Assembly: GCA_965222715.1 (NCBI GenBank)
Contig: OZ244961.1
Coordinates: 140,609-204,608 of the forward strand
From: Minisyncoccota bacterium
GTDB lineage: Bacteria > Patescibacteriota > Minisyncoccia > Phycocordibacterales > JABMNX01
Length of the DNA stretch: 64,000 bases
Direction: 5' to 3'
In this document: positions 1 to 64,000 of the stretch, piece by piece
How the letters are laid out: the number at the start of each line of letters is the position of its first letter
Numbering within the stretch: the stretch's first letter is position 1
Position numbers and translations under genes: made by a program
Notes under the pieces: generated by a model
What the model was told of the DNA's origin: nothing
The model's input: only the letters and a program-made list of their open reading frames with translations
Databases searched by the model: none

Positions 1-87
1 CTGTTTGTGTAGTATTATTTTTTTTCTGTGGTGTCATGTCGTTATGTATTAAGTAATTATTAATGTGTTATATCTGTTCTGTGTTTG

Positions 88-1851
88 TTAATTTTTGGCA
101 AACATATCCCACACATGATCAGTATGTATATACCATTCGTGGATATTTAAAAATCGGTCGCCTGATGTGGTAACTGAACCCAACTTCACCCCTTCAATGT
201 TTTTTGGGGTAATGTACACGAAATCAGGTGAGTAGAGGAATACTGCAGGAATATCTTTCTGCACCTCTTCTTCAAACTCTATGTACACCTGATCTCTCTC
301 TTCAGTATCAAGAAGCGTTCTCCCTCGCTGGAGTAAGTCATCAACCGTGATGTTCGCATACAGTGCAATATTGAGGCCAGGGTCATTTCTTTGAGATGAG
401 TGCCAGAATGCAAAGAAGTCAAGCTCTCTTCCAATAACCTCACCAAAAAGCAACGCATCATACTCACGAGGTCGAATGACATTTTGATTTAAATTACCCG
501 CCTCAAATACTTTCAGTTCAACTATCGCGCCAAGTTCTTCCCACGACGCCTTGAGTGTTTCTGCAACAGCTTTTAACTCAGGAAGGTTTGATGTTGCTAA
601 AGAAAATCGAAGTATTCCGTCATCTTCTGATTCCCACACACCTTCTTCTTCATCAAATTCCCACCCATTACGTGAAAGAATGGCACGTGCTTCTTCAATA
701 TCTCCATCAAAGTTTTTTTCTAACACTTCCTCTGAAGAGAGGGCTGCTGGCCGTTCAATACTTTCAGGTGGGATAGGACTATCAATAGGTGTTCCGTAGC
801 CAGCAAAGACCTCATTAACAATTTTTTGTTTTGGTGCAGCTACATCAAGTGCTTTACGTACTTCAATGTTTGAGAAGACTTGAGCAGTATTTTGATTAAA
901 GAAGACGCCAAATATGCGAGGAAGAGGTGTTTGTAACACGTGTTTATTATGAACACTATCGAGTAACTCAGGCACCACACTATTTACCGAAGCAACATCT
1001 CCTTTATTATAGGCTCGGATTACAGAAGCTTCGTTTGGATAAAATCGTAATGTAATTTTCTGGATATACGGCTCTCCTAGCGTGTAGTCACTAAATGCTT
1101 CAAGTACGTACCTCTCTGGTATACCCGATGCGTTCTCTGAGATTCGTTTTACTTTATACGGCCCTGATCCAATTGGTGAGACGTTAATCTCACTAAAGGG
1201 AAACTGTGCAACATCAATATTTTCCCAGATATGTTCTGGCAACACACCAATTGTTGCGTTTTGAAGAAACGGAGCATACGGTCGAGCAAGGATAAACCGA
1301 ACAGTTCGTTCATCCATTTTCTCAACAATAACTCCATCCCAGTTTGCTCGTTGGGCACTCTTTAGTGTTGGATCGAGTGTTTTTTGAATGGTGAAAATAA
1401 CATCATCAGCGGTGACCGATACTCCATCATGAAACACCGCATCTTCTCGTATAGTAAATTCATACACCAAACCATCATCAGTAACAGTGTACCCTTCAGC
1501 AAGGTCGGGGATGACACCACCCTCTGGTGTCGCTTTGAGTAATCCAGAATAGATAAGAGACACCATATCTCTATCAGCGTCAGAGAGAGCGAGAACTGGG
1601 TTAATGAAGCGGGGTGACCCAATAATTCCTTCAGTAAAACTTCCACCTCGAGCTTCCACTTCAACTAATACAGAATTATTAAGAGAGGAAAGTAGGTTGA
1701 GTGAACTTAGTGCAAGGAGAGCAACAAGCACCCACAGCACTAGTTTTTCAAATGGAGAAAGTGATTTAGTAACACGTTCAAGACCACTTAAGTGAGGAAT
1801 CTCAAAACGTGTATGAATAATAGAACCTATTTTTTTCACAGTGTCTTTCAC
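88..1851 (-). CDS. ABC transporter substrate-binding protein, solute-binding family 5 (oligopeptide/nickel type)
   Basis: 587-aa ORF with N-terminal membrane anchor/signal and family-5 SBP-like length and architecture; no permease partner inside window. Confidence 0.65.
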   Translation of the reverse strand: MKDTVKKIGSIIHTRFEIPHLSGLERVTKSLSPFEKLVLWVLVALLALSSLNLLSSLNNSVLVEVEARGGSFTEGIIGSPRFINPVLALSDADRDMVSLIYSGLLKATPEGGVIPDLAEGYTVTDDGLVYEFTIREDAVFHDGVSVTADDVIFTIQKTLDPTLKSAQRANWDGVIVEKMDERTVRFILARPYAPFLQNATIGVLPEHIWENIDVAQFPFSEINVSPIGSGPYKVKRISENASGIPERYVLEAFSDYTLGEPYIQKITLRFYPNEASVIRAYNKGDVASVNSVVPELLDSVHNKHVLQTPLPRIFGVFFNQNTAQVFSNIEVRKALDVAAPKQKIVNEVFAGYGTPIDSPIPPESIERPAALSSEEVLEKNFDGDIEEARAILSRNGWEFDEEEGVWESEDDGILRFSLATSNLPELKAVAETLKASWEELGAIVELKVFEAGNLNQNVIRPREYDALLFGEVIGRELDFFAFWHSSQRNDPGLNIALYANITVDDLLQRGRTLLDTEERDQVYIEFEEEVQKDIPAVFLYSPDFVYITPKNIEGVKLGSVTTSGDRFLNIHEWYIHTDHVWDMFAKN

Positions 1852-1957
1852 AGGTAGTGTGTAGAGTTTCTAGGTACCATCAAACGAGAAATAGCCGCAC
1901 GAACACGCACTCATGTCTCTTTAGTAGGTAGTTATAGGCGACGAGTATATCTCTATC

Positions 1958-2191
1958 TTAACGAATAATAAGGGTAAGAAACGCTGTTAAAGCAAAAAGC
2001 ACACCAAGCACAATAGTTGTGTTGAATAGTGTTTTTTCAAAACCACGCCGTGTGTGGAATCCGCTGCTGAAGTTATCTCCACCAAACGCACCACCAAGAC
2101 CTGCACCTGTTTGCTGTAGCAGAATGCTCAGAACGAGGAGTATGGAGAGCGCGATTTGAATATATGGCAATATCGCTATAAGTGTTTCCAT
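1958..2191 (-). CDS. secG: preprotein translocase subunit SecG
   Basis: 77 aa, two TM helices, Gly-rich LLQQTGAGLGGAFGG loop typical of SecG. Confidence 0.7.
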   Translation of the reverse strand: METLIAILPYIQIALSILLVLSILLQQTGAGLGGAFGGDNFSSGFHTRRGFEKTLFNTTIVLGVLFALTAFLTLIIR

Positions 2192-2255
2192 TTAGTCGCC
2201 AGTATAACAGGAGTCTATAATTATGCAATAGTGCCACAGGTACTCTCTCATTGGA

Positions 2256-2283
2256 TTGACAGAGAACCTTCTAAAAGTATAAT
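2256..2283 (+). promoter_or_regulatory. sigma70-type promoter (TTGACA-16-TATAAT) for groES-groEL
   Basis: TTGACA at 2256-2261, TATAAT at 2278-2283, about 65 nt upstream of groES. Confidence 0.45.
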
Positions 2284-2302
2284 TACCTCGAAATAATGGT
2301 TA

Positions 2303-2329
2303 TTAGCACTCCTTGATCAGGAGATTTTA
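2303..2329 (+). promoter_or_regulatory. CIRCE-like inverted repeat (putative HrcA operator), right half degenerate
   Basis: TTAGCACTC-N9-GAGATTTTA versus CIRCE consensus TTAGCACTC-N9-GAGTGCTAA; located between promoter and groES start. Confidence 0.4.
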
Positions 2330-2348
2330 GGAGAAAAAGAAAAACAGT

Positions 2349-2672
2349 ATGGCAAAAACAACAACAAAGGCTTCAAAAAAGTCAAGAATACAGCCACTTG
2401 GCGATCGTGTACTTGTTTCTCTTCCTCCTCGAGAAGAGAAGACACAGTCAGGAATTATCATTCCAGAGACTGCTGAGCGAGAAAAGCCCGAGCAAGGCAA
2501 AGTGATTGCGGTTGGTAGTGGGCGAGTGACTGACTCAGGAGAGACGGTACCAGTATCAGTAAAGGTGGGTGATACGGTCGTATTCTCAAAATATGGATAC
2601 GATGAGATTACTGTTGACGGAGAGACGTACTACATTCTTCGAGAAGAAAATATTTTGGCGGTTATTAACTAA
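2349..2672 (+). CDS. groES: co-chaperonin GroES
   Basis: 107 aa, IQPLGDRVLV motif, immediately upstream of groEL. Confidence 0.9.
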   Translation: MAKTTTKASKKSRIQPLGDRVLVSLPPREEKTQSGIIIPETAEREKPEQGKVIAVGSGRVTDSGETVPVSVKVGDTVVFSKYGYDEITVDGETYYILREENILAVIN

Positions 2673-2702
2673 GGCCGCACTACATATTTTATTAGTGATT
2701 AA

Positions 2703-4364
<1,662 letters not shown>

Positions 4365-4385
4365 GTTTTACACTCACTACACAAA

Positions 4386-4413
4386 AAACGCTAAGAGTAC
4401 TCTTGGCGTTTTT
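4386..4413 (+). terminator. intrinsic terminator, copy 1 of conserved palindromic repeat AAACGCTAAGAGTACTCTTGGCGTTT
   Basis: perfect-ish 11-bp stem plus T-run directly after groEL stop. Confidence 0.6.
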
Positions 4414-4450
4414 TGTGTGATATAATCTTAAAAAATAAGTAATACATACT

Positions 4451-5011
4451 ATGACCATTCTATATATTATTTTAGGAGTTGTTGCGGTTGTTGTGTTGTG
4501 GGTTATTTTTGCATATAACCGCTTCATCACACTTATTAACCGCACTAAAGAAGCATGGGCTGACATCGACGTGCAGTTAAAGCGTCGGTATGATTTGATC
4601 CCTAATCTTATAAACACCGTAAAAGGATACGCAAAGCATGAACAGCAAACACTCTCACAAGTAACCGAAATGCGTGCAAAAGCAATGCAAGCAGGTAACC
4701 TCGGGGAGCGAGCAGAAGCAGAGAACATGTTGACCGAGGCACTCAAGTCTCTTTTTGCAGTTTCAGAAAATTATCCAGACCTTAAGGCAAACGAAAACTT
4801 CTTAGAATTACAACGAGAACTCTCTGACACTGAAAACAAAATTCAGGCTGCACGACGGTTTTACAATGCAAACGTGAGAGACTTTAACACTGCGCTTGAA
4901 TCATTTCCACAGAATATTGTTGGTAACGTATTCCGTTTTAGCATGCAAGAGTTCTTTGAGCTTGATGAAAGTGATGCTGCTGCGCGAGAGCCGGTGAATG
5001 TATCATTCTAG
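4451..5011 (+). CDS. LemA family membrane protein
   Basis: 186 aa, N-terminal TM, LemA-like conserved core (RRYDLIPNL, ENYPDLKAN). Confidence 0.75.
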   Translation: MTILYIILGVVAVVVLWVIFAYNRFITLINRTKEAWADIDVQLKRRYDLIPNLINTVKGYAKHEQQTLSQVTEMRAKAMQAGNLGERAEAENMLTEALKSLFAVSENYPDLKANENFLELQRELSDTENKIQAARRFYNANVRDFNTALESFPQNIVGNVFRFSMQEFFELDESDAAAREPVNVSF

Positions 5012-5023
5012 TGGTGGTGCGAT

Positions 5024-5542
5024 ATGGCAACATCAGGTATTTCTACAGGTCCTTCAATAGATAAGGCTGAGAAAGATAAACTCTTTTACTTCGTAACCAC
5101 CATTGTGGTTTTTCGTGAAAGTGATCAGAAGTGCCTTATCTTAAAACGCGATAAGAATGACGATGTGTATCCTGGGAAATGGGCACTTCCTGGTGGGCGG
5201 CTTGCTTGGAGCGACATTAATCTCTCAAAACCTGATTCTGTTGAAGGGGATGTAGAGAACTTCAATCGCCCTCTAGAGAATCATGTTGAGAGTATTGTTA
5301 AAGAAAAGGCAGGAATTGAAATAGATAATCGCCCACGATATCTTGAAAGTGTGTTCTTTATTCGAGGAGATGGCACTCCGTCAGTACTCGTACGGTTTGC
5401 AGTAACCTATCAAAGTGGAGAGGTAGAACCACGTGAAGAATTTACCCACCATGCGTGGGTGGGTGAAGAGGAAGTGGGAGACTACGATTGTATTAGTGGT
5501 ATTGATAGAGATATTGTACGAACCATTAAATTATTTTCTTAA
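5024..5542 (+). CDS. NUDIX hydrolase (tandem paralog 1)
   Basis: 172 aa; GG(R/K)L...E..RE..EE.G Nudix-box-like segment; shares the N-terminal DKLFYFV motif with the next gene. Confidence 0.55.
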   Translation: MATSGISTGPSIDKAEKDKLFYFVTTIVVFRESDQKCLILKRDKNDDVYPGKWALPGGRLAWSDINLSKPDSVEGDVENFNRPLENHVESIVKEKAGIEIDNRPRYLESVFFIRGDGTPSVLVRFAVTYQSGEVEPREEFTHHAWVGEEEVGDYDCISGIDRDIVRTIKLFS

Positions 5543-5553
5543 CATAAAAAACT

Positions 5554-6072
5554 ATGCAAGCTAAAGAAATAAGTATTGAGAAGGCAAAAAAAGATAAACT
5601 CTTTTATTTTGTCGCAAACGTGGTGGTGTATAACCCTGAGAATAATAAGTGTCTCATCTTGAAGCGTCACGAGAGAGAAGTGGCACATCCAAACAAGTGG
5701 GCAGTTCCCGGAGGAAAGCTTGAATGGCAGAACCTTGATATTAACAACCCAACGAGAATGAATGGTGACGTTATTGATTTTGAAGATGCTGTTGAAGATC
5801 TTTTGGTTCGAGAGACGAAAGAGGAATCAAATGTTTCTATCGAGAAAAAACTGCACTACATAAACAGCGTTGCATTCATTCGCCCTGATGGCATTCCGGT
5901 TGTGTTGGTAAAATTTGCTGCAAAATATACTGGTGGAGAAGTTGTGCTTGAAGAAGGAGGCTTCACTAATTTTGCATGGGTTGATGAAAAAGAGGTAGCG
6001 GAATACGAATGTATTGATGGTGTACAAGAAGAGGTGCGAGAAACCATACAGCACTTCAAGAAACATAACTAA
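5554..6072 (+). CDS. NUDIX hydrolase (tandem paralog 2)
   Basis: 172 aa, same length and collinear similarity to the 5024-5542 product; Nudix box RETKEESNV. Confidence 0.55.
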   Translation: MQAKEISIEKAKKDKLFYFVANVVVYNPENNKCLILKRHEREVAHPNKWAVPGGKLEWQNLDINNPTRMNGDVIDFEDAVEDLLVRETKEESNVSIEKKLHYINSVAFIRPDGIPVVLVKFAAKYTGGEVVLEEGGFTNFAWVDEKEVAEYECIDGVQEEVRETIQHFKKHN

Positions 6073-6074
6073 CT

Positions 6075-6971
6075 ATGGCGACAGTCTATACACATAAAGA
6101 TAGCAATATTAGAAAGACGTGGTTTTTAATGCTTACGTTTTTCTTGGTAGTGGTAGGAGTTGCATGGAGTTTTTCATACATTCTTGAGAGTCCAGTCATC
6201 CTTTGGGTTGCGGTTATTTTTAGTGTACTGATGAATGTTGGCGCATACTGGTACTCAGATAAGTTGGTCCTTAAAATGTCAGGTGCCGAACCCGTCTCTC
6301 GTGAATCGCACCGAGAACTATGGAATATACTTGAAAACCTCTCTATTACCGCCGGGCTGCCAATGCCAAAACTCTATATTATTAATGACGCAGCACCAAA
6401 CGCATTTGCAACAGGTCGTGATCCAGAGCATGCAGTTGTTGCAGTGACCACCGGATTACTTTCTATGCTTGATAGAAACGAGCTTGAGGGGGTAGTTGCG
6501 CACGAATTAGCGCATATTGGAAATCGTGACATGTTAGTGATGACAGTGGTAGTAGTACTTCTTGGTTTTATCACGCTTCTTTCTGATTTCTTTTTGCGGA
6601 TGACCATGTTCGGTGGGAATAATAGTGATCGTGATGGTCGTATGCAAATCATAATGGTTGTTGCAGGACTCGCACTTGCCATTCTCTCACCGATTATCGC
6701 AAAACTCATTCAACTTGCTATCTCACGGAAGCGAGAGTTTCTTGCTGATGCATCAGGTGCACTTCTAACTCGCTATCCTGAAGGGCTTGCCTCAGCACTT
6801 GAGAAGATTAGTGGATACAAAGAGCCGATGCGACGAGCAAACCATGCGACAGCACACCTCTTCATCTCAAACCCGTTTGGGAAAAGTACGAGAGGAAAGT
6901 TTTTGAATACATTATTCATGACCCACCCACCCACAGAAGAGCGGATTGCTGCGCTGCGAAGTAGCAGCTAA
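6075..6971 (+). CDS. htpX: zinc metalloprotease HtpX (M48 family)
   Basis: 298 aa, four TM segments, HELAHIGNRD HEXXH motif. Confidence 0.85.
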   Translation: MATVYTHKDSNIRKTWFLMLTFFLVVVGVAWSFSYILESPVILWVAVIFSVLMNVGAYWYSDKLVLKMSGAEPVSRESHRELWNILENLSITAGLPMPKLYIINDAAPNAFATGRDPEHAVVAVTTGLLSMLDRNELEGVVAHELAHIGNRDMLVMTVVVVLLGFITLLSDFFLRMTMFGGNNSDRDGRMQIIMVVAGLALAILSPIIAKLIQLAISRKREFLADASGALLTRYPEGLASALEKISGYKEPMRRANHATAHLFISNPFGKSTRGKFLNTLFMTHPPTEERIAALRSSS

Positions 6972-6975
6972 ACTC

Positions 6976-7004
6976 TTGACGTACTAGATGTATAGAAGTA
7001 TAAT
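6976..7004 (+). promoter_or_regulatory. sigma70-type promoter (TTGACG-17-TATAAT) preceding GC-rich unit
   Basis: TTGACG 6976-6981, TATAAT 6999-7004. Confidence 0.4.
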
Positions 7005-7011
7005 CCTCGTT

Positions 7012-7315
7012 GGTTTAGTTTGGTTTACATAGAGGCTTCAAGAAAGGGGAAGTGACAAATGGGTGCGACTGTTGAGGTTATTGTAAAGAGGCGTTTCGGA
7101 AGGGATGAGCGAAAGGTGGCTCAGAGACGGGCGGCTCGTCCGTGTGTACCGAGTTCGATCCGGAACGTCAGACCAGCAAGAATCGCAACCTCGGGGGTTG
7201 TCAGTGCGGCGGCCAGGATGGCAGGTGTCGCAAGAGTCCGCGGCATATGAAACATAAGCCGGACTGGATGCGCCAGTACTAGGGGGCACAATCACGAAAT
7301 ATCACAAAATACATG
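7012..7315 (+). ncRNA. GC-rich ~300-nt transcription unit of unknown nature (candidate structured ncRNA, or Arg-rich 63-aa small ORF 7059-7250)
   Basis: bounded by promoter 6976-7004 and terminator 7316-7350; GC far above genome background; weak resemblance to SRP-RNA helix-8 (GTCAGACCAGCAAGAATCGCAACC) not confirmable by eye. Confidence 0.25.
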
Positions 7316-7350
7316 GGGGCGGTTTGAGATAACTGCCCCTTTTGATTTGT
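7316..7350 (+). terminator. rho-independent terminator (GGGGCGG...CTGCCCC + T-run)
   Basis: GC stem followed by TTTTGATTTGTTTTTT. Confidence 0.6.
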
Positions 7351-7403
7351 TTTTTAAATTCTCATAACCAATTCTCTTAGTTCGGGATGGATTAGGATAT
7401 ATA

Positions 7404-7432
7404 TTGACTATTTAATCAAAATATTATATAAT
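7404..7432 (+). promoter_or_regulatory. sigma70-type promoter (TTGACT-17-TATAAT) for the GGDEF gene
   Basis: TTGACT 7404-7409, TATAAT 7427-7432; AGGAGG RBS 7467-7472 then ATG 7481. Confidence 0.5.
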
Positions 7433-7480
7433 TAAATTTAGATCTAGTCAGTATACTCATGCTACGAGGAGGTGTACATT

Positions 7481-8155
7481 ATGAGTGACAGTACCGCTAT
7501 TCCGCGTGTTGGAGATATCTCTGAGCGCGAGCTCGAGAACCTTCCGCACAAAACTCTGGTCGCGTTCGCACTGCGTGCGCAGTCGTTGGCAACGATCGAC
7601 GACATGACCCAGATTCTGAACCATCGCGCGTTCGAAGAAGAGGCCACTCGCCACTTCAACCGTATGAAGCGTAATGGTGATGAAGGGGTGATGCTTCTTC
7701 TGGACATCGACCTCTTCAAGAGGGTTAACGACACCTACGGCCACCTCGGCGGTAATGAGGTGATCAAAAAAGTTGCCAGCATCATGGAGGCATGTACTCG
7801 GCCCAGCGATCTCTGTGGACGCTATGGTGGGGAGGAGTTCATCATCTTCCTTCCCAATACCGGTAAGCAAGAAAGCAAGCTGGTCGCCGAGCGGATCCGC
7901 ACCATGGTCGAAGGGTCCACGGTGAAGTTCGAATCCCACGACATTTCATGCACGGTGAGTATCGGCCTCGCACTTCTTTCTGATGCGGAAGATCTCGAAG
8001 GCCTGATAGGTTCGGCCGACCGAGCGCTCTACAAGGCAAAAGGCGGAGGTCGGAATCGTGTCGTCACGGCTGATGCGAATCTCAACGAAAAGCGTCGCTT
8101 TACTGGAAGCAGCGATCGTCGTGGTCAAGATGTTCCGGATCGTCGGAAATCCTAA
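7481..8155 (+). CDS. diguanylate cyclase (GGDEF domain), GC-rich, likely horizontally acquired
   Basis: GGEEF active-site motif, RxxD I-site (RPSD) five residues upstream, conserved DxLT..NRR-like segments; codon GC well above neighbours; track start 7472 is a GTG inside the RBS, so ATG 7481 is preferred. Confidence 0.8.
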   Translation: MSDSTAIPRVGDISERELENLPHKTLVAFALRAQSLATIDDMTQILNHRAFEEEATRHFNRMKRNGDEGVMLLLDIDLFKRVNDTYGHLGGNEVIKKVASIMEACTRPSDLCGRYGGEEFIIFLPNTGKQESKLVAERIRTMVEGSTVKFESHDISCTVSIGLALLSDAEDLEGLIGSADRALYKAKGGGRNRVVTADANLNEKRRFTGSSDRRGQDVPDRRKS

Positions 8156-8178
8156 ACATTCATCTCGAATGAAAACTA

Positions 8179-8212
8179 GCGACCTTGGTGTACCCAAGGT
8201 CGTTTTCTTTTT
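8179..8212 (+). terminator. rho-independent terminator (GCGACCTTGG tgtac CCAAGGTCG + T-run)
   Basis: 10-bp stem and T-run after GGDEF stop. Confidence 0.6.
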
Positions 8213-8240
8213 GTTACTTTAAGTAAGTTATATTACAGTG

Positions 8241-8269
8241 GTATAGATTTTGGAGAGGTGGCAGAGTGG
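8241..8269 (+). repeat. direct repeat of the tRNA-Ser(GGA) 5' end plus 7 upstream bp (truncated tRNA 5' duplicate)
   Basis: GTATA.ATTTTGGAGAGGTGGCAGAGTGG recurs at 8359-8389; followed by a 13-bp perfect hairpin GAAGAAACACAAActgcTTTGTGTTTCTTC. Confidence 0.7.
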
Positions 8270-8367
8270 AAGAAACACAAACTGCTTTGTGTTTCTTCCG
8301 AAGCGTAGCGAAGGAGGACGACCCGAAGCCACCTCGTCCTGTAAGGCCAAAATACGAAGTATATTTT

Positions 8368-8455
<88 letters not shown>

Positions 8456-8504
8456 ATCTAACAGCTAGCACGAAGACCTTAATGCTTTAGTGCTTAGATA
8501 AATT

Positions 8505-9056
8505 ATGACTTCAAGAAAGATTAAAGTTCCAGAATTAGATTCATACTCTCATTGGCCGGAAAAGCCATATCAGTGGATGCTGACAGGATTAATTCATACG
8601 ATTCAAAAAGTTGATGAGGTAGAGGCAAATTATTTAGTTGCTCTTGGTTTGGTATGCTACACAGAATTTATGGGTCATGAGGTTTTGAAATTTAGAAAAT
8701 TACCAAATGGTTCTGGACAGGGTAAAAATGCATTTAACTTATTCGTTGGAGAATATATGGGTTATCAGGAGTTGTTAGATAAGCATGAAGAAGTTTATGA
8801 TTGGTTTAGGTGTGGTTTGTGTCATGAGTTCAAAATTAAAAATATCGATGGAGGAACTGAAAGTGGTGTATTCCATTTTTTTGTTGGAAATTCTGAAGAA
8901 GTAAAAAAAGTAAAGAAATTAGTTGATGCAGATCCAACAAAAGGTATAGCAGTTTCTAGTCAAGGGAAAAGAATTTTGTTTATAGAACCTTACCTGCACG
9001 ACTTTCAAAAAGGGGTAGAAAAATTCTTGAAAGAGTCCGGAAAAATTGAAATGTGA
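8505..9056 (+). CDS. hypothetical protein (very AT-rich, Cys/His-containing)
   Basis: 183-aa ORF right after tRNA-Ser; no recognisable domain. Confidence 0.45.
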   Translation: MTSRKIKVPELDSYSHWPEKPYQWMLTGLIHTIQKVDEVEANYLVALGLVCYTEFMGHEVLKFRKLPNGSGQGKNAFNLFVGEYMGYQELLDKHEEVYDWFRCGLCHEFKIKNIDGGTESGVFHFFVGNSEEVKKVKKLVDADPTKGIAVSSQGKRILFIEPYLHDFQKGVEKFLKESGKIEM

Positions 9057-9191
9057 GAAAATCTTGATGCGCACGAGGACCTTAATTTCAATAAACTAAA
9101 ATAGTTAAAAATAACCTTGCTGGGCTTGACCGACCACGGTTCCAGCCCGAGGTAGCCCGCATTTGTTTTAATACGTGTATACTTTATAAAT

Positions 9192-9413
9192 ATGAACGAA
9201 ATTAAAAAAGGAATGTATCGCCACTACAAAGGAGGGGAGTACGAAGTGTTAGGTGTTGCAAAACATTCTGAGACGCTTGAAGATGTGGTGGTATATCGCC
9301 ACCCAGGGAATGAACTCTCAGAATTGTGGGTGCGCCCACTTGAGATGTTTACTGAGACAGTGGAGGTAGATGGAAAAGAAGTGCCTCGTTTTGAATATAG
9401 CAAGGGTCTCTAA
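9192..9413 (+). CDS. DUF1653 family protein
   Basis: 73 aa, YRHYKGGEYEV...HSET motif characteristic of DUF1653. Confidence 0.6.
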   Translation: MNEIKKGMYRHYKGGEYEVLGVAKHSETLEDVVVYRHPGNELSELWVRPLEMFTETVEVDGKEVPRFEYSKGL

Positions 9414-9423
9414 ATCTTCTTTA

Positions 9424-10140
9424 CTACACACCTAGTGTATTAAGTAGTGTCTCTCGTTCTTTTTCTGTAAGTTCTCGTTTCTCTCCTACTTTCAGGTTTC
9501 CAAGTTTAAGGTGCATAATACGCACGCGTTTAAGGTCTTCAACTTGGTAGCCAAACGCAGCAGCCATACGTCTAATTTGGTGTTTTTTACCTTCGGTAAG
9601 GATGATTGAAAATGTTCTCTCGCCAAGTTTTTTCACTTTTGCCTCTTTGGTGCGATACCCCTCAATGTTTACTCCGCGACTGAGTCCGTTAATAACGGTG
9701 CCAGTTATTCGTTTATCAACTTTGACCACATACTCTTTTTCATGCGGATATTTTGGATTTAAAAGTCTATCAACAATACGCCCATCGTTCGTTAGGAGCA
9801 TGAGCCCATGAGATGCTTTGTCTAGTCTCCCCACAGGGAAGAATGCCTTACCTAATCCAGAGATGTCCTCAACAGACTGCTCTCCCTTTTGTGGATTATG
9901 TGAGACAACACCTCTTGGTTTGTTGTAGAGCACATACTGATAGCTTTTTGAAAGCTTCTCTACATTTTTAGACACTTCAACCACATCTTTTTTTTCTACC
10001 TGTGCACCGAGTTCTGCAACAACTCCATTAATACGCACATCACCACGCTTGATCATTTCATCTGCTTTTCTGCGCGAACAGTATCCTTTGAGGTAGAGGT
10101 AGCGATTAATGCGTATTGGAAATTCAATCAGATCTTCCAT
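9424..10140 (-). CDS. rRNA pseudouridine synthase (RsuA/RluB family, S4 domain)
   Basis: 238 aa, N-terminal S4 RNA-binding segment, catalytic PVGRLDKASHGLMLLTNDG motif. Confidence 0.8.
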   Translation of the reverse strand: MEDLIEFPIRINRYLYLKGYCSRRKADEMIKRGDVRINGVVAELGAQVEKKDVVEVSKNVEKLSKSYQYVLYNKPRGVVSHNPQKGEQSVEDISGLGKAFFPVGRLDKASHGLMLLTNDGRIVDRLLNPKYPHEKEYVVKVDKRITGTVINGLSRGVNIEGYRTKEAKVKKLGERTFSIILTEGKKHQIRRMAAAFGYQVEDLKRVRIMHLKLGNLKVGEKRELTEKERETLLNTLGV

Positions 10141-10215
10141 AAGTGTGTTTAGTTATAGCACTCTTTTGTATGCCGTGCATTGTTCTTCTTTATGTATGTC
10201 CTATAATACAAAGTA

Positions 10216-10680
10216 ATGAATCGTTTCCTACTCCTCATCGGTATCCCTATGGTGTTTGTTGCTGGTTCTTCTTTGTTCCTTCCCAATCAAAGTGTTCAAC
10301 GTAATACTGTGTTTAATACCACGCTATTTCCACTCTCTGTAAATGGAAAGACACTCTCTGTTGCAATTGCTGATACACCGCAACTCCGCCAAACAGGTCT
10401 TTCAGGAGTACCGTATTTACAAAAAGATACCGGGCTCTTTTTTGTGTTTCCTGAAAGTGGTACCTATGGCATGTGGATGAAAGACATGCACTTTTCTATA
10501 GATATTGTGTGGTTAGATAGTGCATTTCGCGTTGTTGATATACACAAGGGGGTATCACCAGAGACATATCCAGAAACATTTTATACAGATACACCGGCGC
10601 GATATGCGCTTGAGGCAGAAGCTGGTTTTGTTGAAGAGTTCGGTGTTGAAGAAGGGCAACTTTTTATATGGAATAGATAA
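10216..10680 (+). CDS. DUF192 domain protein (secreted)
   Basis: 154 aa, signal peptide, DUF192-like core (VFPESGTYGMWMKDMHFSIDIVWLD). Confidence 0.55.
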   Translation: MNRFLLLIGIPMVFVAGSSLFLPNQSVQRNTVFNTTLFPLSVNGKTLSVAIADTPQLRQTGLSGVPYLQKDTGLFFVFPESGTYGMWMKDMHFSIDIVWLDSAFRVVDIHKGVSPETYPETFYTDTPARYALEAEAGFVEEFGVEEGQLFIWNR

Positions 10681-10902
10681 GCAAAGAGAAGGGGTGCTTT
10701 TTTGTTTTTCTTTTTTAGTTACATATCAGTTGAGGGTATGATAAATACTCAATAAAAAAGCCGTTTTTACATACTTGGTTTGACCGTCATTTTTTTTTAT
10801 TTTCTACTGACCATTTTTGTACTTTTCCACAGAATTTTAAAGCTCGTGAGAGGTACAATAGGAAAACAACTACTCATTAACATATAATCTTCTTTCCGCA
10901 CT

Positions 10903-13248
10903 ATGCTTGAAGCTAACAAAAAGGCGAAAGCCGATGCTAAGATCAACGAGATCATGAATACAAAGGTCGAAAAAAATATCCCTACAGTAACTGCTGCTGA
11001 TTACAAAAAATTTGTACCAAAGATACAAAAACGAGATGGTTCTATTGTTTCTTTTGACTTTGAAAAGATTGTTACTGCAATTTACAAAGCAATGGAAGCA
11101 AGCGGAGAAGGTTCTCGTGAAGAAGCAGCAATGGTCGCGCACCGTGTTGTTGCAGATATGGTACGTATTGCACGGAAATACAAGAATTTCATGCCGACTG
11201 TTGAAGGATGTCAGGACGATGTTGAGCGAGAATTGATTCTTGCTGACTATGTTGCGACTGCAAAGTCATACATTCTCTATCGTGCAGAGCATGCGCGTCG
11301 CCGAGCACAGGAAGTTGCTATCCCTAAAGAAGTTCGAGAGACAATTGCGGAGAGTAGTAAATATTTTAAAACTCCATATCAAGAATTTATCTTCTATCAA
11401 TTTTATTCACGGTGGCGAGATGAGCTTGGCCGACGTGAGACGTGGGTTGAAGCAATTGATCGTTACATGGACTTTATGTATGAAAAACTTGGTGACAAAC
11501 TCACCAAGAAAGAATACAAAGATGTGCGTGAAGCAATTCTTAATCAAGACGTTTGTCCTTCTATGCGCCTCTTGTGGTCAGCAGGGAAAGCGTGTCGCGA
11601 TACGAACGTAACTGCGTATAACTGTGCGTACATTGCACCAACATCATGGCGTGATCTTTCTGAGATCATGTATGTGTCTATGTGTGGCGCGGGATGTGGT
11701 TTCTCAGTTGAGCCTGAAAATGTTGAGAAGTTCCCACAAATTCAAAAACAAAAGAAAGGTGAAGTGAAGAAAATTGTTGTAGAAGACAGTAAGGTTGGGT
11801 GGTGTAACGCGTTTGTTGAAGCGTGTGAGGCATGGGCTGGCGGAGGAGAAGCTGAGATTGATTATTCAAAAATTCGTCCTGCTGGTGCACGACTTCTTAC
11901 CATGGGTGGCCGCGCATCAGGACCCGCACCTCTTGAAGAGTTGATGAACTTTACTCGTCGTAAAATTCTTGCAAAGCAAGGTCGACGACTCTCAACCATT
12001 GATGTACACGATATTGCGTGTCAGATTGGCCTTATTGTTGTTGCTGGTGGGGTACGCAGAAGTGCGCTTATTTCACTCTCTTCACTTGATGACACTGATA
12101 TGCGTGACGCAAAGAAGGGCGCATTCTGGCAGACAGAAGGGCAACGCTCAATGGCAAACAACTCCGCAGTGTATGAAGTAAAACCAACTGCTGATGAATT
12201 CTTTGATGAATGGACTGCGCTCGTAAAAGCAAAAAGTGGTGAGCGAGGCATCTTTAACCGTGGTGGCTTTGAAACACAGTTACCAAAACGCCGATGGAAC
12301 AAACTAAAAGACAAAACACAACCAGGAGTCAATCCGTGTGGAGAAATTTACCTGCAGTCAAAGCAGTTCTGTAACCTTACCTCAATCGTTGTTCGTCCAA
12401 ATGACGACATGAAGAGTTTGAAACGAAAGGTTACTCTTGCGACACTTCTGGGAACATACCAAGCAACACTTACTGACTTTGAGTATCTTTCAAAAGATTG
12501 GAAGAAAAATTGTGAAGACGAACAACTACTTGGTGTATCAATTACTGGGTACTATGACAATGAATTAGTGCGTGATGATAATAACCTTGATGCACTTCGA
12601 GAGGAAAGCATTAAGACAAATAAGAAGTATGCAAAGCGATTCAAGAAAAAAGAATCAACGGCAATTACGTGTGTGAAGCCTCATGGAAACTCAGGACAAC
12701 TACTTGGTGTAGGTTCAGGTATGCACCCATGGTTCGCACGCCACTACATTCGCCGGGTACGTATTAGTGTAAATGATCCACTTCTTAAACTTGCTGAAGA
12801 GCAAGGTGTGCCAATTAAGCCTGAAGTAGGATACTCTACATCAAACGCTTCAACGATGGTACTCGAATTTCCAGTAAAGGCGCCTAAGGGTGCGGTATTA
12901 AACAAGGATGTCTCAGCGCTCGACCTTCTTCATGAATGGAAGCGACTCAAGAAACATTTCACTGAACACAATCCATCAGTAACAATTTACGTTGGTGATA
13001 ATGAATGGGTGGGTGTTGCAAACTTCTTGTATGAGAACTGGGATATTGTTGGCGGACTTTCATTCCTTCCACGAACAGATCATATCTACCAACTTGCTCC
13101 ATACGAAGAGATAGGTAAAGAAGAGTATGAGCGTAGAAAGAAAGATCTTGGTGAGATTGATTTCTCAAAACTAATCAGCTTCGAACGAGAAGATAACACG
13201 GTTGGTGCAAAGGAGCTTGCTTGTTTCGCGGGAACCTGTGAGATATAA
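10903..13248 (+). CDS. ribonucleotide reductase large subunit with N-terminal ATP-cone, probably class II (adenosylcobalamin-dependent)
   Basis: 781 aa; ATP-cone (KIQKRDGSIVSFDFEKIV), active-site NPCGEI, C-terminal Cys pair; no nrdB/nrdF neighbour. Confidence 0.8.
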   Translation: MLEANKKAKADAKINEIMNTKVEKNIPTVTAADYKKFVPKIQKRDGSIVSFDFEKIVTAIYKAMEASGEGSREEAAMVAHRVVADMVRIARKYKNFMPTVEGCQDDVERELILADYVATAKSYILYRAEHARRRAQEVAIPKEVRETIAESSKYFKTPYQEFIFYQFYSRWRDELGRRETWVEAIDRYMDFMYEKLGDKLTKKEYKDVREAILNQDVCPSMRLLWSAGKACRDTNVTAYNCAYIAPTSWRDLSEIMYVSMCGAGCGFSVEPENVEKFPQIQKQKKGEVKKIVVEDSKVGWCNAFVEACEAWAGGGEAEIDYSKIRPAGARLLTMGGRASGPAPLEELMNFTRRKILAKQGRRLSTIDVHDIACQIGLIVVAGGVRRSALISLSSLDDTDMRDAKKGAFWQTEGQRSMANNSAVYEVKPTADEFFDEWTALVKAKSGERGIFNRGGFETQLPKRRWNKLKDKTQPGVNPCGEIYLQSKQFCNLTSIVVRPNDDMKSLKRKVTLATLLGTYQATLTDFEYLSKDWKKNCEDEQLLGVSITGYYDNELVRDDNNLDALREESIKTNKKYAKRFKKKESTAITCVKPHGNSGQLLGVGSGMHPWFARHYIRRVRISVNDPLLKLAEEQGVPIKPEVGYSTSNASTMVLEFPVKAPKGAVLNKDVSALDLLHEWKRLKKHFTEHNPSVTIYVGDNEWVGVANFLYENWDIVGGLSFLPRTDHIYQLAPYEEIGKEEYERRKKDLGEIDFSKLISFEREDNTVGAKELACFAGTCEI

Positions 13249-13285
13249 AAAAGACATATAGAGATCTAGATACAAAAAATGGCTC

Positions 13286-13318
13286 AGTATATGAGCCATT
13301 TTTTGGTATGAGTTGCTA
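13286..13318 (+). terminator. rho-independent terminator (AAAAATGGCTCAgtatatGAGCCATTTTTT)
   Basis: hairpin plus T-run after RNR stop. Confidence 0.55.
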
Positions 13319-13346
13319 AAATATGTTTTTGTAGTATAGTGTTTGC

Positions 13347-13680
13347 TAGCTTGTATTGGGTAGTTACTGGATATAGTTTCTATATCTAGAGGAAAGTCCG
13401 AACACGTCCACGTAAGTGGAGAAGGGTAGCGGGTAACACCCGTCTAGGGCAACCTAAGAGGTGCGAGCAGAGACGCCTAATTCGAAAGATGAGGGACTCC
13501 TTCGGGAGTAGCTCTGGTGGAAACACTAGAAGTGAAACGGCTAAATCCTTACCTACGTGCAAGGCCGTGCTGAGTTTAACTCAGAGTGCCGCTTGAGGTG
13601 TACAGTGATGTACATCCCAGATAAATGACTACCGTCGTCATTCGTGGCGATACAGAATTCGGCTTATAGATACAAGTGCA
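13347..13680 (+). ncRNA. rnpB: RNase P RNA (bacterial type A)
   Basis: GGAAAGTCCGAACAC P4 strand, AGGGCAACC-type internal segment, 3' ACAGAATTCGGCTTATAG matching the conserved ACAGAAcCCGGCUUA; P1 pairing GCTTGTAT/ATACAAG; P3 hairpin 13362-13386. Confidence 0.8.
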
Positions 13681-13690
13681 ACATATGGTA

Positions 13691-13726
13691 ACGACCCCGC
13701 ATAGCGGGGTCGTTGTCGTTTTATTA
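13691..13726 (+). terminator. rho-independent terminator (ACGACCCCGC ata GCGGGGTCGT + T-run) after rnpB
   Basis: 10-bp GC stem and TTGTCGTTTTATT. Confidence 0.65.
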
Positions 13727-13802
13727 TACACATTACTACAATTACCTAAGGGTATTGTTCTTTGTTATACTGAGTATTACGTAACATACACTCTACTAGA
13801 TT

Positions 13803-16130
13803 ATGCCAAATCAAAAGCTTGATACATTCGGAACCACCATACTCATGGCATTAGCTTTTCTATTGCCACTTCTCTTTATTCCGTGGCCCTTTGCCTCCTT
13901 TACTGATACAAAATTCTTCTTACTTATATTAGGGGTAACTATAGCGGGGTTGTTGTGGACATTTGCACGACTCAAGTCAAATGAGATGCACATTCCAAAG
14001 ACATACCTAGTTATACCTATGGTGCTCTTCCCGCTACTTGCCGCAATCACTGGTTTATTCTCAGGAAATATACGAAATTCATTTTTAGGCCAGAGTTTTT
14101 CTCTCGACACGGTGCTCACCTCCTTTCTCCTATCTGTTTTATTTTTCTTAGGTATTTTCTTGTTTAATACAAAAGATAAGGTAGTGAAACTCTATCTCCT
14201 TATTCTTGCCTCGTGGCTCATATTTTTTATATACCAACTCGTACGTCTCTTTTTAGGTTTTGATGTTCTTTCCTTCGATCTCTTTTTTGGTAGTACCGGC
14301 AATTTACTTGGAAAGTGGAATGACGTCGCTATCTTTGCAGGCGTTATTACGCTCATGGCAACGCTTACTATAAGTGTATTACGTCCCTATGGGTTACTTA
14401 GTTGGCTTTCGTACGCTGGTCTAGTATCATCCCTCTTTCTCCTTGTCGTCGTTAACTTTCAAGTGGTGTGGATTGTACTTGCAGCCATTTCATTCTTATT
14501 ACTTGCGCAAGCATTTTTTAAAGCACGTTTTGCTGAAGTGATACAACAAAAAGAAGAGGGTGAAGAAAAAGAACGTGTTCCAGGTTTAGTATTGTGCGTG
14601 TTTGCTATATCAGTACTTTTTGTCTTTGCTGGAAACTTGTTTGAAGGATACATAAGTAGTTATTTAGGAATCGCTCAACTCGAAGCTCGACCATCTGTGC
14701 AGGCAACCACTCTTATAGTAAAAGATGTATACAGCACTAATCCGTTTTTAGGTATTGGTCCAAACAATTTTACAAAAGAATGGCTTACACATAAGCCTTC
14801 GGGAGTAAATCAATCTCCATTTTGGGATACAGACTTTTCATTTGGCGTCGGCATAATCCCAACATTTTTTATTACCCAGGGCGTACTGAGCGTACTACTG
14901 TGGCTTACATTTTTTGGGCTCTTTGTGTGGTTAGGAATTCGGACATTTGCTAATGTGCGTCAAAAAGTGTTCGATAACTACCTTGGCATGACTTCATTTC
15001 TTGCAGCACTCTTTCTTTGGGTACTTTCAATATTTTATGTGCCTGGTGTGGTGTTGTTCGCACTTACATTCCTCATTTCAGGTGTTTTTGTTGCAACACA
15101 AATTAACACTGGTGCGGTGAAAAAGATACACGTTGTATTTAGTGAAAATATTAGAACTGGTTTCATCAGTGTAGTACTCCTCTTTCTTCTTCTTGCAACC
15201 TTACTTTCTTCACTCTACATCGGAGTAACAAAGTTTGGTGCGTCTATATACACTACTCAGGCACAGATAGTCGCGAGAGACAGTGGAGATTTTGATACGG
15301 CTCAAAAACACATTAGCCAAGCACTACTCTTTAGTGAAGGTGATTATATCTATCGCGCCGCTTCAAATATTTCAATGCTTCGTCTTTCAGATATTGTTAG
15401 TAGAGGATCAGAGGCTGAGAATGCGCAGCAAGAGTTTCAAACAACGCTTTCTAACGCGCTTGATAGTGCTCGACAAGCACTTCGACTTGATGCAGAGAAC
15501 TATCAAAACTGGCTTACACTTGCGAGAGTATACGAGGGTCTTATTCCTCTTGGTATAGAGGGGGCATATAGTAATGCAAAAATTGGATACGAGCGAGCAC
15601 TTGAATACAACACGAACAATCCACGACTACATACAAACATTGCTCGCGTTGAAGCACTCCAGGGTAATAATGAGACTGCGCGAGAACGTATTACTTCAGC
15701 ACTACAGGCAAAAAATGATTACACTCCAGCCCTCTTCCTTCTTTCAGAAATAGAGGTTCGTGAAGGTAGAGTTTCTGACGCAATCTCTTCGGTTGAGAGT
15801 GCCTCACTCCTTGCGCCAAGTGATCCAACGGTGTTTTTCCAACTAGGTATTCTAAAATATTCAGAAAACGATTTTACCGGTGCTATACGAGCTCTTGAAC
15901 GTGCAGTTTTTCTAGATAATCAATATTCAAATGCGCGGTACTTCCTTGGTCTTTCTTATTACGAAGAGAGAAGGGGTGATGATGCACTTGAGCAGTTTGA
16001 ATTTATTCAGACATTGAATCCAGATAATGAAGAAATTGAGCTCATCATTCAAAACCTTATCGCAGGAAGAGCACCACTTGAAAACTTTACACCACCAACA
16101 AGCGCAACAGGGGGAAATCTCCCATTTTAA
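13803..16130 (+). CDS. polytopic membrane protein, O-antigen ligase/Wzy-like N-terminal region with C-terminal TPR repeats
   Basis: 775 aa, more than 10 TM helices then TPR-like repeats (YERALEYN..., LGLSYYEE...). Confidence 0.55.
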   Translation: MPNQKLDTFGTTILMALAFLLPLLFIPWPFASFTDTKFFLLILGVTIAGLLWTFARLKSNEMHIPKTYLVIPMVLFPLLAAITGLFSGNIRNSFLGQSFSLDTVLTSFLLSVLFFLGIFLFNTKDKVVKLYLLILASWLIFFIYQLVRLFLGFDVLSFDLFFGSTGNLLGKWNDVAIFAGVITLMATLTISVLRPYGLLSWLSYAGLVSSLFLLVVVNFQVVWIVLAAISFLLLAQAFFKARFAEVIQQKEEGEEKERVPGLVLCVFAISVLFVFAGNLFEGYISSYLGIAQLEARPSVQATTLIVKDVYSTNPFLGIGPNNFTKEWLTHKPSGVNQSPFWDTDFSFGVGIIPTFFITQGVLSVLLWLTFFGLFVWLGIRTFANVRQKVFDNYLGMTSFLAALFLWVLSIFYVPGVVLFALTFLISGVFVATQINTGAVKKIHVVFSENIRTGFISVVLLFLLLATLLSSLYIGVTKFGASIYTTQAQIVARDSGDFDTAQKHISQALLFSEGDYIYRAASNISMLRLSDIVSRGSEAENAQQEFQTTLSNALDSARQALRLDAENYQNWLTLARVYEGLIPLGIEGAYSNAKIGYERALEYNTNNPRLHTNIARVEALQGNNETARERITSALQAKNDYTPALFLLSEIEVREGRVSDAISSVESASLLAPSDPTVFFQLGILKYSENDFTGAIRALERAVFLDNQYSNARYFLGLSYYEERRGDDALEQFEFIQTLNPDNEEIELIIQNLIAGRAPLENFTPPTSATGGNLPF

Positions 16131-16136
16131 TGCAGT

Positions 16137-17813
16137 ATGGTTCGGCGGATTGTTTCACTTCTTCATCAAGAAATACGCGGCTTACATGAAGCCGCTTACT
16201 TTCTTGGGTTTTTTGCACTTTTCTCAGCGATACTAGCTTTGGTAAGAGACAGACTTCTTGCACACTACTTTGGTGCTGGAGAAGTACTTGATATTTACTA
16301 CGCAGCATTTCGTATTCCTGATCTAGTGTTTGTCTCTATTGCCTCAATGGTTTCGGTCTATGTGCTGATTCCGTTTCTAAATAAAAACGGAGAAAGTGAT
16401 GAAGAATATCACAAAGCATTTATTGGTCGGGTACTTTCAGTATTTTTATTCTCCATAACAGCAGTAAGTATTGTTTTATGGATCCTTGCCCCACAGTTAC
16501 TGCCGCGTCTGTTTCCAGGCCTCACTGATTCATCATATTTCGATACACTTGTACTCTTAACACGCATACTCCTTATACAGCCAATTCTACTTGGAGTCTC
16601 TAATATATTTGGAAGTATTACGCAGGTATATAGTCGTTTTGTACTCTATGCAGTAGCGCCACTTCTTTATAATGTTGGTATTATTGTTGGTGTTCTCTTC
16701 TTCTACCCAGCATTCGGTATTATTGGGCTTGGGTATGGCGTCATTCTTGGCGCCCTCCTTCATGCCGGTATTCAGCTACCATTTATGACGGCACGGGGTT
16801 TCCTTTCTCGTCTAACATTTCGCATTAATGCTGGGGAAATAAAAAGTATTGTACTTCTCTCTTTACCCCGAACGCTTGCCCTTTCTGCGCAACACATTGC
16901 CCTCCTTTTTCTTATTTCTCTCGCATCAGTTATGGCAGAAGGCTCAATCACCGTGTTTACCTTTTCTTTTAATCTCCAAGCGGTGCCGCTTGCAATCATT
17001 GGTTCGAGTTACTCTGTGGCTGCGTTTCCAACACTTGCACGGCTATTTTCAAATGGTAACCAAAAAGAGTTTAGGCAACACATATTAGTTGCTGCACGAC
17101 ATATTATCTTCTGGTCAACACCAATCATTGTACTTTTTATTGTCCTTCGTGCTCAAATTGTACGTGTCATTCTTGGGTCAGGGGAGTTTGATTGGGCTGA
17201 CACCCGCTTGACCGCGGCACTCTTAGCACTTTTCATGCTCTCTCTTATTGCACAAGGTCTTACCTATCTTTTTGTTCGTGGGTATTATGCCCAAGGGAAG
17301 ACACTTATTCCTCTTATTATAAATCTCTTTTCCGCAGGTATTATTATTGCTTCATCCTACCTATTCCTCACACTATTTAAAATATCTGAGATGTGGCGGT
17401 ACTTCTTTGAATCTCTTTTCAGAGTGGAAGACATTGTAGGTACAGAGGTCTTAATGCTCCCACTTAGTTTTTCACTTGGTATGATTATAAACGCTATTAT
17501 CCTCTGGATTCTTTTTGAGCGGGATACCCACACATTTACTGGACCGATGGTGAGAGTGTTATTCGAGACACTTTCAGCTTCAGTGGTAATGGGATTTGTT
17601 GCTCACCAATTACTCAACTTCTTTGACGACATCTTTGATATCAATACATTTTGGGGTATATTTTCGCAAGGCTTCTTTTCAGGTATACTCGGTATTGTCG
17701 CGGGTATCATCCTCTTAAAAGCTCTTGGAAGTCAAGAGTTAGAAGAGGTAAAGAATTCACTCCATCGTAAATTCTGGAAATCACGCCCAATAGGCGGAGG
17801 CACTGAGTTGTAG
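16137..17813 (+). CDS. murJ: lipid II flippase MurJ (MviN)
   Basis: 558 aa, 14 TM, conserved N-terminal RDRLLAHYFGAG...AFRIPDL motifs. Confidence 0.8.
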   Translation: MVRRIVSLLHQEIRGLHEAAYFLGFFALFSAILALVRDRLLAHYFGAGEVLDIYYAAFRIPDLVFVSIASMVSVYVLIPFLNKNGESDEEYHKAFIGRVLSVFLFSITAVSIVLWILAPQLLPRLFPGLTDSSYFDTLVLLTRILLIQPILLGVSNIFGSITQVYSRFVLYAVAPLLYNVGIIVGVLFFYPAFGIIGLGYGVILGALLHAGIQLPFMTARGFLSRLTFRINAGEIKSIVLLSLPRTLALSAQHIALLFLISLASVMAEGSITVFTFSFNLQAVPLAIIGSSYSVAAFPTLARLFSNGNQKEFRQHILVAARHIIFWSTPIIVLFIVLRAQIVRVILGSGEFDWADTRLTAALLALFMLSLIAQGLTYLFVRGYYAQGKTLIPLIINLFSAGIIIASSYLFLTLFKISEMWRYFFESLFRVEDIVGTEVLMLPLSFSLGMIINAIILWILFERDTHTFTGPMVRVLFETLSASVVMGFVAHQLLNFFDDIFDINTFWGIFSQGFFSGILGIVAGIILLKALGSQELEEVKNSLHRKFWKSRPIGGGTEL

Positions 17814-17834
17814 TACGCTACTCACATATATTGT

Positions 17835-19625
17835 ATGAATCATATACGGAATTTTAGTATTATCGCGCATATCGACCACGGCAAATCAACGCTTGCTGAT
17901 CGTATGCTCGAGGTGACCAAAACAGTTGAGGTCAGAAAAATGAAAGAGCAAGTGCTTGATAGCATGGATCTTGAACGTGAGCGGGGTATTACTATAAAAA
18001 TGCAGCCAGTGACAATGCAATATGCAAGAGATGGTGCTGAGTATACCTTTAACCTTATTGATACTCCTGGTCACATTGATTTTCATTACGAAGTATCTCG
18101 TGCACTTAAAGCTGTAGAAGGGGTAGTACTTCTTGTTGATAGTACTCAAGGAGTACAAGCGCAAACTCTCTCAACACTTCGTATGGCAGAAGAACTTGGT
18201 TTGGTTATTGTTCCAGTCTTAAGTAAGGTAGATTCACCTCTTGCTCGGGTGGAAGAAGTGAAAAAAGAAGTTGCTAAACTTCTTTCATGTAGTGAAGAGG
18301 ATATTCTTACCTGCTCAGGTAAGACCGGGGAAGGTGTTGAAGAAGTGCTTTGTAGGGTTATCGATGTTGTACCACCTCCACAGTCTACTGGAGAGGAATT
18401 CAGAGGTTTAATATTTGATTTTCAGTACTCGACACACCGAGGAGTTATCGTATACATTCGAGTGCTTGATGGCACGGTAAAGAGTGGCTCGCAGCTTTTC
18501 TTTAAGGGTGCGCAAGAAAAATTTAATGCGATTGAGGTTGGTATCTTCTCTCCTGAAGAAAAACCTGTTCAATCGCTTACTGCTGGTGCTATTGGCTACA
18601 TTGTAACTGGTATTAAGCGACCAGGAATTGCTTCTGTTGGAGATACTGTAGTGTTACAGGGAAGTAACGCCCAAGCTCTTTCAGGATATCGCACACCAGC
18701 GCCTATGGTTTGGGCGTCAGTCTATCCTGAGAGCCAAGACGATTTCACGGAACTACGCCAAGCGCTTGAGCGCCTTCGACTTTCTGATTCCTCGCTTTCG
18801 TTTGAGGAAGAAATGTCAGGAGTCATGGGTCGTGGTTTTCGCTGTGGCTTCTTAGGAATGCTTCATCTTGAAATCATTACTGAGCGACTCCAGAGAGAAT
18901 TTGGTCTTGGACTAGTGGTAACAACGCCAAGTATTACCTACGAAGCAGTGCTCAAAGGTGGAGAACACAAAAAGATATACTCTGCTATTCAGTTCCCCGA
19001 ACACAGCACTTTTGAAAAAATTCTTGAACCATGGGTTTCAATAGAAATCATTGTGCCCCCAGAGTATCTTGGTCCAGTCACCCAGCTACTGTATGAACAC
19101 GAAGCAATGATAGGAGATTCAGAAAACTTTGGTGACAATCGAATGCGTATTTGTGCTGACATGCCGCTGCGTGAGTTGATGCGTAACTTTTTTGATCGAC
19201 TCAAAAATGTTTCATCTGGTTTTGCTTCAATTCTCTATGAAATTGAAGATATGCTTGAGGCAGATGTAGTGCGACTAGACATTCTTGTCTCTGAAGAACT
19301 TGTGCCAGCATTTTCTCGTATTGTCTCACGTCGCCGTGTGCAAGAAGAAGCTGAATCACTTGTTGAACGTCTTTACACACTACTCCCAAAACAACAAGTG
19401 GTGACCAAGATTCAAGCGCAAGCCCTCGGAAGAATAATTGCCTCTAAAAAACTTTCTGCCCTTAAGAAGGATGTAACCGGACATCTTTACGGTGGTGATA
19501 TAACAAGAAAACGAAAGCTGTGGGAGAAGCAGAAGAAAGGAAAGAAGAAAATGCAGCAGTTTGCAAAAGCAAACATACCGCAAGAAGTGTTTCTTAAGGT
19601 AATGAGAGGGGAGGAGAAAAAATAA
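17835..19625 (+). CDS. lepA: elongation factor 4 (LepA)
   Basis: 596 aa, IRNFSIIAHIDHGKSTLADR G-domain and LepA C-terminal domain. Confidence 0.9.
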   Translation: MNHIRNFSIIAHIDHGKSTLADRMLEVTKTVEVRKMKEQVLDSMDLERERGITIKMQPVTMQYARDGAEYTFNLIDTPGHIDFHYEVSRALKAVEGVVLLVDSTQGVQAQTLSTLRMAEELGLVIVPVLSKVDSPLARVEEVKKEVAKLLSCSEEDILTCSGKTGEGVEEVLCRVIDVVPPPQSTGEEFRGLIFDFQYSTHRGVIVYIRVLDGTVKSGSQLFFKGAQEKFNAIEVGIFSPEEKPVQSLTAGAIGYIVTGIKRPGIASVGDTVVLQGSNAQALSGYRTPAPMVWASVYPESQDDFTELRQALERLRLSDSSLSFEEEMSGVMGRGFRCGFLGMLHLEIITERLQREFGLGLVVTTPSITYEAVLKGGEHKKIYSAIQFPEHSTFEKILEPWVSIEIIVPPEYLGPVTQLLYEHEAMIGDSENFGDNRMRICADMPLRELMRNFFDRLKNVSSGFASILYEIEDMLEADVVRLDILVSEELVPAFSRIVSRRRVQEEAESLVERLYTLLPKQQVVTKIQAQALGRIIASKKLSALKKDVTGHLYGGDITRKRKLWEKQKKGKKKMQQFAKANIPQEVFLKVMRGEEKK

Positions 19626-19797
19626 GTACTAATACCCAACTCCAGGAACCAGTCCGGGTGCAAAGAAAAGCACCATACTGATGATAATAAGTATACCGAG
19701 AACCATCCAGGTATACTTCACTATTTTTTTCGTTCGTTTATCGAATAACATACTATTGTTTTGAGGTATAATAAGCTAAAGACATACCTTTTTCAAG

Positions 19798-20196
19798 GTG
19801 TACGTATGTATGTTTGATTTTTACGAGAAACGAAAGATGCGACAGTGGTTTTTGTCGTGGCCCTCATTAATTATTCTTATTATTCTCACATTCTTTCTTG
19901 CTCGTGGGGTGTGGGGTGTGTATGTACAGGAGCGAGACACACGTATCACTAAAAATCAGCGTGTCGCTCATCTAGAAGAGTTAGAAGGCCGTGAGTCAGC
20001 ACTTCAGGAGGAACTTGATCGATTAGATACGGAACGTGGAGTCGAAGAAGAAATACGAAGAAAGTTTGAAGTTGCTAGGGAGGGAGAAAAAGTGATTGTA
20101 ATAGTTGATGCCCCTACTAATGCCGGAGAAGATAGTGGGGGTAATCCAAAAGGTTTTTGGCGTTCTTTTTTTGATACTGTTGTTTTTTGGGACTAG
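19798..20196 (+). CDS. septum formation initiator family protein (FtsB/DivIC-like)
   Basis: 132 aa, single N-terminal TM followed by coiled coil (LEELEGRESALQEELDRLD). Confidence 0.5.
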   Translation: MYVCMFDFYEKRKMRQWFLSWPSLIILIILTFFLARGVWGVYVQERDTRITKNQRVAHLEELEGRESALQEELDRLDTERGVEEEIRRKFEVAREGEKVIVIVDAPTNAGEDSGGNPKGFWRSFFDTVVFWD

Positions 20197-20245
20197 TGGA
20201 GGTGTGGTATACTACTTCGTATCATTAGGAGATAAAATAAATAGT

Positions 20246-20482
20246 ATGGATAAACAAGTAGTTATTTATAGCACCCCGACTTGTCATTTCTGTCAGATGA
20301 CAAAAGAATTCTTAAAAGAGAATAATATTGAGTACACAGATTATAATGTTGCTGAAGATATGGAAAAGCGACAAGAAATGATTGAGAAGAGTGGACAAAT
20401 GGGAGTACCAGTAACATTTGTCGATGAAGAGATGTTTGTGGGGTTTGATAAAGACAAACTCTCACAAGCTCTTGGATTGTAA
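20246..20482 (+). CDS. glutaredoxin-like protein (NrdH/Grx family, CHFC active site)
   Basis: 78 aa from ATG 20246, thioredoxin fold motifs (VVIYSTPTCHFCQ, GVPV); a longer alternative frame from 20105 would add a TM helix but overlaps ftsB. Confidence 0.6.
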   Translation: MDKQVVIYSTPTCHFCQMTKEFLKENNIEYTDYNVAEDMEKRQEMIEKSGQMGVPVTFVDEEMFVGFDKDKLSQALGL

Positions 20483-20550
20483 GGGCTCTAGAATAACTTA
20501 CGTGCAAAAAACACGAAAATTTTGTTGGTGTTTTTTAGCACTACAGTAAA

Positions 20551-20579
20551 TTGACAAAATTAATAAATCATTTTATTAT
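20551..20579 (+). promoter_or_regulatory. near-consensus sigma70 promoter (TTGACA-17-TATTAT)
   Basis: TTGACA 20551-20556, TATTAT 20574-20579; AGGAGG RBS 20603-20608 then ATG 20616. Confidence 0.55.
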
Positions 20580-20615
20580 ATATACCAGTTTCATTAAGGG
20601 TGTTAGGAGGTCTAG

Positions 20616-21119
20616 ATGGAACCCAAACTTCCCATATGCACCCAAGGATTACTTGGTCGTTGGGTGGATACTCTATTTGAGCCAGTAATGCGGTATATCT
20701 CATCAGGGGCACCTGAGGAGATGCCACAACGGACACATCGTTGGAATAATCACCATTTGAAAGAAGAGAAAGTCGCACATCTTAAATCAGGGTGGATGGC
20801 TGCACACTCTGGCGACCCAAATGCAAGCAGTGCTCCCCACATATTGGCGCATTTGACTCGATATGGTGGGTGGGACCATTACCTCGTGCTTTCTCCCAAA
20901 ACAGAAGAAAATTGTAGTTGGCACATTGGCTGGCAATGGTCTGGAGGCGCTGGCGTGTCTCGTGTTCCAGTCGAGGGTCCGGTACGAGTACTTGTTGGTC
21001 CAAAGCCAACGAAATGGTTTGGGATTAATGCGGAGACACATACCCAAATTCCGATTCAACAAATTGGCAAGGGGAAAATTGGTCGCAACAAAGAGTTCTT
21101 TAAGATCCCTCTTTTTTAA
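20616..21119 (+). CDS. hypothetical protein, Trp/His-rich, no recognisable domain
   Basis: 167-aa ORF with strong promoter, RBS and downstream terminator; GC (~48%) above flanks. Confidence 0.45.
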   Translation: MEPKLPICTQGLLGRWVDTLFEPVMRYISSGAPEEMPQRTHRWNNHHLKEEKVAHLKSGWMAAHSGDPNASSAPHILAHLTRYGGWDHYLVLSPKTEENCSWHIGWQWSGGAGVSRVPVEGPVRVLVGPKPTKWFGINAETHTQIPIQQIGKGKIGRNKEFFKIPLF

Positions 21120-21132
21120 GGGTTACCGGTTT

Positions 21133-21161
21133 GCACGTTGTCCGAAACAACGTGCTTTTTG
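21133..21161 (+). terminator. rho-independent terminator (GCACGTTG tccgaaa CAACGTGC + TTTTTG)
   Basis: 8-bp stem and T-run after 20616-21119 ORF. Confidence 0.6.
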
Positions 21162-21183
21162 TTTGTGTTATAGTACTCGCATT

Positions 21184-21255
21184 GCCCCTGTAGTTAAATG
21201 GATATAACAATCCCGTCCTAAGGGATTATTCTGGGTTCGATTCCTGGCGGGGGCA
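21184..21255 (+). tRNA. tRNA-Arg (anticodon CCT)
   Basis: cloverleaf by eye; anticodon loop GTCCTAA; followed by CCG, not CCA. Confidence 0.8.
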
Positions 21256-21282
21256 CCGAAATTAAAATACTGATATAAAACC

Positions 21283-21421
21283 AGTGTTTTAATTTTGGTC
21301 TCAGGAATCGAAAGACGGAACGAGCGGTAGCGAGTGAGTCCGGGTAGGAGCCACTTCGTACTATTCCAGTATACTGGCATAGTACGTTAGTGAGCTGACA
21401 CCGATTCCTGGCGGGGGCACA
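21283..21421 (+). repeat. tRNA 3'-flank structured element, copy A (ends in 19-nt repeat of the tRNA-Arg 3' end)
   Basis: core TCGAAAGACGGAACGAGCGGTAGCGAGTGAGTCCGGGTAGGAGCCACTT-hairpin-TAGTGAGCTGACACCG then CGATTCCTGGCGGGGGCAC, identical to 21237-21255; homologous to copies at 48970-49098, 57131-57228 and 58836-58952. Confidence 0.7.
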
Positions 21422-21586
21422 AAACTGCAAGAAAACCATACTTACGTCTCATTTCTTGCGTTTTGTGAAGTGGGGCGATATCAAGTGAAACGAGACCATC
21501 AGCCAGTGTTGTACTCTCCATACTATGAATTACATTCCTTGTTTTATTTAGCACTTTAAAAATGTATATGGTTTAATTTATTTATC

Positions 21587-22273
21587 ATGGAATATTTTTC
21601 TACAGAAACCTTGTTTTTACTGGTCACATTATTATCTATGTCTTTTATGCTTATTGCATACAAGCTGGGAAAGACATATGTTATTGCACTGACCGCTGTT
21701 TTACTTATACTTGCTAATTTAATTGGCCCCAAAATAGTTTCAGTATTTGGCTATGCTATAACTGCTGGTACTCCACTGTTTGCTGCGCTACCTCTTGCTA
21801 CAGATCTTTTAGCGGAGAGGTATGGAAAAGAGGTTGCCAGGAATGCCGTTTTCGCTGCGTTCTTAGCAATGGCACTTTTTATCGCTGTTAGTCAGCCAAT
21901 TATTGCAATGCAGTGGCTTGCTTTTGCTGAAGAAGCTGGTTCAGCCATTGATACTGTAGTAGGGGCCTCATTAAGACTTATGATTGCTTCTCCGGTTGCT
22001 TATCTTATTTGGCAACTCATTGATATACGTATCTTTGCTTGGATACGTAGCAAGACAGGAGAAAAAAAGCTTTGGTTGCGTAACAATGTAAGCACAATAA
22101 TTGCCCAAGCAGGTAGTACATATACTTTCTTTGGTATGGCATTCATTGGAACTGGAACTCCTTGGATAGAGATTGCAACAGTAACGGTAGTGTTTTATTG
22201 GGTCATAGCTCTTCTTGATACAGTCGTTGTATATTTCTCACGAAATATCGAACCACTGGAATTAAAAGTCTAA
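21587..22273 (+). CDS. queuosine-precursor transporter YhhQ family (DUF165)
   Basis: 228 aa, 6 TM, conserved RNNVSTIIAQAGSTYTFF-type segment. Confidence 0.55.
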   Translation: MEYFSTETLFLLVTLLSMSFMLIAYKLGKTYVIALTAVLLILANLIGPKIVSVFGYAITAGTPLFAALPLATDLLAERYGKEVARNAVFAAFLAMALFIAVSQPIIAMQWLAFAEEAGSAIDTVVGASLRLMIASPVAYLIWQLIDIRIFAWIRSKTGEKKLWLRNNVSTIIAQAGSTYTFFGMAFIGTGTPWIEIATVTVVFYWVIALLDTVVVYFSRNIEPLELKV

Positions 22274-22282
22274 TTAGTTAGT

Positions 22283-22768
22283 ATGAACGAAATCTTTCTT
22301 TGGCTCATTACCTTGGTACTTCTATTGTTTGGAGTATTAGGCACAGTTATCCCGGCCTTTCCTGGCATTACGCTTGTCTTTATTGGGATACTCTTTTACG
22401 CGTGGATGACCGAATTTGCAACAATATCAGTAACCTTTCTTGTGGTAGTTGGTATTATCTCGCTGCTTGCCATTGGGGCTGATTATGCGGGCTCAGCGCT
22501 TGGGGCAAGGTTTGGTGGGGGAAAGTGGAAATCAGTACTTGGTGGAGTACTTGGCCTTATTATTGGGGCCTTTGTATTAGGTCCGCTTGGGTTATTTTTT
22601 GGGGCACTATGTGGTGCGTTTCTTGGTGCTCTTGTTGAAGGTGCGACACATAGGGATGCTCTAAAGACAGGCTTTTTTACTGTACTTGGGGTTGTGGGAA
22701 GTACTGTAGTGCAGCTGTTTCTGGCCATTTCTCTCGTGGTAGCTTTCTTGCTCGCTCTTATTTTTTAA
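22283..22768 (+). CDS. DUF456 family membrane protein
   Basis: 161 aa, 4 TM, GTVIPAFPG N-terminal motif. Confidence 0.55.
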   Translation: MNEIFLWLITLVLLLFGVLGTVIPAFPGITLVFIGILFYAWMTEFATISVTFLVVVGIISLLAIGADYAGSALGARFGGGKWKSVLGGVLGLIIGAFVLGPLGLFFGALCGAFLGALVEGATHRDALKTGFFTVLGVVGSTVVQLFLAISLVVAFLLALIF

Positions 22769-22817
22769 AATACCGACACCCTGTATTTTTAAGGTATCTT
22801 TGGTATACTTTTGTGGT

Positions 22818-23141
22818 ATGCAGGATCTTGAAAAATTGCTTAAGAAGAACCTTGCACTGACAGAAGAGAACAATCGACTTCTTAAGAAAATGCGCCGCGG
22901 TGCCGTGTGGGGTTTTATTTTTAAGCTGATCTGGATTGCGGTTCTCATTGGTATTCCTGTATATCTTTACATTAACTTTCTATCGCCAGTTGTTGATGAA
23001 ATATCTGGTGTTGTTCAAAAAGTAGAAGAGACCACTGGAAAAGTTGAAAATCTTCAAGGAGAGGTAGAGTCACGTCTTGGAGAAAGCAGTCTCACAGATC
23101 TACTCGATAACCTCAACTTTTTTAATGGAGGAGGGGAGTAA
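22818..23141 (+). CDS. hypothetical membrane protein
   Basis: ATG 22818 (track start 22800 is TTG); single TM then coiled/acidic tail. Confidence 0.4.
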   Translation: MQDLEKLLKKNLALTEENNRLLKKMRRGAVWGFIFKLIWIAVLIGIPVYLYINFLSPVVDEISGVVQKVEETTGKVENLQGEVESRLGESSLTDLLDNLNFFNGGGE

Positions 23142-23154
23142 TATAAAAACACAC

Positions 23155-23228
23155 GCTCAGGTAGCTCAGTTGGTTAGAGCACTTGTCTGAAGAACAAGGG
23201 GTCGGCAGTTCGAATCTGCCCCTGAGCA
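23155..23228 (+). tRNA. tRNA-Phe (anticodon GAA)
   Basis: cloverleaf by eye; anticodon loop CTGAAGA. Confidence 0.85.
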
Positions 23229-23338
23229 CAAAGTGCGAATGATGAGTTTAGTAACCTGACGCCAAGATTGACCGCAAATCTGCCCAAAAAACACCACAAG
23301 TACTTGCGGTGTTTTTTAGTGACTCTAAACAGTTTCCT

Positions 23339-23857
23339 CTACGACGCCTTCACTTTTAGTTTGGTCTCTCGGTCCTTATCAATCTTTGGAAGTTTAATAG
23401 TGAGTACTCCATGTTTTTCATTTGCTTCAGCGCCATCAACTTCAACTTCCTGAGGAAGGAGAATAGTACGAGAAAATGATCCCCAATAAAGCTCTCGATA
23501 AAAATAATTATCTTCAGTTGCTTCTTTTTGTTCTTCTCGTTTTCCTTTAATGGTCACCATGTCACGAGTGATTGAAACATCAAGATGATCTGGCTTCACA
23601 CCAGCAACAATTGCCTTAATGACTATTTGATCGCTTGTCTGAAATACGTCAACACTTAATTGACCTTCCTCGTCTTCTACCCAACCATTTGATTCGCTGT
23701 CTTCATTTTCAACATCGATGCTAATGTTTTTCTCCCCACGGCGGGGAGCAGGTATTACTTCCTCTTCTTCAAAGATATCATCGTTGTAGTCATCAATTGA
23801 GGCGGTACCAGTGAGCCTCTCAAAGAATGATCGTTTTTCTTTTCCTCGCATAATCAT
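23339..23857 (-). CDS. Hsp20/alpha-crystallin family small heat-shock protein
   Basis: 172 aa, ACD core with GVLTIKLPK C-terminal motif. Confidence 0.8.
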   Translation of the reverse strand: MIMRGKEKRSFFERLTGTASIDDYNDDIFEEEEVIPAPRRGEKNISIDVENEDSESNGWVEDEEGQLSVDVFQTSDQIVIKAIVAGVKPDHLDVSITRDMVTIKGKREEQKEATEDNYFYRELYWGSFSRTILLPQEVEVDGAEANEKHGVLTIKLPKIDKDRETKLKVKAS

Positions 23858-24558
23858 TTTCGTTTAAAAAGTTGTAAGCACTTTTGGATTAGTTTTATTC
23901 TCTCTAACGTGAGTAGGAGCACAATAATACCTGCCCATACTGCTGCAAAAACAAATAATATACTCGTTTCGTTACTTTGTATTATAGAAAAGTTAAATAG
24001 TGCGTGCAATACAATAGCGAGGATAATTCCTATACCGACAAGAAATCGTTTTGCCCATTTTGTCTCACAAAAACTGAATGCAATAAAGACACCGATAGTA
24101 GCAGAGGCAAGTACGTGGAGGAGGGTCGCGCCAAGGAAGCGAAAATTCCCAGTTATTAAGCTCGTTAGTATTTCACCGTTTGCAAGTGGGTCGAGTAAAA
24201 AGAGAGTATTTTCAAGTGCGGCAAATCCAAGCGCAACACTAATCATATAAATGACTGGATCAATTGGTTCATTAACCTCTTTCTTCCGTAAAACAGAGAA
24301 GTACGCAAAGAGATACTTGAGTATCTCTTCAATCGTTGCCCATGCAACAATAAGGAGTGTTCCTGAAAAAAAAGCTTGCGCGTAGCGCTGAAGGGGAATT
24401 ACAAAAGGAATGGTCAACATGCCCATGAAAAATGCGAGAAAAATAAGACGTTTGGGTTCAGGATGTTTCTTATCTTCTCTGAGCCAGAACCAGAGCCATA
24501 TGAGTGCAGGGAGGATGCCGCCGAGCGCAGCAAAGAGAATTGTTTCTCCTGTTATCAT
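23854..24558 (-). CDS. PrsW family intramembrane metalloprotease
   Basis: 234 aa, multi-TM, EExxK (ATIEEILKY), FxxxE (GFAALEN) and HxxxN (HALFNF) motifs. Confidence 0.7.
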   Translation of the reverse strand: MITGETILFAALGGILPALIWLWFWLREDKKHPEPKRLIFLAFFMGMLTIPFVIPLQRYAQAFFSGTLLIVAWATIEEILKYLFAYFSVLRKKEVNEPIDPVIYMISVALGFAALENTLFLLDPLANGEILTSLITGNFRFLGATLLHVLASATIGVFIAFSFCETKWAKRFLVGIGIILAIVLHALFNFSIIQSNETSILFVFAAVWAGIIVLLLTLERIKLIQKCLQLFKRK

Positions 24559-24593
24559 TACTTAATAGTATACCTTGAGTAAGTAGCGTTAAC

Positions 24594-26810
24594 CTAGTGT
24601 GTAGGCCATTCTGTCACTATGAGTAATTCAGTATCTTTCTCTGGAAGTTTCTCCCAGATAGTTTCTGTGACAAATGGCATAAATGGATGAAGGAGCTTTA
24701 GTGAGGTGGTAAGCGTGTGATACAACACCCATTGTCGTGAGCTTTTTTCTTCCTCACTACCATCACTGAAAATCTTTTTACTCTCCTCTATAATTTCATC
24801 TGCAAAACGGTGCCATATATAGTGGTAGGTAGTGTCTGCTGCGAGATCAAGGCGAAAGGCGTCAATGTGTTCAGTTACATTTTTCACAACATCCTCAAGT
24901 TCTTGTAATAACTCTTCGTCACTTGCTACTAGAGATGGTTTTTGTTTAAGATCAACATCTTCTACATTTTCTAATACAAAGCGAGAAATATTCCACACTT
25001 TGTTTGCAAAGTGTTTGTACCCCCGCACTTTATCTTCTGAAAGTCGCAAATCGTTACCAACTGCCGCACCAACAATGAGTGAAAGACGAGTTGCGTCAGC
25101 ACCATATTTCTCAATCATATCGAGCGGGTCAATAATATTTCCAAGAGACTTACTCATTTTTTGACCTTTTGCGTCGCGTACAAGCCCGTGCAGATACACA
25201 GTTTTAAAAGGCACGTCTCCTAAGTGGTAGGTGCTCATCAGTATCATGCGCGCAACCCAGAAAAAGAGAATATCGTAGCCAGTTTCAAGTACGTTTGTTG
25301 GGTGGTAGGTTTTTAAATCATTTGTATTCTCTGGCCAACCAAGTGTTGAGAAGGTCCATAAACCTGAAGAAAACCACGTATCAAGTGTGTCAGGGTCTTG
25401 TTCCCAGCCATCTCCTTCAGGTGCTTCGGTGTCACAGTACACTTCATCATCCTTATACCACACTGGAATACGATGTCCGTACCAAATTTGTCGTGAGATA
25501 CACCACGGACGAAGGTTATCAATCCAATGGTAGTAAGTCTTTTTAAAACGATCAGGAAGTATGTTCGTTTGCCCACTCTCAACCACGTGTTTCATGAGTT
25601 GCTTAAGAGTAACGGTTTCACCAGAAGAAATACCCTCAATATTTGAGTGCTTAAGGGTGAATTCTTTCTCAACCCCAATAAACCATTGTTTCATTACTTG
25701 TGGCTCTATGGTTGCACCAGTTCGCTCAGCAGTAGCAATGTTATGTGTGTAATTTTCATCAACTCTAATAAGGAGGCCTTTTTTATCGAGTTTCTCGACA
25801 ATTTTTTCTCGCGCTTCAGTTATCTTCATTCCAGCGAACTCTTCAGCAACAGGAAGGAGTTTTCCGTATTGATCAATAATTTGTTCTTTATCAAGATCGT
25901 ATTTTTCTGCTAAATCAAAATCAACAACACTATGCCATGGTGTAATAGTCATTACGCCAGAGCCAAATTCTGGATTCGCTGCCGCATCTTTAATGATTGT
26001 TGCTGTTATTGCTCCGTTTATCCATTCAACTTCTATTTCTTGTCCATGTGAGTATTCTTGATAACGTTTATCATCTGGGTGCATCACCACATATTTATCA
26101 CCAAACTTTGTCTCTGGCCGTGCGGTACCGATTTCAAATGGACCATACTTAAAGTAATAAAATTTTCCTTTTTCTTCTTTGTACACAATCTCATCATCAG
26201 AAATGACCGTTTGTCCTTTGGGGTCCCAGTTAACCGATCGGTCTCCTTGATAGATAAGTCCATCGTCATACATTCGTTTAAACGCGGTGTAGACTGCCTT
26301 TGTACGATCTTCATCGAGAGTAAAGGCTTCACGACTCCAATCAACTGAAGAACCCATTTTCCGCACCTGGTTTGCAATGGTGTCATGGCTCTCTTGTGCA
26401 AATTCTTCAACTCGTCTTAAAAATTCTTCACGACCAAAGTCGTGTCGATTCTTCTTTTCTTTTTTATACAATTCTTTCTCAACCTTTGACTGTGTTGCAA
26501 TTGCTGCATGGTCTGTGCCGGGAAGCCACAAGGCTTTCTTTCCACGCATGCGTTCAAAACGAATAAGAATATCTTGAATGGCGAGCATAGCAGCATGGCC
26601 CATGTGGAGTGTCCCCGTTACGTTTGGTGGGGGAAGGACAATTGAGTATGGCTCAATTCGCTCGCCTTTCTTAGTTTCAGGTAAGTTATCGGGGTTGAAA
26701 AAACCGCTTTCTTCCCAGCGTTTGTAGATTGCATCCTCATTTGTGTGAGGGTCATACGGTTTTAAAAAAGCGTCATCCACCCCGTTAGAAATGTCTGATT
26801 TTTCATTCAT
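24594..26810 (-). CDS. valS: valine--tRNA ligase (short form lacking C-terminal coiled coil)
   Basis: 738 aa, PPPNVTGTLHMGHA HIGH region, KMSKSLGN motif. Confidence 0.9.
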   Translation of the reverse strand: MNEKSDISNGVDDAFLKPYDPHTNEDAIYKRWEESGFFNPDNLPETKKGERIEPYSIVLPPPNVTGTLHMGHAAMLAIQDILIRFERMRGKKALWLPGTDHAAIATQSKVEKELYKKEKKNRHDFGREEFLRRVEEFAQESHDTIANQVRKMGSSVDWSREAFTLDEDRTKAVYTAFKRMYDDGLIYQGDRSVNWDPKGQTVISDDEIVYKEEKGKFYYFKYGPFEIGTARPETKFGDKYVVMHPDDKRYQEYSHGQEIEVEWINGAITATIIKDAAANPEFGSGVMTITPWHSVVDFDLAEKYDLDKEQIIDQYGKLLPVAEEFAGMKITEAREKIVEKLDKKGLLIRVDENYTHNIATAERTGATIEPQVMKQWFIGVEKEFTLKHSNIEGISSGETVTLKQLMKHVVESGQTNILPDRFKKTYYHWIDNLRPWCISRQIWYGHRIPVWYKDDEVYCDTEAPEGDGWEQDPDTLDTWFSSGLWTFSTLGWPENTNDLKTYHPTNVLETGYDILFFWVARMILMSTYHLGDVPFKTVYLHGLVRDAKGQKMSKSLGNIIDPLDMIEKYGADATRLSLIVGAAVGNDLRLSEDKVRGYKHFANKVWNISRFVLENVEDVDLKQKPSLVASDEELLQELEDVVKNVTEHIDAFRLDLAADTTYHYIWHRFADEIIEESKKIFSDGSEEEKSSRQWVLYHTLTTSLKLLHPFMPFVTETIWEKLPEKDTELLIVTEWPTH

Positions 26811-26993
26811 AGCATTTTCTCTGTAGGACGCATTGCCCGTCTTTAATCATTACCTTCCATTCAGTAATATTTCTAACGGGGTCCATAGGTGCCATCATAG
26901 CAAACAGGCGCTTATTATCAACATATATTCTAACTAGTGTACTTCAGTAGAGTTGTGTGATTTACTTGCCTTAGAGATGAAAGGAGGTGCAAC

Positions 26994-27239
26994 ATGGTGT
27001 TGCCACGTTCTATGACTCACGAGCACGGGAGAGCGGTTGAGATTACCAGTACGGTAATGCGTATCTGTATTCGTGGACACCACTTCAATGTGCCGATCAA
27101 ATATGTTGAATTTCCGAAAGAAGGAAGCCAGCTACCGATTAGCATCACGTCAGACGCCACTTTGAGTGGCTCTGCTCCGTGCACCTGTCCAACTACTGAG
27201 GTACTCGTTCCACCTCTGTGCATACCCACACGTCTTTGA
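26994..27239 (+). CDS. candidate small Cys/His-containing protein (unverified)
   Basis: 81-aa ORF with perfect SD AAAGGAGGTG 5 nt before ATG and a terminator at 27276-27316; GC above background; no homology recognised. Confidence 0.3.
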   Translation: MVLPRSMTHEHGRAVEITSTVMRICIRGHHFNVPIKYVEFPKEGSQLPISITSDATLSGSAPCTCPTTEVLVPPLCIPTRL

Positions 27240-27275
27240 TTGTTCCAAAAAATATTTAAAGAAAAGACTTTTTAA

Positions 27276-27316
27276 CCCGCAGCTAACATTAGTGTAGCTG
27301 CGGGCAACTTTTTTGC
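27276..27316. terminator. bidirectional intrinsic terminator (CCCGCAGCTA ... TAGCTGCGGG) serving tsaD (-) and the 26994 ORF (+)
   Basis: 10-bp stem with T-runs on both sides. Confidence 0.6.
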
Positions 27317-27327
27317 ACACCTTGTAT

Positions 27328-28509
27328 CTATCGCAGGCTAAGATTCCCCTTTGCAACGATGTCTTTTATTTTAGGCACTTTTCTTTTAAGTGTATGGGAA
27401 ACGTATGCTGCTCCAGCAATCATAACAGCATTGTCCCCAGTTAATCCTTTTGGTGGTATATACACTTCTACATCTGGATATGTTCTTTGAATATGCGTTT
27501 CAAGTGTATAGCGAATATGCTCGTTTGCAGACACTCCGCCACCAAGAAGAAATGTTTGTACAGCGTAGGTATCAATCGCGGCAAGTGTCTTCTTTAGTAA
27601 AATATCAGCAGCGGCATCTTCAAATTCATGCGCAATTTGTTTCTTGTCAGTTTCAGTAAACATGCGCTTTCGCTCTTTAATATCACGAATAAGGTAGAGA
27701 ACTGCAGTCTTAAGTCCAGAGAATGAAAAATCAAAATCAGCACTATCGATCATTGGTCGTGGGAGTGTGTAGGCTTTTTCTAAATTTTCTTCTCGAGCAG
27801 CCTGTGCGAGCTTTGAAATCTCAGGACCACCAGGGTAGGGCAGCTCCAGCATACGAGCAACTTTATCAAATGCTTCACCCACTGCATCGTCTCGTGTCTC
27901 TCCAATGATTTCATACTCACCCCATTTTTTCATAAGGACTAGTTGCGTATGACCTCCAGAGATAAGGAGCGAGAGAGCAGGGAAGGCAACCGGTATAATT
28001 TCATTGTTTTTAATAAGTCCTGAGAGCACATGCCCCTCCATGTGGTTTGCGGGCATAAGTGGAATGTCCCATACAATAGAGAGTGCTTTAGCAAAATTAA
28101 CACCAACCCAGAGCGCAGGTTCAAGACCTGGGCCAACAGTTACCGTTATAAGATCAATAGGTGGTTTTTTAACATTTGAAAGAAATGCAATCAGGAGTAC
28201 AAAGAGCTCTGGCTCTCTTACAAGAAGTTCTTTTAATTCAGTGACCTGATCCCGTGAGAGTGGCGCGTTTGCTTGAGTAAGGAGTCGTGCATCGCTCAGT
28301 ACTTGTTGAAGTAATGGAGTGAGGTTCCGTGCGTGTTCACGTTTAGCAAGAGTGGGATAGACGCCACCATACTCCTTATGAAGTGCGACTTGAGAAAGGA
28401 GAGAATTCCCAAGCACTTCGAAAGAGACTCCTTTTGTGAGGTCACCGTCTGCCTCAACCAGGCTAAGCGCTGTTTCGTCGCACGACGTTTCTATGGCAAG
28501 AATTTTCAT
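27328..28509 (-). CDS. tsaD: tRNA N6-adenosine threonylcarbamoyltransferase TsaD (Kae1/YgjD family)
   Basis: 393 aa, MKILAIETSCDETA N-terminus, HMEGH metal site, C-terminal GLTGDNAVMIA. Confidence 0.8.
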   Translation of the reverse strand: MKILAIETSCDETALSLVEADGDLTKGVSFEVLGNSLLSQVALHKEYGGVYPTLAKREHARNLTPLLQQVLSDARLLTQANAPLSRDQVTELKELLVREPELFVLLIAFLSNVKKPPIDLITVTVGPGLEPALWVGVNFAKALSIVWDIPLMPANHMEGHVLSGLIKNNEIIPVAFPALSLLISGGHTQLVLMKKWGEYEIIGETRDDAVGEAFDKVARMLELPYPGGPEISKLAQAAREENLEKAYTLPRPMIDSADFDFSFSGLKTAVLYLIRDIKERKRMFTETDKKQIAHEFEDAAADILLKKTLAAIDTYAVQTFLLGGGVSANEHIRYTLETHIQRTYPDVEVYIPPKGLTGDNAVMIAGAAYVSHTLKRKVPKIKDIVAKGNLSLR

Positions 28510-28513
28510 ACAG

Positions 28514-28587
28514 TGGGCGATACAGAATTCGAATCTGTGACCTCATCAACGTCAATGATGCGCTCTAACCAACTGAGCTAATCGCCC
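28514..28587 (-). tRNA. tRNA-Val (anticodon GAC)
   Basis: cloverleaf by eye; anticodon loop TTGACGT. Confidence 0.85.
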
Positions 28588-28635
28588 TTTATAATAAGAG
28601 GATTATACCAAATAGGACTATTTTTCCTATTATTG

Positions 28636-28719
28636 CGGAGGAGGTGGGACTTGAACCCACAAGCGCCGAAGCGCGCCGCTTTTCGAGAGCGGTCCGTTAC
28701 CAATTCCGGGCACTCCTCC
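28636..28719 (-). tRNA. tRNA-Ser (anticodon CGA)
   Basis: cloverleaf by eye, long variable arm, G73; anticodon loop CTCGAAA. Confidence 0.8.
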
Positions 28720-28774
28720 AGTGGAATCCAGACTAGCACTTTTTGCAGAAACTCCCAAAATGTTGTATTCTAAT

Positions 28775-28800
28775 AAACGCCAAGGGTACCCTTGGCGTTT
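28775..28800. repeat. conserved palindromic terminator repeat copy 2 (AAACGCCAAGGGTACCCTTGGCGTTT)
   Basis: same AAACGCCAAG...CTTGGCGTTT arms as copies at 4386, 41432, 48668, 56993, 60593. Confidence 0.6.
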
Positions 28801-28851
28801 AGTTTGGCTTTGATAAGCCACGCCTAAATACTTAAATAAAAAGTTATTTTA

Positions 28852-28923
28852 GGCCCCATCGTCTAACGGTTAGGACGCGGCCTTTTCAAGGCTGAAATCG
28901 GGGTTCGATTCCCCGTGGGGTCA
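28852..28923 (+). tRNA. tRNA-Glu (anticodon TTC)
   Basis: cloverleaf by eye; anticodon loop TTTTCAA. Confidence 0.85.
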
Positions 28924-28936
28924 CAACTTTGTTGGT

Positions 28937-30724
28937 ATGGAAAAAATTAAAAAAGTAAAGAAACCTTTTAAAGAAGGTTTTATAGCAATTTGGAGTCATG
29001 TTTCTTTTTTCAAAAAAGAAGTCATTTTACTTATTGTTTTAGGTCTCATATCGGCAGCTGCAAACGGTGCCATGCCTTATATCACAGGTCGTTTTTTTGA
29101 TGCACTCATTCAAATTTCACAAGGCACTAGTCAGAATTCTACATTTCCTATCTGGGCAAGCTTACTTGCAATTTGGGCAATAATACAGTTAGTTGCAAAT
29201 AATATAGACTGGATAATTGATCGTATACGAAGAAGTGTAGACAGCGAACTACATATTGGTATACAGGCTCGTGGCTTTATAAAATTACTTCAACTTCCAC
29301 TTGGCTTCCATAAAGAACATAGAGTAAGTGAAGTCATTGAAAAAATTAGTCACTCTAGTTGGCGAGTACCTGCAGTATTTCGAACTATTGTTGACTTCGC
29401 ACCCCAATTTCTTAGCGTAGTTGTTGGAGTCACCCTTGCTTACTCAATCAGTCCACTACTTGCAAGCGTGCTACTTATTGGGGTAGTGGTTTATATACTG
29501 TTGTTAATTTTAATATTAAAACCTATTGCAGAACGTGATGAGCAGGGTTTAACGAAGTGGAGTGTAGCTTGGGGAGATGGTTCAGCTACAGTGCAACAAA
29601 CAGAAGCCGTGAAACAAGCTGCCGCGGAGGAATATGAAATACAAAAAATCAACAGTTCGCTTATGGACGAAGTGTTAGTAATGTGGAAAGGTCTTCAATA
29701 CGCCTGGAGTAATGTCAATTTTTTCCAAAGAACACTGGTGTTTCTAACACAATTAGCTGTATTTCTACTTTCCATTAAATTGGTTTCAGAAAATACAATT
29801 ACAGTAGGAGAACTCATTGCTCTTAATGGCTACGCTCAGATGTTTTTTGGTCCATTCGTCACCCTTGGATATAGTTGGGAAGTTATTCAAAATGGTCTTA
29901 ATTCAGCTAAACAAGTGAAAGAAATTTTTGATGAACCTATAGAAATATATAAACCTAAAAATGCAAAAAAAGTAGATGCACGTGGCGCGGTCTCCTTTAA
30001 AAAAGTTTCTTTTGGTTATGATTCAAGCAAAACCAAGGGTGTTTTAAAAGATATAAACTTTAATGTCTTGCCTGGGGAAGTGATCGCTCTTGTTGGTGAG
30101 TCTGGAGTGGGTAAGAGTACAGCAGTTTCCTTAATATCTGGCTATTTTTTCCCAGATAATGGCGTGGTTTTGGTTGATGGGGTTGATACCCGTTTATATA
30201 ACTTGAACGATTTACGAAGAAGAATAGCAACAGTTCCGCAGGAGATCAGCTTGTTTAACGACACTATTGGTGTGAATATTCAATACGGTTCATTTGAAGC
30301 AACGCAGAAAGAAATAGAAAAAGCTGCTGAAGAGGCGCACATAAAAGATTTTATCGAAAGTCTTCCTGAAAAATATGAAACGGTTGTTGGTGAACGTGGC
30401 ATGAAGCTTTCTGTTGGACAGAAACAACGTATAGCTATTGCACGTGCAATACTTCGAGATCCTTCAATTCTCATTCTTGATGAACCGACAAGCGCACTTG
30501 ATGCAAAAACAGAACAGTATATTACTCAATCACTTGAGAAGCTTATGAAGGGGCGCACCACGTTTATTATTGCCCACCGACTCAGCACCGTTCGTCGTGC
30601 TGATAAAGTACTTGTGTTTGATAAGGGAGAAGTTGTTGAGGAGGGGACACATGAGAGTTTGATGAAGATAAAGAATGGGGTGTATCGACGGCTGTATGAG
30701 TATCAAATTGGTCTACACAACTAG
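28937..30724 (+). CDS. ABC transporter ATP-binding protein/permease (exporter, MsbA-like)
   Basis: 595 aa, 6 TM then NBD with Walker A GESGVGKST, signature LSVGQKQR, Walker B ILILDE. Confidence 0.85.
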   Translation: MEKIKKVKKPFKEGFIAIWSHVSFFKKEVILLIVLGLISAAANGAMPYITGRFFDALIQISQGTSQNSTFPIWASLLAIWAIIQLVANNIDWIIDRIRRSVDSELHIGIQARGFIKLLQLPLGFHKEHRVSEVIEKISHSSWRVPAVFRTIVDFAPQFLSVVVGVTLAYSISPLLASVLLIGVVVYILLLILILKPIAERDEQGLTKWSVAWGDGSATVQQTEAVKQAAAEEYEIQKINSSLMDEVLVMWKGLQYAWSNVNFFQRTLVFLTQLAVFLLSIKLVSENTITVGELIALNGYAQMFFGPFVTLGYSWEVIQNGLNSAKQVKEIFDEPIEIYKPKNAKKVDARGAVSFKKVSFGYDSSKTKGVLKDINFNVLPGEVIALVGESGVGKSTAVSLISGYFFPDNGVVLVDGVDTRLYNLNDLRRRIATVPQEISLFNDTIGVNIQYGSFEATQKEIEKAAEEAHIKDFIESLPEKYETVVGERGMKLSVGQKQRIAIARAILRDPSILILDEPTSALDAKTEQYITQSLEKLMKGRTTFIIAHRLSTVRRADKVLVFDKGEVVEEGTHESLMKIKNGVYRRLYEYQIGLHN

Positions 30725-30831
30725 ACTACGTCTTTTTATATACCCAGCTTAATTAACCCAGCGCTACGCGTTGGGTTAATTTGTAGAGTGTCGTATACTT
30801 ACAGTATTATTGATTAAAAAATTCTCTATAT

Positions 30832-31203
30832 ATGACTGTACAAGAAATTGCAACTCGTCTTGTTGAGTTAAATAAGTCTCATGACTATAAAAAAGCATAT
30901 GAAGAACTGTATGCTGAAGACGTAGTAAGTATCGAGAACTGGGGTGACAGGGAAGTGTTTAAAGGAATGGACGCTATCAAGAAGAAGGGAGAAATGTGGG
31001 AGTCAATGCTCGAAGAGTTACACAGCACCTCAGTTGGCGCACCAATTATTGCAGATAAAAGTTTTGCAGTAACATTTTCAATGGACGTTACTTTTAATGA
31101 GAAAGGAGGTCCAGAGATGTCAGGACGCCAGCAGTTCACTGAGCTTGCGGTGTACCGAGTCAATGACGAAGGAAAAATTTATCACGAAGAATTTTTTGCC
31201 TAA
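30832..31203 (+). CDS. SnoaL-like / NTF2-fold protein
   Basis: 123 aa, pattern typical of ketosteroid-isomerase-like small proteins; weak. Confidence 0.4.
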   Translation: MTVQEIATRLVELNKSHDYKKAYEELYAEDVVSIENWGDREVFKGMDAIKKKGEMWESMLEELHSTSVGAPIIADKSFAVTFSMDVTFNEKGGPEMSGRQQFTELAVYRVNDEGKIYHEEFFA

Positions 31204-31221
31204 CTACAGTAAGATTGGATA

Positions 31222-32403
31222 ATGAAGATTGCCGTACAGGATTTTAAAGAAGTACATTTTTCTCGTGATGCGGTGCTTCTCTACATGAACCGCGTCTTCC
31301 TTCAAGTAGCCTTTGGAGTTATTGGTATATTTCTTCCGATCTTCTTTTTTCTTGAATTTAACCAGTCCCTTACTACTGTCGCGCTTCTCTACATGACGGT
31401 CTACGGAGGGCACCTGCTTCTTACGCCAATTGCTGCAAAACTCATCGCACCATTGGGAATGCGTAAGATGCTCATCGCTGGCGTACCGCTAGCAATGCTC
31501 GCTATGGGATCTCTTTTGTTTTGGGACTCAAACCCTTTGCTTGTGTGGGCGATTCACGTGACTCTTATTGTGCTCTACAAGGCACTGTATTGGGTACCGT
31601 ACCATGTTGACTTCACATTATTTACTGATAAAAAAGCGCGTGGACGACAGCTTTCTATTCTTCTTAACATAACCGAAATAGTTCTTATTCTCACACCACT
31701 CCTTGGCGGTTTTATTATTGCAAACTATGGTTTCCAGCATGTCTTCACTATCTCAACACTTTTATTTCTTGCTGCACTACCACCGCTCTTTTTCATTTCA
31801 AACCCCAAAGAAAGTTATTCTCTTGGTTTTTTTGAGACATTCAAAGAATTATTTAAAAAGAAAAGTAGACCACTCCTTATTGGATACGCTGCAGACGGAG
31901 CGCAGAGCACTATTTCTGCGATAGTGTGGCCCATCTTCATATTCCAGCTGTTTAATGGAGAGTACCTCTCGGTGGGTATTATCACCGCCTTCACGCTTGC
32001 AGCAATTATTATATTAAGGTTTTTTATCGGAGACATCATTGATAAGTGGAGTAAGCAGCGCATGGTTACCATTGGCGCTGGTCTCTACACAACTGGGTGG
32101 ATCATTAAAACCTTTGTTGAGACGGCCTTCCAAGTCTTTTTTGTGGATACTTACCACAACATTGGAAAAACAGTAAACCGCATATCGTTTGATGCAAACA
32201 CTTACACACAGTCAGCCGACAACGGTCACTACATCGATGAATTCACCTCTCTTAAAGAAATTTCACTTCTTATGGGAAGGATTATTATGCTCACATTGGT
32301 AATAGTCGTTGTATCTTTTACAAGTATACAGATGACGTTTATTGCCGCAGCAGTTGCGACACTCCTTATGACGGTTGTTAATCGGCTCGCTGTTTCCCGT
32401 TAG
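31222..32403 (+). CDS. MFS transporter
   Basis: 393 aa, about 12 TM helices, no other motifs. Confidence 0.55.
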   Translation: MKIAVQDFKEVHFSRDAVLLYMNRVFLQVAFGVIGIFLPIFFFLEFNQSLTTVALLYMTVYGGHLLLTPIAAKLIAPLGMRKMLIAGVPLAMLAMGSLLFWDSNPLLVWAIHVTLIVLYKALYWVPYHVDFTLFTDKKARGRQLSILLNITEIVLILTPLLGGFIIANYGFQHVFTISTLLFLAALPPLFFISNPKESYSLGFFETFKELFKKKSRPLLIGYAADGAQSTISAIVWPIFIFQLFNGEYLSVGIITAFTLAAIIILRFFIGDIIDKWSKQRMVTIGAGLYTTGWIIKTFVETAFQVFFVDTYHNIGKTVNRISFDANTYTQSADNGHYIDEFTSLKEISLLMGRIIMLTLVIVVVSFTSIQMTFIAAAVATLLMTVVNRLAVSR

Positions 32404-32404
32404 G

Positions 32405-33331
32405 TTACCGTACCCGTAAGTACGCGTAGATATCTTCAAGTGCCTTAATTGCGTCACCTGCTGCAATATTATTTTGGTGATAGAGTGCGTCTGAACAATC
32501 ACCCGCGGCCCAGATGCCTTCTCGGGAACTTTGTTGTGACTTTCCATCAACCTTGATTCGCTTAAAATCATCAAGTTCAACTAGATCTGCAACAAATGAT
32601 GTGTTAGGAATAAGACCAATCTCAACAAATACACCTGTTACTGCAAGCTCTTTTTCTTCTCCAGACTCTGTATCTTTATACTTTACTCCAGTAACAAATT
32701 TGTCCCCCAAGACTTCTGTTGTTTCAGCATTAGTAAGCGCAGTCATGTGTGGGTGTGCAAGCACTTTCTCAACAGTAACTGGATCTGCTTTAAATTCTGC
32801 TCTGTGGTGAAGGAGTGTGACGCTCTTAGTGTACTCAAGTAATTGAGCAGCTGTTTCAAACCCTGCGTTACCACCACCGATCACTACCACATCTTGCCCT
32901 GAGAAAAGTGGTCCGTCACATGATGCACAATAGGTAAGACCTTTTTGATCAAATTCTTCTGCACCAGGAACAGGAAGTTTTCGTCGGTGTGCACCAGAGC
33001 ATACCAAAAGCGTTTTTGCGGTATATGAGTTTCCGTCTTCTACTGTAACCACAAAGGTGCCATCTTTTTCTTCTACTTGTGTCACACATTGATCAGGCAC
33101 AATGTCTACTACTTCGTTCGCATAGGCTTTCAAGTGCTCCTCTAAGTCTTTTGCAAGATCATTTCCTGAGATAGCAACTGTTCCAATCCAGTTTTGAATT
33201 TCAGTTGACACGGTACTTTGTCCGCCCCATTCTTTTGCAATAAGTACAGTTTTTAACTTCTTTCGTGCGGCATATACTCCAGCTGAAACACCAGCTGGTC
33301 CACCCCCAAGAATTGCTACGTCGTACTCCAT
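32405..33331 (-). CDS. trxB: thioredoxin-disulfide reductase
   Basis: 308 aa, FAD GGGPAG, redox CASC, NADPH GGGNAG motifs. Confidence 0.85.
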   Translation of the reverse strand: MEYDVAILGGGPAGVSAGVYAARKKLKTVLIAKEWGGQSTVSTEIQNWIGTVAISGNDLAKDLEEHLKAYANEVVDIVPDQCVTQVEEKDGTFVVTVEDGNSYTAKTLLVCSGAHRRKLPVPGAEEFDQKGLTYCASCDGPLFSGQDVVVIGGGNAGFETAAQLLEYTKSVTLLHHRAEFKADPVTVEKVLAHPHMTALTNAETTEVLGDKFVTGVKYKDTESGEEKELAVTGVFVEIGLIPNTSFVADLVELDDFKRIKVDGKSQQSSREGIWAAGDCSDALYHQNNIAAGDAIKALEDIYAYLRVR

Positions 33332-33422
33332 AATTGTCCTTAGTTTTATTAGTCTACGTTATAGTAACACAGCCATTTCTTTTAAAGAAACGGCTGTGTA
33401 AAAATTCTGTCTTAGGGTCGGA

Positions 33423-34640
33423 TTACTTCAGCTTACTCCTTCGTAGGAAGGCTGGGACTGCACCCCAATCATCGTTATCGTCGTCTTTTTCAGTCTCCTC
33501 GTTCGCCTTACTTTTATCTGTTGCTTTTTCAGGCCCTTTGACATTTTCTTGTGCACCCCCGCCGATAACGCCAAGTGAGTTGTACACTTTATTTTCTTCT
33601 TTCTTTATTTCTTCCTTGCCATCTTCTTTTTTATTCATTTGGAAGAGTGAAGGGCCTTTGCTTGACGGTGTTGCACCTTCAGGGAATCCAGTTGCAATAA
33701 CAGTTACCTTCACTTCATTTTTCTTAAGTTTTGGATCTTGTACTGCGCCAAAGATTACTTTTGCATTTGGATCGATTGAGTCGGTAATTACCTTTGCAGC
33801 ATCTTGAATTTCAAGCATTGAGAGGTCATCACCTCCAGCAACCGCAAAGAGTACACCTTTTGCGCCAGTGATTGAGAGCTCAAGAAGTGGGGAAGAGATA
33901 GCTGCTTGTGCTGCGTCTTCTGCGCGCTTCTCACCAGTTGCGGTACCAATACCCATAAGTGCTGAACCAGCGCTATCCATAACTGCACGGATGTCTGCAA
34001 AGTCAACGTTAATGATACCGGGCATCGTAATCAATTCTGAGATACCTTCAACCGCTTGTCGAAGAATATCGTCACACATAGCAAATGCATTTTTGACACT
34101 TGTTTCTCGCTGTACAACCGCAAGGAGTCTGTCGTTTGGAATAACGACAAGGGCATCAACTTCTTTTTTCAGTTCTTCAAGTCCAGATTCAGCAAGTCGC
34201 ATACGTTGCTGTCCTTCAAATGAGAATGGTTTGGTTACGATACCAACAGTGAGCGCTCCTGACTCGCGTGCAATACGTGCAACCACCGGTGCTGCACCAG
34301 TACCGGTACCACCACCAAACCCACAGGTGATGAATATCATGTCTGAACCTTTCAAAGCTTCCTGGATTTCTTCAGTTGTTTCTTCTGCTGCGCGCTTTCC
34401 AACATCTGGATTCATTCCTGCGCCAAGTCCTCGAGTAAGGTTCTTGCCAATGTGAATCTTCTTTTTTGCTTTTGAATGGTGAAGATCTTGTGCGTCAGTG
34501 TTGATGCCAACAAAGTCGACACCTTGTACTTTTGAGTTAACCATGTGGTTAACCGCATTAATTCCCGAACCGCCAACACCAACAACACGAATCCGAGCAA
34601 ATGCCTCAACGTCTGGTTGTACCTTTTTCATAATGCCCAA
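33423..34640 (-). CDS. ftsZ: cell division GTPase FtsZ
   Basis: 405 aa, GGGTGTG tubulin signature, acidic C-terminal tail. Confidence 0.95.
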   Translation of the reverse strand: MGIMKKVQPDVEAFARIRVVGVGGSGINAVNHMVNSKVQGVDFVGINTDAQDLHHSKAKKKIHIGKNLTRGLGAGMNPDVGKRAAEETTEEIQEALKGSDMIFITCGFGGGTGTGAAPVVARIARESGALTVGIVTKPFSFEGQQRMRLAESGLEELKKEVDALVVIPNDRLLAVVQRETSVKNAFAMCDDILRQAVEGISELITMPGIINVDFADIRAVMDSAGSALMGIGTATGEKRAEDAAQAAISSPLLELSITGAKGVLFAVAGGDDLSMLEIQDAAKVITDSIDPNAKVIFGAVQDPKLKKNEVKVTVIATGFPEGATPSSKGPSLFQMNKKEDGKEEIKKEENKVYNSLGVIGGGAQENVKGPEKATDKSKANEETEKDDDNDDWGAVPAFLRRSKLK

Positions 34641-34742
34641 TCTATAACTAATTTATGTAGCACCATCATAGCAGGAGGAATAAAAAAATAAACCCGTTGA
34701 CATTTCCGGGTTTTGTTTCGATATTTTACCTCTAATTGGTCT

Positions 34743-35915
34743 TTATGGGAGAAAGCGCTTGATCCATTGAATGAGGTTCCCGCCAGTTTGTTGTGCAATT
34801 TGTATACCTACCGGGCTCTCGTCATCGTCCGCTGAAGCGCCCCAAATACAGAGACCGTATGCAACCGCCCATGAGGCGTCTTTAATAGGAGACTGACTAC
34901 CAAAACGAGGGGAAGCAAGTTTTGAAGGAAGCTTCAGTGCAGCTTTTGCCATATCTTCTATTGTGGCAACCCCTGAGCCACCACCGGTAATAATAATTCC
35001 TGCGGGAAGGAGTCCATTCTTTCCGATTTTTTTGAGATGGTTTTCAATAAGTTCAAAAATATCCGAGAGGCGTGCAACAATAATTTCATCTAACTTTTTT
35101 TGTGAGTAATCAGCGTTTGTAATCGCACCTTTTTTAATTTGCTCAGCTTCTTCAAGAGAGACTTTTAATCCAAGAGCAATGTCGTTGGTAATATCAGTTG
35201 AGCCAATAGGGAAGACCTTTAATGAAATAGGAATATTATCTTCAAAGACGACAATTGAAACAGTTTCAGAGCCAATGTTTGCAAGCACACACCCCGCGAT
35301 CTTCTGTGACTTGGTAAGTGTGACCAAACTAGCGGCGATGGGGGATGCCATAACGTCGTAGACATCAACACCAGCTTCTTCAACTGACTGGATGAGATCA
35401 TTTAAATGTTGCTCAATTGATACTATAAAAAGTGTTTCAACCTCTAGCCGAGAACCATGCATACCAATTGGTCGACCGAGAATGACTTCTCCGTCTATTT
35501 TAAATTGGGTTGGGATAACGTGCACTACTTTACGGTTTGCAATATGTTGTGCAATTTTCTCTTCACTATTCTCAATTGCCTTCTTAACGTCAAGGTCAGT
35601 GACCGCACCATCTGCCCGCGTAATAATAACTTCTCCACGTGAGCGAACCTCTTCAAGACCAACACCACCTACTGAGAGGTAGGCATTTTTAATACGCACT
35701 TGAGCAGCTTTTTCAGCTTGATCAACTGCATGTCGGATACTCCGGACAATGTCATTTGAGTTGATGATGTAGCCGTGGCGAAGTCCTTTAGACTCAGCAA
35801 AACCAGTTCCAATAATACGGGGGAACTGTCGTTTCTTTTTTCTCTCATGCTCAATAACAACTACCTTTACTTGGTACGTGCCGATATCGATGCCAGTAGT
35901 TATATTTCGTGCCAT
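34743..35915 (-). CDS. ftsA: cell division protein FtsA
   Basis: 390 aa actin-fold ATPase immediately upstream of ftsZ. Confidence 0.9.
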   Translation of the reverse strand: MARNITTGIDIGTYQVKVVVIEHERKKKRQFPRIIGTGFAESKGLRHGYIINSNDIVRSIRHAVDQAEKAAQVRIKNAYLSVGGVGLEEVRSRGEVIITRADGAVTDLDVKKAIENSEEKIAQHIANRKVVHVIPTQFKIDGEVILGRPIGMHGSRLEVETLFIVSIEQHLNDLIQSVEEAGVDVYDVMASPIAASLVTLTKSQKIAGCVLANIGSETVSIVVFEDNIPISLKVFPIGSTDITNDIALGLKVSLEEAEQIKKGAITNADYSQKKLDEIIVARLSDIFELIENHLKKIGKNGLLPAGIIITGGGSGVATIEDMAKAALKLPSKLASPRFGSQSPIKDASWAVAYGLCIWGASADDDESPVGIQIAQQTGGNLIQWIKRFLP

Positions 35916-35995
35916 AACAAAAACAAACGCTCTTCACATAAAAGAGCAACAACAAGCTACACGTAAACGAACAAGTTAAGATACCCGCCTACTCT

Positions 35996-36406
35996 CTACA
36001 GTTTGAGACGACGCAGGTACGTGCGCTCCATTCTCTCCATTGTACTACCATGGCGTAGGCCTTTCAAATGCAGCAATCCGTGGATAAAGATAAACGCAAG
36101 ATACTTCTTCTCACTCATCCCAAATTCCTTTGCACGTTTTTTTGCTTTACGAGGATTAATAAAAATTTCTCCTTCTTTTTTCGAAAGAGGAAATGAAAGC
36201 ACATCAGGAATATAAGTCTTTCCTCTATAAGACTTGTTTAGTTTCTGTGCACGCGTATCACCAACAAAAGCAACACTCAATTCATAGTGTTCTCCAAGAA
36301 CATCATTCTTTATTTGTAGAAGTGGGAGGGAGGGGATAGCATTACGCACCGTACTAGAAACCGAGATGCCCGATTCGGTTGGGAATGTATGTGATACACG
36401 TGCCAT
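35996..36406 (-). CDS. ybeY: rRNA maturation endoribonuclease YbeY
   Basis: 136 aa, HGLLHLKGLRH zinc-binding motif. Confidence 0.7.
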   Translation of the reverse strand: MARVSHTFPTESGISVSSTVRNAIPSLPLLQIKNDVLGEHYELSVAFVGDTRAQKLNKSYRGKTYIPDVLSFPLSKKEGEIFINPRKAKKRAKEFGMSEKKYLAFIFIHGLLHLKGLRHGSTMERMERTYLRRLKL

Positions 36407-36430
36407 TAGTATGGTGTTCGAGCCGCAGTC

Positions 36431-36697
36431 TTACCGGCGTCGTCGGAATGATTGTTCAGCAACTTTTCCTTGTTTGTAGAGTTTTTCAAATTCTTCCTTC
36501 CGGGAGAGTTTGCGGAGTGCTTGTTGCTTCTTTTTAAATTCTGAGTCAGAACGTGAGTGGTAACGAATACCGCGAACACGACGAAGTACACCTGATCCTT
36601 GGACGCGTCGAGTGAAGCGTCGAATCAAGCTTGTTGCATTCTCGTTATTATTTTTTGTTACCTCTACGTTTATCATACGTGGGAAGTACTCTACCAC
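36431..36697 (-). CDS. rpsU: 30S ribosomal protein S21 (probable)
   Basis: 88 aa, very basic, LIRRFTRRVQGSGVLRRVR resembles the S21 core. Confidence 0.45.
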   Translation of the reverse strand: MVEYFPRMINVEVTKNNNENATSLIRRFTRRVQGSGVLRRVRGIRYHSRSDSEFKKKQQALRKLSRKEEFEKLYKQGKVAEQSFRRRR

Positions 36698-36738
36698 AGT
36701 AGAATGTAAGAGGCAATATAGTGAACCGCAAGAGATGT

Positions 36739-37899
36739 CTAGAGGGTGCGGAGATGTTCAGGGAGTCTCTCAACAGGAATAATTTCTTGTGCACGAGTAT
36801 CCATATTTCGCACGATCACTGTTCCGTCGAGTGCCTCTTTGTGTCCCATGATAATGCAGTACGGAATTGAAAGGTCTTCGGTTAATCGTAGTTGTTCAGT
36901 GAGTTGTTCTTTGCCAAGTGATTGGTGGACAGTAATACGTGACTTGCGAAGTTTTTCAAGAACCACCAAGCTACGCAGTCTTGCTTCAAAGCCAACCTGA
37001 ATAAAATGGAATCGCGGTTTGTACGATTTTCTCCCATCAATTTGTTTTGGCATCCGACCTTTCTTCTCATACTCAAATATAACTCCCGCTGCAGGAATTT
37101 GTTGTCGAAATGCTTTTCGTGCAAGTTCATCGTACCGTCCACCGTGTGCACATACTGAAAATGATCCATCTTCCCCTGGAATACGAATCTCAAAGAGCGT
37201 CTTTGAATAGCAGTCTCGATGTCCAATAAGCATAGGATCAAGTTCGTAAGGAACTTCAGCAACTTCAAAATACTCAAGAATTTCACGGAAATGTTTTCTA
37301 CTTGCCTCAGAAAGGAACTCAACAGTACATGGTGCTTCACTACAGAGCGGATGTTGCTTCCTGAGTAATTGTTCGTACGCGTAAAACACATCTTTTTTAA
37401 ATGCCTGTCGTGAATGGCTTGGCATATCAGCAAGATTCTTTTTTAAATAGTTGGTGAGCTCTTTAGTGAATTTATTTGCTGAATCTTTATCACCAATACT
37501 ATTTACGTATACACAGTGATCAGAAATATTAAGATCATCAAGTATTGCAAGCGCTGCTTTTATTAAAAGTGCTTCAGCAATACTGTTTGAAAGTCCAATA
37601 ACATGTAACCCAAACAGTACTTTATTTGAACCTTTTTGCTCGACTCCTCTGTGGTAGAAAAGAGTTGGTTCTTTAAGGCGTGCGTGCCCATGCTCTATAT
37701 ATGAGCGCACCACTGCTGCCAGCTCTTTATCAAACGGATTTACATACTCAGTGTGTTGAGGGATACGTGAGCGATTTTTAGGACCATACTCAGGCATGAT
37801 TTCTTCAATAGGAGAGAATCCGTAGTGTTCAATAACAGAAATGGCTCGCTTCAATGCTTGATCGGTTCGTGTGTACGGTGTGTGTGTAAGTGTAATCAT
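36739..37899 (-). CDS. hisS: histidine--tRNA ligase (short form)
   Basis: 386 aa class II aaRS, motif 3 GGRYDELA; genome style makes a HisZ role unlikely. Confidence 0.6.
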   Translation of the reverse strand: MITLTHTPYTRTDQALKRAISVIEHYGFSPIEEIMPEYGPKNRSRIPQHTEYVNPFDKELAAVVRSYIEHGHARLKEPTLFYHRGVEQKGSNKVLFGLHVIGLSNSIAEALLIKAALAILDDLNISDHCVYVNSIGDKDSANKFTKELTNYLKKNLADMPSHSRQAFKKDVFYAYEQLLRKQHPLCSEAPCTVEFLSEASRKHFREILEYFEVAEVPYELDPMLIGHRDCYSKTLFEIRIPGEDGSFSVCAHGGRYDELARKAFRQQIPAAGVIFEYEKKGRMPKQIDGRKSYKPRFHFIQVGFEARLRSLVVLEKLRKSRITVHQSLGKEQLTEQLRLTEDLSIPYCIIMGHKEALDGTVIVRNMDTRAQEIIPVERLPEHLRTL

Positions 37900-37913
37900 A
37901 CGTAGGTGTGCTG

Positions 37914-38579
37914 TTATTGACCCGGTAATAAAGATGCTTCTGTTAATGGGAATAGTCGTACAAATGCTTTCCCAATAATGTATTCATCTTCAAGTACTCC
38001 CCAGGTGCGTGAGTCCGAACTCTCTTTACGATTGTCACCCATGACAAAATATTCACCACGAGAAAGTGTTACTGTTCCTGATTCACTCTCAAGGTTATCA
38101 GGTGAAAGGTATGTTTCATCAAGTACAAATCCCTCAGGATGTTCACTATTTACAATAATGACTGCTTTCCCTTGTAGTATGACTGTTTCTCCAGGAAGCC
38201 CAATAACGCGTTTTATAAAAAACTTAGATTGCTCAAGAGGGAAGCGAAAAATAATGACATCACCTCGCTCTGGTTCATTAAAGTGGTAGCTCAACTGGTC
38301 AACAATAAGATACTGCCCATGCTGAAATGTGTCTTCCATTGATGCGCCACTGACTACAAACGGTTGTGCAACAAAAAGTCGTATTGGTGCAACAATAAGT
38401 ATGGCAAGGAGTATTAATTTCACTAGCTCAAGCACTGAGTTGTGTGTATCTGACTTGTGAGGTGTAGGTGAATGAGGGGATTGAGAGGGAGATTTGAGAG
38501 ACACATCATTAACTTGTTGTACTTCAGAAGATGAAGACGTGTTCTGTGTGTGCTCTGACATAGATTGAGAAGAGTTCAA
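37914..38579 (-). CDS. lepB: signal peptidase I
   Basis: 221 aa, Ser-rich low-complexity N-terminus, TM, SGASMEDT Ser box, GDNRKESSDSR box. Confidence 0.8.
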   Translation of the reverse strand: MNSSQSMSEHTQNTSSSSEVQQVNDVSLKSPSQSPHSPTPHKSDTHNSVLELVKLILLAILIVAPIRLFVAQPFVVSGASMEDTFQHGQYLIVDQLSYHFNEPERGDVIIFRFPLEQSKFFIKRVIGLPGETVILQGKAVIIVNSEHPEGFVLDETYLSPDNLESESGTVTLSRGEYFVMGDNRKESSDSRTWGVLEDEYIIGKAFVRLFPLTEASLLPGQ

Positions 38580-38682
38580 ACAACAAACATGTTGTAGTTA
38601 CCGCATTGTAGTACAAAGGTTCGTTTGACACAATACATTTTTTTATGTTTTAGCGTTTTTGCATCTAAGCGTGATACACTAA

Positions 38683-39279
38683 GTGATAATGAATTATATT
38701 ATTGCTGGTCTCGGAAACACAGGAGAAGAGTATACAGACACTCGTCACAACATTGGGCGGATGATGGTCGAGTATTTTCATGCAAAACATACATTTTCAG
38801 AATGGAGTGAGGAAAAAAAGAAGAATGCGCAGGTTTCAAAAGGAAAAATTGGTAGACATGCTGTAACGTTAGTGCTTCCCGAACTACTCATGAATCGTTC
38901 TGGGGCGGTGTTAAAGCATTTTGTGACCAGTAAAAAGAAGGCAGCAACACTTGTGGTGGTGTATGACGATCTAGATCTTGGTTTTGGCACCTGTCGCGTT
39001 TCTTTTTCTCGTGGATCAGGAGGGCATCGTGGTGTTGAATCAATTAGTAAGAGTGTAGAGACAAAAGATTTCATACGAGTGCGTGTCGGTATATCACCAA
39101 CAACCTCAAAGGGAGTGGTAAAGAAACCTCATGGTGAGCAGGCAGTACTCAATTTTGTAATGGGGAAGTTTACTACAAAAGAGCAAAGTGCACTCCCAGC
39201 ACTGTTTCGTCGGGTAGAGACAATTCTTGAAACTATTATTACTCAAGGTCACGTTGCAGCAATGAACCAGCACAACTAA
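38683..39279 (+). CDS. pth: peptidyl-tRNA hydrolase
   Basis: 198 aa, GLGNTGEEYTDTRHNIG N-terminal signature. Confidence 0.85.
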   Translation: MIMNYIIAGLGNTGEEYTDTRHNIGRMMVEYFHAKHTFSEWSEEKKKNAQVSKGKIGRHAVTLVLPELLMNRSGAVLKHFVTSKKKAATLVVVYDDLDLGFGTCRVSFSRGSGGHRGVESISKSVETKDFIRVRVGISPTTSKGVVKKPHGEQAVLNFVMGKFTTKEQSALPALFRRVETILETIITQGHVAAMNQHN

Positions 39280-39335
39280 TGTTCCTAAAACGAAAATAAA
39301 AAACATCCCATATGGGATGTTTTTTGCTTCTCATT

Positions 39336-40475
39336 TTATTTTTCTTCCTTCGGTACTTCTTTGTAGGCAAGTGTCATACGTTGCTCTTTTGGCTCAAAGA
39401 GTGTGATAGTAAATTCGTACGTCTTCCCAAGTTCAAGTGTTTTGTGCAATTCTTCTTCTGACTCAAACTCTGAGATGTGTACCAATCCAGCAACACCTTC
39501 TTCAATTGAAGCGAGGGCACCATGTTTGTTGTACTTAATGATCACACCACTTACCTTGCTGCCTTTAGCATACTTCTCAGCTGCTTCGTTCCATGGATTT
39601 TCTTTAAGCGCCTTAATTGAGAGTGAGATCTTGCCGTTTTGAATATCAATCACCTTTACTTTTACTTTCTCACCAACTTGGTACACCGTTCGTGGGTCTT
39701 CAACCAGCGCCCAATCAATTTCTGATATGTGCACCAATCCTTCAAGTCCTTCTCGAAGTTTTACAAAGACACCAAAATCAACCGCACCAGTCACTTCACC
39801 TTCAAGTACGTCACCGATTGTGTAATCCTCAACATCGGCATCAGTTGCTTCTTCTGGAGATTTTTCAGAGAAAATCATTTTGTTCTCTTTCGGGTCAGCA
39901 GTAATCACTGATACTGAAAGTTTTGTACCAATGAGTTTACGAAGCTCTTCAAGGATACGGTCCTTGTCTCCATCTTCTACACGAGGGTAGTTTTCAGATT
40001 TAAGTTGAGACGCAGGAAGGAATCCTTGGATACCTTGCCACTCAAGAATAAGTCCTCCTTTGTTTGCATCTTTAACAGGAAGTTCAAGAATGGTTTTATT
40101 CGCTATTGCCTCTTCTGCTTCTGCCCAAATAAGTGCTTGTCGTGCTTCTTTAAGTGAGAGTTCAATGTAGCCACCCTCTCCTTCAGTGTCGACAACTTTT
40201 GCAGCAATACTATCGCCAACATTTGTTTTACGCAAAATGTCGCGTGCGTTCATAAACTCACGACCATAGATAATACCAGTGCCAAATGGTGGTAAGTCGA
40301 TAAAGATATGTGAACGATCAATGGCAATAACTGGTCCCTCAACCAAATCACCCACTTGTGGTGGGTTAGGGGTGAGCTCAGAGAGCTCAGTCATGACCGT
40401 CTTCTTCTTTTTTACATCTGTATCAGATGTTTTTTCATCTACCTTCTCAGATGGTGTAATTGTTGTTTCTGTCAT
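39336..40475 (-). CDS. rpsA: 30S ribosomal protein S1 (four S1 domains)
   Basis: 379 aa with repeated S1 OB-fold segments. Confidence 0.75.
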   Translation of the reverse strand: MTETTITPSEKVDEKTSDTDVKKKKTVMTELSELTPNPPQVGDLVEGPVIAIDRSHIFIDLPPFGTGIIYGREFMNARDILRKTNVGDSIAAKVVDTEGEGGYIELSLKEARQALIWAEAEEAIANKTILELPVKDANKGGLILEWQGIQGFLPASQLKSENYPRVEDGDKDRILEELRKLIGTKLSVSVITADPKENKMIFSEKSPEEATDADVEDYTIGDVLEGEVTGAVDFGVFVKLREGLEGLVHISEIDWALVEDPRTVYQVGEKVKVKVIDIQNGKISLSIKALKENPWNEAAEKYAKGSKVSGVIIKYNKHGALASIEEGVAGLVHISEFESEEELHKTLELGKTYEFTITLFEPKEQRMTLAYKEVPKEEK

Positions 40476-40612
40476 AAAAATGTGTGAGAGGTGCTGTGCT
40501 ACTGAACAATGTCTCTAGAGCCTTTCTTCGTATCAGTAGGGTTAGCAGCACTTCTCGCTAACAAAAAACCCGCATCTACGGGGTAGCAGTACTATACTTT
40601 GCTGGTGCATAA

Positions 40613-40657
40613 AAGTCAAAAGTAAAACCGCCCCAAGCACTTCTGCGCTTGGGGCGG
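40613..40657 (-). terminator. GC-rich intrinsic terminator for the GC-rich secreted-protein gene
   Basis: minus-strand CCGCCCCAAGC gcagaagt GCTTGGGGCGG followed by TTTTACTTTT. Confidence 0.6.
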
Positions 40658-40710
40658 GGGTTGAACGGGAACGACGATTTGATCGTCAGAGAGACTTCGG
40701 CACCGGCCGA

Positions 40711-41229
40711 TCAGGATGCGATCGTCAGACCGCTCCAGCCGCCGGACAGCAGGGTCGTCTTCAGCAACAGGCCGGACGTACCGGAAGTGTCGATGAAGTC
40801 GTTGTTGGTGTCGAACGCCGCGACCTCCAGCGCGGAGGGCGGCATCTTGGCCAGGCCGGCGGTCGTGCCGACGTTCAGCTGATCGAAGTCCATGAAGGCG
40901 CTCACCTGGTCGAGATCGTGGATCACGACGTTCGGCGGGTTGCCGATGTCGGCGCCGTCGGAATACAGAAGCCACTGGGTCCGGTCGAAGTCGGACAGAT
41001 CGCCGATGTCGGCCAGCATGGTCTGCTGGCGCGCGGCCGGCGTCGTCGAGTCGTTGGTCGTGACCGAGCAGTCGAACGCCGCGACCTCCACCGCGGTGCC
41101 GTTCAGGCCGATGTCGACGTCGAGCGCATTGCAGTCGTTACTGGCGAGCGCCGCGTTCGGCGGTGCCATGGCGACGAAACCCAAGATGGCGGCTGCCATC
41201 AGCGGGGTCATGAAGAAACGTTTCCTCAT
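40711..41229 (-). CDS. secreted hypothetical protein with internal EVAAFD repeat, GC-rich (likely horizontally acquired)
   Basis: 172 aa from ATG 41229 (GGGAG RBS); signal peptide MRKRFFMTPLMAAAILGFVAMAPPNAALA; about 63% GC versus about 39% background. Confidence 0.55.
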   Translation of the reverse strand: MRKRFFMTPLMAAAILGFVAMAPPNAALASNDCNALDVDIGLNGTAVEVAAFDCSVTTNDSTTPAARQQTMLADIGDLSDFDRTQWLLYSDGADIGNPPNVVIHDLDQVSAFMDFDQLNVGTTAGLAKMPPSALEVAAFDTNNDFIDTSGTSGLLLKTTLLSGGWSGLTIAS

Positions 41230-41377
41230 TCGCTTTTCTCCCATTCGAGTGTGAAGAACAGTGCCTCACTGTTGAGACCTGCCCAGTGTATCATATAAAG
41301 AAATATTGTCAAGTCCTCACATATGTGGTGTGGAAAACAACTTTATTACTTAAGAATGTGTGTAAAATGAAAGAAAT

Positions 41378-41403
41378 AAACGCCACGAATACCCTTGGTG
41401 TTT
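41378..41403. repeat. degenerate copy of the conserved palindromic repeat (AAACGCCACGAATACCCTTGGTGTTT)
   Basis: arms diverged from AAACGCCAAG/CTTGGCGTTT. Confidence 0.45.
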
Positions 41404-41431
41404 CGCTCAAAATGGCTCTATAGAGCTCTGT

Positions 41432-41456
41432 AAACGCCAAGGGTATTCTTGGCGTT
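41432..41456. repeat. conserved palindromic repeat copy (AAACGCCAAGGGTATTCTTGGCGTTT)
   Basis: intact arms; lies in a divergent intergenic region. Confidence 0.6.
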
Positions 41457-41491
41457 TAACGCGGCAGCCTTCTCGTGTATACTAATCGGAT

Positions 41492-42124
41492 ATGGTTATC
41501 ACACATCATGGAGGCGAGTGTATAAAAGTTACACAAGGCGATACGACACTTGTCTTTAACCCCATCTCAAAGGAATCAAAACTATCTGGATCAAAATTTG
41601 GTGCAGATATTGCACTTATCTCAACCAACGACCCTGACTTTAATGGTGTTGAGCAGGTTACTCGGGGAGATAAAGCCCCATTTGTTATTCAGGGCCCGGG
41701 AGAGTATGAGGTGCAGAAAATTTTTATCAAAGGGTTTCCATCAGTATCTCACTATGGCGGCAGCGAACGACCTAATACTATCTACATGGTCACGCTTGAG
41801 GGCATGAATCTTTGTTTTCTTGGTGCACTCTCAGAGAAAAAAATTGAACCAAAAGTGCTCGAAGATATTGATAGTGTTGATGTGCTCTTTGTGCCTATTG
41901 GGAACGATGGGGTACTCAATGCAGCAGACGCACACGACGTTGCGGTAAAGCTCGAGGCGCACATGATTATTCCTATCCATTACGATGGTGTTGGTGATAA
42001 AAATGCACTCTCTACATTTTTAAAAGAAGGAGGCGCTGAAAAAGTAAAGCCAGTTGAAAAACTTTCAATTAAGAAAAAAGATGTCGAAGGAGCAACTGGA
42101 GACATTGTCGTATTATCTTCATAG
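41492..42124 (+). CDS. metallo-beta-lactamase-fold metal-dependent hydrolase (UPF0173/Lactamase_B_3-like), degenerate metal motif
   Basis: 210 aa, MVITHHGGECIKV N-terminus resembles M.ITWLGHA...IE of this family. Confidence 0.5.
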   Translation: MVITHHGGECIKVTQGDTTLVFNPISKESKLSGSKFGADIALISTNDPDFNGVEQVTRGDKAPFVIQGPGEYEVQKIFIKGFPSVSHYGGSERPNTIYMVTLEGMNLCFLGALSEKKIEPKVLEDIDSVDVLFVPIGNDGVLNAADAHDVAVKLEAHMIIPIHYDGVGDKNALSTFLKEGGAEKVKPVEKLSIKKKDVEGATGDIVVLSS

Positions 42125-42144
42125 ACGTAGTATAGGTATACGTC

Positions 42145-42693
42145 ATGCCTAAAAAAATTTTTACCACACTTGAGAAGCTAAGACAGCGACCAGTTCGCGA
42201 GCGTCGAGCACTTGCGTTTAGTGCTGCAGCAACAATTACTGGAGTTATTTTTATCATATGGGCAGTTTCTTTTCTTGCAACACTCCACATAGAAGGGGGT
42301 ACACAGGCTACTAACCAAGAAGCACACTCGTTTGGTGTTTTCATGGATTCAATTAGAGAAGCAACAGAAACAGTAGGAAGAGATGTAGAAGCTGTGCGCA
42401 CACAAATACATACACTGACTGAAGAAGCTCAGCAGGCACAAAACAGTACCAGAGAGAACGTACAAGAAGACGCTTTTGTTATTGAAGAGGTGAAAGATAC
42501 AGCACATGAAGTGGGTAGTGTAGAAGGTGATGAAGAAAACAGTGAAGTACTTACAGAAGATTCAGCAGTAGACACTCCTCGCAGTACTACCCATAGTACT
42601 ACTACTACACAAACAGAAGCACAGAGTAAAACAGAAGATAAGGCAGAGGTCACATCTTCAGGACTTGAGATTATACGGGTTGATGACGAATAA
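42145..42693 (+). CDS. hypothetical membrane-anchored protein with acidic, Thr-rich C-terminus
   Basis: 182 aa, one TM helix, low-complexity tail. Confidence 0.45.
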   Translation: MPKKIFTTLEKLRQRPVRERRALAFSAAATITGVIFIIWAVSFLATLHIEGGTQATNQEAHSFGVFMDSIREATETVGRDVEAVRTQIHTLTEEAQQAQNSTRENVQEDAFVIEEVKDTAHEVGSVEGDEENSEVLTEDSAVDTPRSTTHSTTTTQTEAQSKTEDKAEVTSSGLEIIRVDDE

Positions 42694-42794
42694 CGTACCT
42701 TTCTAATATGCTCATACAGTCGTGTAACAAGCGCTTAATTATGGTATAATGGGAGGTAACGAGAGCCTTTCGTGGGCACTCTTTCTTTATTACT

Positions 42795-45299
42795 ATGGCG
42801 AAAAAAAATACTGGCAAAAAAGAAACAACTCCTGGAGATGGGGATAAAAATGGGGGTGTGGACGGTACAGACAAGAGCCGTCAGAGCGTCATCCCACAAG
42901 GAGTGAGTGCTGAGATGCGTGAGGCGTATCTTAATTATGCGATGTCAGTGATTACCTCACGTGCGCTTCCCGATGTTCGTGACGGACTCAAGCCGGTGCA
43001 TCGACGCATTCTCTTTACTATGCATCAAATGGGGCTCACGTCTTCTGCTCGTTTTCGTAAATCAGCTGCGGTTGTTGGAGATGTGCTCGGTAAGTTTCAC
43101 CCGCACGGTGACACTGCTGTATATGATGCCTTAGCAAAAATGGCGCAAGACTTTTCAATGCGCTACCCACTTATTATTGGACAAGGTAACTTCGGTTCTG
43201 TTGATGGTGATGCGCCGGCTGCTATGCGGTACACCGAAGCAAAAATGGAGAAACTTGCTGGTGAGATGCTTCGTGATTTAGAGAAAGAAACTGTCGAGTG
43301 GCGAGGCAACTATGACAACACTCGGAAGGAGCCAGAAGTGCTTCCTGCTGGAGCACCAGCACTGCTTTTAAATGGTACCCTCGGTATTGCAGTGGGTATG
43401 GCGACTAATATTCCACCACATAATCTCACTGAAGTATCTGAAGCAACCATACACCTCATTGATAATCCAAAGGCAACCACCGAAGACTTGATGGAGTTTG
43501 TACAAGGACCCGACTTTCCAAGTGGGTGTATTGCGTTTAACGAAAAAGATATTCATCAAGCGTATGCAAGTGGTAAGGGAGGAGTAGTGGTGCGCGGTGT
43601 TGCAACTATTGATGAAGACGCAAAGGGAAGTGCGCAAATTATTATTTCTTCAATTCCATTTCGTGTAAATAAAGCTGACCTTATTACAAAGATTGCTGAT
43701 TTAGTACATGCAAAGAAAATAGAAGGTATTAAAGGACTTCGTGATGAATCAACAACAGAGACGCGGATTGTCATTGATCTTAAGGGAAGTTCACATCCAC
43801 AGACAGTCCTCAATTACCTCTACAAGCACACCCAGCTTGAAGAAACATTTCACTACAACATGGTCGCACTTCTTGATGGTGTGCCACAAACACTGTCATT
43901 AAAGAGTATTCTTGAAGCTTTCATCCTACACCGAAAGGAAGTGGTCACACGACGTACACAGTTTGAACTAAAGAAAGCAGAAGCACGTGAACACATCTTA
44001 CTTGGTCTTAAAAAAGCACTTGATCATATTGATGCGATCATTAAGACGATTAAGAAATCAAAAGATGCGAGCGCCGCGCATGCCGCATTGATGAAAGAAT
44101 TTAAATTCTCAGAACTTCAGGCAACAGCGATCCTTGAAATGAAGCTTCAAAAACTTGCAGGGCTTGAGCGTAAGAAAATTGAAGACGAATTGAAAGCAAT
44201 TCAAGCACTCATTAAAGAACTCACTGAACTTCTAAAAAGTGAAAAGAAGATACTTGGAGTGGTAAAAGATGAACTCAAAGAGTTGGTAAAAAACTTTGGT
44301 GACGAACGTCGTACAAAAATAATGAAAAGTGGTGTGAAGTCACTCTCTGTTGAGGATTTGGTACCTGATGAAGAAAGTATGCTTGTCTTTACCAAGGGCG
44401 GGTATGTAAAGCGCACTAACCCAAGCGAGTACAAGCGACAAAAACGTGGAGGTGTTGGTGTTGTTGATTTAAGTACTAAAGAAGAAGATGTGGTAACACG
44501 GTTCTTAACCACGAGCACGCACAGTGACCTCCTATTCTTTACTGATAAAGGAAAGGTATACCAGATAAAGATGTACGATATTCCTGAAGGGCGTCGAGCA
44601 ACAAAAGGAAAATCTATTATGAACTTCCTTTCAGTTCAACAAGATGAATATGTGACCTCAATTCTTGCCATGCCAAAAGAGGCAAAGAAACATGATTTCT
44701 CACTTATGATGGTGACTAAAAATGGTATTGCTAAAAAGGTCTCTGCCGAAAATTTCCACGACGTACGTCGTAGTGGCCTTATTGCGATTACTCTTAAAGA
44801 TAACGACGAGCTTATTTCAGCGTCATTTGTGGAGAAGGGCGAAGATATTTCTGTTGCTACTAAAAAAGGGCAGTCAATTCGATTTAAGGAGTCTGACATT
44901 CGTGAAATGGGACGAACTGCTGCAGGAGTTCGCGCAATAAAACTTGGTAAAGGTGATGTGGTTATTGGCGCACAGGTGATTCATACCGATTACAAAGAGC
45001 CTGAACTGCTCGTCCTATCAAGCGCAGGGTACGGAAAGAAAACAGCTCTCAGTGAATATAAAGTACAGAAACGTGGTGGCTCTGGTATTAAGACGGTGAA
45101 GATAACCCAGAAGACAGGAGATCTTATTGCTATGGCGGTTGTTGATGGTACTGAGGGCGAGGTTGTTGCAGTATCACAAAAAGGACAAGTTATTCGTATT
45201 GGACTTGATGAGGTGCCGTCACTGTCACGACAAACACAAGGTGTGCGGGTTATGAAACTTCGTGAAGGAGACAATGTTGCTTCAATGGTCTGCCTCTAG
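42795..45299 (+). CDS. gyrA: DNA gyrase subunit A
   Basis: 834 aa, AMSVITSRALPDVRDGLKPVHRR active-site region, GyrA-box QKRGGVG in the CTD; no gyrB adjacent. Confidence 0.9.
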   Translation: MAKKNTGKKETTPGDGDKNGGVDGTDKSRQSVIPQGVSAEMREAYLNYAMSVITSRALPDVRDGLKPVHRRILFTMHQMGLTSSARFRKSAAVVGDVLGKFHPHGDTAVYDALAKMAQDFSMRYPLIIGQGNFGSVDGDAPAAMRYTEAKMEKLAGEMLRDLEKETVEWRGNYDNTRKEPEVLPAGAPALLLNGTLGIAVGMATNIPPHNLTEVSEATIHLIDNPKATTEDLMEFVQGPDFPSGCIAFNEKDIHQAYASGKGGVVVRGVATIDEDAKGSAQIIISSIPFRVNKADLITKIADLVHAKKIEGIKGLRDESTTETRIVIDLKGSSHPQTVLNYLYKHTQLEETFHYNMVALLDGVPQTLSLKSILEAFILHRKEVVTRRTQFELKKAEAREHILLGLKKALDHIDAIIKTIKKSKDASAAHAALMKEFKFSELQATAILEMKLQKLAGLERKKIEDELKAIQALIKELTELLKSEKKILGVVKDELKELVKNFGDERRTKIMKSGVKSLSVEDLVPDEESMLVFTKGGYVKRTNPSEYKRQKRGGVGVVDLSTKEEDVVTRFLTTSTHSDLLFFTDKGKVYQIKMYDIPEGRRATKGKSIMNFLSVQQDEYVTSILAMPKEAKKHDFSLMMVTKNGIAKKVSAENFHDVRRSGLIAITLKDNDELISASFVEKGEDISVATKKGQSIRFKESDIREMGRTAAGVRAIKLGKGDVVIGAQVIHTDYKEPELLVLSSAGYGKKTALSEYKVQKRGGSGIKTVKITQKTGDLIAMAVVDGTEGEVVAVSQKGQVIRIGLDEVPSLSRQTQGVRVMKLREGDNVASMVCL

Positions 45300-45355
45300 T
45301 GTGTTGTTAAGGTATATTTCTTTTATTTACCGACACGCCACCGTATAATCTATAT

Positions 45356-45895
45356 ATGCGTTTTGCTGACCCGAAAGCAAATATTGGTCGGTTTGAATTA
45401 GAACCGGGTAGTGTCGTTGCTGATTTTGGCGCTGGTGGTGGTGAGTATACACTCAAAGCAGCGGAGGTTGTCGGACATAGCGGGGTAGTCTATGCTATTG
45501 ATGTACAACAGGATCTCCTTAAACGGCTCTCTAATAGAGCAAAAGCAGGAGGGCATAAGAATATTGAGGTGGTGTGGGGAGACATTGAAACCTTAGGTGG
45601 CAGTACACTCCCCGCTATGTCAGTTGATGCACTTATTCTCTCAAACACCTTATTTCAGGTTGAAAACAAAGAAGGTCTTTTTAAAGAGATTGACCGAGTG
45701 GTGAAGCGGAATGGAAAAGTCTTAGTCATTGACTGGAAAGACTCGTTTGGTGGGATGGGGCCAGAAGAAGATGCGTTAGTCTTACCACGTGAAGCGAAAG
45801 ACTTATTTCTTAATATTAACATGGTACCGCTTCGTGAAATGGAGGCAGGATCGCATCATTACGGTATACTATTTATACGAAAAGATAGAAGGTAA
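45356..45895 (+). CDS. class I SAM-dependent methyltransferase
   Basis: 179 aa, motif I VADFGAGGGEYT. Confidence 0.7.
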   Translation: MRFADPKANIGRFELEPGSVVADFGAGGGEYTLKAAEVVGHSGVVYAIDVQQDLLKRLSNRAKAGGHKNIEVVWGDIETLGGSTLPAMSVDALILSNTLFQVENKEGLFKEIDRVVKRNGKVLVIDWKDSFGGMGPEEDALVLPREAKDLFLNINMVPLREMEAGSHHYGILFIRKDRR

Positions 45896-45898
45896 TAT

Positions 45899-47206
45899 AT
45901 GAAAGGACTGAGTATATTTCAAATTGTTGTTATCGGGGCGTTTGTATTCTTTACTGTTGTTGGGGTACTTATTTTTGCTGGTGTTGGTGGGTTAGGTGGA
46001 GACAGTCGTTCTGTTGGAGAAGTAGAGATTTGGGGAACGTACGACGAGCAAGTGTTGACGAGTTTACTCCGCAGTCGATCATTTGATGATCCACGTTTTG
46101 AAGAGGTGACCTACGTTGAGAAGGACCCTCGTTTTTTTACTGAAGAACTTATTGAAGCTCTCGCCTCAGGTAGTGGACCTGATTTGTTTTTCTTAGAACA
46201 GGACTCAATTCTACGCTTTATAGATAAGGTTCAGCCGATTCCATACGAAACATTTTCTCAAAGAGAATTTAGAGACACGTTTATAGAAGAAGGAGAACTC
46301 TTCTTAACAGAAGCTGGTATTGTCGCTCTTCCATTTATGGTTGACCCAATGGTCTTGTACTGGAACCGTGATCACTACACTCGCGGAGGAGTCGTGCGTC
46401 CTCCACAATTTTGGGATGAGCTACAGACACTTGCCCTCAATAGTTCACTCACACGACGAGGAGAGTCTGGGGCAATTCTTCAAAGTGCATTTGCAATTGG
46501 TGAGTATAGTAATATAAACCATGCAAAAGAACTACTCTCACTTCTTATGCTTCAAGCGGGGACTTCAATTACCGCATATACTGAAAGTGGTGAACTTATA
46601 CCAACACTCTTGGTGCGTCTACAGAATGGTCAAATTCCTTCTGAAAATGCACTTCGTTTCTACACTGACTTTGCGAATCCAACAAAGTCTGTCTATACCT
46701 GGAACCGCGCGCTTGATGAGGCGCAAGAAGAATTTGTAGCGGGGACACTTTCAAACTACATTGGTTTTGCGAGTGAGCTGCCTGATATTAGACGACAGAA
46801 CTCAAATTTGAATTTTGATGTTGCTATGGTGCCTCAGGTGCGCACCGGCACTCGAAGTGTTACGTTCGGCACGGTAACTGGTCTTGCTATCCCACGAGCT
46901 TCAGACAATATAAACGGTGCTGCGCAAATTGCGTTTGCGTTAACGTCAGACGATCTCCTTAGTGAAGTGAGTGACGTAACGGGGCTTCCACCTGTTTCTC
47001 GATCATTACTGAGTGATACACCAAGTGATCCATTTAAAGTTATCTTTAGAGATGCAGCATTACGTGCAGATGCGTGGCTTGAACCGAATAATACTGAAAC
47101 AGAACGCATATTTAAACAAATGATCGAATCGGTTGTTTCAGGTCGTGCACGCGTGAGTCAAGCTGTGGAAGTTGCCCAACAAGAACTCAGAAGTTTGTTA
47201 GAATAA
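45899..47206 (+). CDS. extracellular solute-binding protein (ABC transporter SBP family 1-like)
   Basis: 435 aa, N-terminal TM anchor, sugar-SBP-like length; weak. Confidence 0.5.
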   Translation: MKGLSIFQIVVIGAFVFFTVVGVLIFAGVGGLGGDSRSVGEVEIWGTYDEQVLTSLLRSRSFDDPRFEEVTYVEKDPRFFTEELIEALASGSGPDLFFLEQDSILRFIDKVQPIPYETFSQREFRDTFIEEGELFLTEAGIVALPFMVDPMVLYWNRDHYTRGGVVRPPQFWDELQTLALNSSLTRRGESGAILQSAFAIGEYSNINHAKELLSLLMLQAGTSITAYTESGELIPTLLVRLQNGQIPSENALRFYTDFANPTKSVYTWNRALDEAQEEFVAGTLSNYIGFASELPDIRRQNSNLNFDVAMVPQVRTGTRSVTFGTVTGLAIPRASDNINGAAQIAFALTSDDLLSEVSDVTGLPPVSRSLLSDTPSDPFKVIFRDAALRADAWLEPNNTETERIFKQMIESVVSGRARVSQAVEVAQQELRSLLE

Positions 47207-47225
47207 GTATATTACGTCACATACT

Positions 47226-47597
47226 ATGTTCACTAAATATCTTTACCTGTTTGTTGCAGTTACCACACTCTTTTTCTTAAGTGATATTCCGCATGCTTTT
47301 GCGCAGTCGGGTGGTTGTGACTCTGGCACTGGGTTACGTAACCCTCTTAATAATATTTGTAGCTTTGAAGATTTTGTTGAACTTCTGCTTGAGGCAGTAG
47401 TGCGCATCGGACTTCCAATTGCAGTGCTCTTTATTGTGTACTCTGGATTTCTCTTTGCAACAGCTCAGGGTAATGAAGAAAAAATCAAAAAAGCAAAACA
47501 AGCGTTTTTCTACACAGTTATTGGTATTACCATCTTCCTTGGGGCATGGGCGCTTGCGGTCATTATTGGAAACACCATACAGCTCCTTGCTGGATAG
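47226..47597 (+). CDS. TrbC/VirB2-like pilin-type small membrane protein (paralog 1)
   Basis: 123 aa: signal peptide, Cys pair, TM1-charged loop (QGNEEKIKKAK)-TM2 topology. Confidence 0.5.
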   Translation: MFTKYLYLFVAVTTLFFLSDIPHAFAQSGGCDSGTGLRNPLNNICSFEDFVELLLEAVVRIGLPIAVLFIVYSGFLFATAQGNEEKIKKAKQAFFYTVIGITIFLGAWALAVIIGNTIQLLAG

Positions 47598-47601
47598 TAG
47601 T

Positions 47602-47904
47602 ATGAAAAGAACATTTCTTCTTAGCACAACATTGTTTCTCACCCCATTTCTTGCACTTGCTGCCCCAAGTAATTTTCCTGAACTTGTTGGTCTCTTTATT
47701 TTCTATATTAATCTTATTATCCCACTAATAATTGCACTTGCAGTTCTCGGTTTCTTTTGGGGTGTTGCGCAATATATACTTGCATCGAAAGATACCTCAA
47801 AGATACAAGACGCCCGAAAAATGATCCTCTGGAGCCTGATTGCAATCTTTGTTATGACATCAGTGTGGGGAATACTACGGGTGCTTGCTAATACATTTCT
47901 ATAG
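47602..47904 (+). CDS. TrbC/VirB2-like pilin-type small membrane protein (paralog 2)
   Basis: 100 aa from ATG 47602: signal peptide, FFWGVAQYILASKD...WSLIAIFVMTSVWG two-helix core. Confidence 0.5.
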   Translation: MKRTFLLSTTLFLTPFLALAAPSNFPELVGLFIFYINLIIPLIIALAVLGFFWGVAQYILASKDTSKIQDARKMILWSLIAIFVMTSVWGILRVLANTFL

Positions 47905-48020
47905 ACTACTAGTGTATATGTAATCCACAGCAGTTCATTGCCTAGCATCTTATAACCCAGCTATGATACTATAAAGTGTACAGGTTATTTATTAGCACTT
48001 AATAATACGTAATTATTACA

Positions 48021-48371
48021 ATGAAAAAGTTTTTAATACTTCCAGGATTCCTTGCAGGTCTTCTTGTTGCTCCACTTGCAGTACAGGCACAAGGTGATCT
48101 CCAGGGTGTCATCACTGTCTTTTCAGACCTTATCAACCTCGCTATTCCTCTAGTGCTTGCACTTGCAGTACTCTACTTCTTCTGGGGACTCGCAATGTTT
48201 GTGCTTGCTCAAGGAAATGAAGACAAGCGTAAGGAAGGACGAGATATCATGATTTACGGTATCATTGCTCTCTTTGTGATGGTGTCCGTCTGGGGTCTTA
48301 TCGGAATCTTACAAGATACATTTGGTGTAGATAACACTAACCCAATTGTCCCTGAAGAGATTCGAAGGTAG
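48021..48371 (+). CDS. TrbC/VirB2-like pilin-type small membrane protein (paralog 3)
   Basis: 116 aa: signal peptide ending AQA, LYFFWGLAMFVLAQGNEDKRKEGRD...VMVSVWG core. Confidence 0.5.
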   Translation: MKKFLILPGFLAGLLVAPLAVQAQGDLQGVITVFSDLINLAIPLVLALAVLYFFWGLAMFVLAQGNEDKRKEGRDIMIYGIIALFVMVSVWGLIGILQDTFGVDNTNPIVPEEIRR

Positions 48372-48405
48372 GGTGTCTCTCAAGGTTCTCTAACGTATTT
48401 TCTTT

Positions 48406-48648
48406 ATGTCAGTTGATGACTTAGTGAGTCGCATCTCACAGTACATTATCGATCCAATCATTCTGCTCTTGTTCGCGCTTGGGTTGTTGTACTTCCTCTG
48501 GGGTGTTGCCATATTTATATGGCAGTCTGATAGTGAAGATGCTCGGAAGAAGGGTGTACAACATATGCTTTGGGGAATCATTGGAATGTTTATTATGATT
48601 GCCGCACTCGGTATCATAAATCTCATTGAAGGAACCTTTGGTTTGTAA
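48406..48648 (+). CDS. TrbC/VirB2-like pilin-type small membrane protein (paralog 4, no signal peptide)
   Basis: 80 aa: LYFLWGVAIFIWQSDSEDARKKG...IMIAALG core. Confidence 0.45.
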   Translation: MSVDDLVSRISQYIIDPIILLLFALGLLYFLWGVAIFIWQSDSEDARKKGVQHMLWGIIGMFIMIAALGIINLIEGTFGL

Positions 48649-48667
48649 GTATAGACTTAGCTAAAAT

Positions 48668-48698
48668 AAAAAACGCCAAAGCTGCTCTTGGCGTTTTT
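48668..48698 (+). terminator. conserved palindromic terminator repeat copy (AAAACGCCAAAGCTGCTCTTGGCGTTTT)
   Basis: stem plus T-run immediately after the last pilin-like gene. Confidence 0.6.
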
Positions 48699-48759
48699 TA
48701 TTTTAATTGAAAAAAAGAAGTAAAGCGTGTATTATTTTTCTTTGTATTGATTACTCAGA

Positions 48760-48832
48760 CCGCCTATAGCTCAGTTGGTAGAGCAACCGCCTCTTAAGCG
48801 GTGGGTCCTAGGTTCGAGTCCTAGTGGGCGGA
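48760..48832 (+). tRNA. tRNA-Lys (anticodon CTT)
   Basis: cloverleaf by eye with C1-G72; anticodon loop CTCTTAA. Confidence 0.75.
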
Positions 48833-48859
48833 CTGAGTAATCAATAAGAACATACACAA

Positions 48860-48941
48860 GCGCGGGTGGTGAAATTGGTAGACACGCTTGCCTTAGGAGC
48901 AAGTGCCTTCGGGCATGGAGGTTCGAGTCCTCTCCCGCGCA
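48860..48941 (+). tRNA. tRNA-Leu (anticodon TAG)
   Basis: cloverleaf by eye, long variable arm; anticodon loop CTTAGGA. Confidence 0.8.
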
Positions 48942-48969
48942 CAAAAAAGAATTTAAAACCAATTTGAAT

Positions 48970-49098
48970 TTTCGGTGCCCGGGACGGGAGTCGGTGTCAG
49001 CTCACTAAGCGTTATGCGCTAAGTGGCTCCTACCCGGACTCACTCGCTATCGCTCGTTCCGTCTTTCGACTCCCTTGAACCAAAATTAAAACACTGAC
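48970..49098 (-). repeat. tRNA 3'-flank structured element, copy B (24-nt repeat of the tRNA-Leu(TAA) 3' end)
   Basis: minus-strand reading: CAGTGTTTTAATTTTGGT-TCAAGGGAGTCGAAAGACGGAACGAGCGATAGCGAGTGAGTCCGGGTAGGAGCCACTT-hairpin-TAGTGAGCTGACACCGAC-GTCCCGGGCACCGAAA. Confidence 0.7.
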
Positions 49099-49121
49099 CC
49101 TCGCCAGTGTTTCAATTTCGG

Positions 49122-49202
49122 TGCCCGGGACGGGAGTCGAACCCGTATCCTAGAAGGACCCGATTTTAAGTCGAGCGCGTATACCAATTCCGCCACCCGG
49201 GC
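49122..49202 (-). tRNA. tRNA-Leu (anticodon TAA)
   Basis: cloverleaf by eye, long variable arm; anticodon loop CTTAAAA; followed by CCG. Confidence 0.8.
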
Positions 49203-49240
49203 AATAAGCAAAGCTCTCACGTATTGGAGAATTTTACTAG

Positions 49241-49312
49241 AGGCACGGGCGGGAATCGAACCCGCGCATCGCGGTTTTGCAGACCGCTGTGTTACCACTT
49301 CACCACCGTGCC
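49241..49312 (-). tRNA. tRNA-Cys (anticodon GCA)
   Basis: cloverleaf by eye, U73; anticodon loop CTGCAAA. Confidence 0.85.
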
Positions 49313-49454
49313 AAATTTTAATTAGTCTATCACGATTCCCGCCCGTCTCGGGCGGTCTCGATCCTTACAGGATCAGTACAGGTTGTCGATATTTTACTTC
49401 GTCCCTCATAAAATATCTGACAACCTTTTTCGACGCTACGCAATCTCGCGTCTC

Positions 49455-49508
49455 AACCCGCGCATCGCGGTTTTGCAGACCGCTGTGTTACCACTTCACC
49501 ACCGTGCC
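49455..49508 (-). pseudogene. truncated duplicate of tRNA-Cys (5' two-thirds only, no T-arm 3' strand or acceptor 3')
   Basis: 54 nt identical to 49259-49312, then diverges into long hairpins (49383-49425, GATCCTgtaAGGATC, CCGCCCGagaCGGGCGG). Confidence 0.7.
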
Positions 49509-49519
49509 TTTTTATTTTC

Positions 49520-49849
49520 TTACTCTTCTATTTCTCGAGAAATATCATCAATATGTTGTCGATGTTTTTCTCCAGTATCAATTTCAAACTCAACAAAAGG
49601 AATTCGTTTAGAATGCATCCGTTTTTTTAGATATTCCTTGAATTCACTCCGTTTTCTTCGTGCAAAATGTAGCGCCTGAGTCTCGTGTGTTTCCGGATAG
49701 ACGGTAAAATATACCGTTGCTCGTTTAAAGTCTTTTGAGATACTCACATTCGTTACTGTAATAAGTGATACACGGTTAGACTCTCGACTTAAAAATTCAG
49801 CCGCTACCTCTTGTATGTGTTTTGATACCTGATCACTTCTCTGCGACAT
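49520..49849 (-). CDS. rbfA: ribosome-binding factor A
   Basis: 109 aa immediately downstream of infB; KRATVYFTVYPE resembles the RbfA core. Confidence 0.6.
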   Translation of the reverse strand: MSQRSDQVSKHIQEVAAEFLSRESNRVSLITVTNVSISKDFKRATVYFTVYPETHETQALHFARRKRSEFKEYLKKRMHSKRIPFVEFEIDTGEKHRQHIDDISREIEE

Positions 49850-49855
49850 AGTATC

Positions 49856-51367
49856 TTACTTTTTTACCAGAATAAAGCTCTCAACGATATCTTTTGGGGC
49901 GAGTTCAATACGTGAGTCAATTTGTGTTCCGAACTCGTTTCCTTCTTCGACTGTTTTTGATTCAGCTTTTTGCTGCTGAAGTGTAAGAATAGTGCCGGTA
50001 CCAATACGGTTGCCACGTCGTGAAATGTGCACAGTTGTTCCTACTTTTAATACTCCAGAATCAACCCGACCGCCAACAACTTGTTTGTTTTTTGTTTTAC
50101 TAAACACTTTAAGAATGGTCGCACTACCAGTTACCTCCTCGGTCTCTACTTTCGGTGCCTCAGACTGTACCTTCTCCTCAAGCCATTCAGTAAGTTTATA
50201 AATAATGTCAAAAATATGTGGTTCGATATCATTTCGTTGAGCCAAATCACGTGCAGCTGAATCAATACCTACGTTAAATCCAATGACTAATGAGTGTGGA
50301 CTTCCTTGTGCCGTTTTAATGTCTCCTTCGGATATATCACCAACATTTTTCTGTACTATTTTTATATCAACACGGTCGTGATGTATTTTCCCAATTTCAT
50401 GCTCTATTGCTTCAAGAGAACCGAGTACATCCGCACGAAGAATAATAGGAACTTGGATAGTGTCAGCATCCTCTTCTTCAGATACCGTGTGTGGTGCTTG
50501 CGTAGATACTTCAGGCGCTTGGTGTGCTGCAGCTTCAGCCTCGGCCTCTTTTTTTGTACTGTACACAGTAAAATGATCACCTGCATGTGGAACAGAATCA
50601 AATCCCACAATTCGTATTGGACTTGAGAATGTTGCCTCATTAATAGCCTTACCAGTAAAATCTTCCATTATACGGACTGGTGCAACACTTCCACCAGCTT
50701 GAACAAACATCCCTTTTTTAAGTGAACCATTTTTAATTAAGAGTGTTGCGGAGATACCTTTTTTAGTATCACGGTGTGCTTCAATAACAACTCCTTGAGC
50801 TGCTTCATTAGTATCTCCAGTAAGTTCAGAGATGTCAGCGACCAGCAAGATCATATCAAGTAAGTCATCAACTCCTTCTCCGGTTTTTGCAGAAATTGGT
50901 ACGAATGGTATGTCACCACCCATACCTTCAAGATATATCTCATTCTCAAGAAGATTGGTCTTTGTACGTTCAACATTCGCCTCTGGTCGATCAATTTTGT
51001 TTATTGCCACAACTGTAGGTATGCCGCTTTCCTGTATCGCACGGAATGCTTCAAGTGTCTGTGTTTTTACACCCTCTTCTGCAGATACTACGAGGATTGC
51101 AATATCAGCGACCTTGCTTCCGCGTGAGCGCATTGCTTTAAAAGACTCGTGCCCAGGAGTGTCGAGGAAGGTAATACGCTGTACTCCGTCTTTACCTTGG
51201 TGCTCTACCTCATATGCTGAAATATGTTGAGTAATACCACCAGCTTCCTTTTCTACAACATTTGTTTTTCTGATGTAGTCAAGGAGTGCTGATTTACCAT
51301 GGTCAACATGTCCCATAACCACAACAACTGGTGCTCGTTTTTCTTTCTGTGCGTTCTCTGTTGACAT
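49856..51367 (-). CDS. infB: translation initiation factor IF-2 (short, no N-terminal extension)
   Basis: 503 aa, VVVMGHVDHGKSALLD G-domain, IF-2 C-terminal domains. Confidence 0.9.
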   Translation of the reverse strand: MSTENAQKEKRAPVVVVMGHVDHGKSALLDYIRKTNVVEKEAGGITQHISAYEVEHQGKDGVQRITFLDTPGHESFKAMRSRGSKVADIAILVVSAEEGVKTQTLEAFRAIQESGIPTVVAINKIDRPEANVERTKTNLLENEIYLEGMGGDIPFVPISAKTGEGVDDLLDMILLVADISELTGDTNEAAQGVVIEAHRDTKKGISATLLIKNGSLKKGMFVQAGGSVAPVRIMEDFTGKAINEATFSSPIRIVGFDSVPHAGDHFTVYSTKKEAEAEAAAHQAPEVSTQAPHTVSEEEDADTIQVPIILRADVLGSLEAIEHEIGKIHHDRVDIKIVQKNVGDISEGDIKTAQGSPHSLVIGFNVGIDSAARDLAQRNDIEPHIFDIIYKLTEWLEEKVQSEAPKVETEEVTGSATILKVFSKTKNKQVVGGRVDSGVLKVGTTVHISRRGNRIGTGTILTLQQQKAESKTVEEGNEFGTQIDSRIELAPKDIVESFILVKK

Positions 51368-51406
51368 AGTAGTTTTGTATAAATAGTGTGCGACATGCGT
51401 ACCCTT

Positions 51407-51937
51407 TTACTTTAATGCTTTTCGAGCTTTTTCAATTGCTTCTTTTTCTTCATCAGTGAGTTCGTGTGTTGAAGCAAATGCAGTAACTGGTTTTGAGAAG
51501 AAACTCATACGATCACGTGCGTGAAGTGTTGAAATCACCACACCATCTCCTTTTTCATTAACAAAAGCTGTTGAGAAGCTCTGGTTTCCTCCAGCACCAG
51601 TACCTTTAAAGGGGTTAAATCGAATTGTTTCAACACCTTGGACGCTTCGTGAGAGGCGTTTCTCTACTCGAGTAAGATATTCCTCCACTTCTTTTCGAAA
51701 TGCGTGGAGTTCATCGTGTCCATCTTTGATAGTCATGATGGTGCCCTCAAGGCTTCGTGCATTCTTGCCTGAAAGGAGTCTTCGTACCTTAAGCTCGAGC
51801 CGAATACTCCATAAGAGAAACAGCAGCACTAATACACCAAGAGCGTATACAACATATTCTATTGGAATTGATCCAAGCGCTTCCATAATGGGGTAGAGTA
51901 ACGTTACGTGCAGCATGTACGGCGACAGCTCGTACAT
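51407..51937 (-). CDS. DUF4446-like membrane protein
   Basis: 176 aa, N-terminal TM, coiled region, conserved GTGAGGNQSF-type segment; weak. Confidence 0.4.
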   Translation of the reverse strand: MYELSPYMLHVTLLYPIMEALGSIPIEYVVYALGVLVLLFLLWSIRLELKVRRLLSGKNARSLEGTIMTIKDGHDELHAFRKEVEEYLTRVEKRLSRSVQGVETIRFNPFKGTGAGGNQSFSTAFVNEKGDGVVISTLHARDRMSFFSKPVTAFASTHELTDEEKEAIEKARKALK

Positions 51938-52015
51938 CTAATACAAAAGCCATTATACATCTGAGCGAGGCTTTTGCAAAAGCACTCCAAATAGTAGAGA
52001 ATTGTCGATAATTCA

Positions 52016-53212
52016 ATGAAACATATATTTAAGAAAAAAAGAATATATTTAGACTATGCGGCAGCAACCCCACTTGATCCTCGTGTCTTTAGAAAAATGA
52101 AGCCATATTGGCATACCTACTTTGGAAACCCTGGGGGAATACATGCAGAAGGGGTGTGTGTACGAGAAACTCTTGAGCGATCTAGAGAAGCTGTTGCACG
52201 CAATCTCTCTGTTAAAGCAAAGGACATTATCTTTACTTCTGGTGGTACAGAATCAAACAACCTAGCACTGATGGGGTATATTTCTTCGTTCTCTACAAAA
52301 GAGGATCCTACAAATATTCATGTTCTAACGCTTGCGACAGAACATCCATCAATTCTCGAAACGTGTAAGCATGTAGAAAAAAAAGGAGTATCTGTCACGT
52401 ACCTTGAGGTAAATGAAGAGGGGATTGTTACTCCTCAAATGGTGCGAGAAAAACTTACCCCACAAACACGTCTTGTATCAATAAGTTATGTAAATAGTGA
52501 AATTGGAACAATAGCACCAATTCGTGACATCAGAAAAGTAATACGAGGGTATGAGAAAAAAGAAGGGACTCGCATTGTATTTCATACTGACGCAAGTCAA
52601 GCGCCACTTTATTTTGATTGCAGTCCAGAACATCTCGGTGTTGAGTTACTGACACTCGATGCGCAAAAAATATATGGACCGAAAGGTGTGGGGGTACTTT
52701 ATAAAAACGCGCATGTAGATCTTGAACCAATTATGTATGGGGGGAGTCAGGAGAGTGGGATGCGGCCGGGTACAGAGAATACACCGCTCATTGTTGGTAT
52801 GAGTGAAGCTCTACATTACGCCTGTGAGGATAGGGAAGAAGCGTACGCTCAGATGAAAGAACTACAAGAATATTTTCTTAAGGAAGTTGAGTCACACATT
52901 CCGCGCGCTGTACTTAATGGGAGTCGTACAGAGCGTTCGCCAAATAATATTAATATTTCAATTCCGCACATCGATAGTGAATATCTCGTTGTTGCTCTTG
53001 ATGAACATGGTATAGCAGCAGCAACAAAAAGCGCATGCCTTGGATATAGTAAAAAGGGTTCATATGTTATTACATCCTTAAAAAAGGGTACTGATTCAGA
53101 AGATAATGCACTACGTTTTTCAATGGGAAGAGAAACAACTAAGAGAGATATTGATCGAGTCATCTCGGTGCTTGTTCGTGAGATAACAAAACTTGACAAA
53201 GTAAAATTCTAG
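52016..53212 (+). CDS. cysteine desulfurase (aminotransferase class V, IscS/NifS family)
   Basis: 398 aa, YLDYAAATPLDP N-terminus, PLP-lysine region, catalytic Cys near C-terminus (SACLGY). Confidence 0.85.
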   Translation: MKHIFKKKRIYLDYAAATPLDPRVFRKMKPYWHTYFGNPGGIHAEGVCVRETLERSREAVARNLSVKAKDIIFTSGGTESNNLALMGYISSFSTKEDPTNIHVLTLATEHPSILETCKHVEKKGVSVTYLEVNEEGIVTPQMVREKLTPQTRLVSISYVNSEIGTIAPIRDIRKVIRGYEKKEGTRIVFHTDASQAPLYFDCSPEHLGVELLTLDAQKIYGPKGVGVLYKNAHVDLEPIMYGGSQESGMRPGTENTPLIVGMSEALHYACEDREEAYAQMKELQEYFLKEVESHIPRAVLNGSRTERSPNNINISIPHIDSEYLVVALDEHGIAAATKSACLGYSKKGSYVITSLKKGTDSEDNALRFSMGRETTKRDIDRVISVLVREITKLDKVKF

Positions 53213-53317
53213 TGTTAATTTCTCGTTTAGGTGACGCTTCAATGTGTCTCGTTCTCTGTACGTGAACGTCTGTTTTTTCTTGCGAGTGCGCTACGGTTTC
53301 TGTATCATAGTAGTATT

Positions 53318-54220
53318 ATGGATATTGAGCATCTCACAAAGTCCCAGATAGTGCTCCTCACACTACTTGTGAGCTTTGTGACCTCAATTGCAACCGGTAT
53401 TGTGACTGTTACACTCCTTGACGAGGCGCCCCCAGTGGTGACGCAGACGATTAACCGTGTGGTTGAACACACTGTTGAACGAGTGGTCCCCGGAGAAACT
53501 CAAACAGCAACAGTAGTGACCAAAGAGAAAACCGTTGTAGTGAACGAGGATGACCTCATTACTGAAGCAATTAATAAAAATCTCGATAAGATCGTTCGCA
53601 TCTTTATTGCAGCAGAGGAAGGAATGGTATATCGCGGTGTTGGGGTGATTGTTTCAAAAGATGGAGTCGTTGCTGCTGCAACGGATCGTGCCGTTGTCTC
53701 TGGTGGTTCAACATTCTCAGTTCGACTATCAAATGGTAATGAGGTCGAAGGTACCTTAGTTGAAGATACGAGTGAGCGACCAACAGCACTCTTGCGACTT
53801 TCGTTTACAGAAGAGGGTGGAGTTATACCAGGAAGTGTGAAGTATGCGGATATAAACACGCTCAAACTTGGTCAGAGTGTACTCACACTCTATGGTCGCA
53901 ATAGGACCAGTGTTGCAGCTGGTATTATCGCTGGACTTGATGAAGAGGAATCAGAAGTACCAGTAGAAGAAGCTGTTGAGGGTGAAGAACAACAAGAGCC
54001 TAAGGTTGTCTCAGTTCTTACTGCTGTTGAGACAAACATTAATGCAAGTAATATTGAGCGCGGTGGAGTACTCCTCAATTTGTTTGGAGATGTTGTGGGG
54101 ATAAGTACTCGAGAAAGTCGTCTCCATGGACAATCTCATTTCACACCAATACAAGTTGCACAATCTCAGATAGTTGCTCTTGCTGCAAAAGAAGCTGAAA
54201 CTTCTGAAGAGGGGCAGTAG
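53318..54220 (+). CDS. trypsin-like (HtrA/S1C-like) domain protein lacking catalytic His and Ser: probable inactive protease homolog
   Basis: N-terminal TM from ATG 53318; Trypsin_2-like core but GNSGG box replaced by ERGGV and no His in the expected block. Confidence 0.5.
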   Translation: MDIEHLTKSQIVLLTLLVSFVTSIATGIVTVTLLDEAPPVVTQTINRVVEHTVERVVPGETQTATVVTKEKTVVVNEDDLITEAINKNLDKIVRIFIAAEEGMVYRGVGVIVSKDGVVAAATDRAVVSGGSTFSVRLSNGNEVEGTLVEDTSERPTALLRLSFTEEGGVIPGSVKYADINTLKLGQSVLTLYGRNRTSVAAGIIAGLDEEESEVPVEEAVEGEEQQEPKVVSVLTAVETNINASNIERGGVLLNLFGDVVGISTRESRLHGQSHFTPIQVAQSQIVALAAKEAETSEEGQ

Positions 54221-54252
54221 TAATTAATTATATAGATGCTCTATAGTTAGCT

Positions 54253-56964
54253 ATGACACCATTTAATAATTTCACAACCAAAGCAAAAGAAGCAGTGCGT
54301 AAGGCGCACGAGCTTGCTATTGAACGTGGAGAGAATCATATTAATCCACTTCACTTACTTGCTGCACTTGTCCTTCAAGAGGAGAGCATGGTGCTTTCAA
54401 TTCTTGAGCGAATGGATATTGATACTATTTTATTTACTGACACGCTCCTTGAATCAATTGAAGGCGGTGAAAGTGGTGAGACCATTTCACCATCACACCA
54501 ACTCTATCTAACACCTGAACTTGCACAAGTACTTGAAGGTGCAACAAAGGTTGCTGAGAATTTCAATGATACTCGTGTCTCCACAGAACACCTTTTTATT
54601 TCAATTGTTGATACGCCTGGGCCGGCGGCGCAAGTACTTGCACAATTTCAAATCAATCGAAATGCAGTATTAAATGTATTTAATGAGCTCCGTGATAGCG
54701 ATGATCCCGATGTATTACAACCAAAACAAAATCGTGCTCTTGGTCGCTACACCAGAAGTCTCACAAAACTTGCAGCGGAAAATAAACTTGATCCTGTTAT
54801 TGGGCGCGATAGTGAGATCACTCGCGTGATTCAAATTCTTTCACGTCGTACAAAAAATAACCCAATTCTTATTGGTGAAGCGGGTGTAGGAAAAACTGCT
54901 ATTGCAGAAGGTCTTGCGGCGCGTATGGCAAGTGGTGATATTCCTGATTCTTTAAAAGATAAAGAATTGGTTACCCTTGATTTAGGAATGCTTATTGCAG
55001 GCACAAAGTATCGTGGAGAGTTTGAAGAGCGATTGAAGTCAATTATGAAAGAAGTAGAGCGAGCCGAAGGGAAAGTCATTCTTTTTATTGACGAATTACA
55101 TACGCTTGTAGGTGCTGGTGCGGCAGAAGGGGCAATGGATGCATCAAACATGTTAAAACCTGCCCTTGCGCGGGGTGAGTTGCGTGTGATTGGCGCAACC
55201 ACATTAAAAGAATATCAAAAATATATTGAGCGAGACGCCGCGCTCACTCGTCGGTTCCAACCAGTGCATGTATCTGAGCCATCCATTGAAGATGCTGTCG
55301 CTATTTTACGTGGTTTAAAGGAAAAGTATGAACTTTTTCATGGTGTGCGTATTACTGATGACGCCATTATTGCGGCAGTGACACTAAGCACACGATATAT
55401 TTCTGATCGTTTCTTACCAGATAAAGCGGTTGATCTTATTGATGAAGCAGCGTCTTCGCTCCGCATTTCACTTGAAAATAAACCGCCAGTCCTTGAAGAA
55501 ACACACCGAAAGGTGATGCGTCTTGAAATTGAAAAAGAGGCGCTTCGCAAGGAAGCTGAAGCGGGCGAGAAGAAAGCAAAAGATCGTATAAAGAAAATTG
55601 AAAAAGAGATATCTGATCTTAAAGAGAAGACTTCTGAGCTTGAATTAAAGTGGACAAATGAAAAAGAAGTACTTGGAGAAATTAAAGTACTCAAAAAGAG
55701 TTTAGAAGAGCTGCGCATTGAAGCAGAAGCAGCTGAAGCAACAGCTGATCTTTCTCGTGCTGCTGAGATTCGCTATGGGAAAATTCCTCAACAGGAGAAA
55801 GAGCTTGAATCAAAAATGAAGAAGCTGAAGAAGTTACAGAGCTCACGTCGAATTCTTAAAGAAGAGATTACTGAGAGTGATATTGCAGAAGTGGTCTCGC
55901 GTTGGACGAATATTCCTGTTGCACGAATGCTTGAGGAAGAAGCTGAGAAGTTGGCACGTATGGAAGAGGAACTCAAAGAGCGTATTGTTGGTCAAGATGA
56001 GGCGGTGAAGCTTATTTCTGACGCGGTGAAGCGCTCACGTGCTGGTATTTCTGACCCACATCGCCCAATTGGCTCATTTGTATTCCTTGGGCCAACAGGA
56101 GTTGGTAAGACAGAGTTAACCAAAGCTCTCACTGAGTTTCTCTTTGATGATGAATCAGCTCTCATTAGGGTTGATATGTCTGAGTATATGGAGAAGCACT
56201 CGGTATCTAAAATGATTGGCTCACCTCCAGGGTACGTTGGTCACGAAGAGGGTGGTGCACTCACTGAATTGGTTCGACACCGACCATACTCAGTACTCCT
56301 TTTTGATGAAATTGAAAAAGCACATCCTGAAGTCTTTAATATCTTACTTCAAGTGCTTGATAATGGTCACTTGACTGATGCAAAGGGACGAAAGGTAAAC
56401 TTTAAAAACACGGTGATTATCCTCACATCTAACATTGGCGCTGAGTACATTGACCGTATGACCAAGTTTGGTTTCTCAAACTCTGAAGATTCTGAGGCAA
56501 CACAGTACGAAGAGACAAAAGAGAAAGTACTTCGTGCTCTCCGAGATAACTTCCGACCAGAATTTATTAACCGACTTGATGAAATTGTTATCTTTGACAT
56601 TCTCTCGCCTGAAGCAATTAAAGATATTGTGGGTATTCAAATTGATATTGTGAAAGAGCGACTCTTGCGCAAGGAAATCAAGCTTACTGTATCAAGTGAT
56701 GTGCTCTCATACCTTGCTAAAGAAGGGTATAACCCACAATATGGTGCACGTCCACTGAAGCGGCTTATTCAGTCAAAAATTCTTACACCAATTGCCAATA
56801 TAATGGTCTCGCAAGGAATTATGGAGGGTGGTTCAGTCTCAGTTGATATAAAGAAAGGTGGGGAAGAAGGAGAATTTGATTTTACTGTCAAGAAAAAGCG
56901 AGCACGTACAACTCGGAAAGCGCAACCAACTAGAGTAAAAAGAAAAGCAGTTGCGTCTAAGTAA
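54253..56964 (+). CDS. clpB: ATP-dependent chaperone ClpB
   Basis: 903 aa, Clp-N, two AAA+ modules ([16 protein letters not shown]), long coiled-coil middle domain. Confidence 0.9.
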
Positions 56965-56992
56965 CTTTTAAGTAAGTAGAAGTCTCACAAAA

Positions 56993-57018
56993 AAACACCA
57001 AGAGTACTCTTGGTGTTT
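56993..57018 (+). terminator. conserved palindromic terminator repeat copy (AAACACCAAGAGTACTCTTGGTGTTT; compensatory G>A/C>T in arms)
   Basis: directly after clpB stop, followed by T-run. Confidence 0.6.
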
Positions 57019-57130
57019 TTTATAGCTTATTGGTGGGGGATTTGGCGCCAGTTCTAAACTCACTCTGTTCGTTAAGAACTCGCTGCCCCGTCGTTCAAAT
57101 CACTCTCGGTAGGAAATTTATGATTCCCTA

Positions 57131-57228
57131 GGCGTCAGCTCACTAACCTCAAAATAGTTTTGTTAACAAAACTATTTTGAGGAAGTGGCTCCTGCCCGAG
57201 CTCGCCGTCGTTCGTTCCTCACGACATG
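57131..57228 (-). repeat. tRNA 3'-flank structured element, copy D (degenerate, 3' of tRNA-Tyr)
   Basis: minus-strand GGAACGAACGACGGCGAGCTCGGGCAGGAGCCACTTCCTCAAAATAGTTTTGTTAACAAAACTATTTTGAGGTTAGTGAGCTGACGCC; nearly identical to copy C in the hairpin region. Confidence 0.6.
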
Positions 57229-57285
57229 GCTCCGCTTCACAAAACGCAGAAAACCAGACGCAGGTCTGGTTTTCTTGCAGTTTTG

Positions 57286-57369
57286 TGCGCCGGGAGGGAT
57301 TTGAACCCCCGTAGGACTAAGTCCGTCAGATTTACAGTCTGATGCAATTGACCACTCTGCCACCGACGC
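57286..57369 (-). tRNA. tRNA-Tyr (anticodon GTA)
   Basis: cloverleaf by eye, long variable arm, A73; anticodon loop CTGTAAA. Confidence 0.85.
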
Positions 57370-57394
57370 ATTTCACATTCCGTTATATATTTTA

Positions 57395-57467
57395 GGACGT
57401 TACGGACACGTCCGTCAGATTCTTAACATTATTGGTCTGAAGCAACTAACCACTCTGCCACCGACGC
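57395..57467 (-). pseudogene. decayed partial duplicate of tRNA-Tyr (acceptor 5', D-arm, anticodon arm with 15-nt loop, no T-arm)
   Basis: TGCGTCGGTGGCAGAGTGG identical to the tRNA-Tyr 5' end, then diverged TTCAGAC-15nt-TCTGACGGAC. Confidence 0.6.
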
Positions 57468-57577
57468 AATGTGGCCTATTTTAGCCTGTTTGTCCTGTTT
57501 TCTCAACCCTTCTGTAACAAGATTTATACAACTATACAACTTGTATCATTGTTTTCATCAAGCTACTATTAGGTGTA

Positions 57578-58411
57578 ATGAAATACGTACTTGCACTTGC
57601 TGTTCTATTTGTACTCATTGGGGGTACTTTTTTGCTATTGCCGGATGCGACTTTTGCACAATTCGATAACCCATCCCAAGGTACTGCAGTCCCTGGGGGC
57701 AATACTTCTTCTGGTTTAACGGAGAGAGTGGGGGGTGGAGGACTAGTGCCATGTGGAGGTCCAGGGCAAGACGCGTGTACCACATGTCACGCACTTCAAC
57801 TTGCACAAAATGTTGTTGAGTTCATTGTGCAAGTCTCATTTGTGATTGCTGCACTTCTGTTTGCCTACGCAGGCTTTCTCTTCTTTACTTCCTCTGCAGT
57901 TGACTCCATTTCAACAGCAAAAAATATTTTTACCAATACCGTTGTTGGTATCATCATCATTCTTACTGCTTGGCTCTTAGTAAATGTACTTCTTCATACA
58001 CTTACCGGTAAAGGAGTTAACCCTTTCACTGAATTGTTGTGTGACATAACTGAGCAACCCATACGAAACAATGCAACGAACAATTCAATAAACACTACCG
58101 GGGGCACAGCTAGTGGTGTGAGTACGGAAGGTGTTTCAGAAAATGATTCAGAGATAGATCCACTTCAAGATGCGCGAGATCGTGCAGCAGAAATACAGGC
58201 TGAACGTGATCGACAACTAGAAGAAGAGCGTCAGGCAGCAGTTGAAGCGGGGGGAGACCCTGACGAAGTGCCGTTGGTCAATAAATGGTTTTTTAGAACA
58301 CAGACAGGTCCACAAGGAGAAGAGGTGGGGCCTTTTGATTCGCAACCAGAATGTGTAAGTCGTGCAATTGCTTCAGGGGTAAATCCATTTTGTTACGCAA
58401 AATCAATCTAG
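57578..58411 (+). CDS. TrbC/VirB2-like pilin-type membrane protein (paralog 5) with 130-aa C-terminal Asn/Thr- and acidic-rich extension
   Basis: 277 aa: signal peptide, Cys-rich segment (CGGPGQDACTTCH), two-helix core collinear with 47226-47597. Confidence 0.45.
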   Translation: MKYVLALAVLFVLIGGTFLLLPDATFAQFDNPSQGTAVPGGNTSSGLTERVGGGGLVPCGGPGQDACTTCHALQLAQNVVEFIVQVSFVIAALLFAYAGFLFFTSSAVDSISTAKNIFTNTVVGIIIILTAWLLVNVLLHTLTGKGVNPFTELLCDITEQPIRNNATNNSINTTGGTASGVSTEGVSENDSEIDPLQDARDRAAEIQAERDRQLEEERQAAVEAGGDPDEVPLVNKWFFRTQTGPQGEEVGPFDSQPECVSRAIASGVNPFCYAKSI

Positions 58412-58461
58412 TTTGACTCGGTAGTACCTATCATGTATAGTGGTCAAGCAATTTTCTATAT

Positions 58462-58620
58462 ATGTCACAAGATAGATTAATAAAACTCGCGTGCCAGGAA
58501 TGTAAGCGTATTAACTACTGGTCAAGCAAAAATAAGAAGCTTGTTGAGCGAAAGATTGAGCTCAAGAAGTACTGTAAATGGTGCAAGAAGCAGACAGCAC
58601 ATAAGGAGATGAAGAAATAA
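58462..58620 (+). CDS. rpmG: 50S ribosomal protein L33
   Basis: 52 aa, CxxC...CxxC zinc ribbon (CQECKRINYW...YCKWCKK); classic rpmG-tRNA-Trp linkage. Confidence 0.8.
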   Translation: MSQDRLIKLACQECKRINYWSSKNKKLVERKIELKKYCKWCKKQTAHKEMKK

Positions 58621-58701
58621 GATACTCCTACCAAACCTGTAAAAACTGCGTAGCACCTACGCAGTTTTTACGTTATAGTGTTGGGACTTCTATAGAGTAT
58701 T

Positions 58702-58772
58702 GGGCCTATAGTTCAGTGGTAGAATAACGGTCTCCAAAACCGTCGACCGAGGTTCGAGTCCTCGTGGGCCCG
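58702..58772 (+). tRNA. tRNA-Trp (anticodon CCA)
   Basis: cloverleaf by eye, G73; anticodon loop CTCCAAA. Confidence 0.85.
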
Positions 58773-58835
58773 CAATGATACAAAACAATAGCGTTTAGCT
58801 ATTATGTTGTAACTATCATTTCGAGGATTCAAGTG

Positions 58836-58952
58836 GACTCGAAAGACGGAGCCGAAGGCGAGTCCGGGCAGGAGCCACTTCCTCAAAATATTTTATGTTA
58901 ACAAAAGTATTTTGAGGTTAGTGAGCTGACGCCGAGTCCTCGTGGGCCCGCA
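58836..58952 (+). repeat. tRNA 3'-flank structured element, copy C (21-nt repeat of the tRNA-Trp 3' end)
   Basis: GGACTCGAAAGACGGAGCCGAAGGCGAGTCCGGGCAGGAGCCACTT-hairpin(CCTCAAAATA...TATTTTGAGG)-TTAGTGAGCTGACGCCGAGTCCTCGTGGGCCCGCAA. Confidence 0.7.
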
Positions 58953-59039
58953 AAACATTTTTCATACACCTTAGAATCCACCCCTCTTACTATTTCGTCA
59001 TATGAAGAAATAGTAAGATAGTGTGTTACGTAGAATCTG

Positions 59040-59966
59040 TTAATGGTTCTTTAGAAATTTTGACACAAAGCTCTCCATTTTTTTTATTTCACTTGGGTGT
59101 AACCACTGGATATCACCATCTCGCTTGAACCACGTTCGCTGTCGTTTAGCATACTGCCATATCTTATTTCGCAACTCCTTAATCATATCTTCTTTGGACA
59201 TTTCTCCAGTAAGGTGTCGCGCCATATAACGATACTCAAGTCCAAGAGACTCCATTCGCTCCAACGATACTCCTTCTTGATTGAGTCGTTTTGCTTCATT
59301 AAGCATTCCTTCTTCAAGCCGTGCGGTAAGGCGGTTGTATATTTTTTCTTTTAATACTTCATCAGGCAGATCTAAACCAATTTTACATGCGAAGTAAGGG
59401 GTTTTGTGTACTTCTTGCGGGACACTACCGAGCGTCTCAGCTATTTCAATTGCGCGAATGATGCGCGGTCGATTGTGTATGTCTATAGTTTTTCTTCGTT
59501 CAGGGTCAAGTGCTTCAAGTCTCTCAAGTAATACATCTGTTTTTTGTGAATCAAGTACTTCTCGCAATTCTTTGTTTGGTGGTACTTCAGGAAAAGAGAC
59601 CTCTCCAAGAAGTGCCGAGAGATAAAACCCAGTGCCACCAGCAAGTATAGGGAGTTTTCCTCTCAAATCTATATCTTTGATTGCCTCATCTGCATCTTTT
59701 TTAAATTGAGAAGCAGTATAGGTTTCTGTTGGGTCAGCAACATTAAGAAGGTGGTGTGGTACTCGTTGCATCTCTTCCTGGGTAATTTTACCTGAGCCAA
59801 TGTCTAATCCACGGTATACCTGCCGAGAGTCCACTGAAATTACCTCACCATTAAATTTCTTAGCAAGAATTACAGCCACATCGCTCTTACCTGTCGCTGT
59901 TGGACCAACAACTATAAGCACCTTAAGAGGCTTTTGAGGTATATTTTCAGCCATATTTTTTGACAT
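59040..59966 (-). CDS. miaA: tRNA dimethylallyltransferase
   Basis: 308 aa, P-loop GPTATGKS, conserved DSRQVYRGLDIGSGK. Confidence 0.85.
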   Translation of the reverse strand: MSKNMAENIPQKPLKVLIVVGPTATGKSDVAVILAKKFNGEVISVDSRQVYRGLDIGSGKITQEEMQRVPHHLLNVADPTETYTASQFKKDADEAIKDIDLRGKLPILAGGTGFYLSALLGEVSFPEVPPNKELREVLDSQKTDVLLERLEALDPERRKTIDIHNRPRIIRAIEIAETLGSVPQEVHKTPYFACKIGLDLPDEVLKEKIYNRLTARLEEGMLNEAKRLNQEGVSLERMESLGLEYRYMARHLTGEMSKEDMIKELRNKIWQYAKRQRTWFKRDGDIQWLHPSEIKKMESFVSKFLKNH

Positions 59967-60026
59967 ACAGGTAAGTTTATTGATATACTATACCCACAAT
60001 TACTTAGTATAACCAGAATAAACATT

Positions 60027-60563
60027 ATGTCAGAAGTAACAACAGCTGAAGGGAAACAAGTACCAAGCGTAACTTTCAAAATGCGTGTACAGAACGAATC
60101 TGGAGAGTACGACTGGAAAGATGTTTCAAGCGATGAAATCTTTAAGAGTAAAAAAGTAGTCCTCTTTGCACTTCCTGGAGCATTTACTCCAACTTGTTCA
60201 TCAACTCACTTGCCAGGATATGAAGCAGCATATGATGAGCTCAAAGGTCTTGGAGTGGACGAGGTGTATTGTCTCTCAGTAAATGATGCATTTGTGATGA
60301 ATGCATGGGGGAAGGATCAGGGAGTGAAAAATGTAAAACTCATTCCTGATGGAAGTGGAGAATTTACTCGTGGTATTGGTATGATGGTCAAGAAAGACAA
60401 TCTTGGTTTTGGAGATCGAAGTTGGCGTTATAGCTTCTACGCAGAAGACGGCGAAATTAAGAAGATGTTCGTTGAGCCAGGTTTCGAAGATAACTGTCCT
60501 ACTGATCCATTTGAGGTCTCAGATGCAGAGACTATGAAAAATTACCTTAAAGAACAAGCATAA
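60027..60563 (+). CDS. peroxiredoxin (Prx5-like, AhpC/TSA superfamily)
   Basis: 178 aa, peroxidatic Cys motif PGAFTPTCS. Confidence 0.8.
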   Translation: MSEVTTAEGKQVPSVTFKMRVQNESGEYDWKDVSSDEIFKSKKVVLFALPGAFTPTCSSTHLPGYEAAYDELKGLGVDEVYCLSVNDAFVMNAWGKDQGVKNVKLIPDGSGEFTRGIGMMVKKDNLGFGDRSWRYSFYAEDGEIKKMFVEPGFEDNCPTDPFEVSDAETMKNYLKEQA

Positions 60564-60592
60564 CAATAGTTTGCTAGAAAAAAAATAAAAAT

Positions 60593-60618
60593 AAACGCCA
60601 AGAGTACTCTTGGCGTTT
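60593..60618 (+). terminator. conserved palindromic terminator repeat copy (AAACGCCAAGAGTACTCTTGGCGTTT)
   Basis: after peroxiredoxin stop, followed by ATTTTTG. Confidence 0.6.
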
Positions 60619-60627
60619 ATTTTTGAG

Positions 60628-60672
60628 TATAAAAAGAAAACGGCGACTCTCTATTGCTAGAAGGTCGCCGTT
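60628..60672 (-). terminator. intrinsic terminator for pyrFE (AACGGCGAC ... GTCGCCGTT + T-run on the minus strand)
   Basis: 9-bp GC stem, 16-nt loop, T-run. Confidence 0.5.
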
Positions 60673-60693
60673 TGTGTGTCAGAAGTATGTATT

Positions 60694-61980
60694 TCAACAC
60701 TTCAAACCAAGTTCCTCGACAACGATACGCCGCACTTCTTGCGCAGGATCATCGGCGTTGATGATTTGTCTGCCAGAGACGATTGCGTTTGCGCCAGCTT
60801 CCATTGCTTCAGTTGGGGCCATCACACGTTTTTGGTCGTTCGTTTCAGCTTCGGGGGAACGAACTCCTGGGGTAACTCCAAAGAGATCAGGATATTTCCC
60901 CTTAACTTTCCCAATCTCTTTGGGCGAACAGACGATACTGCCGACATTGACTGCGTCGACAAGCTCTACGAGACGAAGAACTTGCGTCATCGACTTGCGG
61001 CCAAAAATTTCACCACAGTCATCGTCGCTGAGGGATGTGAGCACCGTTACGGCAAGAGTTTTGATACCGTGCGGGTGGAGCATATCCACTGCCTTTTGCA
61101 TCATCGCTCGACCGCCCGATGCATGGATCGTTAGCGCCCATGGATAGAATTTGGGATCCATGTCGATGATATGTTGGCAGTAGTTCCCGATCGTGTTGGG
61201 TATGTCATGCAGCTTCGGGTCGAGCATGACAGGACCGTACACGGCCAAGTCTTCAGCGATGGCAAAGCCCTCTTTGAGGAGCAGGTCGTTGACCTTGAGG
61301 CCACAACCTGTTCCTTGGAGTGAGGAAGCCAGCTGGAGCGCTGTTTGACGATTCATTCCATCAAGCGCCACAATGACTTTTGGATCTTCGTGGCCAATTG
61401 GAACGAAGATCTCTTTCCGAACGTCGTGCAGCGTTGCACCAGCCCAGACGTCCATATCTACGCCGTGTTCTTGGAACATTTGTTGCCACCCCTGCTCGCG
61501 ATCAACAAGGACCACAAGTATTGGTGTTGCACCAGCGGCGCGGATTGCATGATAAGCATCCAGTTTGGATGCCCCGTCGGTAATCACGTCGTCGAGGATG
61601 GCGACGCGTTCTCCGGCAAAGATCTCACCGATCAACTTAGCATTCCCGACTCGGCCGCTCTTCTCAGTTTCTCGGATAGTGGCATACGGAATACCGGTCA
61701 TGTACGAAACAACACCGGCGATACCACTTACCGAAGAAGGAACCTCAACAAATCGATCGACGTCGAGTCGTCGAAGAGCGTTGGCGTAAATGCGTGCCAA
61801 CGGTCCAGTTGATTCCGGGGCCGAGCGATGGTCACGTATGTTGATGTAGGTGTCGGTCGTGCCACCTTTTTTGAGTGGCAGACCTCTTGAAGGGTCGTAT
61901 TTCAACAACCCAGGATGAGATCGGATGAGCTGAATTGCGGCCCGTTGTTCAGGTCGCGTGAGAAATGTCACATGCTCCAC
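60694..61980 (-). CDS. bifunctional orotate phosphoribosyltransferase / orotidine-5'-phosphate decarboxylase (PyrE-PyrF fusion), GC-rich
   Basis: 428 aa: N-terminal PRTase (VAILDDVITDGAS), C-terminal OMP decarboxylase (VIVALDG...LKVND); GC about 53% versus about 39% background. Confidence 0.75.
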   Translation of the reverse strand: MEHVTFLTRPEQRAAIQLIRSHPGLLKYDPSRGLPLKKGGTTDTYINIRDHRSAPESTGPLARIYANALRRLDVDRFVEVPSSVSGIAGVVSYMTGIPYATIRETEKSGRVGNAKLIGEIFAGERVAILDDVITDGASKLDAYHAIRAAGATPILVVLVDREQGWQQMFQEHGVDMDVWAGATLHDVRKEIFVPIGHEDPKVIVALDGMNRQTALQLASSLQGTGCGLKVNDLLLKEGFAIAEDLAVYGPVMLDPKLHDIPNTIGNYCQHIIDMDPKFYPWALTIHASGGRAMMQKAVDMLHPHGIKTLAVTVLTSLSDDDCGEIFGRKSMTQVLRLVELVDAVNVGSIVCSPKEIGKVKGKYPDLFGVTPGVRSPEAETNDQKRVMAPTEAMEAGANAIVSGRQIINADDPAQEVRRIVVEELGLKC

Positions 61981-62104
61981 TTTACGTCTCCTTTGTTGGT
62001 TTTGTGGAAGGACTCTATATCCACAGAAACCCTACTTGAATAGGGTATAAAAATCAAGCTATACAACTTGCAAGACACGGTTTTGATTTTCCTTCACAGA
62101 GTGC

Positions 62105-62154
62105 TGGAGGGGAGACTCGAACTCCGACAAACAGTACTTTAAGTACTGTTTGTC
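62105..62154 (-). pseudogene. orphan tRNA 3' fragment (T-arm plus acceptor 3' strand GGAGTTCGAGTCTCCCCTCCAGCA) preceded by a perfect 13-bp hairpin
   Basis: minus-strand GACAAACAGTACTttaAGTACTGTTTGTC then a T-arm-like sequence; no matching 5' half found. Confidence 0.4.
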
Positions 62155-62203
62155 TTCTAATTGAAACTGCAATTTTGAGACCATCAGTAGTCTTCTGCAC
62201 AAA

Positions 62204-62288
62204 TGGTGCCGCGGGAGAGAATCGAACTCTCACCTCTTGCGAGACACGATTTTGAGTCGTGCGCGTCTACCAATTCCGCCACCGCGGC
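62204..62288 (-). tRNA. tRNA-Leu (anticodon CAA), CCA encoded
   Basis: cloverleaf by eye, long variable arm; anticodon loop CTCAAAA; 3' ...GCGGCACCA. Confidence 0.85.
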
Positions 62289-62397
62289 ATCATTTGTGTA
62301 TAAAACCTCTTAATGATACACCGTATCATTAAGTACCGATTCCACCACTCCAGCAATACAGAAGAGTGTACAGAAATGTATGATGTAAGGCAATGTA

Positions 62398-63453
62398 ATG
62401 ATACAATACACGGTAATTATGGAAGCAGAACACTTTTACAACGATTCGATTTTTTGGGTTGAGCTTGAAAAGATTCACCCGAACCCATTTCAGCCACGAA
62501 AAGAGTTTAATGAAGCTAAGCTAAGTGAGCTTGCTGATTCAATTCGTCAGTACGGTGTACTTCAACCACTCGTTGTTACTCGTCGTGAAAAAGAAAAAGA
62601 AGATGGAGGTCTTGCTGTTGAGTATGAACTCATTGCTGGTGAGCGACGGCTACGCGCCTCACGGTTAGCTGGACTTTCACAGATTCCTGTTATTATCCGC
62701 ACCAGCGACGAGACAGACAAGATGAAGCTCGAACTTGCGATCATTGAGAACTTACAACGTGAAGACCTTAATCCAATCGATCGAGCAAAGGCATTCAAAC
62801 GTCTCGTTGATGAATTTGGGTTAAAGCATGGAGAAGTAGGGAAGAAAGTAGGAAAGAGCCGCGAATACGTTTCAAATACACTGCGACTCTTACTCATGCC
62901 AGAAGAAATACAACAAGCACTTTCTGACGGAAGCATCTCTGAAGGACATGCCCGACCAATATTGATGCTTACGGGGAAAGACGATGAGCAGAAAACACTC
63001 TTTAAGGAAATAATGTACAAGAAGCTTACCGTACGGGAAGCGGAAGAGATTGCACGTCGCATTGCAACAGATCGAGTTCGCAAGAAAGAAAATGCACTTA
63101 GCCCTGAATTAATCGCACTTGAAGAAGAGTTAACGCAGAAACTTGGTACACGAGTACAGATTGAAGAGCGTGAAGGTGGTGGGCGAGTGCACATTGATTA
63201 TTTTTCAGTTGATGATTTGCGCAATATTCTAGAGAAGATAGAGGGTGAGCAGAACAAAGGCTTTTTAGAACGTCTAACCTCTTTTACGCAAGGAACGCAG
63301 CAAACTACTCAAACAGAAGTACGTGAGAAAACAGATATTACTCATGATGGTGCTGAAGAACAAAAAACCCCAATTGATGATAGATCTGAAAAAGAGAAAG
63401 AAAAAGAAGAAAACGACGAAGATCTCTACTCAGTTAAAAACTTCTCTATTTAG
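62398..63453 (+). CDS. parB: chromosome partitioning protein ParB/Spo0J with acidic C-terminal extension
   Basis: 351 aa, ParB box GERRLRA, HTH region, C-terminal Glu/Lys-rich tail. Confidence 0.8.
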   Translation: MIQYTVIMEAEHFYNDSIFWVELEKIHPNPFQPRKEFNEAKLSELADSIRQYGVLQPLVVTRREKEKEDGGLAVEYELIAGERRLRASRLAGLSQIPVIIRTSDETDKMKLELAIIENLQREDLNPIDRAKAFKRLVDEFGLKHGEVGKKVGKSREYVSNTLRLLLMPEEIQQALSDGSISEGHARPILMLTGKDDEQKTLFKEIMYKKLTVREAEEIARRIATDRVRKKENALSPELIALEEELTQKLGTRVQIEEREGGGRVHIDYFSVDDLRNILEKIEGEQNKGFLERLTSFTQGTQQTTQTEVREKTDITHDGAEEQKTPIDDRSEKEKEKEENDEDLYSVKNFSI

Positions 63454-63476
63454 TACACCTTCATTTAAATACCACC

Positions 63477-63980
63477 TTACTTTTTTTGGAGGGCGTTTCT
63501 AATGTGGCGCTTTGCAAGTGTTGTCTTAGCATAATCCAACCATTTGCGAGTCGGTTTACTTTTCTCTTTGGTGTGTATTTCAACAATATCACCGTTTTGA
63601 AGTTTTGTGTCTATTGAGGCCATTTTGTTATTAATTTTCACGCCGGATATATGATCACCGATATCTGAGTGTATCGCGTAGGCAAAATCAATAGGGCTTG
63701 AATCGATTGGCAAATCAATCACATCACCATCTGGTGTAAAGGTAAAGACACGGTGACTAAAGAAATCATTCTTAATATCACTTAAATACTCTTCTCGTTC
63801 TTTTTTAGATAAATCATTTCGTTCATCGGCAACCTGTTTAATCCACTCAGGAACTGCCATATTAAATTCATTTTCTTTTTTGTTTTTAGCAGTTTCTTCA
63901 TTTCGTAAGTTAGGGAAAAACTGTCGCACCCATTCAATACCAGCCGCTTTTTCTCCACGTTGCTGTGCTTTGTATGCCAA
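63477..63980 (-). CDS. RelA/SpoT family protein, C-terminal part (TGS domain); gene probably continues past the window end
   Basis: TGS-like FTPDGDVIDLPIDSSPIDFAYAIHSDIGDHISGVKINNKMASIDTKLQNGDIVEI; HD and synthetase domains would lie beyond 64000. Confidence 0.5.
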   Translation of the reverse strand: MAYKAQQRGEKAAGIEWVRQFFPNLRNEETAKNKKENEFNMAVPEWIKQVADERNDLSKKEREEYLSDIKNDFFSHRVFTFTPDGDVIDLPIDSSPIDFAYAIHSDIGDHISGVKINNKMASIDTKLQNGDIVEIHTKEKSKPTRKWLDYAKTTLAKRHIRNALQKK

Positions 63981-64000
63981 ATGTGAGGCAATACCAAACT

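Follow-up and report, generated by a model that had tools for sequence, protein, structure and literature searches.

The 64-kb stretch of DNA analysed here (the window) has a G+C content of 41-46% and carries scattered tRNA genes together with one RNase P RNA. A Pfam scan taking in nearly all of its ORFs of at least 73 aa mapped the housekeeping genes groES-groEL-LemA-NUDIX-NUDIX-HtpX, RNR, MurJ, LepA, Hsp20, FtsA/Z, S1 and GyrA and, further, a T4SS-type pilin cluster, IF2, ClpB, MiaA, peroxiredoxin, PyrF and an orphan ParB. GroEL and ClpB were each found once in the protein collection, both on one 617,472-bp contig, and their nearest relatives, at 81-85% identity, are labelled Kaiserbacteria, Paceibacteria or Parcubacteria. 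The source organism is a Kaiserbacteria-like Parcubacterium with a small CPR genome. The pilin cluster consists of four small paralogous genes (PF18895/TrbC), with a fifth pilin-domain protein encoded after clpB (Table 1); they do not belong to the type IV (PilA) pilins, although the wording of the first-pass annotation could be read that way, and their synteny is kept in all relatives examined.

Dispersed through the window are short palindromes that share one sequence. Seven of them, 26 bp each, had already been recognized in the first-pass annotation, and all seven are present, with 0-4 mismatches to AAACGCCAAGAGTACTCTTGGCGTTT. Their core is AAACGCCAAG-N6-CTTGGCGTTT, which all seven copies carry at no more than 4/26 mismatches, and a fuzzy search of the whole window allowing up to 6 mismatches returned no matches beyond these sites. 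At three mismatches or fewer the consensus 26-mer finds five sites in the window as against none in 100 dinucleotide-preserving shuffles. The copies also have in common the inner stem and loop (AGTACT or GGTACC) and AAT/ATT flanks; in the copy that follows groEL, for example, bases 4386-4411 read AAACGCTAAGAGTACTCTTGGCGTTT, with more A and T runs on either flank. The proposal that three copies share an exact centre needs correction, as only two of them (at 56998 and 60598) contain the 16-mer CCAAGAGTACTCTTGG, whereas the groEL copy has CTAAGAGTACTCTTGG with CTAAG in its place, the single mismatch between its arms, where the groEL strand has a U-G wobble pair. A repeat finder and a covariance model disclosed an eighth, diverged copy (23283-23320 in the covariance match). 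The model, R1, was built from the family copies and run over the window with all filters off: the seven copies score 42.7-59.6 bits and the eighth 34.8 bits, while other hairpins of the window reach at most 20.6 bits, a gap which sets the family apart as a discrete one instead of the extreme of a continuous range of terminators. On average the window has a copy every 8 kb or so. Stems of the CCAAGG/CTTGG type occur in three other hairpins (for example CGACCTTGG tgtac CCAAGGTCG; Table 1) that score below the family in the covariance search, and these may be chance resemblances or very old relatives of it.

Table 1. Palindrome copies and other features of the window. Scores are those of covariance model R1, with the strand in brackets; folds are of RNA unless marked.
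Feature	Positions	Strand	Start of 26-bp palindrome	Sequence	R1 (bits)	Fold (kcal/mol)	Setting
Copy 1	4383..4414	+	4386	AAAAAACGCTAAGAGTACTCTTGGCGTTTTTT	53.8 (+), 49.0 (-)	-26, z -7.9	terminator-type; 21 nt past groEL stop, 39 nt before LemA
Eighth copy	23286..23317	-		AAAAAACACCACAAGTACTTGCGGTGTTTTTT	34.8 (-), 32.1 (+)		terminator-type; between convergent tRNA-Phe (+) and hsp20 (-), 24 nt past hsp20 stop
Copy 2	28772..28803	.	28775	AATAAACGCCAAGGGTACCCTTGGCGTTTAGT	54.5 and 53.5	-19, both strands	midway between divergent tRNA-Ser (-) and tRNA-Glu (+)
Copy 3	41378..41403	-	41378		42.7 (-), 15.1 (+)	-6.6 to -9 (weak)	decaying; nearest to reverse complement of copy 4 (2/26 mismatches)
Copy 4	41432..41457	+	41432	TAAACGCCAAGGGTATTCTTGGCGTTTA	49.4 (+)		adjoins -35 (TTAACG) of Lactamase_B_3 promoter
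Inverted doublet, copies 3 and 4	41378..41457	.				-27.5 (ssDNA), z -6.3	28-bp spacer containing 12-bp palindrome GCTCTATAGAGC
Copy 5	48662..48705	+	48671	TAAAATAAAAAACGCCAA agctgctc TTGGCGTTTTTTATTTTA	50.2 (+), 37.8 (-)	-20.7, z -7.2	terminator-type; 22 nt past stop of last T4SS-type pilin gene, upstream of tRNA-Lys promoter
Copy 6	56990..57021	+	56993	AAAAAACACCAAGAGTACTCTTGGTGTTTTTT			terminator-type; 28 nt past clpB stop, convergent with tRNA-Tyr
Copy 7	60587..60624	+	60593	AAAAATAAACGCCAAGAG ta CTCTTGGCGTTTATTTTT	59.6 (both)	-22.3, z -8.1	terminator-type; exact consensus, 18-bp arms; 29 nt past peroxiredoxin stop
Terminator of tRNA-Tyr	57248..57275						separate from copy 6
Terminator of pyrF	60640..60675						different from copy 7; pyrF convergent with peroxiredoxin
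CCAAGG/CTTGG hairpins	8180..8202, 11488..11508, 40628..40657						third is also terminator of island ORF
Pilin gene cluster	47226..48648						four paralogues
Fifth pilin-domain gene	57578..58411						after clpB
Orphan parB	62398..63453						no adjacent parA
16-bp palindromes	30436, 49529			TATTGCACGTGCAATA, TATTTCTCGAGAAATA			perfect; 4 mismatches from parS consensus
S1 leader	40476..40600	-		GTAGGGTTAGC ... GCTAACAAAA.ACCCG....ACGGGGT			blocks conserved in relatives
High-G+C island	40661..41245						64% G+C
Island ORF	40711..41244	-					177 aa
Partial tRNA-Cys copy	49455..49508						54 nt, exact; 196 bp from gene
Partial tRNA-Tyr copy	57435..57468						91% match; 98 bp away
tRNA 3' end-like fragments	21386..21425, 58917..58956						83% similar to each other

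The non-coding part of the window is small, 11.2% against the 88.8% covered by genes, yet all eight copies fall within it. Five of them follow a stop codon at a distance of 21-29 nt, and in these the palindrome is preceded by A runs and followed by T runs. The hairpins are stable: the fold z-score is below -4 in each of copies 1 to 7, the seven that were folded, the arms extend to as much as 18 bp with flanks, and as RNA the terminator-type copies 1, 5, 6 and 7 fold at -17 to -26 kcal/mol (z -5.9 to -8.1). Copies 1, 5, 6 and 7 and the hsp20 copy each place a stable hairpin and a U tract past a gene end, the geometry of a bidirectional intrinsic terminator, and from this geometry they are predicted to terminate transcription. 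At two of these sites the convergent gene, tRNA-Tyr opposite copy 6 and pyrF opposite copy 7, has a terminator of its own, so that copies 6 and 7 belong there to the plus-strand gene. Copy 1 is directly upstream of an extended -10 element (TGATATAAT). The association with gene 3' ends thus holds for five of the eight copies and fails for the other three, which are situated between divergent genes; the original description of a terminator reused at six or seven loci was overstated, as only these five, four of them among the seven first listed, fit in sequence. Four of the five follow stress or chaperone genes (groEL, hsp20, clpB and the peroxiredoxin gene prx), a bias not predicted by random insertion, which may only reflect a need of highly expressed genes for strong terminators.

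The three copies away from gene ends are of a different character. Copy 2 has no gene end to terminate and only a marginal U tract (TTTAGTTT). Copies 3 and 4 share the intergenic region that separates a minus-strand ORF from the Lactamase_B_3 gene on the plus strand, and the promoter of this gene has a -10 element that is conserved in relatives. Neither copy 4, in either direction, nor copy 3, on the plus strand, has a U tract (GTTTAACGCGG, GTTTCGCTC); the bases past copy 4 are AACGCGG on one strand and ACAGAGC on the other, and in these orientations no gene end lies upstream of either copy. Together these two copies make up the only inverted doublet of the window, a single REPIN-like hairpin of about 80 nt, the other six copies being singlets. 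In REPINs, inverted doublets at a fixed spacing are the mobile unit. Rfam returned no family matches at the copies, its sole hits being spurious miRNA-precursor matches over the doublet (41376-41459).

The first-pass annotation had also considered that the palindrome might be bound by a protein, and we weighed the possibility that it is the operator of a dimeric DNA-binding protein, perhaps of a stress regulon, with its resemblance to a terminator secondary. A perfect dyad of 26-28 bp with conserved outer half-sites is what such a site would present, copy 4 adjoins the -35 element of the Lactamase_B_3 promoter, copy 1 overlaps the promoter region of the LemA-NUDIX-HtpX operon, copy 2 lies between two divergent tRNA promoters, and groEL, hsp20, clpB and prx are all stress genes. 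However, five of the eight sites are downstream, not upstream, of genes, no regulator gene is linked to the copies, and the pattern of substitution is that of a folded strand. In an alignment of nine sequences, the seven window copies and two from a Saccharibacteria MAG, pairing is kept in 93.7% of cells, and substitutions on both sides are seen at three pairs (T-A/A-T, G-C/A-U and A-U/G-C). The arms change together, as in the compensatory ACACC/GGTGT variant, which had been noted from the outset and is indeed borne by copy 6 after clpB, and in the change of GAG/CTC to GGG/CCC. In two terminator-type copies the arm mismatch is a wobble on the strand of the upstream gene, for the eighth copy a G-U pair on the hsp20 strand and for copy 1 the U-G pair described above. 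Members in other genomes are 25 or 27 bp long as against 26 bp here, so that loop length and half-site spacing differ between genomes, while half-site centres some 16-17 bp apart would place the two half-sites on opposite faces of the helix. Covariation, strand-specific wobbles and variable spacing favour a folded strand over a dimeric protein site, and we regard the operator reading as unlikely. The CIRCE element, the HrcA operator found upstream of groES or dnaK (TTAGCACTC-N9-GAGTGCTAA), has no match in the window at up to 3 mismatches, and the palindrome stands after groEL, not before groES; we reject this reading.

A more specific protein-binding role, that of a non-canonical parS or other ParB-family site, comes to mind from the orphan parB: eight palindromes lie within 64 kb of it, and no canonical parS is found in the window at up to 3 mismatches. 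Two perfect 16-bp palindromes of the window are 4 mismatches from the parS consensus (Table 1), and the relatives' loci checked contain no good parS matches. The ParB of the relative L112 is 71% identical to that of the window and has an identical recognition (helix-turn-helix) stretch, GKKVGKSREYVSNTLRLL, yet the loci of L112 and L113 are without the family; moreover the palindrome varies at its centre, the very part that in parS is conserved most. A parS role is hardly credible on these grounds.

Inverted pairs of DNA uptake sequences form terminators in Neisseria, and CPR bacteria carry competence genes, DprA among them in L112. The palindrome resembles the DUS/USS pairs of Neisseria and Pasteurellaceae in being a conserved inverted repeat that stands after many genes and doubles as a terminator, and could on this basis be a pair of signals recognized in natural transformation. 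Its density of 1 per 8 kb is, however, far below that of DUS/USS, and single half-sites are not enriched here as they are in those systems: the 10-mer half-site has 18 matches at no more than one mismatch, of which 14 are arms of the seven palindromes and the other 4 compare with 4.6 expected by chance, and none falls in coding sequence. There is hence no sign of an uptake signal, and this explanation is very improbable.

Comparison with syntenic relatives was made over loci around groEL, clpB and ftsZ, partly overlapping and about 176 kb in all, in which gene order is almost fully kept and GroEL and ClpB are 81-83% and 82-85% identical to those of the window. It takes in the orthologous sites that follow groEL, the last pilin gene, clpB and prx, and stops short of that of copy 2, where in L113 and L114 the synteny breaks or the contig ends. 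At the four sites named the relatives each have a hairpin, and all of these are unrelated in sequence to the family. The pyrF terminator, on the other hand, has a stem (AACGGCGAC...GTCGCCG) common to the window and L111, which indicates that terminators can persist vertically at this distance. Given that vertical persistence is possible and that the orthologous hairpins are nevertheless unrelated, the family appears to have replaced or overwritten older terminators in this lineage. The fetched loci are nearly devoid of the family, with no member in those of L112 and L113. The sole true member in the relatives' ~176 kb is at 15881-15917 of L111 (AAATAAACGCCAAGG taa CCTTGGCGTTTATTT, 44 bits), between convergent TspO and MiaA genes and orthologous to none of the window copies. 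One member in ~176 kb against eight in 64 kb gives the window a density at least 10 times that of its nearest relatives. The clpB terminator of L112 (12711-12739, AAAAACACCAACC ccg GGTTGGTGTTTTT) resembles copy 6 and might represent its ancestor. No filled and empty site pair was found in a close relative, the nearest relatives in the databases searched having ~83-85% protein identity. Nor is there a consistent target-site duplication among the copies; many have TA at both ends, but not the terminator-type copies. The relative JACPLB01 (L104) has two copies of another palindrome, of 36 bp (ATCCAAGGACTTCCAATATACTGGAAGTCCTTGGAT), within 21 kb (12308-12343 and 21462-21497), with similar flanks at both sites (ctcgctc ... 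ccatgcccgctca), which suggests that such lineage-specific families of palindromes characterize the clade.

Beyond these relatives, a scan of genome contigs with the frame AAACRCCAAG-N6-CTTGGYGTTT returned at least 103 loci, mostly single generic terminators in unrelated phyla, and the stem base AAAC(G/A)CC...GG(C/T)GTTT is generic for terminators. The GTAC-centred form has no match in metagenome or viral scans, and the looser TAAACGCCAAG-N2-9-CTTGGCGTTTA finds six single-copy metagenome loci and no viral loci. As the frame occurs once each in more than 100 unrelated genomes, part of the motif similarity is convergent, and it could be proposed that all of it is: highly expressed genes needing a strong bidirectional terminator would have arrived independently at one sequence, with neither common descent nor copying. 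The frequency of AAAAACACC...GGTGTTTTT stems in relatives is compatible with this, as is the resemblance of the L112 clpB terminator to copy 6. But the copies agree in loop, inner stem and AAT/ATT flanks although termination needs none of these, three stand where no terminator is needed, and the other strong terminators of the window are unique in sequence. The gap in bit score (35-60 against at most 21) likewise argues for one family, and convergence as the whole explanation seems to us quite unlikely. Among the matches listed, the unrelated Saccharibacteria MAG CAZVBS01, the proteins of which are ~36-38% identical to those of the window, appears twice, both times with the AAT/ATT flanks. One of its copies (L078) has a GGTGCC centre; the other (L101, 2077-2114) stands between fusA and tuf and, flanks included, matches copy 7 without a difference over 32 bp. 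This second copy sits inside the str operon without a U tract, which suggests that it does not serve there as a full terminator but, for example, as a processing or stabilizing hairpin or an attenuator.

We consider the best explanation, with a probability of about 0.6, to be a REP-like dispersed palindrome family that has been amplified or homogenized in this lineage and co-opted as terminators. The family would consist of short (about 26-32 bp) dispersed extragenic palindromes with the core (AAT)AAACGCCAAG-N6-CTTGGCGTTT(ATT), and its abundance in one Parcubacteria lineage would have come about by copying to new intergenic sites or by homogenization of existing hairpins. When transcribed, the palindrome would form a stable hairpin of 11-19 bp, which past a gene and between A and T tracts has the layout of a factor-independent terminator and as a 3' end could also protect the mRNA; because the palindrome is symmetric, it could work in both directions. 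The terminator role would apply after groEL, hsp20, the pilin cluster, clpB and peroxiredoxin, while copies 2, 3 and 4 are best read as non-terminating or decaying members. If eight copies per 64 kb extrapolates to 617 kb, the genome would contain some 75 copies; REP/REPIN families number tens to hundreds of copies per genome.

REP and REPIN sequences are repetitive extragenic palindromes of Proteobacteria mobilized by RAYT transposases (PMC3116915, PMC3337134). In Pseudomonas, REP doublets with A/T runs on their flanks serve as co-opted terminators, and REP singlets in the form of long palindromes (20-28 bp) are also described (PMC3337134). The palindromes described here share with them a short palindromic unit (20-40 bp), a strictly extragenic and lineage-specific distribution and many near-identical dispersed copies, as well as the use of some copies with A/T runs as putative terminators, the presence of long palindromic singlets and, in copies 3 and 4, an inverted doublet. 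They differ in that singlets dominate, with one doublet among eight copies, in that the host is an ultra-small CPR genome, and in that no RAYT is seen in the 64 of 617 kb covered. Among window ORFs of at least 73 aa scanned against Pfam no transposase, RAYT, integrase or Y1/HUH protein was found, the window amounting to ~10% of the genome in which a cognate RAYT-type transposase might be encoded; a RAYT, an IS200-like HUH/Y1 transposase, would be expected to have the repeats on both sides of its gene. The early suggestion of a REP/BIME-like repeat is borne out in respect of a single sequence family that is strictly extragenic, keeps its pairing and is enriched in this lineage, and its cognate RAYT was not found in the window. 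By analogy, the family appears to work like a REP family co-opted for termination and is a candidate for REP/REPIN proper. Our literature search found no report of REP-like repeats in Patescibacteria.

Two other classes of element invite comparison. Ordinary bidirectional terminators between convergent genes have the same A tract, GC-rich symmetric stem and T tract 20-30 nt past stop codons, and they evolve by compensatory change; their sequences, however, are unique, whereas here eight share one sequence and three are away from gene ends. MITEs and repeats of the Correia, RUP and BOX types are also non-coding, scattered through intergenic regions and able to carry promoter or terminator activity. 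These, however, run to 50-200 bp or more, have terminal inverted repeats and show duplicated target sites, unlike the present unit, which is at most 32 bp, wholly palindromic and without a consistent target duplication.

A bolder form of the REP-like reading, which we hold to be rather improbable, would make the family the non-autonomous partner of an active mobilization system, RAYT-like or other, within a CPR genome of 617 kb, and would have it pass horizontally from one CPR lineage to another (the Kaiserbacteria-like genome, its relative and the Saccharibacteria MAG share the 32-bp element); with it we place the idea of a conserved 3' element co-ordinating groEL, hsp20, clpB and prx.

Few known genomes are as small and streamlined as those of CPR/Patescibacteria, and the general view is that they contain very little repetitive DNA. 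A REP-like family as dense as this one (about 1 per 8 kb), supplying a large share of the strong terminators, would show that streamlined genomes tolerate or exploit self-similar non-coding elements, and also that terminators can be replaced wholesale within a lineage. Should a mobilizing enzyme exist, REPIN/RAYT biology would be extended far outside the Proteobacteria, and the mobilization reading, if true, would make this the first system of the REPIN type known from ultra-reduced bacteria that depend on a host. The motif could be used as a strong bidirectional terminator in genetic tools for CPR and as a strain-typing marker. The repeat is real and its mechanism ordinary, while its host is unusual.

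Several other features of the window deserve mention. One is an island of 64% G+C in a genome of 42% G+C, with a minus-strand ORF encoding a protein that has a signal-peptide-like N terminus and no Pfam match; the ORF has its own promoter and a GC-rich terminator (Table 1). In the corresponding spacer between S1 and Lactamase_B_3, L113 has no such gene and L114 has a different short high-G+C ORF, and the island has the look of a variable site where genes are acquired horizontally, or else of a chimeric assembly. The leader of S1 has no Rfam match and contains blocks conserved in L113 and L114 that may be an autoregulatory 5' UTR structure. Partial duplicates of tRNA genes are present near tRNA-Cys and tRNA-Tyr, and two mutually similar fragments resemble tRNA 3' ends; these may have been left by integration events at tRNA genes or may be duplicated tRNAs in decay.

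Follow-up and report, generated by a model that had tools for sequence, protein, structure and literature searches.

Diguanylate cyclases composed of a short stalk and a GGDEF domain with an I-site include 3ign of Marinobacter aquaeolei, DgcB of Caulobacter (6ttr and 6tts) and SiaD of Pseudomonas (7e6g). In PleD, the residues involved in metal and phosphate binding are D327, K332, E370, K442 and R446 (roles: PMC12943098), and nucleotide choice is set by the base-recognition position, PleD D344 or GacA S348 (PMC6456294; PMC12943098). In the Hypr enzymes this position is occupied by Ser or Thr, and the natural Ser/Thr enzymes contain GGDE[F/Y] only (PMC6456294). A literature search on c-di-GMP in CPR bacteria returned no mention of GGDEF or c-di-GMP.

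The DNA analyzed here (the window, i.e., the whole stretch of 64,000 nucleotides) encodes a stand-alone GGDEF protein between htpX and a tRNA-Ser(GGA) gene. Within this locus, the following features were distinguished (coordinates, strand, description):

6075-6971, plus: htpX, encoding an M48 zinc metalloprotease, the left anchor of the locus (Pfam Peptidase_M48, 3.8e-33; NCBIfam HtpX, 2.4e-100)
6976-7004, plus: promoter P1, TTGACG-17-TATAAT (11 of 12 positions), starting 5 nt past the htpX stop
7043-7049, plus: Shine-Dalgarno sequence AAAGGGG of the small gene
7059-7282, plus: putative small basic-protein gene, ~74 codons with a -1 frame change (three-frame translation)
7110-7116, plus: CGA AAG G, where the small gene's two frames meet (read from the sequence)
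about 7315-7350, plus: intrinsic terminator T1 of the small gene (10-bp stem with 6 G-C pairs, then a T-run)
7404-7432, plus: promoter P2, TTGACT-17-TATAAT (11 of 12 positions), within a spacer of 26% GC
7467-7472, plus: AGGAGG ribosome-binding site of the GGDEF gene, 8 nt upstream of ATG 7481
7481-8155, plus: predicted type-A stand-alone GGDEF diguanylate cyclase, 224 aa (Pfam PF00990)
7754-7756, plus: AAT codon of Asn92, equivalent to PleD D344 (as aligned with 3ign and WspR)
8178-8204, both strands score: terminator T2 past the GGDEF gene (11-bp stem on the plus strand, 9-bp stem on the minus strand, T-runs)
8244-8345, plus: orphan tRNA-Ser 5' fragment with a hairpin and a back-pairing strand (repeat D1, inverted repeat I1)
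8368-8455, plus: intact tRNA-Ser(GGA), the right anchor of the locus (ARAGORN; Rfam tRNA, 62.4 bits)

The expression signals agree with the first-pass annotation, which had placed the GGDEF gene under a strong promoter of its own with an AGGAGG site and had described a GC-rich unit of about 300 nt with its own promoter (P1) and terminator (T1). The small gene and the GGDEF gene would be governed by separate transcription signals, each having its own promoter and terminator. Promoters equivalent to P1 are located directly 3' of htpX in the related loci L001 (11 of 12 positions) and L047 (12 of 12), and a TTGAC...TATAGTATAAT-type promoter occupies the place equivalent to that of P2 in L001 and L010. 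A 14-nt inverted repeat (7156-7169 and 8129-8142) was judged to be at chance level, with ~0.2 such pairs expected by our own estimate.

Conservation of the locus in related genomes

The gene order LemA-NUDIX-NUDIX-HtpX-(unit)-GGDEF-tRNA-Ser...RluB-DUF192-RNR is common to the window, L001, L010 and L012. The nearest relatives carry a homologous GGDEF gene between htpX and tRNA-Ser, accompanied in L001 and L010 by the small unit, and L012 has a type-B GGDEF at the same site. The proposal of an insertion peculiar to this genome is contradicted by these homologs. More broadly, a GGDEF gene lies directly 3' of htpX in ~14 distinct Parcubacteria loci, and, within the fetched locus, tRNA-Ser(GGA) follows on the same strand in 91 of 147 htpX loci whose downstream sequence extended to 400 nt or more.

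The closest homologs of the window GGDEF were Kaiserbacteria proteins with 46-47% identity over the full length, and not proteins of the high-GC Proteobacteria or Actinobacteria that had been suggested as donors. Among the matches listed, query coverage was 92-93% for L001 and the type-A protein of L010 (L010-A), so that the N- and C-terminal extensions are included in these matches, and 69-87% for the others. The window protein also grouped with L001 and L010-A in a neighbor-joining tree. The HtpX proteins of the four nearest genomes are about equidistant (82-88% identity), while their GGDEFs share 54.7% (L001 and L010, type A), 54.4% (L010 and L012, type B) and 47% (window and either type A) identity; GGDEFs evolve fast in general. 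The L001-L009 sequences are identical, which makes strain variation uninformative. A metagenome scan with HtpX found no relative closer than 72%, and exact look-ups of the window GGDEF and HtpX retrieved no second assembly of the organism.

The GGDEF protein and its base-recognition position

The GGDEF protein matches Pfam PF00990 (E = 4.8e-44; 150.4 bits against a cut-off of 23.8), its only domain, and TIGR00254 (154 bits against a cut-off of 37.4). It lacks a hydrophobic 19-mer and has no membrane segment. Its earlier description as a cytoplasmic protein of 224 aa with an intact GGEEF motif and RxxD I-site and no sensor domain is borne out. Since the domain models score above their curated cut-offs, the gene product is assigned to the GGDEF diguanylate cyclase family, as a predicted cyclase. 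The metal and phosphate residues are present in DIDLFK (75-80), GGEEF (116-120) and KAKGGGRN (185-192), as aligned to 3ign and WspR, and the I-site RPSD (107-110) is located 5 residues upstream of GGEEF (RPSD-LCGRY-GGEEF). The alignment to 3ign (E = 2.4e-37) shows 44% identity, and 3ign was also the top structure in a Foldseek search with the AlphaFold model (TM 0.96 on the target). This model (pLDDT 91) comprises helices at 15-19 and 23-38, and a C-terminal tail of lower confidence (200-224; pLDDT 55-67). The Arg-rich tail of 25 residues (RRFTGSSDRR) is common only to the window GGDEF and two Kaiserbacteria orthologs. The cyclase could dimerize via its N-terminal helices and synthesize c-di-GMP constitutively, driven by the strong sigma-70-type promoter, with its output presumably limited by product feedback at the RxxD I-site. 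In line with the earlier description, no effector or phosphodiesterase gene for c-di-GMP was detected in the window: a Pfam scan of its 56 ORFs of at least 90 aa gave 0 PilZ, EAL or HD-GYP matches. Likewise, no c-di-GMP riboswitch was detected in the window at Rfam gathering scores.

The residue at the PleD D344 position is Asn92 (GGNEV, compared with AGDEV, in the alignment to 3ign and WspR). The guanine-recognizing pair is half kept, with Asn335 present (VND) and Asp344 replaced. In the best 120 homologs this column contains Asp in 118 proteins and Ser in one, and Asn occurs only in the window protein; in alignment A7 it is a nearly invariant Asp. With Asp344 replaced by Asn92, strict GTP specificity is not assured, while the assignment to the domain family still applies. 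Asn92 may lower or alter cyclase activity. It is improbable that this Asp-to-Asn exchange, beside a GGEEF motif, relaxes or alters purine choice and so yields mixed cyclic dinucleotides, for instance cGAMP; if this were true, natural GGDEF enzymes would include a specificity class not previously known, represented by this cyclase of a minimal CPR genome. The variant offers a cheap, direct route to testing nucleotide choice in GGDEF enzymes. Identification of the window GGDEF as a Hypr cGAMP synthase was rejected, given the combination of Asn92 and GGEEF.

The putative small basic-protein gene downstream of htpX

The 300-nt unit is probably a lineage-restricted gene of a small basic protein, corresponding to no known RNA. 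The htpX-linked small basic proteins (P0121, P0122 and P0123) were defined by a length of 70-85 codons, by a location directly 3' of htpX with their own promoter, Shine-Dalgarno sequence and terminator, and by two motifs, a central phi-D/S-P-x-K/R and a C-terminal R-x-R-K-H-K-G. The window ORF, a putative member, shows this layout and both motifs, but split over two frames: the N-terminal frame starts with ATG 7059 and is used to about 7115 (three-frame translation), and a second frame, open between 7109 and 7282, encodes FDPERQ and SPRHMKHK. A C-terminal motif R-x-[RM]-K-[HY]-[KP] ends the unit in the window, L001, L010 and L047. In hhalign comparisons, the profile built from L047 and L171 matched L001 (P = 0.0018) and, weakly, the window peptide (P = 0.037); the GC-rich ORF located past htpX in L046 was not demonstrably homologous (P = 0.31).

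Pairwise BLASTP and phmmer comparisons of the small ORFs of the window and its relatives gave no significant match. A profile search of 5.8e9 plus 1.84e9 proteins retrieved only the seeds, one close relative (P0123) and one repetitive protein of 842 aa, judged to be spurious; the 1.84e9 representative proteins contained no further members. No match was found in Pfam, NCBIfam, PADLOC or PHROGs.

In one lineage, that of L047 and L171, the small unit lies 3' of htpX without any GGDEF gene. Their small genes differ at 5, 5 and 17 first, second and third codon positions, and the RKHKG motif is kept through synonymous codons (AGG/CGA, AAG/AAA, GGG/GGA). The small gene is taken as coding because of this third-position excess, the synonymous motif codons and the shared promoter-gene-terminator layout. 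Its GC3 in L047 and L171 is ~0.63, as against 0.26-0.31 in the neighboring genes; since these are low-GC genomes, the GC-richness of the small gene may be intrinsic and not a sign of transfer.

In favor of a non-coding structured RNA, the unit has a strong promoter and a terminator of its own, is GC-rich within AT-rich genomes, like structural RNAs, and has a broken reading frame in the window. The plus strand folds slightly better than shuffled sequences in three genomes (z = -1.9, -2.4 and -1.7), but these values take in the terminator hairpin. At the nucleotide level, the window unit and those of L001 and L010 are not similar (local alignment against shuffles, z ~ 0; blastn without result), and the differences between L047 and L171 cluster at third codon positions with the motif retained, both of which argue against an RNA. 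At E ≤ 1, Rfam 15 gave no match over the window unit, the only matches over 6000-9500 being those overlapping the tRNA-Ser fragment and gene (8265-8498); over the L001 and L010 units nothing was found save a weak CsrC match on the L001 terminator (E = 0.055). Known RNA identities were thus rejected by Rfam (E ≤ 1), by ARAGORN for tmRNA and, for SRP, 6S and riboswitch readings, by eye. We consider a non-coding RNA to have a low probability.

In the window gene, the frame breaks at CGA AAG G, where a -1 shift or one extra A would join the two frames, as read from this single assembly. CGA AAG is named as the -1 frameshift site of Bacillus subtilis cdd in the title of a 1999 paper by Mejlhede et al. 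(a reference in PMC5009743), and the identical hexamer stands in the right frame at the junction of the small gene. Unlike the cdd case, the intact homologs of the small gene require no shift. One A missing from the A-run accounts for the frame change equally well as -1 shifting does. Expression of the htpX-linked gene via -1 frameshifting at this site would be a lesser novelty.

Origin of the GC-rich segment and comparison with known systems

The mean GC content of the window is 42.4%, whereas that of 7040-8160 is 51.1%, a level reached by only 2.3% of the 1121-nt windows in it (the others being located at 39-41 kb and 60-61 kb). The segment consists of two GC-rich blocks, 7040-7314 (54.5%) and the GGDEF coding sequence, 7481-8155 (54.7%), separated by a spacer (7341-7480; 26.4% GC) that holds promoter P2. 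The rise described in the first-pass annotation is therefore real, but it starts from a higher background than the 39% given there and forms two blocks instead of one island; values well over 55% are attained only locally, the highest 200-nt GC in the region being 59.5%. Codon usage also deviates. The GC3 of the GGDEF gene is 0.61 (window mean, 0.35), reaching 0.62-0.75 in the catalytic domain as compared with 0.30-0.47 along the entire htpX gene, where it stays uniform up to the stop and does not climb towards the 3' end. Each codon family examined shows a shifted choice (ATC 9/13, TTC 7/8, CTG 6/21), and the window genes, including groEL, have GC3 values of at most 0.43, except for GGDEF and two other GC-rich ORFs. 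No match in Pfam, NCBIfam, PADLOC or PHROGs was found for orf183 and the GC-rich ORF of 177 aa. The codon-usage check that had been proposed thus finds the GGDEF gene compositionally foreign to its genome. The view of a domesticated foreign gene holds in this respect and fails as regards an insertion, in light of the synteny in relatives.

In each of the other Parcubacteria loci with a GGDEF gene 3' of htpX, this gene has the GC content of its own genome; the window copy alone deviates. Homologs at the same locus do exist in sister genomes, as vertical inheritance of a compositionally odd gene would require, but each matches its own genome, so the gene is odd only in the window genome. For this reason the window copy is read as a replaced allele. 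We regard it as rather probable that a conserved Kaiserbacteria-like locus had a segment of ~1.15 kb replaced homologously by the allele of a higher-GC relative. The locus, that of a Kaiserbacteria-like (Parcubacteria/Paceibacteria) lineage, has the ancestral order htpX, small basic-protein gene, type-A GGDEF and tRNA-Ser(GGA). Into this genome of 42% GC, the segment from about 7030 to 8100 would have been brought by homologous replacement, the putative donor being a related lineage with the same locus and a GC content of at least about 55%, and no distant phylum. Relatives with loci of 53-62% GC are present among those analyzed (L035, L027, L039 and L021). The donor allele was not found, the best homologs being 46-47% identical, so the argument for transfer is purely compositional.

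At the amino acid level, the window GGDEF has diverged just modestly further than L001 and L010 have from each other, which fits orthology and is also compatible with plain vertical descent. Under purely vertical inheritance, GC-richness would be kept by selection (for example, on mRNA structure or small-gene composition) or by local bias. The small gene, GC-rich at third positions in both L047 and L171 despite 12.5% nucleotide divergence, speaks for this, as does a two-sequence consensus fold with 4 compensatory and 12 wobble changes and 0 broken pairs, obtained by a method biased towards such a result. Substitutions between these two genes are balanced (12 S-to-W versus 14 W-to-S), a balance that could equally result if a GC-rich ancestor had decayed, and vertical inheritance is at odds with the other htpX-linked GGDEFs at their own genome's GC and with a codon shift that affects all amino acid families and is absent from other window genes, including groEL. 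We consider this history unlikely. An assembly that changed over after htpX to a co-occurring Kaiserbacteria population of higher GC, and returned near tRNA-Ser, would be conceivable in a metagenome-derived contig of 617 kb, with a tRNA-Ser conserved enough for sharing between populations and a duplicated tRNA 5' end adjoining the right edge. Such a chimera is very unlikely: the left edge falls in a region without detectable nucleotide similarity among relatives, and so without a shared k-mer for crossing over, the composition of htpX does not change up to its end, and the tRNA fragment with its hairpin is real and recurs in independent assemblies.

The history first envisaged, in which an island from a distant high-GC donor was inserted beside tRNA-Ser and domesticated, with the tRNA 5' repeat as its integration scar, draws on the foreign GC3 and codon usage, on the fragment scars that tRNA-Ser genes of the group do bear, and on the neighbor-joining placement of the type-A clade among sensor-linked GGDEFs of other bacteria, apart from the Parcubacteria type B. 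This placement would leave room for an early acquisition, in the common ancestor of the type-A carriers. Shared gene order in relatives nevertheless largely refutes a distant-donor island, the best full-length homologs are from Kaiserbacteria, and viral contigs carry only generic GGDEF domains (≤43% identity), so a phage origin was rejected as well. No integrase or mobility gene was found between htpX and the tRNA, where only the small ORF and the GGDEF gene are supported. The repeat is present (8244-8274 and 8360-8390; 31 nt at 90% identity, including an exact core of 23 nt that covers -8 to +18 of tRNA-Ser(GGA)), but both copies lie downstream, on one side of the GGDEF gene, and no copy was detected near 6976-7040. 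Past the fragment, a perfect 14-bp hairpin (8268-8299) is followed by a 3' strand pairing to the acceptor sequence (fold z-score, -4.6). The same fragment-hairpin design recurs in L140, in two tandem copies and with no GGDEF detected in the fetched locus, and L015 also has a tRNA-Ser 5' fragment. In L118, a small ORF, GIY-YIG-like by eye only, lies between fragment and intact tRNA. The fragment is best described as a separate scar and not an island boundary, presumably the mark of an unrelated event, the tRNA gene being a probable recurrent recombination target in the group. Altogether, a distant-donor island is highly improbable.

If the GC-rich segment is indeed an allele replaced from a relative, a sharp GC anomaly beside a tRNA does not have to mean insertion in a CPR genome, and an ancestral gene order combined with an imported-looking allele points to recombination between related ultra-small bacteria differing in GC. 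The literature search found no description of the recurrent Parcubacteria arrangement htpX-GGDEF-tRNA-Ser(GGA), of a tiny, fast-evolving, GC-rich protein gene tied to htpX, or of the tRNA-Ser(GGA) gene as a hotspot for fragment-leaving events.

The locus resembles tRNA-targeted genomic islands in its deviating composition beside a tRNA and in a repeated piece of that tRNA. Unlike such islands, it has no integrase, the repeated piece is the tRNA 5' end, with no copies on either side of the segment as a pair, and the segment is present in relatives; with the same site occupied in L001, L010 and L012, a tRNA-linked integrative island was rejected. Overall, the locus is unexceptional and of an established type. 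The cyclase has the same fold as 3ign, DgcB and SiaD (Foldseek, E from 9e-20 to 2e-17, with TM reaching 0.96 on the target) and shares with them GGEEF, an RxxD located five residues upstream, and the residues for metal and phosphate binding. N-terminal helices replace the sensor, as in these short stalk cyclases. It varies at the same position as the Hypr GGDEFs (GacA and Bd0367, which make 3',3'-cGAMP), but pairs Asn92 with GGEEF where these have Ser/Thr with GGDEF. It differs from 3ign, DgcB and SiaD in the Asn in place of the guanine-recognizing Asp, in the Arg-rich tail and in its location in a CPR genome of ~0.6 Mb.

Composition and gene order downstream of htpX

The GGDEF gene of the window forms a transcription unit of its own, and its signals are strong: all of the promoters, terminators and the AGGAGG site named by the first-pass annotation were located (6976-8204). 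The relevant features are:

6075-6971, + strand: htpX (Peptidase_M48, 3.8e-33; NCBIfam HtpX, 2.4e-100)
6976-7004, + strand: promoter TTGACG-17-TATAAT, downstream of htpX
7040-7314: GC-rich block 1, 54.5% GC
7315-7340: terminator of the 300-nt unit
7341-7480: spacer between the GC-rich blocks, 26.4% GC
7404-7432, + strand: promoter TTGACT-17-TATAAT, ahead of the GGDEF gene
7467-7472, + strand: AGGAGG site, 8 nt ahead of the GGDEF ATG at 7481
7481-8155: GC-rich block 2, 54.7% GC
8178-8204: terminator after the GGDEF gene
8244-8345: orphan tRNA-Ser(GGA) 5' fragment and hairpin element
8368-8455, + strand: tRNA-Ser(GGA)
8505-9056: orf183, 183 aa, directly 3' of tRNA-Ser; 33.7% GC, GC3 0.255 (under the genome average)
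40711-41244, - strand: GC-rich ORF, 177 aa, hydrophobic N-terminus, GC3 0.89

The abrupt GC rise described earlier after htpX is present in both blocks, but not as a single island, since the 26.4% GC spacer splits it, and the background is 42.4% (the window mean) rather than 39%. The GC content of 200-nt windows in this stretch peaks at 59.5%, and the full 7040-8160 span averages 51.1%, a value reached by just 2.3% of equal-sized windows; the remaining windows at or above it are located at 39-41 kb and 60-61 kb. As first proposed, the GGDEF gene is compositionally out of line with the window genome: its GC3 is 0.61 (0.62-0.75 over the catalytic domain), compared with 0.30-0.47 in adjoining genes and a window mean of 0.35, and codon choice is shifted in every amino-acid family examined. 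Since the GC3 of htpX stays flat toward its 3' end and that of the GGDEF gene drops back in the last 25 codons, the anomalous tract extends from ~7030 to ~8100. In the related Parcubacteria loci L001, L010 and L012, the htpX-linked GGDEF genes have 51, 52 and 33% GC, against 49, 50 and 37%, respectively, for their own genomes; 11 further such genes likewise match their genomes, leaving the window copy as the sole deviant. The composition anomaly is real and specific to the window genome.

Just two full-length homologs of the window GGDEF protein were retrieved, both stand-alone (225 and 228 aa, 46-47% identity) and one annotated as Candidatus Kaiserbacteria. Their contigs both keep the window order (GroES-GroEL, LemA, NUDIX, NUDIX, HtpX, a gap of ~450-490 nt, GGDEF), and in L001 the GGDEF gene is followed, as in the window, by tRNA-Ser(GGA), RluB, DUF192 and RNR. 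A scan anchored on HtpX, with each species represented by one genome and metagenomes included, yielded 160 loci; tRNA-Ser(GGA) lies downstream on the same strand in 91 of the 147 that extend 400 nt or more past htpX, and a GGDEF gene stands directly 3' of htpX in ~14 distinct lineages. These proteins are of two types: type A (window, L001 and L010), and type B, which is widespread in Parcubacteria, has an N-terminal coiled coil with DLIHDxLTGLKTR and mostly lacks the RxxD I-site motif. L010 carries tandem GGDEF genes after htpX (7115-8616), type A then type B, which suggests an ancestral locus with both types, one or the other being lost by lineage; L012 (HtpX 84% identical) has type B alone, 28 nt after htpX. 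The four nearest genomes are roughly equidistant (HtpX 82-88%, LemA 77-80% identity), and GGDEF identity is 54.7% between the type A proteins of L001 and L010, 54.4% between the type B proteins of L010 and L012, and 47% between the window protein and either type A relative. Judging from these values, GGDEF proteins evolve fast at this distance.

Because relatives share the gene order and the site, the presence of a GGDEF gene between htpX and tRNA-Ser is old and shared, and to judge from this synteny the gene is ancestral there, not inserted in the window genome alone. Most details of the first-pass description hold, but its reading of a foreign island integrated at tRNA-Ser is not supported, as the arrangement, with the same order in L001 and L010, is typical of the clade. 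It had also named sister-genome homologs of equal GC at this locus as the mark of vertical inheritance; homologs do occur there (L001, L010), but their GC follows their own genomes, unlike that of the window copy. The simplest reading is replacement: a resident segment would have been swapped for the homologous segment of a related higher-GC lineage. Relatives with loci of 53-62% GC exist; we infer the swap itself, because none of the homologs retrieved represents a donor allele of the GGDEF segment. For the small-gene block, GC-richness that is intrinsic rather than due to transfer is a live alternative, since in two low-GC genomes, those of L047 (small gene at 4999-5214) and L171 (681-896), the small gene has a GC3 of ~0.63, against 0.26-0.31 for other genes there. 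Import of GC-rich DNA is, moreover, not confined to the GGDEF locus, given a far more extreme island at 40.6-41.25 kb (63-68% GC in a 42% GC genome), whose 177-aa ORF has no domain match and, in a database of 5.8e9 proteins, no homolog besides its own entry. At this clade-typical locus, the codons of the window allele are used as in a higher-GC relative. The third compositional outlier of the window is an orotidine-5'-phosphate decarboxylase-like gene (60694-61701, - strand; PF00215, 1.2e-37; GC3 0.545).

The small htpX-linked gene

Beside the GGDEF locus, the features worth note are Asn92 of the GGDEF protein, a frameshifted small htpX-linked gene and a tRNA-Ser fragment element. The 300-nt unit, which holds the small gene, has no Rfam match (nor have the units of L001 and L010, apart from a weak CsrC hit, E=0.055, on the L001 terminator), and nucleotide similarity among the three is undetectable. 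What they have in common is their layout: (i) a near-consensus promoter a few bases past the htpX stop, (ii) a G-rich Shine-Dalgarno sequence, (iii) an ATG, (iv) an ORF of 71-84 codons and (v) a strong terminator. L047 (HtpX 64% identical) has the unit between htpX and tRNA-Ser without a GGDEF gene; its 71-aa product ends in RERKHKGNLG, compared with RNRKHKGGLF in L001, and common residues are encoded by differing codons (AGG/CGA, AAG/AAA, GGG/GGA). Between L047 and its close relative L171, the small gene shows 5, 5 and 17 differences at codon positions 1, 2 and 3, as htpX does with 25/16/65, and this third-position excess is, at the sequence level, what purifying selection on a translated gene leaves behind. 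Each of the two also has a 5' UTR hairpin and a stop-codon-spanning hairpin, with one compensatory change each between the genomes. Profile comparison linked the L047 family to the L001 protein (P=0.0018) and, weakly, to the window ORF (P=0.037, same residue numbers aligned). Searches of 5.8e9 and 1.84e9 proteins added just a single close relative to the seed proteins, and the small protein has no domain match.

In the window gene, the Shine-Dalgarno sequence, ATG and first 19 codons share one frame, and the motifs FDPERQ and SPRHMKHK lie in the -1 frame (open 7109-7282). The two frames come together at CGA AAG G (7110-7116), where one added A would restore a 74-codon gene. The break may reflect a pseudogene, an assembly error or programmed shifting; for the last, CGA AAG is documented, according to a title cited in PMC5009743, as the -1 ribosomal shift site of B. 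subtilis cdd, and the window hexamer, identical to that site, sits exactly where a -1 shift is needed. A GC-rich hairpin is found at ~7126-7146, just past CGA AAG G.

tRNA-Ser fragments

The direct repeat of the tRNA-Ser 5' region (8244-8274 and 8360-8390; 31 nt, 90% identical, 23-nt exact core) had been taken as a recombination scar abutting the GC-rich island. Its upstream copy is an orphan tRNA-Ser 5' fragment (-8 to +18, ending in the D-loop). Directly after it come a perfect 14-bp hairpin (8268-8299), then CCGA, then a 3' strand that pairs with the acceptor sequence; the whole 94-nt piece is far more stably folded than shuffled sequences (z=-4.6). A distant Parcubacterium locus, L140 (5919-6258), holds two tandem copies of this arrangement of fragment, A/T-rich hairpin and CCGA. 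In L118 (2476-2770) a small ORF, read by eye as a GIY-YIG-like candidate, separates a fragment from the intact tRNA; L015 (5041-5205) has 5' and internal fragments, and four other loci have 3' fragments. A tblastn search of all these loci detected no GGDEF gene. As such fragments recur there, and both window copies are on the right-hand side of the GC-rich segment, the repeat is a scar left at this tRNA gene by a different, recurrent event and does not mark where the GGDEF segment ends. These fragments suggest a small element targeting the tRNA-Ser(GGA) gene. The adjacent orf183, on the far side of the tRNA, has no family match and is missing from the post-tRNA position in L001 and L012; compared with the GGDEF segment, it is the better candidate for variable cargo at tRNA-Ser.

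The GGDEF protein and its base-recognition site

As initially described, the protein is sensor-less, with a complete GGDEF domain as its sole domain (PF00990, 4.8e-44; TIGR00254). Alignment to solved cyclases places DIDLFK, VND, GGEEF and KAKGGGRN correctly, with RPSD, a canonical I-site, five residues ahead of GGEEF; by sequence, the catalytic core and I-site are intact. Nowhere do 19 consecutive residues reach the hydrophobicity of a membrane segment. The AlphaFold model (30 homologs; pLDDT 91) has N-terminal helices (15-19 and 23-38), a cyclase fold to ~residue 197 and an Arg-rich low-confidence tail. By analogy with established GGDEF enzymes, the helices would mediate the dimerisation that catalysis needs, expression would be largely constitutive, and product binding at RxxD would cap output. 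The stated lack of c-di-GMP effector or phosphodiesterase genes was borne out: PilZ, EAL and HD-GYP domains are absent from all 56 ORFs of at least 90 aa in the window, and the window, 64 kb of a ~617-kb contig, has no c-di-GMP riboswitch. The effector scan recorded three ORF matches to T4SS_pilin (PF18895) at 47473-48371 and 57578-58411.

Among known structures, the model best matches GGDEF domains and coiled-coil GGDEF proteins (3ign, DgcB, SiaD), and the protein belongs to a known enzyme kind. Asn92 (codon AAT, 7754-7756; one transition from GAT) aligns with PleD Asp344, one of two residues, the other being Asn335, that bind the guanine base (PMC12943098). Among the best 120 database homologs this column holds Asp in 118, Ser in one and Asn in the window protein alone. 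With a side chain as long as that of Asp, Asn92 should preserve the GGEEF distance requirement (PMC6456294), and it should be able both to donate a hydrogen bond to the base and to accept one from it; GTP specificity could be loosened, or binding weakened. The same base-recognition position is varied in the cGAMP-making Hypr GGDEF enzymes, which carry Ser there (PMC6456294), whereas the window protein carries Asn.

Follow-up and report, generated by a model that had tools for sequence, protein, structure and literature searches.

A GC-rich, promoter- and terminator-bounded unit between htpX and tRNA-Ser that probably encodes a small, very basic protein

Just downstream of the htpX gene of a patescibacterial genome lies a GC-rich unit of about 300 nt with a promoter and a terminator of its own, and the question arises whether it specifies a structured RNA or a small protein. 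An earlier note, made by reading the letters of the DNA, had offered both answers. We thus examined the unit within its window, by which we mean the whole 64-kb stretch of DNA analysed, and compared it with the corresponding interval in related genomes. The best matches of the window's htpX are metagenome-assembled genomes of Patescibacteria (Paceibacteria, Kaiserbacteria-like), and the GC content of the whole window is 42%.

The unit and its surroundings

The gene order is LemA, two NUDIX genes, htpX, the unit, a GGDEF gene and tRNA-Ser. The features from htpX onwards are as follows.

6075..6971 (+): htpX, an M48 zinc metalloprotease gene (Pfam Peptidase_M48, E = 3.8e-33); upstream anchor of the slot
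6976..7004 (+): sigma-70-type promoter TTGACG-17-TATAAT with 11/12 consensus matches; begins 5 nt past the htpX stop
7011..7058 (+): 5' UTR of ~48 nt, with a Shine-Dalgarno (SD)-like AGGGGA at 7045-7050, 8 nt 5' of the ATG
7059..7250 (+): ORF of 63 codons; predicted protein MGATVEVIVKRRFGRDERKVAQRRAARPCVPSSIRNVRPARIATSGVVSAAARMAGVARVRGI, pI 12.0, about 6.8 kDa
7251..7314 (+): 3' UTR of about 64-65 nt; the other units described below have 9-20 nt between stop and terminator
7315..7350 (+): intrinsic terminator GGGGGCGGTTTGAGATAACTGCCCCT plus a T-rich tail; 10-bp stem with 6 G-C pairs at 7315-7340
7404..7432 (+): promoter TTGACT-17-TATAAT for the GGDEF gene, 11/12 consensus matches; 3' of the unit's terminator
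7472..8155 (+): GGDEF diguanylate-cyclase gene (Pfam GGDEF, E = 5e-44)
8368..8455 (+): tRNA-Ser (GGA); downstream anchor of the slot

Promoters matching at least 11 of the 12 consensus positions occur five times in the 64 kb, counting both strands, versus 2.2 ± 1.4 times in shuffled sequences, and two of these five bracket the unit (6976-7004 and 7404-7432). Transcription of the unit is predicted to start at about 7011. The promoter, the strong terminator, the GC-rich body of about 300 nt between them and the 63-aa reading frame with its AGGGGA ribosome-binding motif had all been pointed out in the earlier note, and all are indeed present; the body has a GC content of 54-62% (100-nt windows, 7050-7300) against the 42% of the window, and the + strand is composed of 0.34 G and 0.19 C. 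The product is also arginine-rich as described there, but the figure of about 25% Arg was slightly high, as Arg accounts for 13 of 63 residues (21%) and Arg plus Lys for 24%. The ORF at 7059-7250 is already annotated as a gene in NCBI/ENA (P0001).

On the opposite strand, an ORF of 85 codons with a GTG start spans the unit (7038-7295, -; length p = 0.019 versus shuffles). It has neither promoter evidence nor a counterpart in the other five units, and is probably just a consequence of the high GC content.

Directly 5' of htpX, the two NUDIX genes are tandem paralogues (5024-5542 and 5554-6072); this pair is kept in the related loci L001 and L161, and L168 has one NUDIX gene. The probable start of the GGDEF gene is the ATG at 7481, preceded by GAGGAGG. 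The GC content at third codon positions (GC3) of this gene is 0.61 versus 0.35 ± 0.10 across the window genes, and its product is only 46% identical to the syntenic counterpart in L001, despite 88% identity of the htpX proteins; the GGDEF gene is thus either fast-evolving or replaced. Elsewhere in the window, 40526-41325 forms a GC island of 64-69% inside the 42% GC genome, and a minus-strand ORF within it (40711-41244; 177 aa, GC3 0.89), with the signal-peptide-like N-terminus MGEKRMRKRFFMTPLMAAAILGFVAMAPPNAALA, looks laterally acquired. Another minus-strand ORF with raised GC (60694-61980; 428 aa, 53% GC, GC3 0.53) encodes what we take, by eye, to resemble an orotate phosphoribosyltransferase/OMP decarboxylase fusion.

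Tests for a structured RNA

We then investigated whether the unit could be a non-coding structured or regulatory RNA, either a lineage-specific sRNA or a divergent RNA of the 6S, SRP or tmRNA kind, with the ORF incidental. Such an RNA would fit a discrete, promoter- and terminator-bounded unit with a GC content that is high whatever the GC of the genome, as is the case for stable RNAs, and with an excess of G over C on the + strand (0.34 versus 0.19). The high GC3 and the lack of homologues of the window ORF also point in this direction. However, the scan against Rfam that the earlier note had proposed (SRP_bact, tmRNA, 6S, riboswitches) returned no relevant match, even at E ≤ 10. At the gathering thresholds of Rfam 15, the 64-kb window yielded RNase P RNA and 12 tRNAs, with nothing at 7000-7350; with relaxed filters and E ≤ 10, the region 6900-7500 gave four chance-level matches to unrelated sRNA and snoRNA families, scoring 13-16 bits versus gathering thresholds of 45-80 bits. 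The loci of the relatives, scanned at gathering thresholds, likewise contained only tRNAs and RNase P. The RNase P RNA of the window (13348-13682, +) is of bacterial class A, a full-length model match of 128 bits with shortened peripheral helices.

As for the individual families, the SRP RNA models (RF00169/RF01854) were unmatched in the window at gathering score and in 6900-7500 at E ≤ 10, and the loose resemblance to SRP-RNA helix 8 that had been noticed by eye is accompanied by no covariance-model match at all. ARAGORN found no tmRNA in the window, and RF00023 was also unmatched. There was no Rfam match for 6S RNA (RF00013), and the minimum free energy (MFE) structure of the unit is multibranched and not rod-like, although the exclusion of 6S is incomplete because the model may lack sensitivity for Patescibacteria. 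The c-di-GMP-I and c-di-GMP-II riboswitch models had no match in 6900-7500 at E ≤ 10.

Folding of the unit gave a similar picture. The + strand folds better than the minus strand (MFE z-scores of -2.47 and -0.65), as would be expected of an RNA gene, but the value falls to only -1.55 when the terminator is removed, and 9 of 100 shuffles then fold as well as the unit. The many short GC helices remarked on in the earlier note are therefore no more than the base composition gives. Folding with homologues, as also suggested there, was done with RNAalifold on the six units; only the terminator helix was supported, which is a weak negative, as the alignment is poor at such divergence. A more closely related pair, L037 and L167, could be compared directly: relative to the predicted fold, their substitutions keep six pairs and break five, with no compensatory change, and the energy of L167 threaded on the fold of L037 is no better than that obtained with the same changes at random places (p = 0.33).

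A structured RNA thus finds no Rfam match and no significant fold, and the relatives have in common neither sequence nor structure past the terminator. Furthermore, all of the syntenic units retain a long + strand ORF and an SD-like motif, with the ATG spacing fixed in five of the six, and the L037/L167 pair evolves as a protein gene and not as a helix-constrained RNA. We consider a non-coding RNA quite unlikely.

The htpX - tRNA-Ser slot in relatives

The relatives come from GTDB species representatives and JGI metagenomes that were scanned with htpX as anchor; this provided 160 loci, in which small-ORF units were sought by promoter, GC and ORF. The closest relative from the metagenome scan with htpX was no nearer than 72%. 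In most relatives, tRNA-Ser comes right after htpX or after a variable insert, and in Paceibacteria this htpX/tRNA-Ser interval is a hotspot for insertions. Partial copies of the 5' end of tRNA-Ser occur in L005 (5043-5069), L156 (3925-3940) and L037 (5305-5322); other insertions in the slot include a GIY-YIG-like ORF (L156) and an extra NUDIX gene (L019, 4895-5397), and L058 carries duplicated htpX 3' fragments there (1190-1375).

The closest relative, L001, whose htpX protein is 88% identical to that of the window, has the same layout of promoter, unit of ~300 nt, terminator, second promoter, GGDEF gene and tRNA-Ser. Neighbouring proteins of the two genomes are 65-83% identical, indicating that the genomes are fairly diverged. 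The two units gave a local alignment score equal to the shuffle mean, and nhmmer and blastn searches with the window unit found nothing in the 160 related loci. Nevertheless, units of the same geometry were present 3' of htpX in L001, L011 (and the near-identical L168), L037 (and the 85%-identical L167), L036 and L067. Together with the window, these make six distinct lineages among 147 informative ones, namely the window and 146 loci, six of which are strain copies identical to L001, and htpX in the unit-bearing lineages is only 60-88% identical.

The shared geometry extends to each of the expression signals. A promoter at the htpX stop (TTGAC-N17-TAnnnT) is also found in L001, L011, L037, L067, L167 and L168, and L036 has only a -10-like element overlapping the htpX 3' end. 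All six units carry a G-rich SD-like motif, GGGG(A) or AAGGA, 6-9 nt 5' of the ATG; in L167 the motif is AAGGAG, kept although the UTR is 23% diverged. The distance from the htpX stop to the ATG is 88 nt in the window, 90 in L001, 91 in L011, 92 in L037 and 91 in L067, and 45 in L036. The ORFs span 61-79 codons, and their products have a pI of 10.2-11.3 in the five other units and 12.0 in the window. With its promoter at +5 nt, ATG at +88 nt, 63 codons, pI of 12.0 and terminator, the window unit has the geometry of the set, apart from the gap between stop and terminator, which is 9-20 nt in the other units versus about 64-65 nt here.

This comparison also bears on a possible cis-regulatory role of the unit in GGDEF expression, in which it would form a leader (a c-di-GMP riboswitch, for instance, or a peptide-leader attenuator) and the terminator would be its expression platform. 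A diguanylate cyclase gene does follow directly 3' of the unit in the same orientation, with a terminator closing the unit, and c-di-GMP riboswitches (RF01051, RF01786) are often found 5' of GGDEF and EAL genes. However, besides the failure of the riboswitch models at E ≤ 10, the GGDEF gene has its own 11/12 promoter at 7404-7432, past the terminator, and therefore the unit is not its leader; the same holds in L001, where the GGDEF promoter is TTGACA-17-TATAAC. Moreover, the two elements occur independently: in L011, L036, L037 and L067 the unit is followed by tRNA-Ser with no GGDEF gene, and L002, L040 and L050 have a GGDEF gene after htpX with no unit between. The leader idea was rejected on account of the intervening promoter and the units lacking GGDEF, and we regard it as highly improbable.

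We then asked if the ORFs bear signs of coding. When the longest + strand ATG-ORF of each unit was compared with 1000 dinucleotide shuffles, the p-values were 0.011, 0.021, 0.026, 0.023 and 0.015 for the other five units and 0.053 for the window, and Fisher's method combined the six to p = 7e-6, whereas the minus-strand ORFs across the six units had no consistent excess length over shuffles. The combined value is optimistic, because L037 and L067 surfaced in screens that required an ORF, but L037 was recovered by a promoter scan too, and L001, L011 and L036 were found by ORF-independent searches. A clear signal came from L037 and L167, whose ORFs differ by 27 substitutions in 216 nt (12.5%) with no indels, distributed 5/5/17 over the three codon positions (binomial p = 0.0015). 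Read in frame, this ORF has a dN/dS of 0.167, compared with 1.32 and 1.75 when the two alternative frames are used, and the htpX of the same pair has a value of 0.033; the leader and 3' region are 20-23% diverged, with indels. These results showed that the L037/L167 protein is under purifying selection. Since the pair carries a coding signature and does not preserve the structure, this kind of unit is a protein-coding gene. Contigs in Logan carrying the L001 ORF were all 100% identical, and are therefore uninformative on selection.

For the window, codon position 1 is G-rich and T-poor, like that of the genome's real genes, and position 2 is odd, with A at 0.11 and G at 0.34. Its GC3 of 0.53 exceeds the 0.35 ± 0.10 of 48 long window ORFs, just as the small ORF of L037 has a GC3 of 0.62 versus 0.26 for the htpX of the same genome, and the GC of the units is 50-62% regardless of a genome GC of 38-62%. 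The amino-acid composition is no explanation for this, because third positions are concerned. Recent lateral transfer is disfavoured because it predicts recognisable similarity between lineages, and none is present. So high a GC3 is not usual in a gene that is inherited vertically, and it leaves some small room for a constraint at the RNA level.

The proteins themselves have diverged extensively. The window ORF retrieved only itself from 5.8 billion clustered proteins, and when 1.84 billion representatives were searched in full with HMMER, the sole addition was a repetitive protein of 527 aa, matched in eight stretches, which we took as a compositional match and rejected as a homologue. Pfam and NCBIfam at E ≤ 10 assigned none of the six small proteins (P0001-P0006) to a family, with two irrelevant sub-threshold matches. 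Among five of the small proteins, jackhmmer failed to recover one member from another, and in leave-one-out HMM searches the omitted member ranked from ~970th to 6400th of 29,277 segments. No significant match was obtained when the small ORFs were run against all loci with tblastn, and one apparent match, at L011 2017-2262, was discarded as it falls inside GroEL. The homology of the small proteins is argued from position and weak motifs, because neither the HMMs nor jackhmmer link them. These motifs comprise 10/27 identities between the window and L011 proteins (E = 0.025, weak), a common C-terminal RKHKGxL in L001 and L037 (E = 0.007, weak), and an N-terminal pattern M-x-x-V-V ... [KR][KR]GG, for which a post hoc permutation test gave p = 0.006 for the whole set and p = 0.05 when the window was set against the others. 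AlphaFold2 run on the single sequence predicted two helices, with a pLDDT of 62 and a pTM of 0.27 that are too weak for a structure search. A literature search on small proteins in Patescibacteria found nothing relevant.

Of the six ORFs, that of the window convinces least, given its marginal length p-value, the longer antisense ORF, the long 3' UTR and the low-complexity Arg/Ala/Val composition. It could accordingly be transcribed and yet non-functional, as a decayed or frameshifted copy of a slot gene or as a chance ORF in fast-turnover filler DNA; the slot is an insertion hotspot, and the window ORF covers a smaller share of its unit than any of the others, with an early stop, low complexity and no homologue. 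A look-alike of RKHKGxL can even be seen by eye in another frame of the window (KYHKIHGGGLR, which ends in the terminator loop), and the L037 protein aligns to the window DNA with z = 2.4 when frameshifts were tolerated and 1.1 when they were not. However, among the five frameshift-tolerant tests for a remnant of the L001 or L037 type, this best value is not significant after correction, and the L001 protein scored z = -0.7. In addition, none of the expression signals has been lost (promoter, SD-like motif, ATG position and terminator), and the codon-position composition looks coding. We thus hold a non-functional ORF to be rather unlikely.

The preferred reading and its relation to known systems

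Taken together, the unit is probably a single-gene transcript for a small, strongly expressed, very basic and fast-evolving protein in a conserved htpX - tRNA-Ser slot. The comparative evidence thus favours the microprotein that the earlier note had offered as its second answer, with the qualification that coding in the window is argued by positional analogy only, because the ORF is an orphan. By this analogy, the window copy would be translated and homologous to the genes of the other units, and there is some probability that the window gene belongs, in divergent form, to the slot's gene set.

Expression would proceed as follows. From the promoter 5 nt past the htpX stop, transcription would begin near 7011, giving a ~48-nt leader in which AGGGGA, 8 nt 5' of the ATG at 7059, would bind the ribosome. 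Translation of the 63 codons would yield a very basic protein (pI 12) with two helices, predicted at low confidence, and the terminator at 7315-7350 would end the transcript ahead of the GGDEF gene, which has its own promoter. At least six lineages of Paceibacteria would carry such a fast-evolving gene for a small basic protein in this slot, alike in promoter, leader length, ribosome-binding motif and terminator. As a guess from its charge and the strong stand-alone expression signals, the product may bind a polyanion, that is RNA, the ribosome or DNA.

The feature is most likely real but ordinary, namely a lineage-specific hypothetical small-protein gene that public annotation has already called. 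If this is right, an RNA-like GC-rich island is a small protein gene and is not to be reported as a new non-coding RNA. A fixed slot in which expression signals and a small basic ORF persist, although the protein itself diverges past recognition, would offer a test case for microprotein evolution in reduced genomes, and the 63-aa product is one that metaproteomes from groundwater might confirm. A bolder proposal is that the slot holds an undescribed class of strongly expressed, hyper-divergent basic microproteins with mRNAs of 50-62% GC and high GC3; we give this little credence, but if true it would imply not a plain orphan gene but either a dual constraint, acting on the protein and on the folding or stability of the mRNA, or a factor that diversifies rapidly, perhaps in connection with an episymbiotic lifestyle.

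Among known systems, the c-di-GMP riboswitches (RF01051, RF01786) are like the unit in lying 5' of a GGDEF gene and ending with a terminator, but the unit differs from them in matching no model, in the promoter that intervenes and in being without GGDEF in four other lineages. SRP RNA, 6S RNA and tmRNA resemble it in GC-richness, a length of a few hundred nucleotides and their own promoter and terminator, in a setting where RNase P and the tRNAs likewise stand out by their GC in a small, AT-leaning genome; the unit, however, has no covariance-model match, no rod-like 6S fold and no conserved sequence or structure. Ribosomal protein bS21 (Ribosomal_S21, PF01165) resembles the slot proteins in being small (60-80 aa), having a very high pI and being expressed from strong signals of its own, and their N-terminal M-x-x-V-x-V recalls bS21 by eye, but the likeness is purely compositional; the PF01165 profile was unmatched by all six proteins at E ≤ 10. 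Lineage-specific microprotein genes are like the window unit in being single genes of fewer than 80 codons with their own promoter, SD-like motif and terminator, and they share with the window ORF the absence of a Pfam or NCBIfam family and an annotation as hypothetical. Unlike plain microprotein genes, the slot set keeps a fixed place and leader length while its proteins diverge beyond detection, and its GC3 is decoupled from the GC of the genome.

Follow-up and report, generated by a model that had tools for sequence, protein, structure and literature searches.

Why the 5' part of a tRNA-Ser gene should be present twice in tandem is the question raised by the region around tRNA-Ser(GGA) in the 64-kb stretch of DNA that was analyzed here as a whole (henceforth the window). 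The intact gene lies on the plus strand at 8368-8455 (ARAGORN; Rfam tRNA, 62.4 bits). With their flanks, the two repeat copies read GTATAGATTTTGGAGAGGTGGCAGAGTGG (8241-8269) and GTATATTTTGGAGAGGTGGCAGAGTGG (8359-8385), with a 2-nt indel in the leader portion, and they share an exact 23-mer, ATTTTGGAGAGGTGGCAGAGTGG, found at 8247-8269 (DR1, the upstream direct-repeat copy on the plus strand, with G1 at 8252) and again at 8363-8385 (DR2), 116 nt apart from start to start. This 23-mer consists of five leader bases and positions 1-18 of tRNA-Ser(GGA), such that the first 18 nt of the intact gene form part of DR2, and its end point is the conserved GG of the D-loop; the 93 nt between the exact copies contain no ORF. 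A 23-nt exact repeat inside 116 nt cannot have arisen by chance. An earlier note on this DNA had rightly seen the duplicate, although it let the second copy run to 8389 instead of 8385, and had taken tRNA-Ser(GGA) for a recombination hotspot, with a spacer between the two copies.

We found instead that the segment 8252-8367 is one complete copy of a conserved non-coding unit of roughly 100-125 nt that occurs in many Patescibacteria (CPR), here termed the D-type unit, and that the supposed spacer is the conserved part of it. D-type units are located directly upstream of tRNA-Ser genes and display a characteristic order of parts: from 5' to 3', a copy of the first 18-23 nt of the cognate tRNA is succeeded by a long hairpin (tip CAAACUGCUUUG), a GCGNAGC mini-hairpin, a complement of tRNA positions 1-11, a variable small hairpin and, at the 3' end, an A/U-rich mini-hairpin, AAUACGAAGUAUAUU, which abuts +1 of the tRNA. 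A covariance model, R1, for which 26 units from other genomes served as seed and the window sequence was left out, recovers the unit on the plus strand at 8252-8365 over its entire length (model positions 1-115 of 115; 91.8 bits, E = 1.3e-18).

Each of these parts can be located in the window. The long hairpin, H1, occupies 8268-8299 on the plus strand as a perfect inverted repeat (8268-8281 and 8286-8299, loop CTGC); it had been recognized before as perfect, but with 13 rather than 14 bp. Its first two pairs are made with the GG of the tRNA copy, and it displays the features expected of a D-type unit, namely a long hairpin emerging from the D-loop GG and a AACUGCUU-type tip. As to whether this hairpin is a motif that also occurs elsewhere, its tip, CAAACTGCTTTG (8278-8289), has no further copy within the window but is conserved across genomes. 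Downstream of it, a GCGTAGC mini-hairpin of the GNA-triloop type (8303-8309, plus strand) is embedded in the conserved block CCGAAGCGTAGCGAAGGAGG, for which the aligned family shows the consensus AGCGNAGCGAGG; GCGTAGCG occurs four times in the window as against 0.59 expected. The second helix, GGACGA/TCGTCC, was found where it had been reported, at 8316-8321 and 8334-8339. Direct reading of the sequence further reveals an internal complementary segment (IR or 'guide'), GCCACCTCGTCC, at 8328-8339 on the plus strand, which is reverse-complementary to positions 1-11 of the tRNA apart from a single bulged G (11 pairs; 10 of 11 if ungapped) and whose distal part is identical to the 3' acceptor strand of the tRNA. 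The position of the family's variable hairpin is taken by the mini stem-loop CCTGTAAGG (8338-8346, plus strand), exact copies of which are found only at 8338 and 49363, the motif terminating the T2 element at tRNA-Cys described below. The unit is completed by the conserved leader AATACGAAGTATATT, an ATAC-GAA-GTAT mini-hairpin, with an additional TT (8351-8367, plus strand): the 15-mer at 8351-8365 is followed by TT and then by G1, the +1 position of the tRNA. This leader shares bases with the leader portion of DR2, and the identical 15-mer immediately precedes +1 in many members of the family.

Comparison with other genomes, in line with what the earlier note had proposed, uncovered the same architecture at about 30 loci, but not at the syntenic HtpX-GGDEF-tRNA-Ser(gga) locus of L062, which has no D-type unit. 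A metagenome scan was run with a pattern that constrained nothing but both tRNA copies and the five bases that follow the first one. Of the 32 loci recovered in this way, 31 have a D-type unit upstream of tRNA-Ser(cga/gct/tga), a sample that is biased because the pattern demanded an A plus DRAA behind the first copy. In an alignment of the units, conserved blocks are present outside the tRNA-derived parts. Among the 14 pairs of H1, 9 show compensatory changes (30 sequences), and one H1 base pair is U.G in 28 of the 30 sequences, which points to the tRNA-sense strand as the one that folds. The complement to tRNA 1-11 is enriched: 12 of 30 units have 10 or more of the 11 pairs, as against 1.9% of shuffles, and across the family there are 42 G.U pairs versus 18 A.C. 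At one locus (L143), the upstream copy no longer agrees with the tRNA, yet it still matches the complementary segment. Linkage to tRNA-Ser genes is strict and the orientation is always sense. The occurrence is nevertheless patchy: at unrelated CPR genome loci chosen for another reason, only 2 of 13 tRNA-Ser genes bear a D-type unit, in the window Ser(gga) has one and Ser(cga) has none, and the isoacceptor bearing it varies among genomes. Tandem units are found in L126, L131 and L147. For the tRNA-Ser(gct) loci, an equally good explanation of the compensatory changes in H1 would be that the locus is inherited vertically and is under selection for a host function.

Within the 64-kb window, 6 of the 13 tRNAs carry an element of the D-type or T-loop kinds. 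The recurrence of 5' partial copies at tRNA-Cys and tRNA-Tyr, to which the earlier note drew attention, is real, but it brings together three different kinds of unit, and neither the Cys nor the Tyr case is a D-type unit. At tRNA-Cys, an exact repeat of 54 nt (49455-49508 and 49259-49312, spacing 196) belongs to a second T-loop family (T2), and a CTGTAAG motif is present in T2 elements of other genomes; at tRNA-Tyr, the repeat extends over 34 nt at 91% (57435-57468 and 57337-57370, spacing 98). The 3' type of T-loop element (T1) is commoner than the D-type: it was recovered in 106 stretches of CPR genomes and is present in four copies in the window. Its tRNA copy begins at C56 in 48 of 48 cases, the length of the repeat varying from 11 to 81 nt. 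The guide and two helices covary, and the predicted fold is a three-way junction that contains tandem G.A as well as a bulged A and whose junction nucleotides are paired; the corresponding model, R2, comprises the guide, the three-way junction, GGAGCCACU..UAGUGAGCUGAC and the tRNA copy from C56. Units of this type are found at nearly every tRNA type and occasionally behind protein genes, and they also target tmRNA. In the region of the 3'-type element, Rfam at E up to 10 returned no family besides tRNA and RNase P RNA, and a scan of viral contigs for the 3'-type core gave 13 matches, all of them chance matches in coding-like GC-rich DNA. A retro-origin from mature tRNA was considered and rejected: CCA follows 9 of 53 3' copies and 5 of 53 genes, without enrichment, and copies and tRNA genes alike are mostly followed by CA(A). 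Fixed-length target duplication was likewise rejected, the non-tRNA copies of the 3' element having no direct repeat at all.

We also tried the Ser unit as a member of the 3' type, but R2 scores only its hairpin region (8.4 bits, E = 3.9). Since R2 misses the Ser unit, the kinship of the two rests on a shared design, on the hairpin tip, which recurs in 15 of 107 3'-type elements, and on a by-eye similarity of 25 of 34 nt. The design common to D-type and T-loop elements is a succession of a tRNA piece, a hairpin, a complement of the tRNA and a second tRNA piece.

With respect to expression, a terminator scan detected a terminator-like hairpin with a T-run at 8178-8204 (plus strand), at the end of the upstream GGDEF gene, which suggests that the D-type unit and the tRNA form a transcription unit of their own; this is the only terminator-like site called on the plus strand, and its palindromic stem was also called on the minus strand. 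H1 (8268-8299), which is followed by CCGAAGCG, is not called as an intrinsic terminator (a G+C-rich stem with a subsequent U-run), and a sigma-70 promoter scan of 8100-8560 found no promoter. The predicted fold of the precursor shows two alternative pairings (z = -6.5). When the whole precursor is folded to minimum free energy, the putative decoy strand, i.e. the copied 5' strand, is paired with the real 3' acceptor strand; accordingly, the unit could regulate or disturb the tRNA rather than be neutral. Searches with Rfam 15 at gathering thresholds over the whole window recovered tRNAs and RNase P RNA and no other family; with the cut-off relaxed to E up to 10 for 8150-8480, there was no meaningful match apart from the tRNA.

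We favor, with moderate confidence, the proposal that the D-type unit is a structured repeat that piggybacks on the tRNA gene and is co-transcribed with it as a leader. Having no gene of its own, it would be transcribed together with the tRNA as its 5' leader, and the RNA would then fold upon itself, with the decoy 5' strand pairing with the internal complementary segment. As the decoy would occupy this segment, the real tRNA would escape being trapped by it, and the leader would be removed by RNase P cutting at +1. Exchange and spread among tRNA-Ser genes, as well as tandem multiplication, may occur via recombination in the bracketing tRNA-derived repeat of about 20 nt.

The alternative that survives best, which we regard as somewhat unlikely, is a host-functional leader or tRNA-like small RNA. 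Here, the unit would be a remodeled tandem copy of tRNA-Ser, with an acceptor-like helix (1-7 with a 66-72-like strand and G73), a D-arm with the long hairpin and one more stem-loop, which might control the folding, processing or level of tRNA-Ser, or act as a separate tRNA-mimic RNA freed by RNase P. The conserved structure with compensatory changes is consistent with such a function, as are an upstream copy that either retains the sequence of the cognate tRNA or changes in concert with the internal complement, and a complement whose 3'-acceptor-like distal part is often followed by G, the tRNA-Ser discriminator. The strict linkage to tRNA-Ser in constant sense orientation and the two alternative pairings of the precursor fold (z = -6.5) point the same way. 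A host function, however, fits poorly with a unit that is present on only 2 of 13 tRNA-Ser genes (and one of two in the window), whose carrying isoacceptor is not constant between genomes and whose copy number ranges from one to at least two. Moreover, units of the same design are found at the 3' ends of nearly every tRNA type, and sometimes behind protein genes, which looks like spread and not like a function specific to tRNA-Ser.

A broader view, unlikely in our estimate, is that D-type and T-loop elements constitute one undescribed class of guide-bearing structured elements that recognize the tRNA by pairing and act at both elbow bases, after G19 and before C56; candidates for their nature are small ribozymes, intron-like RNAs, and mobile elements guided by RNA or ssDNA whose insertion restores the tRNA gene. 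Quite unlikely is the more specific proposal of a guide-bearing catalytic or intron-like RNA, in which the internal complement would be a guide that fixes where cleavage or ligation takes place, namely at the 5' boundary of the tRNA segment with which it pairs (+1 in the D-type, C56 in the T-loop types). The elements would then be RNAs that cleave or splice themselves, or mobile elements guided by RNA, and would act at D-loop G19 and T-loop C56, which pair with each other at the tRNA elbow, and the arrangement seen in the DNA would be the fixed trace of such a reaction. In keeping with it, the downstream tRNA copy starts exactly at the start of the guide pairing in all three families, and breakpoints concentrate after the D-loop GG and before C56, but the D-loop breakpoint is ambiguous, ranging over positions 19 to 23, because the 5' arm of H1 resembles the D-loop. 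The 3'-type guide also matches positions 54-55 of the intact tRNA, with A-A opposite T54-T55, and has C for most of the few copies whose tRNA has G55 (by eye; one tallied). The three-way junction of the 3' type, with its tandem G.A, bulged A and paired junction nucleotides, might be read in the same sense, yet no Rfam ribozyme or intron matches, even at E up to 10. Further, the adjoining tRNA gene is invariably intact, such that splicing is not needed, and the 3' copies show no excess of CCA behind them, a point against their derivation from mature tRNA.

That the duplicate is an integration scar is very unlikely and largely refuted here. According to this explanation, a tyrosine-integrase element inserted in tRNA-Ser(GGA) was later deleted, leaving its att duplicates, with the hairpin and helices as leftover attP. 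The flanking genes, compositional outliers, speak for it in part. The compositional contrast described earlier was confirmed (GGDEF gene 54.4% GC, ORF 8505-9056 33.7%, window 42.4%); the GGDEF gene has 48% identity to proteobacterial genes as against 36% to its syntenic CPR counterpart, no close relative of its protein other than itself having been found; and the AT-rich ORF 8505-9056 is bracketed by its own 16-nt direct repeat and has homologs downstream of different tRNA genes (Ser-gct, Ser-cga and Phe) in other genomes. Thus, the flanks of tRNA-Ser look like acquired DNA, but the duplicate itself is not a generic recombination or integration scar. A further point in favor of an integrated element is the 3.2-kb cargo of L079, including an HNH homing-endonuclease-like gene, between tRNA-Ser and a 3'-type element. 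Among cargo ORFs upstream of 3'-type cores without a nearby tRNA, there is no common recombinase family, and the HNH homing-endonuclease-like gene just mentioned is the only one seen.

Typically, att-site tRNA fragments are 3' portions that start in the anticodon loop or T-loop and run to the end of the gene, and they belong to kb-sized, integrase-encoding elements. Williams 2002 (NAR 30:866) reportedly describes partial tRNA genes at the ends of integrase elements. Integration into tRNA genes is common, and the ends (attL/attR) of integrase-mobilized islands, prophages and ICEs are marked by partial tRNA genes (PMC9897764). The elements described here resemble these in that a part-tRNA direct repeat brackets the insert while an intact tRNA gene is kept, in that tmRNA is a target of the 3' type, and in that the T-loop is a known crossover sublocation. 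They differ in that the D-type repeat is the 5' part of the tRNA (-5 to +18) and not its 3' part, and in that the insert of about 95 nt is non-coding, conserved in structure and furnished with a tRNA complement, without an integrase. At the Ser unit, just 93 nt, conserved and covarying across about 30 genomes, separate the copies, in place of a kb-sized element. The integrase search proposed earlier came out negative: Pfam identified no integrase, transposase, reverse transcriptase or HNH/homing endonuclease among the 49 largest ORFs of the window. Related copies are found on almost every tRNA species, a range not reached by attP sites, and remnants of deletions would not agree in their boundaries and internal structure across many lineages. 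Finally, an assembly artefact or chance similarity has a negligible probability: misassembly can yield short tandem-like duplications, but the two copies are distinguished by their flanks and by the 2-nt indel, the same architecture recurs in about 30 independent assemblies from different samples, and R1 matches with E = 1.3e-18.

Several known systems share individual traits with the tRNA-piggybacking repeat that we favor. Folded single-strand recombination sites are exemplified by integron attC and by the attP(+) hairpin of CTX phage, which is used by XerCD (IMEX). As in these, inverted arms about 100 nt apart can anneal in one strand to rebuild a duplex mimicking the target, structure is conserved while sequence is variable, extrahelical bases are present and one arm is found at the junction after integration. 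GNA-triloop mini-hairpins (GCGAAGC type), which are common in the units described here, are classic stable DNA hairpins. Unlike in attC and attP(+), no integron integrase or phage context was seen and the arms copy the tRNA, there being no fixed core site; the frequent G.U-type pairs favor RNA over a folded DNA site. Archaeal tRNA introns at non-canonical positions, for which transposition has been proposed, and split or permuted tRNA genes (reviewed in PMC4090602) offer another comparison. Like the elements described here, these introns are small, non-coding, associated with the D- and T-arm regions and related within lineages across many tRNA species; they interrupt the gene, however, and are removed by the BHB splicing endonuclease, whereas here, in bacteria, an uninterrupted tRNA (tRNA-Ser at 8368-8455) stands beside the unit.

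Group I introns have internal guide sequences (P1/P10), and group II introns use EBS-IBS pairing. Here too an internal segment complements the flank of the insertion point, spanning the junction in the 3' type, but at 100-170 nt the elements are far too small, there is no Rfam intron core and splicing is unneeded. MITEs are non-autonomous repeats, and Cas1-type integrases (casposons at tRNA 3' ends, the CRISPR repeat) produce long duplications. Our elements are comparably ORF-less, multi-copy, sometimes tandem and bracketed by a target repeat of about 20 nt, yet they have no terminal inverted repeats and the length of the repeat is not fixed; in the Ser unit, the ends show no such inverted repeats and the bracketing repeat is 23 nt of tRNA sequence. 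Neither a casposase nor Cas1 was seen.

The set of D-type and T-loop elements is apparently undescribed, no published description of either having emerged from a full-text literature search. CPR/Patescibacteria, whose genomes are very small, make up a large part of bacterial diversity. If our interpretation is correct, they bear families of tiny, gene-less structured elements on a large proportion of their tRNA genes, each element coupling a copy of a tRNA segment to a complement of that segment. For annotation, this would mean that such partial tRNA copies should be taken neither for integrase att sites nor for the usual pseudogenes, and it furnishes models of two well-defined RNA-like motifs that show covariation and have no entry in Rfam. 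It also raises the question by what means a non-coding element can switch its target to nearly any tRNA and yet leave an intact gene every time, for which guide pairing, folded single-strand recombination and ribozyme chemistry are candidate answers. For the tRNA biology of the CPR, it implies that leader and trailer structures mimicking tRNA could compete with the folding and processing of the tRNAs themselves.

The earlier note had described a truncated 5' duplicate of tRNA-Ser and a perfect hairpin immediately upstream of tRNA-Ser(GGA), and both are present as described with some adjustment of their bounds: the first copy of the tRNA 5' part lies at 8241-8269, the second, at the start of the intact tRNA, at 8359-8385, the leader parts of the two differ by an indel of 2 nt, the exact repeat is of 23 nt (8247-8269 and 8363-8385; start-to-start spacing 116) and the hairpin has 14 bp. 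Since the intact gene occupies 8368-8455 (ARAGORN and Rfam), the upstream copy comprises five leader bases plus tRNA positions 1-18, ending at the conserved D-loop GG. The perfect stem of the hairpin, H1 (8268-8281 / 8286-8299), lies downstream of this copy, its first two pairs being made with the D-loop GG of the copy itself. The GGACGA...TCGTCC helix is likewise found at 8316-8321 / 8334-8339.

This arrangement is a member of a conserved family, the D-type unit, and not a scar. Among loci from CPR genomes, 18 of the 216 tRNAs are preceded by a partial copy of their 5' part, and three of these cases resemble that of the window (L090 Ser-cga, L079 Ser-gct and L110 Leu-taa). A metagenome scan, with a pattern fixing only two tRNA-Ser copies and the five bases after the first copy and leaving the remaining spacer free, yielded a D-type unit upstream of tRNA-Ser(cga/gct/tga) in 31 of 32 loci; for 12 of the metagenome loci the best nucleotide match, 150 nt or longer, is to a named CPR genome locus, and several match the window too. 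The unit runs from the tRNA 5' copy through H1, with the tip AACUGCUU, to CCGAGCGNAGCGAGG, which includes a GNA mini-hairpin, and then from ..ACGAAGCCAC plus the complement of the acceptor 5' strand through a variable hairpin and GCGACAAUACGAAGUAUAUU to the tRNA. All these blocks are present in the window unit in the alignment, and a covariance model (R1) seeded with 26 units, the window left out, matches it full-length at 8252-8365 (91.8 bits, E = 1.3e-18), with no further match anywhere in the 64 kb. The sharing of the unit by nearly all the scanned loci and the strength of this match contradict the view of the duplicate as a recombination scar. Occurrence of the unit is patchy: among 13 tRNA-Ser genes from CPR genome loci that had been selected on other grounds, just 2 have a 5' copy, and within the window Ser(gga) has the unit and Ser(cga) does not. 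The syntenic locus L062 (GroEL..HtpX-GGDEF-tRNA-Ser(gga)) is without it and instead has at its 3' end a T1 element, the 3'-type T-loop element treated below. L126, L131 and L147 have units in tandem.

Compensatory changes are seen at 9 of the 14 pairs of H1, and its closing pair is U.G in 28 of 30 sequences, hence the folding strand is the tRNA-sense strand. The complement pairs with tRNA 1-11 in at least 10 of the 11 positions in 12 of 30 units, as against 1.9% of shuffled spacers. In this pairing G.U exceeds A.C by 42 to 18, and such G.U-type pairs favour RNA over folded single-stranded DNA; many GCGNAGC mini-hairpins, which are typical of stable DNA hairpins, are also found in these units. 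In L143 the match of the upstream copy to the complement persists although the copy has diverged from the tRNA, which suggests that the copy:complement helix is the thing maintained. The RNA fold of 8243-8455 (-92.1 kcal/mol, z = -6.5) is predicted to pair the decoy 5' strand with the real 3' acceptor strand, the complement holding the real 5' strand; given two pairing arrangements of identical sequence, the unit could, by this model, compete with folding of the tRNA. The distal half of the complement has the same sense sequence as the tRNA 3' acceptor strand, often followed by G, and thus another reading of the unit is as a pared-down mimic of tRNA-Ser. That it is a host-functional leader or a tRNA-mimic RNA is possible, if rather unlikely.

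When all tRNAs were checked against the window, tRNA-Arg, tRNA-Leu(taa) and tRNA-Trp proved to be followed by partial copies of their 3' parts; these copies and a variant behind tRNA-Tyr have in common the T1 core ..CGGGYAGGAGCCACTT-hairpin-TTAGTGAGCTGAC... A genome scan with this core returned 106 stretches, nearly all from Patescibacteria/CPR (with Paceibacteria, Kaiserbacteria, Spechtbacterales, Saccharibacteria and Peregrinibacteria represented), positioned just 3' of tRNA genes for almost all of the amino acids. By this distribution the window is almost certainly from a CPR genome, and its gene content agrees. The order of parts is tRNA, hairpin H0, guide, three-way junction and tRNA copy, the last starting exactly at T-loop C56 in 48 of 48 clean cases. 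The guide is the reverse complement of tRNA 56-62, reaching up to 67, and the two bases after it pair with T54 and T55 (33 copies tallied); among the few copies with G at position 55 of the tRNA, most have C as the first of the two bases, as judged by eye with one tallied case. The 3-bp junction helix GNC/GN'C covaries (A-U 12, C-G 9, G-C 9 and U-A 1 in a 35-sequence alignment), the variable stem has a bulged A, and the outer pairs of the long stem, which take in the two bases before C56, also covary (C-G 70, U-A 16, G-C 6).

The window copies are located behind tRNA-Arg(cct) at 21258-21420 (+), tRNA-Leu(taa) at 48970-49119 (-), tRNA-Trp at 58774-58953 (+) and tRNA-Tyr at 57122-57284 (-), with matches to the T1 covariance model (R2) at 21299-21413, 48982-49078, 58830-58944 and 57122-57246, respectively. 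They display the hairpin, T-loop guide, covarying three-way junction and then the tRNA copy from C56 to the 3' end, save that the Tyr element has no direct tRNA copy; the Arg and Leu elements differ hardly at all outside the guide and one hairpin. Following the Arg element, 21421-21500 (+) repeats the start of the Tyr element (CAAAACTGCAAGAAAACC..GCGTTTTGTGAAG), and following the Tyr element, 57033-57107 (-) gives a weak second R2 match (E = 0.006); both look like degenerate tandem elements.

Several observations extend to T1 elsewhere. Cores also lie 70-400 nt behind protein-coding genes (L069 5688, L101 4418, L023, L038, L030, L103), with neither a tRNA nearby nor a direct repeat, and there the guide still pairs with the post-core sequence; thus, the module can exist without tRNA sequence. 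In L017, L094 and L115 (also L022 and L095) the downstream copy ends in ..CCATCTCCAC, like the 3' end of a tmRNA; ARAGORN called no tmRNA at these loci, and in L017 and L094 such elements lie downstream of homologous ~147-aa ORFs, presumably SmpB. In L079 (1575-4960), a D-type unit precedes tRNA-Ser(gct), which is followed by a 3.2 kb cargo, including an HNH homing-endonuclease-like gene (HNH_repeat x2 + HNH), and then a T1 core and a tRNA 3'-part copy. In L152 (1400-1840), tRNA-Ser(gct) has a 21-nt 5' partial copy, then a hairpin, and also a T1-like 3' element whose core diverges (..GAGAACACTT..CTTAGTGATTCGTGAC|CGAATCCC), for which reason exact-core scans under-count the family. Among 53 tRNA genes examined (L014-L119 and the window), the base after the discriminator is C in 50, and the commonest triplet there is CAA, not CCA; partial copies are alike in this.

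The Ser unit and T1 follow a common design of tRNA piece, hairpin, complement, structured part and second tRNA piece, the second piece in both starting where the complement pairing starts. An H1-like tip, GCAAACUGCUUUGC, is found on H0 in 15 of 107 T1 copies, against an expectation of ~0.03 hexamer hits per copy. The R2 scan of the window did not detect the Ser unit, and hence common descent of the two is only suggested. A guide-defined ribozyme or intron-like element acting beside the G19:C56 elbow pair is a doubtful explanation of the D-type unit.

The earlier note had seen the same pattern at tRNA-Cys and tRNA-Tyr. The copies there are real, but what accompanies them differs. At tRNA-Cys (49313-49508, -), an exact 54-nt copy of positions 1-54, ending at T55, stands at a spacing of 196, and the 142-nt spacer belongs to a second T-loop family, T2 (motif GACAACCTGTACTGANNCTGTAAG; pattern AAGGTTGYC-hairpin-GACAACCTGTACTGANNCTGTAAGNNT|C56), homologues of which follow tRNAs at five or more other loci; this spacer also has a decayed copy and a perfect reverse complement of tRNA-Cys 56-68. 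At tRNA-Tyr (57370-57468, -), the intact gene is preceded by a decayed partial copy (91% over 34 nt, at a spacing of 98) that spans everything from the acceptor 5' strand to the variable arm inclusive, the anticodon loop being enlarged and the T-arm missing; no recognisable unit accompanies it.

The proposal that tRNA-Ser(GGA) is a recombination hotspot holds insofar as tRNA loci here collect foreign DNA. The GGDEF gene on one side (7472-8155; 54.4% GC against 42% for the window) has proteobacterial best matches outside its own genome (48% identity), as against 36% to the gene at the syntenic position in another CPR genome; it probably came in, or was replaced, through horizontal transfer. On the other side, the AT-rich orphan ORF (8505-9056), which matches no Pfam family, lies between the two copies of a 16-nt direct repeat, GCACGARGACCTTAAT (8468-8483 and 9071-9086). 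Its homologues in other assemblies (L152, L154, L157/L158) lie 3' of tRNA-Ser(gct), tRNA-Ser(cga) and tRNA-Phe, in one case beside a small ORF that reads, from its sequence alone, as GIY-YIG-like; the repeat and the homologues suggest a small mobile cassette. However, the 49 largest window ORFs include no integrase, transposase, reverse transcriptase or homing endonuclease, and we regard an integrase scar as very doubtful. An artefact has practically negligible likelihood. Elsewhere, the window encodes a class A RNase P RNA (13348-13682, +; 128 bits against a gathering score of 100), which is divergent, as expected for CPR.

Of the known systems, the closest is the partial copy of a tRNA that integrase-mobilised islands leave behind (PMC9897764); when the D-type unit was tested for the features that define this kind, they were found lacking. 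Integron attC and CTX attP, which are folded single-strand sites, are alike in arm-core-arm anatomy; archaeal non-canonical tRNA introns, for which transposition has been proposed (PMC4090602), in location and spread; and group I / group II guide sequences in complementarity. None of these fits the unit as a family, no Rfam model matches the units and a literature search found no description of them. That the unit represents a new class of guide-bearing element seems unlikely to us.

The D-type unit is conserved and covarying, folds on the sense strand, is strictly linked to tRNA-Ser and occurs patchily and in tandem; we rate it among the tRNA-gene-associated repeat elements. We propose, with moderate confidence in the steps taken jointly, that it would be transcribed as a leader of tRNA-Ser, a terminator-like site at 8178-8204 closing the upstream gene, that RNase P would remove this leader, and that the copy:complement helix would let the unit fold on itself. 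Recombination within the bracketing ~20-nt repeat may then account for its spread among tRNA-Ser genes and for its tandem expansion.
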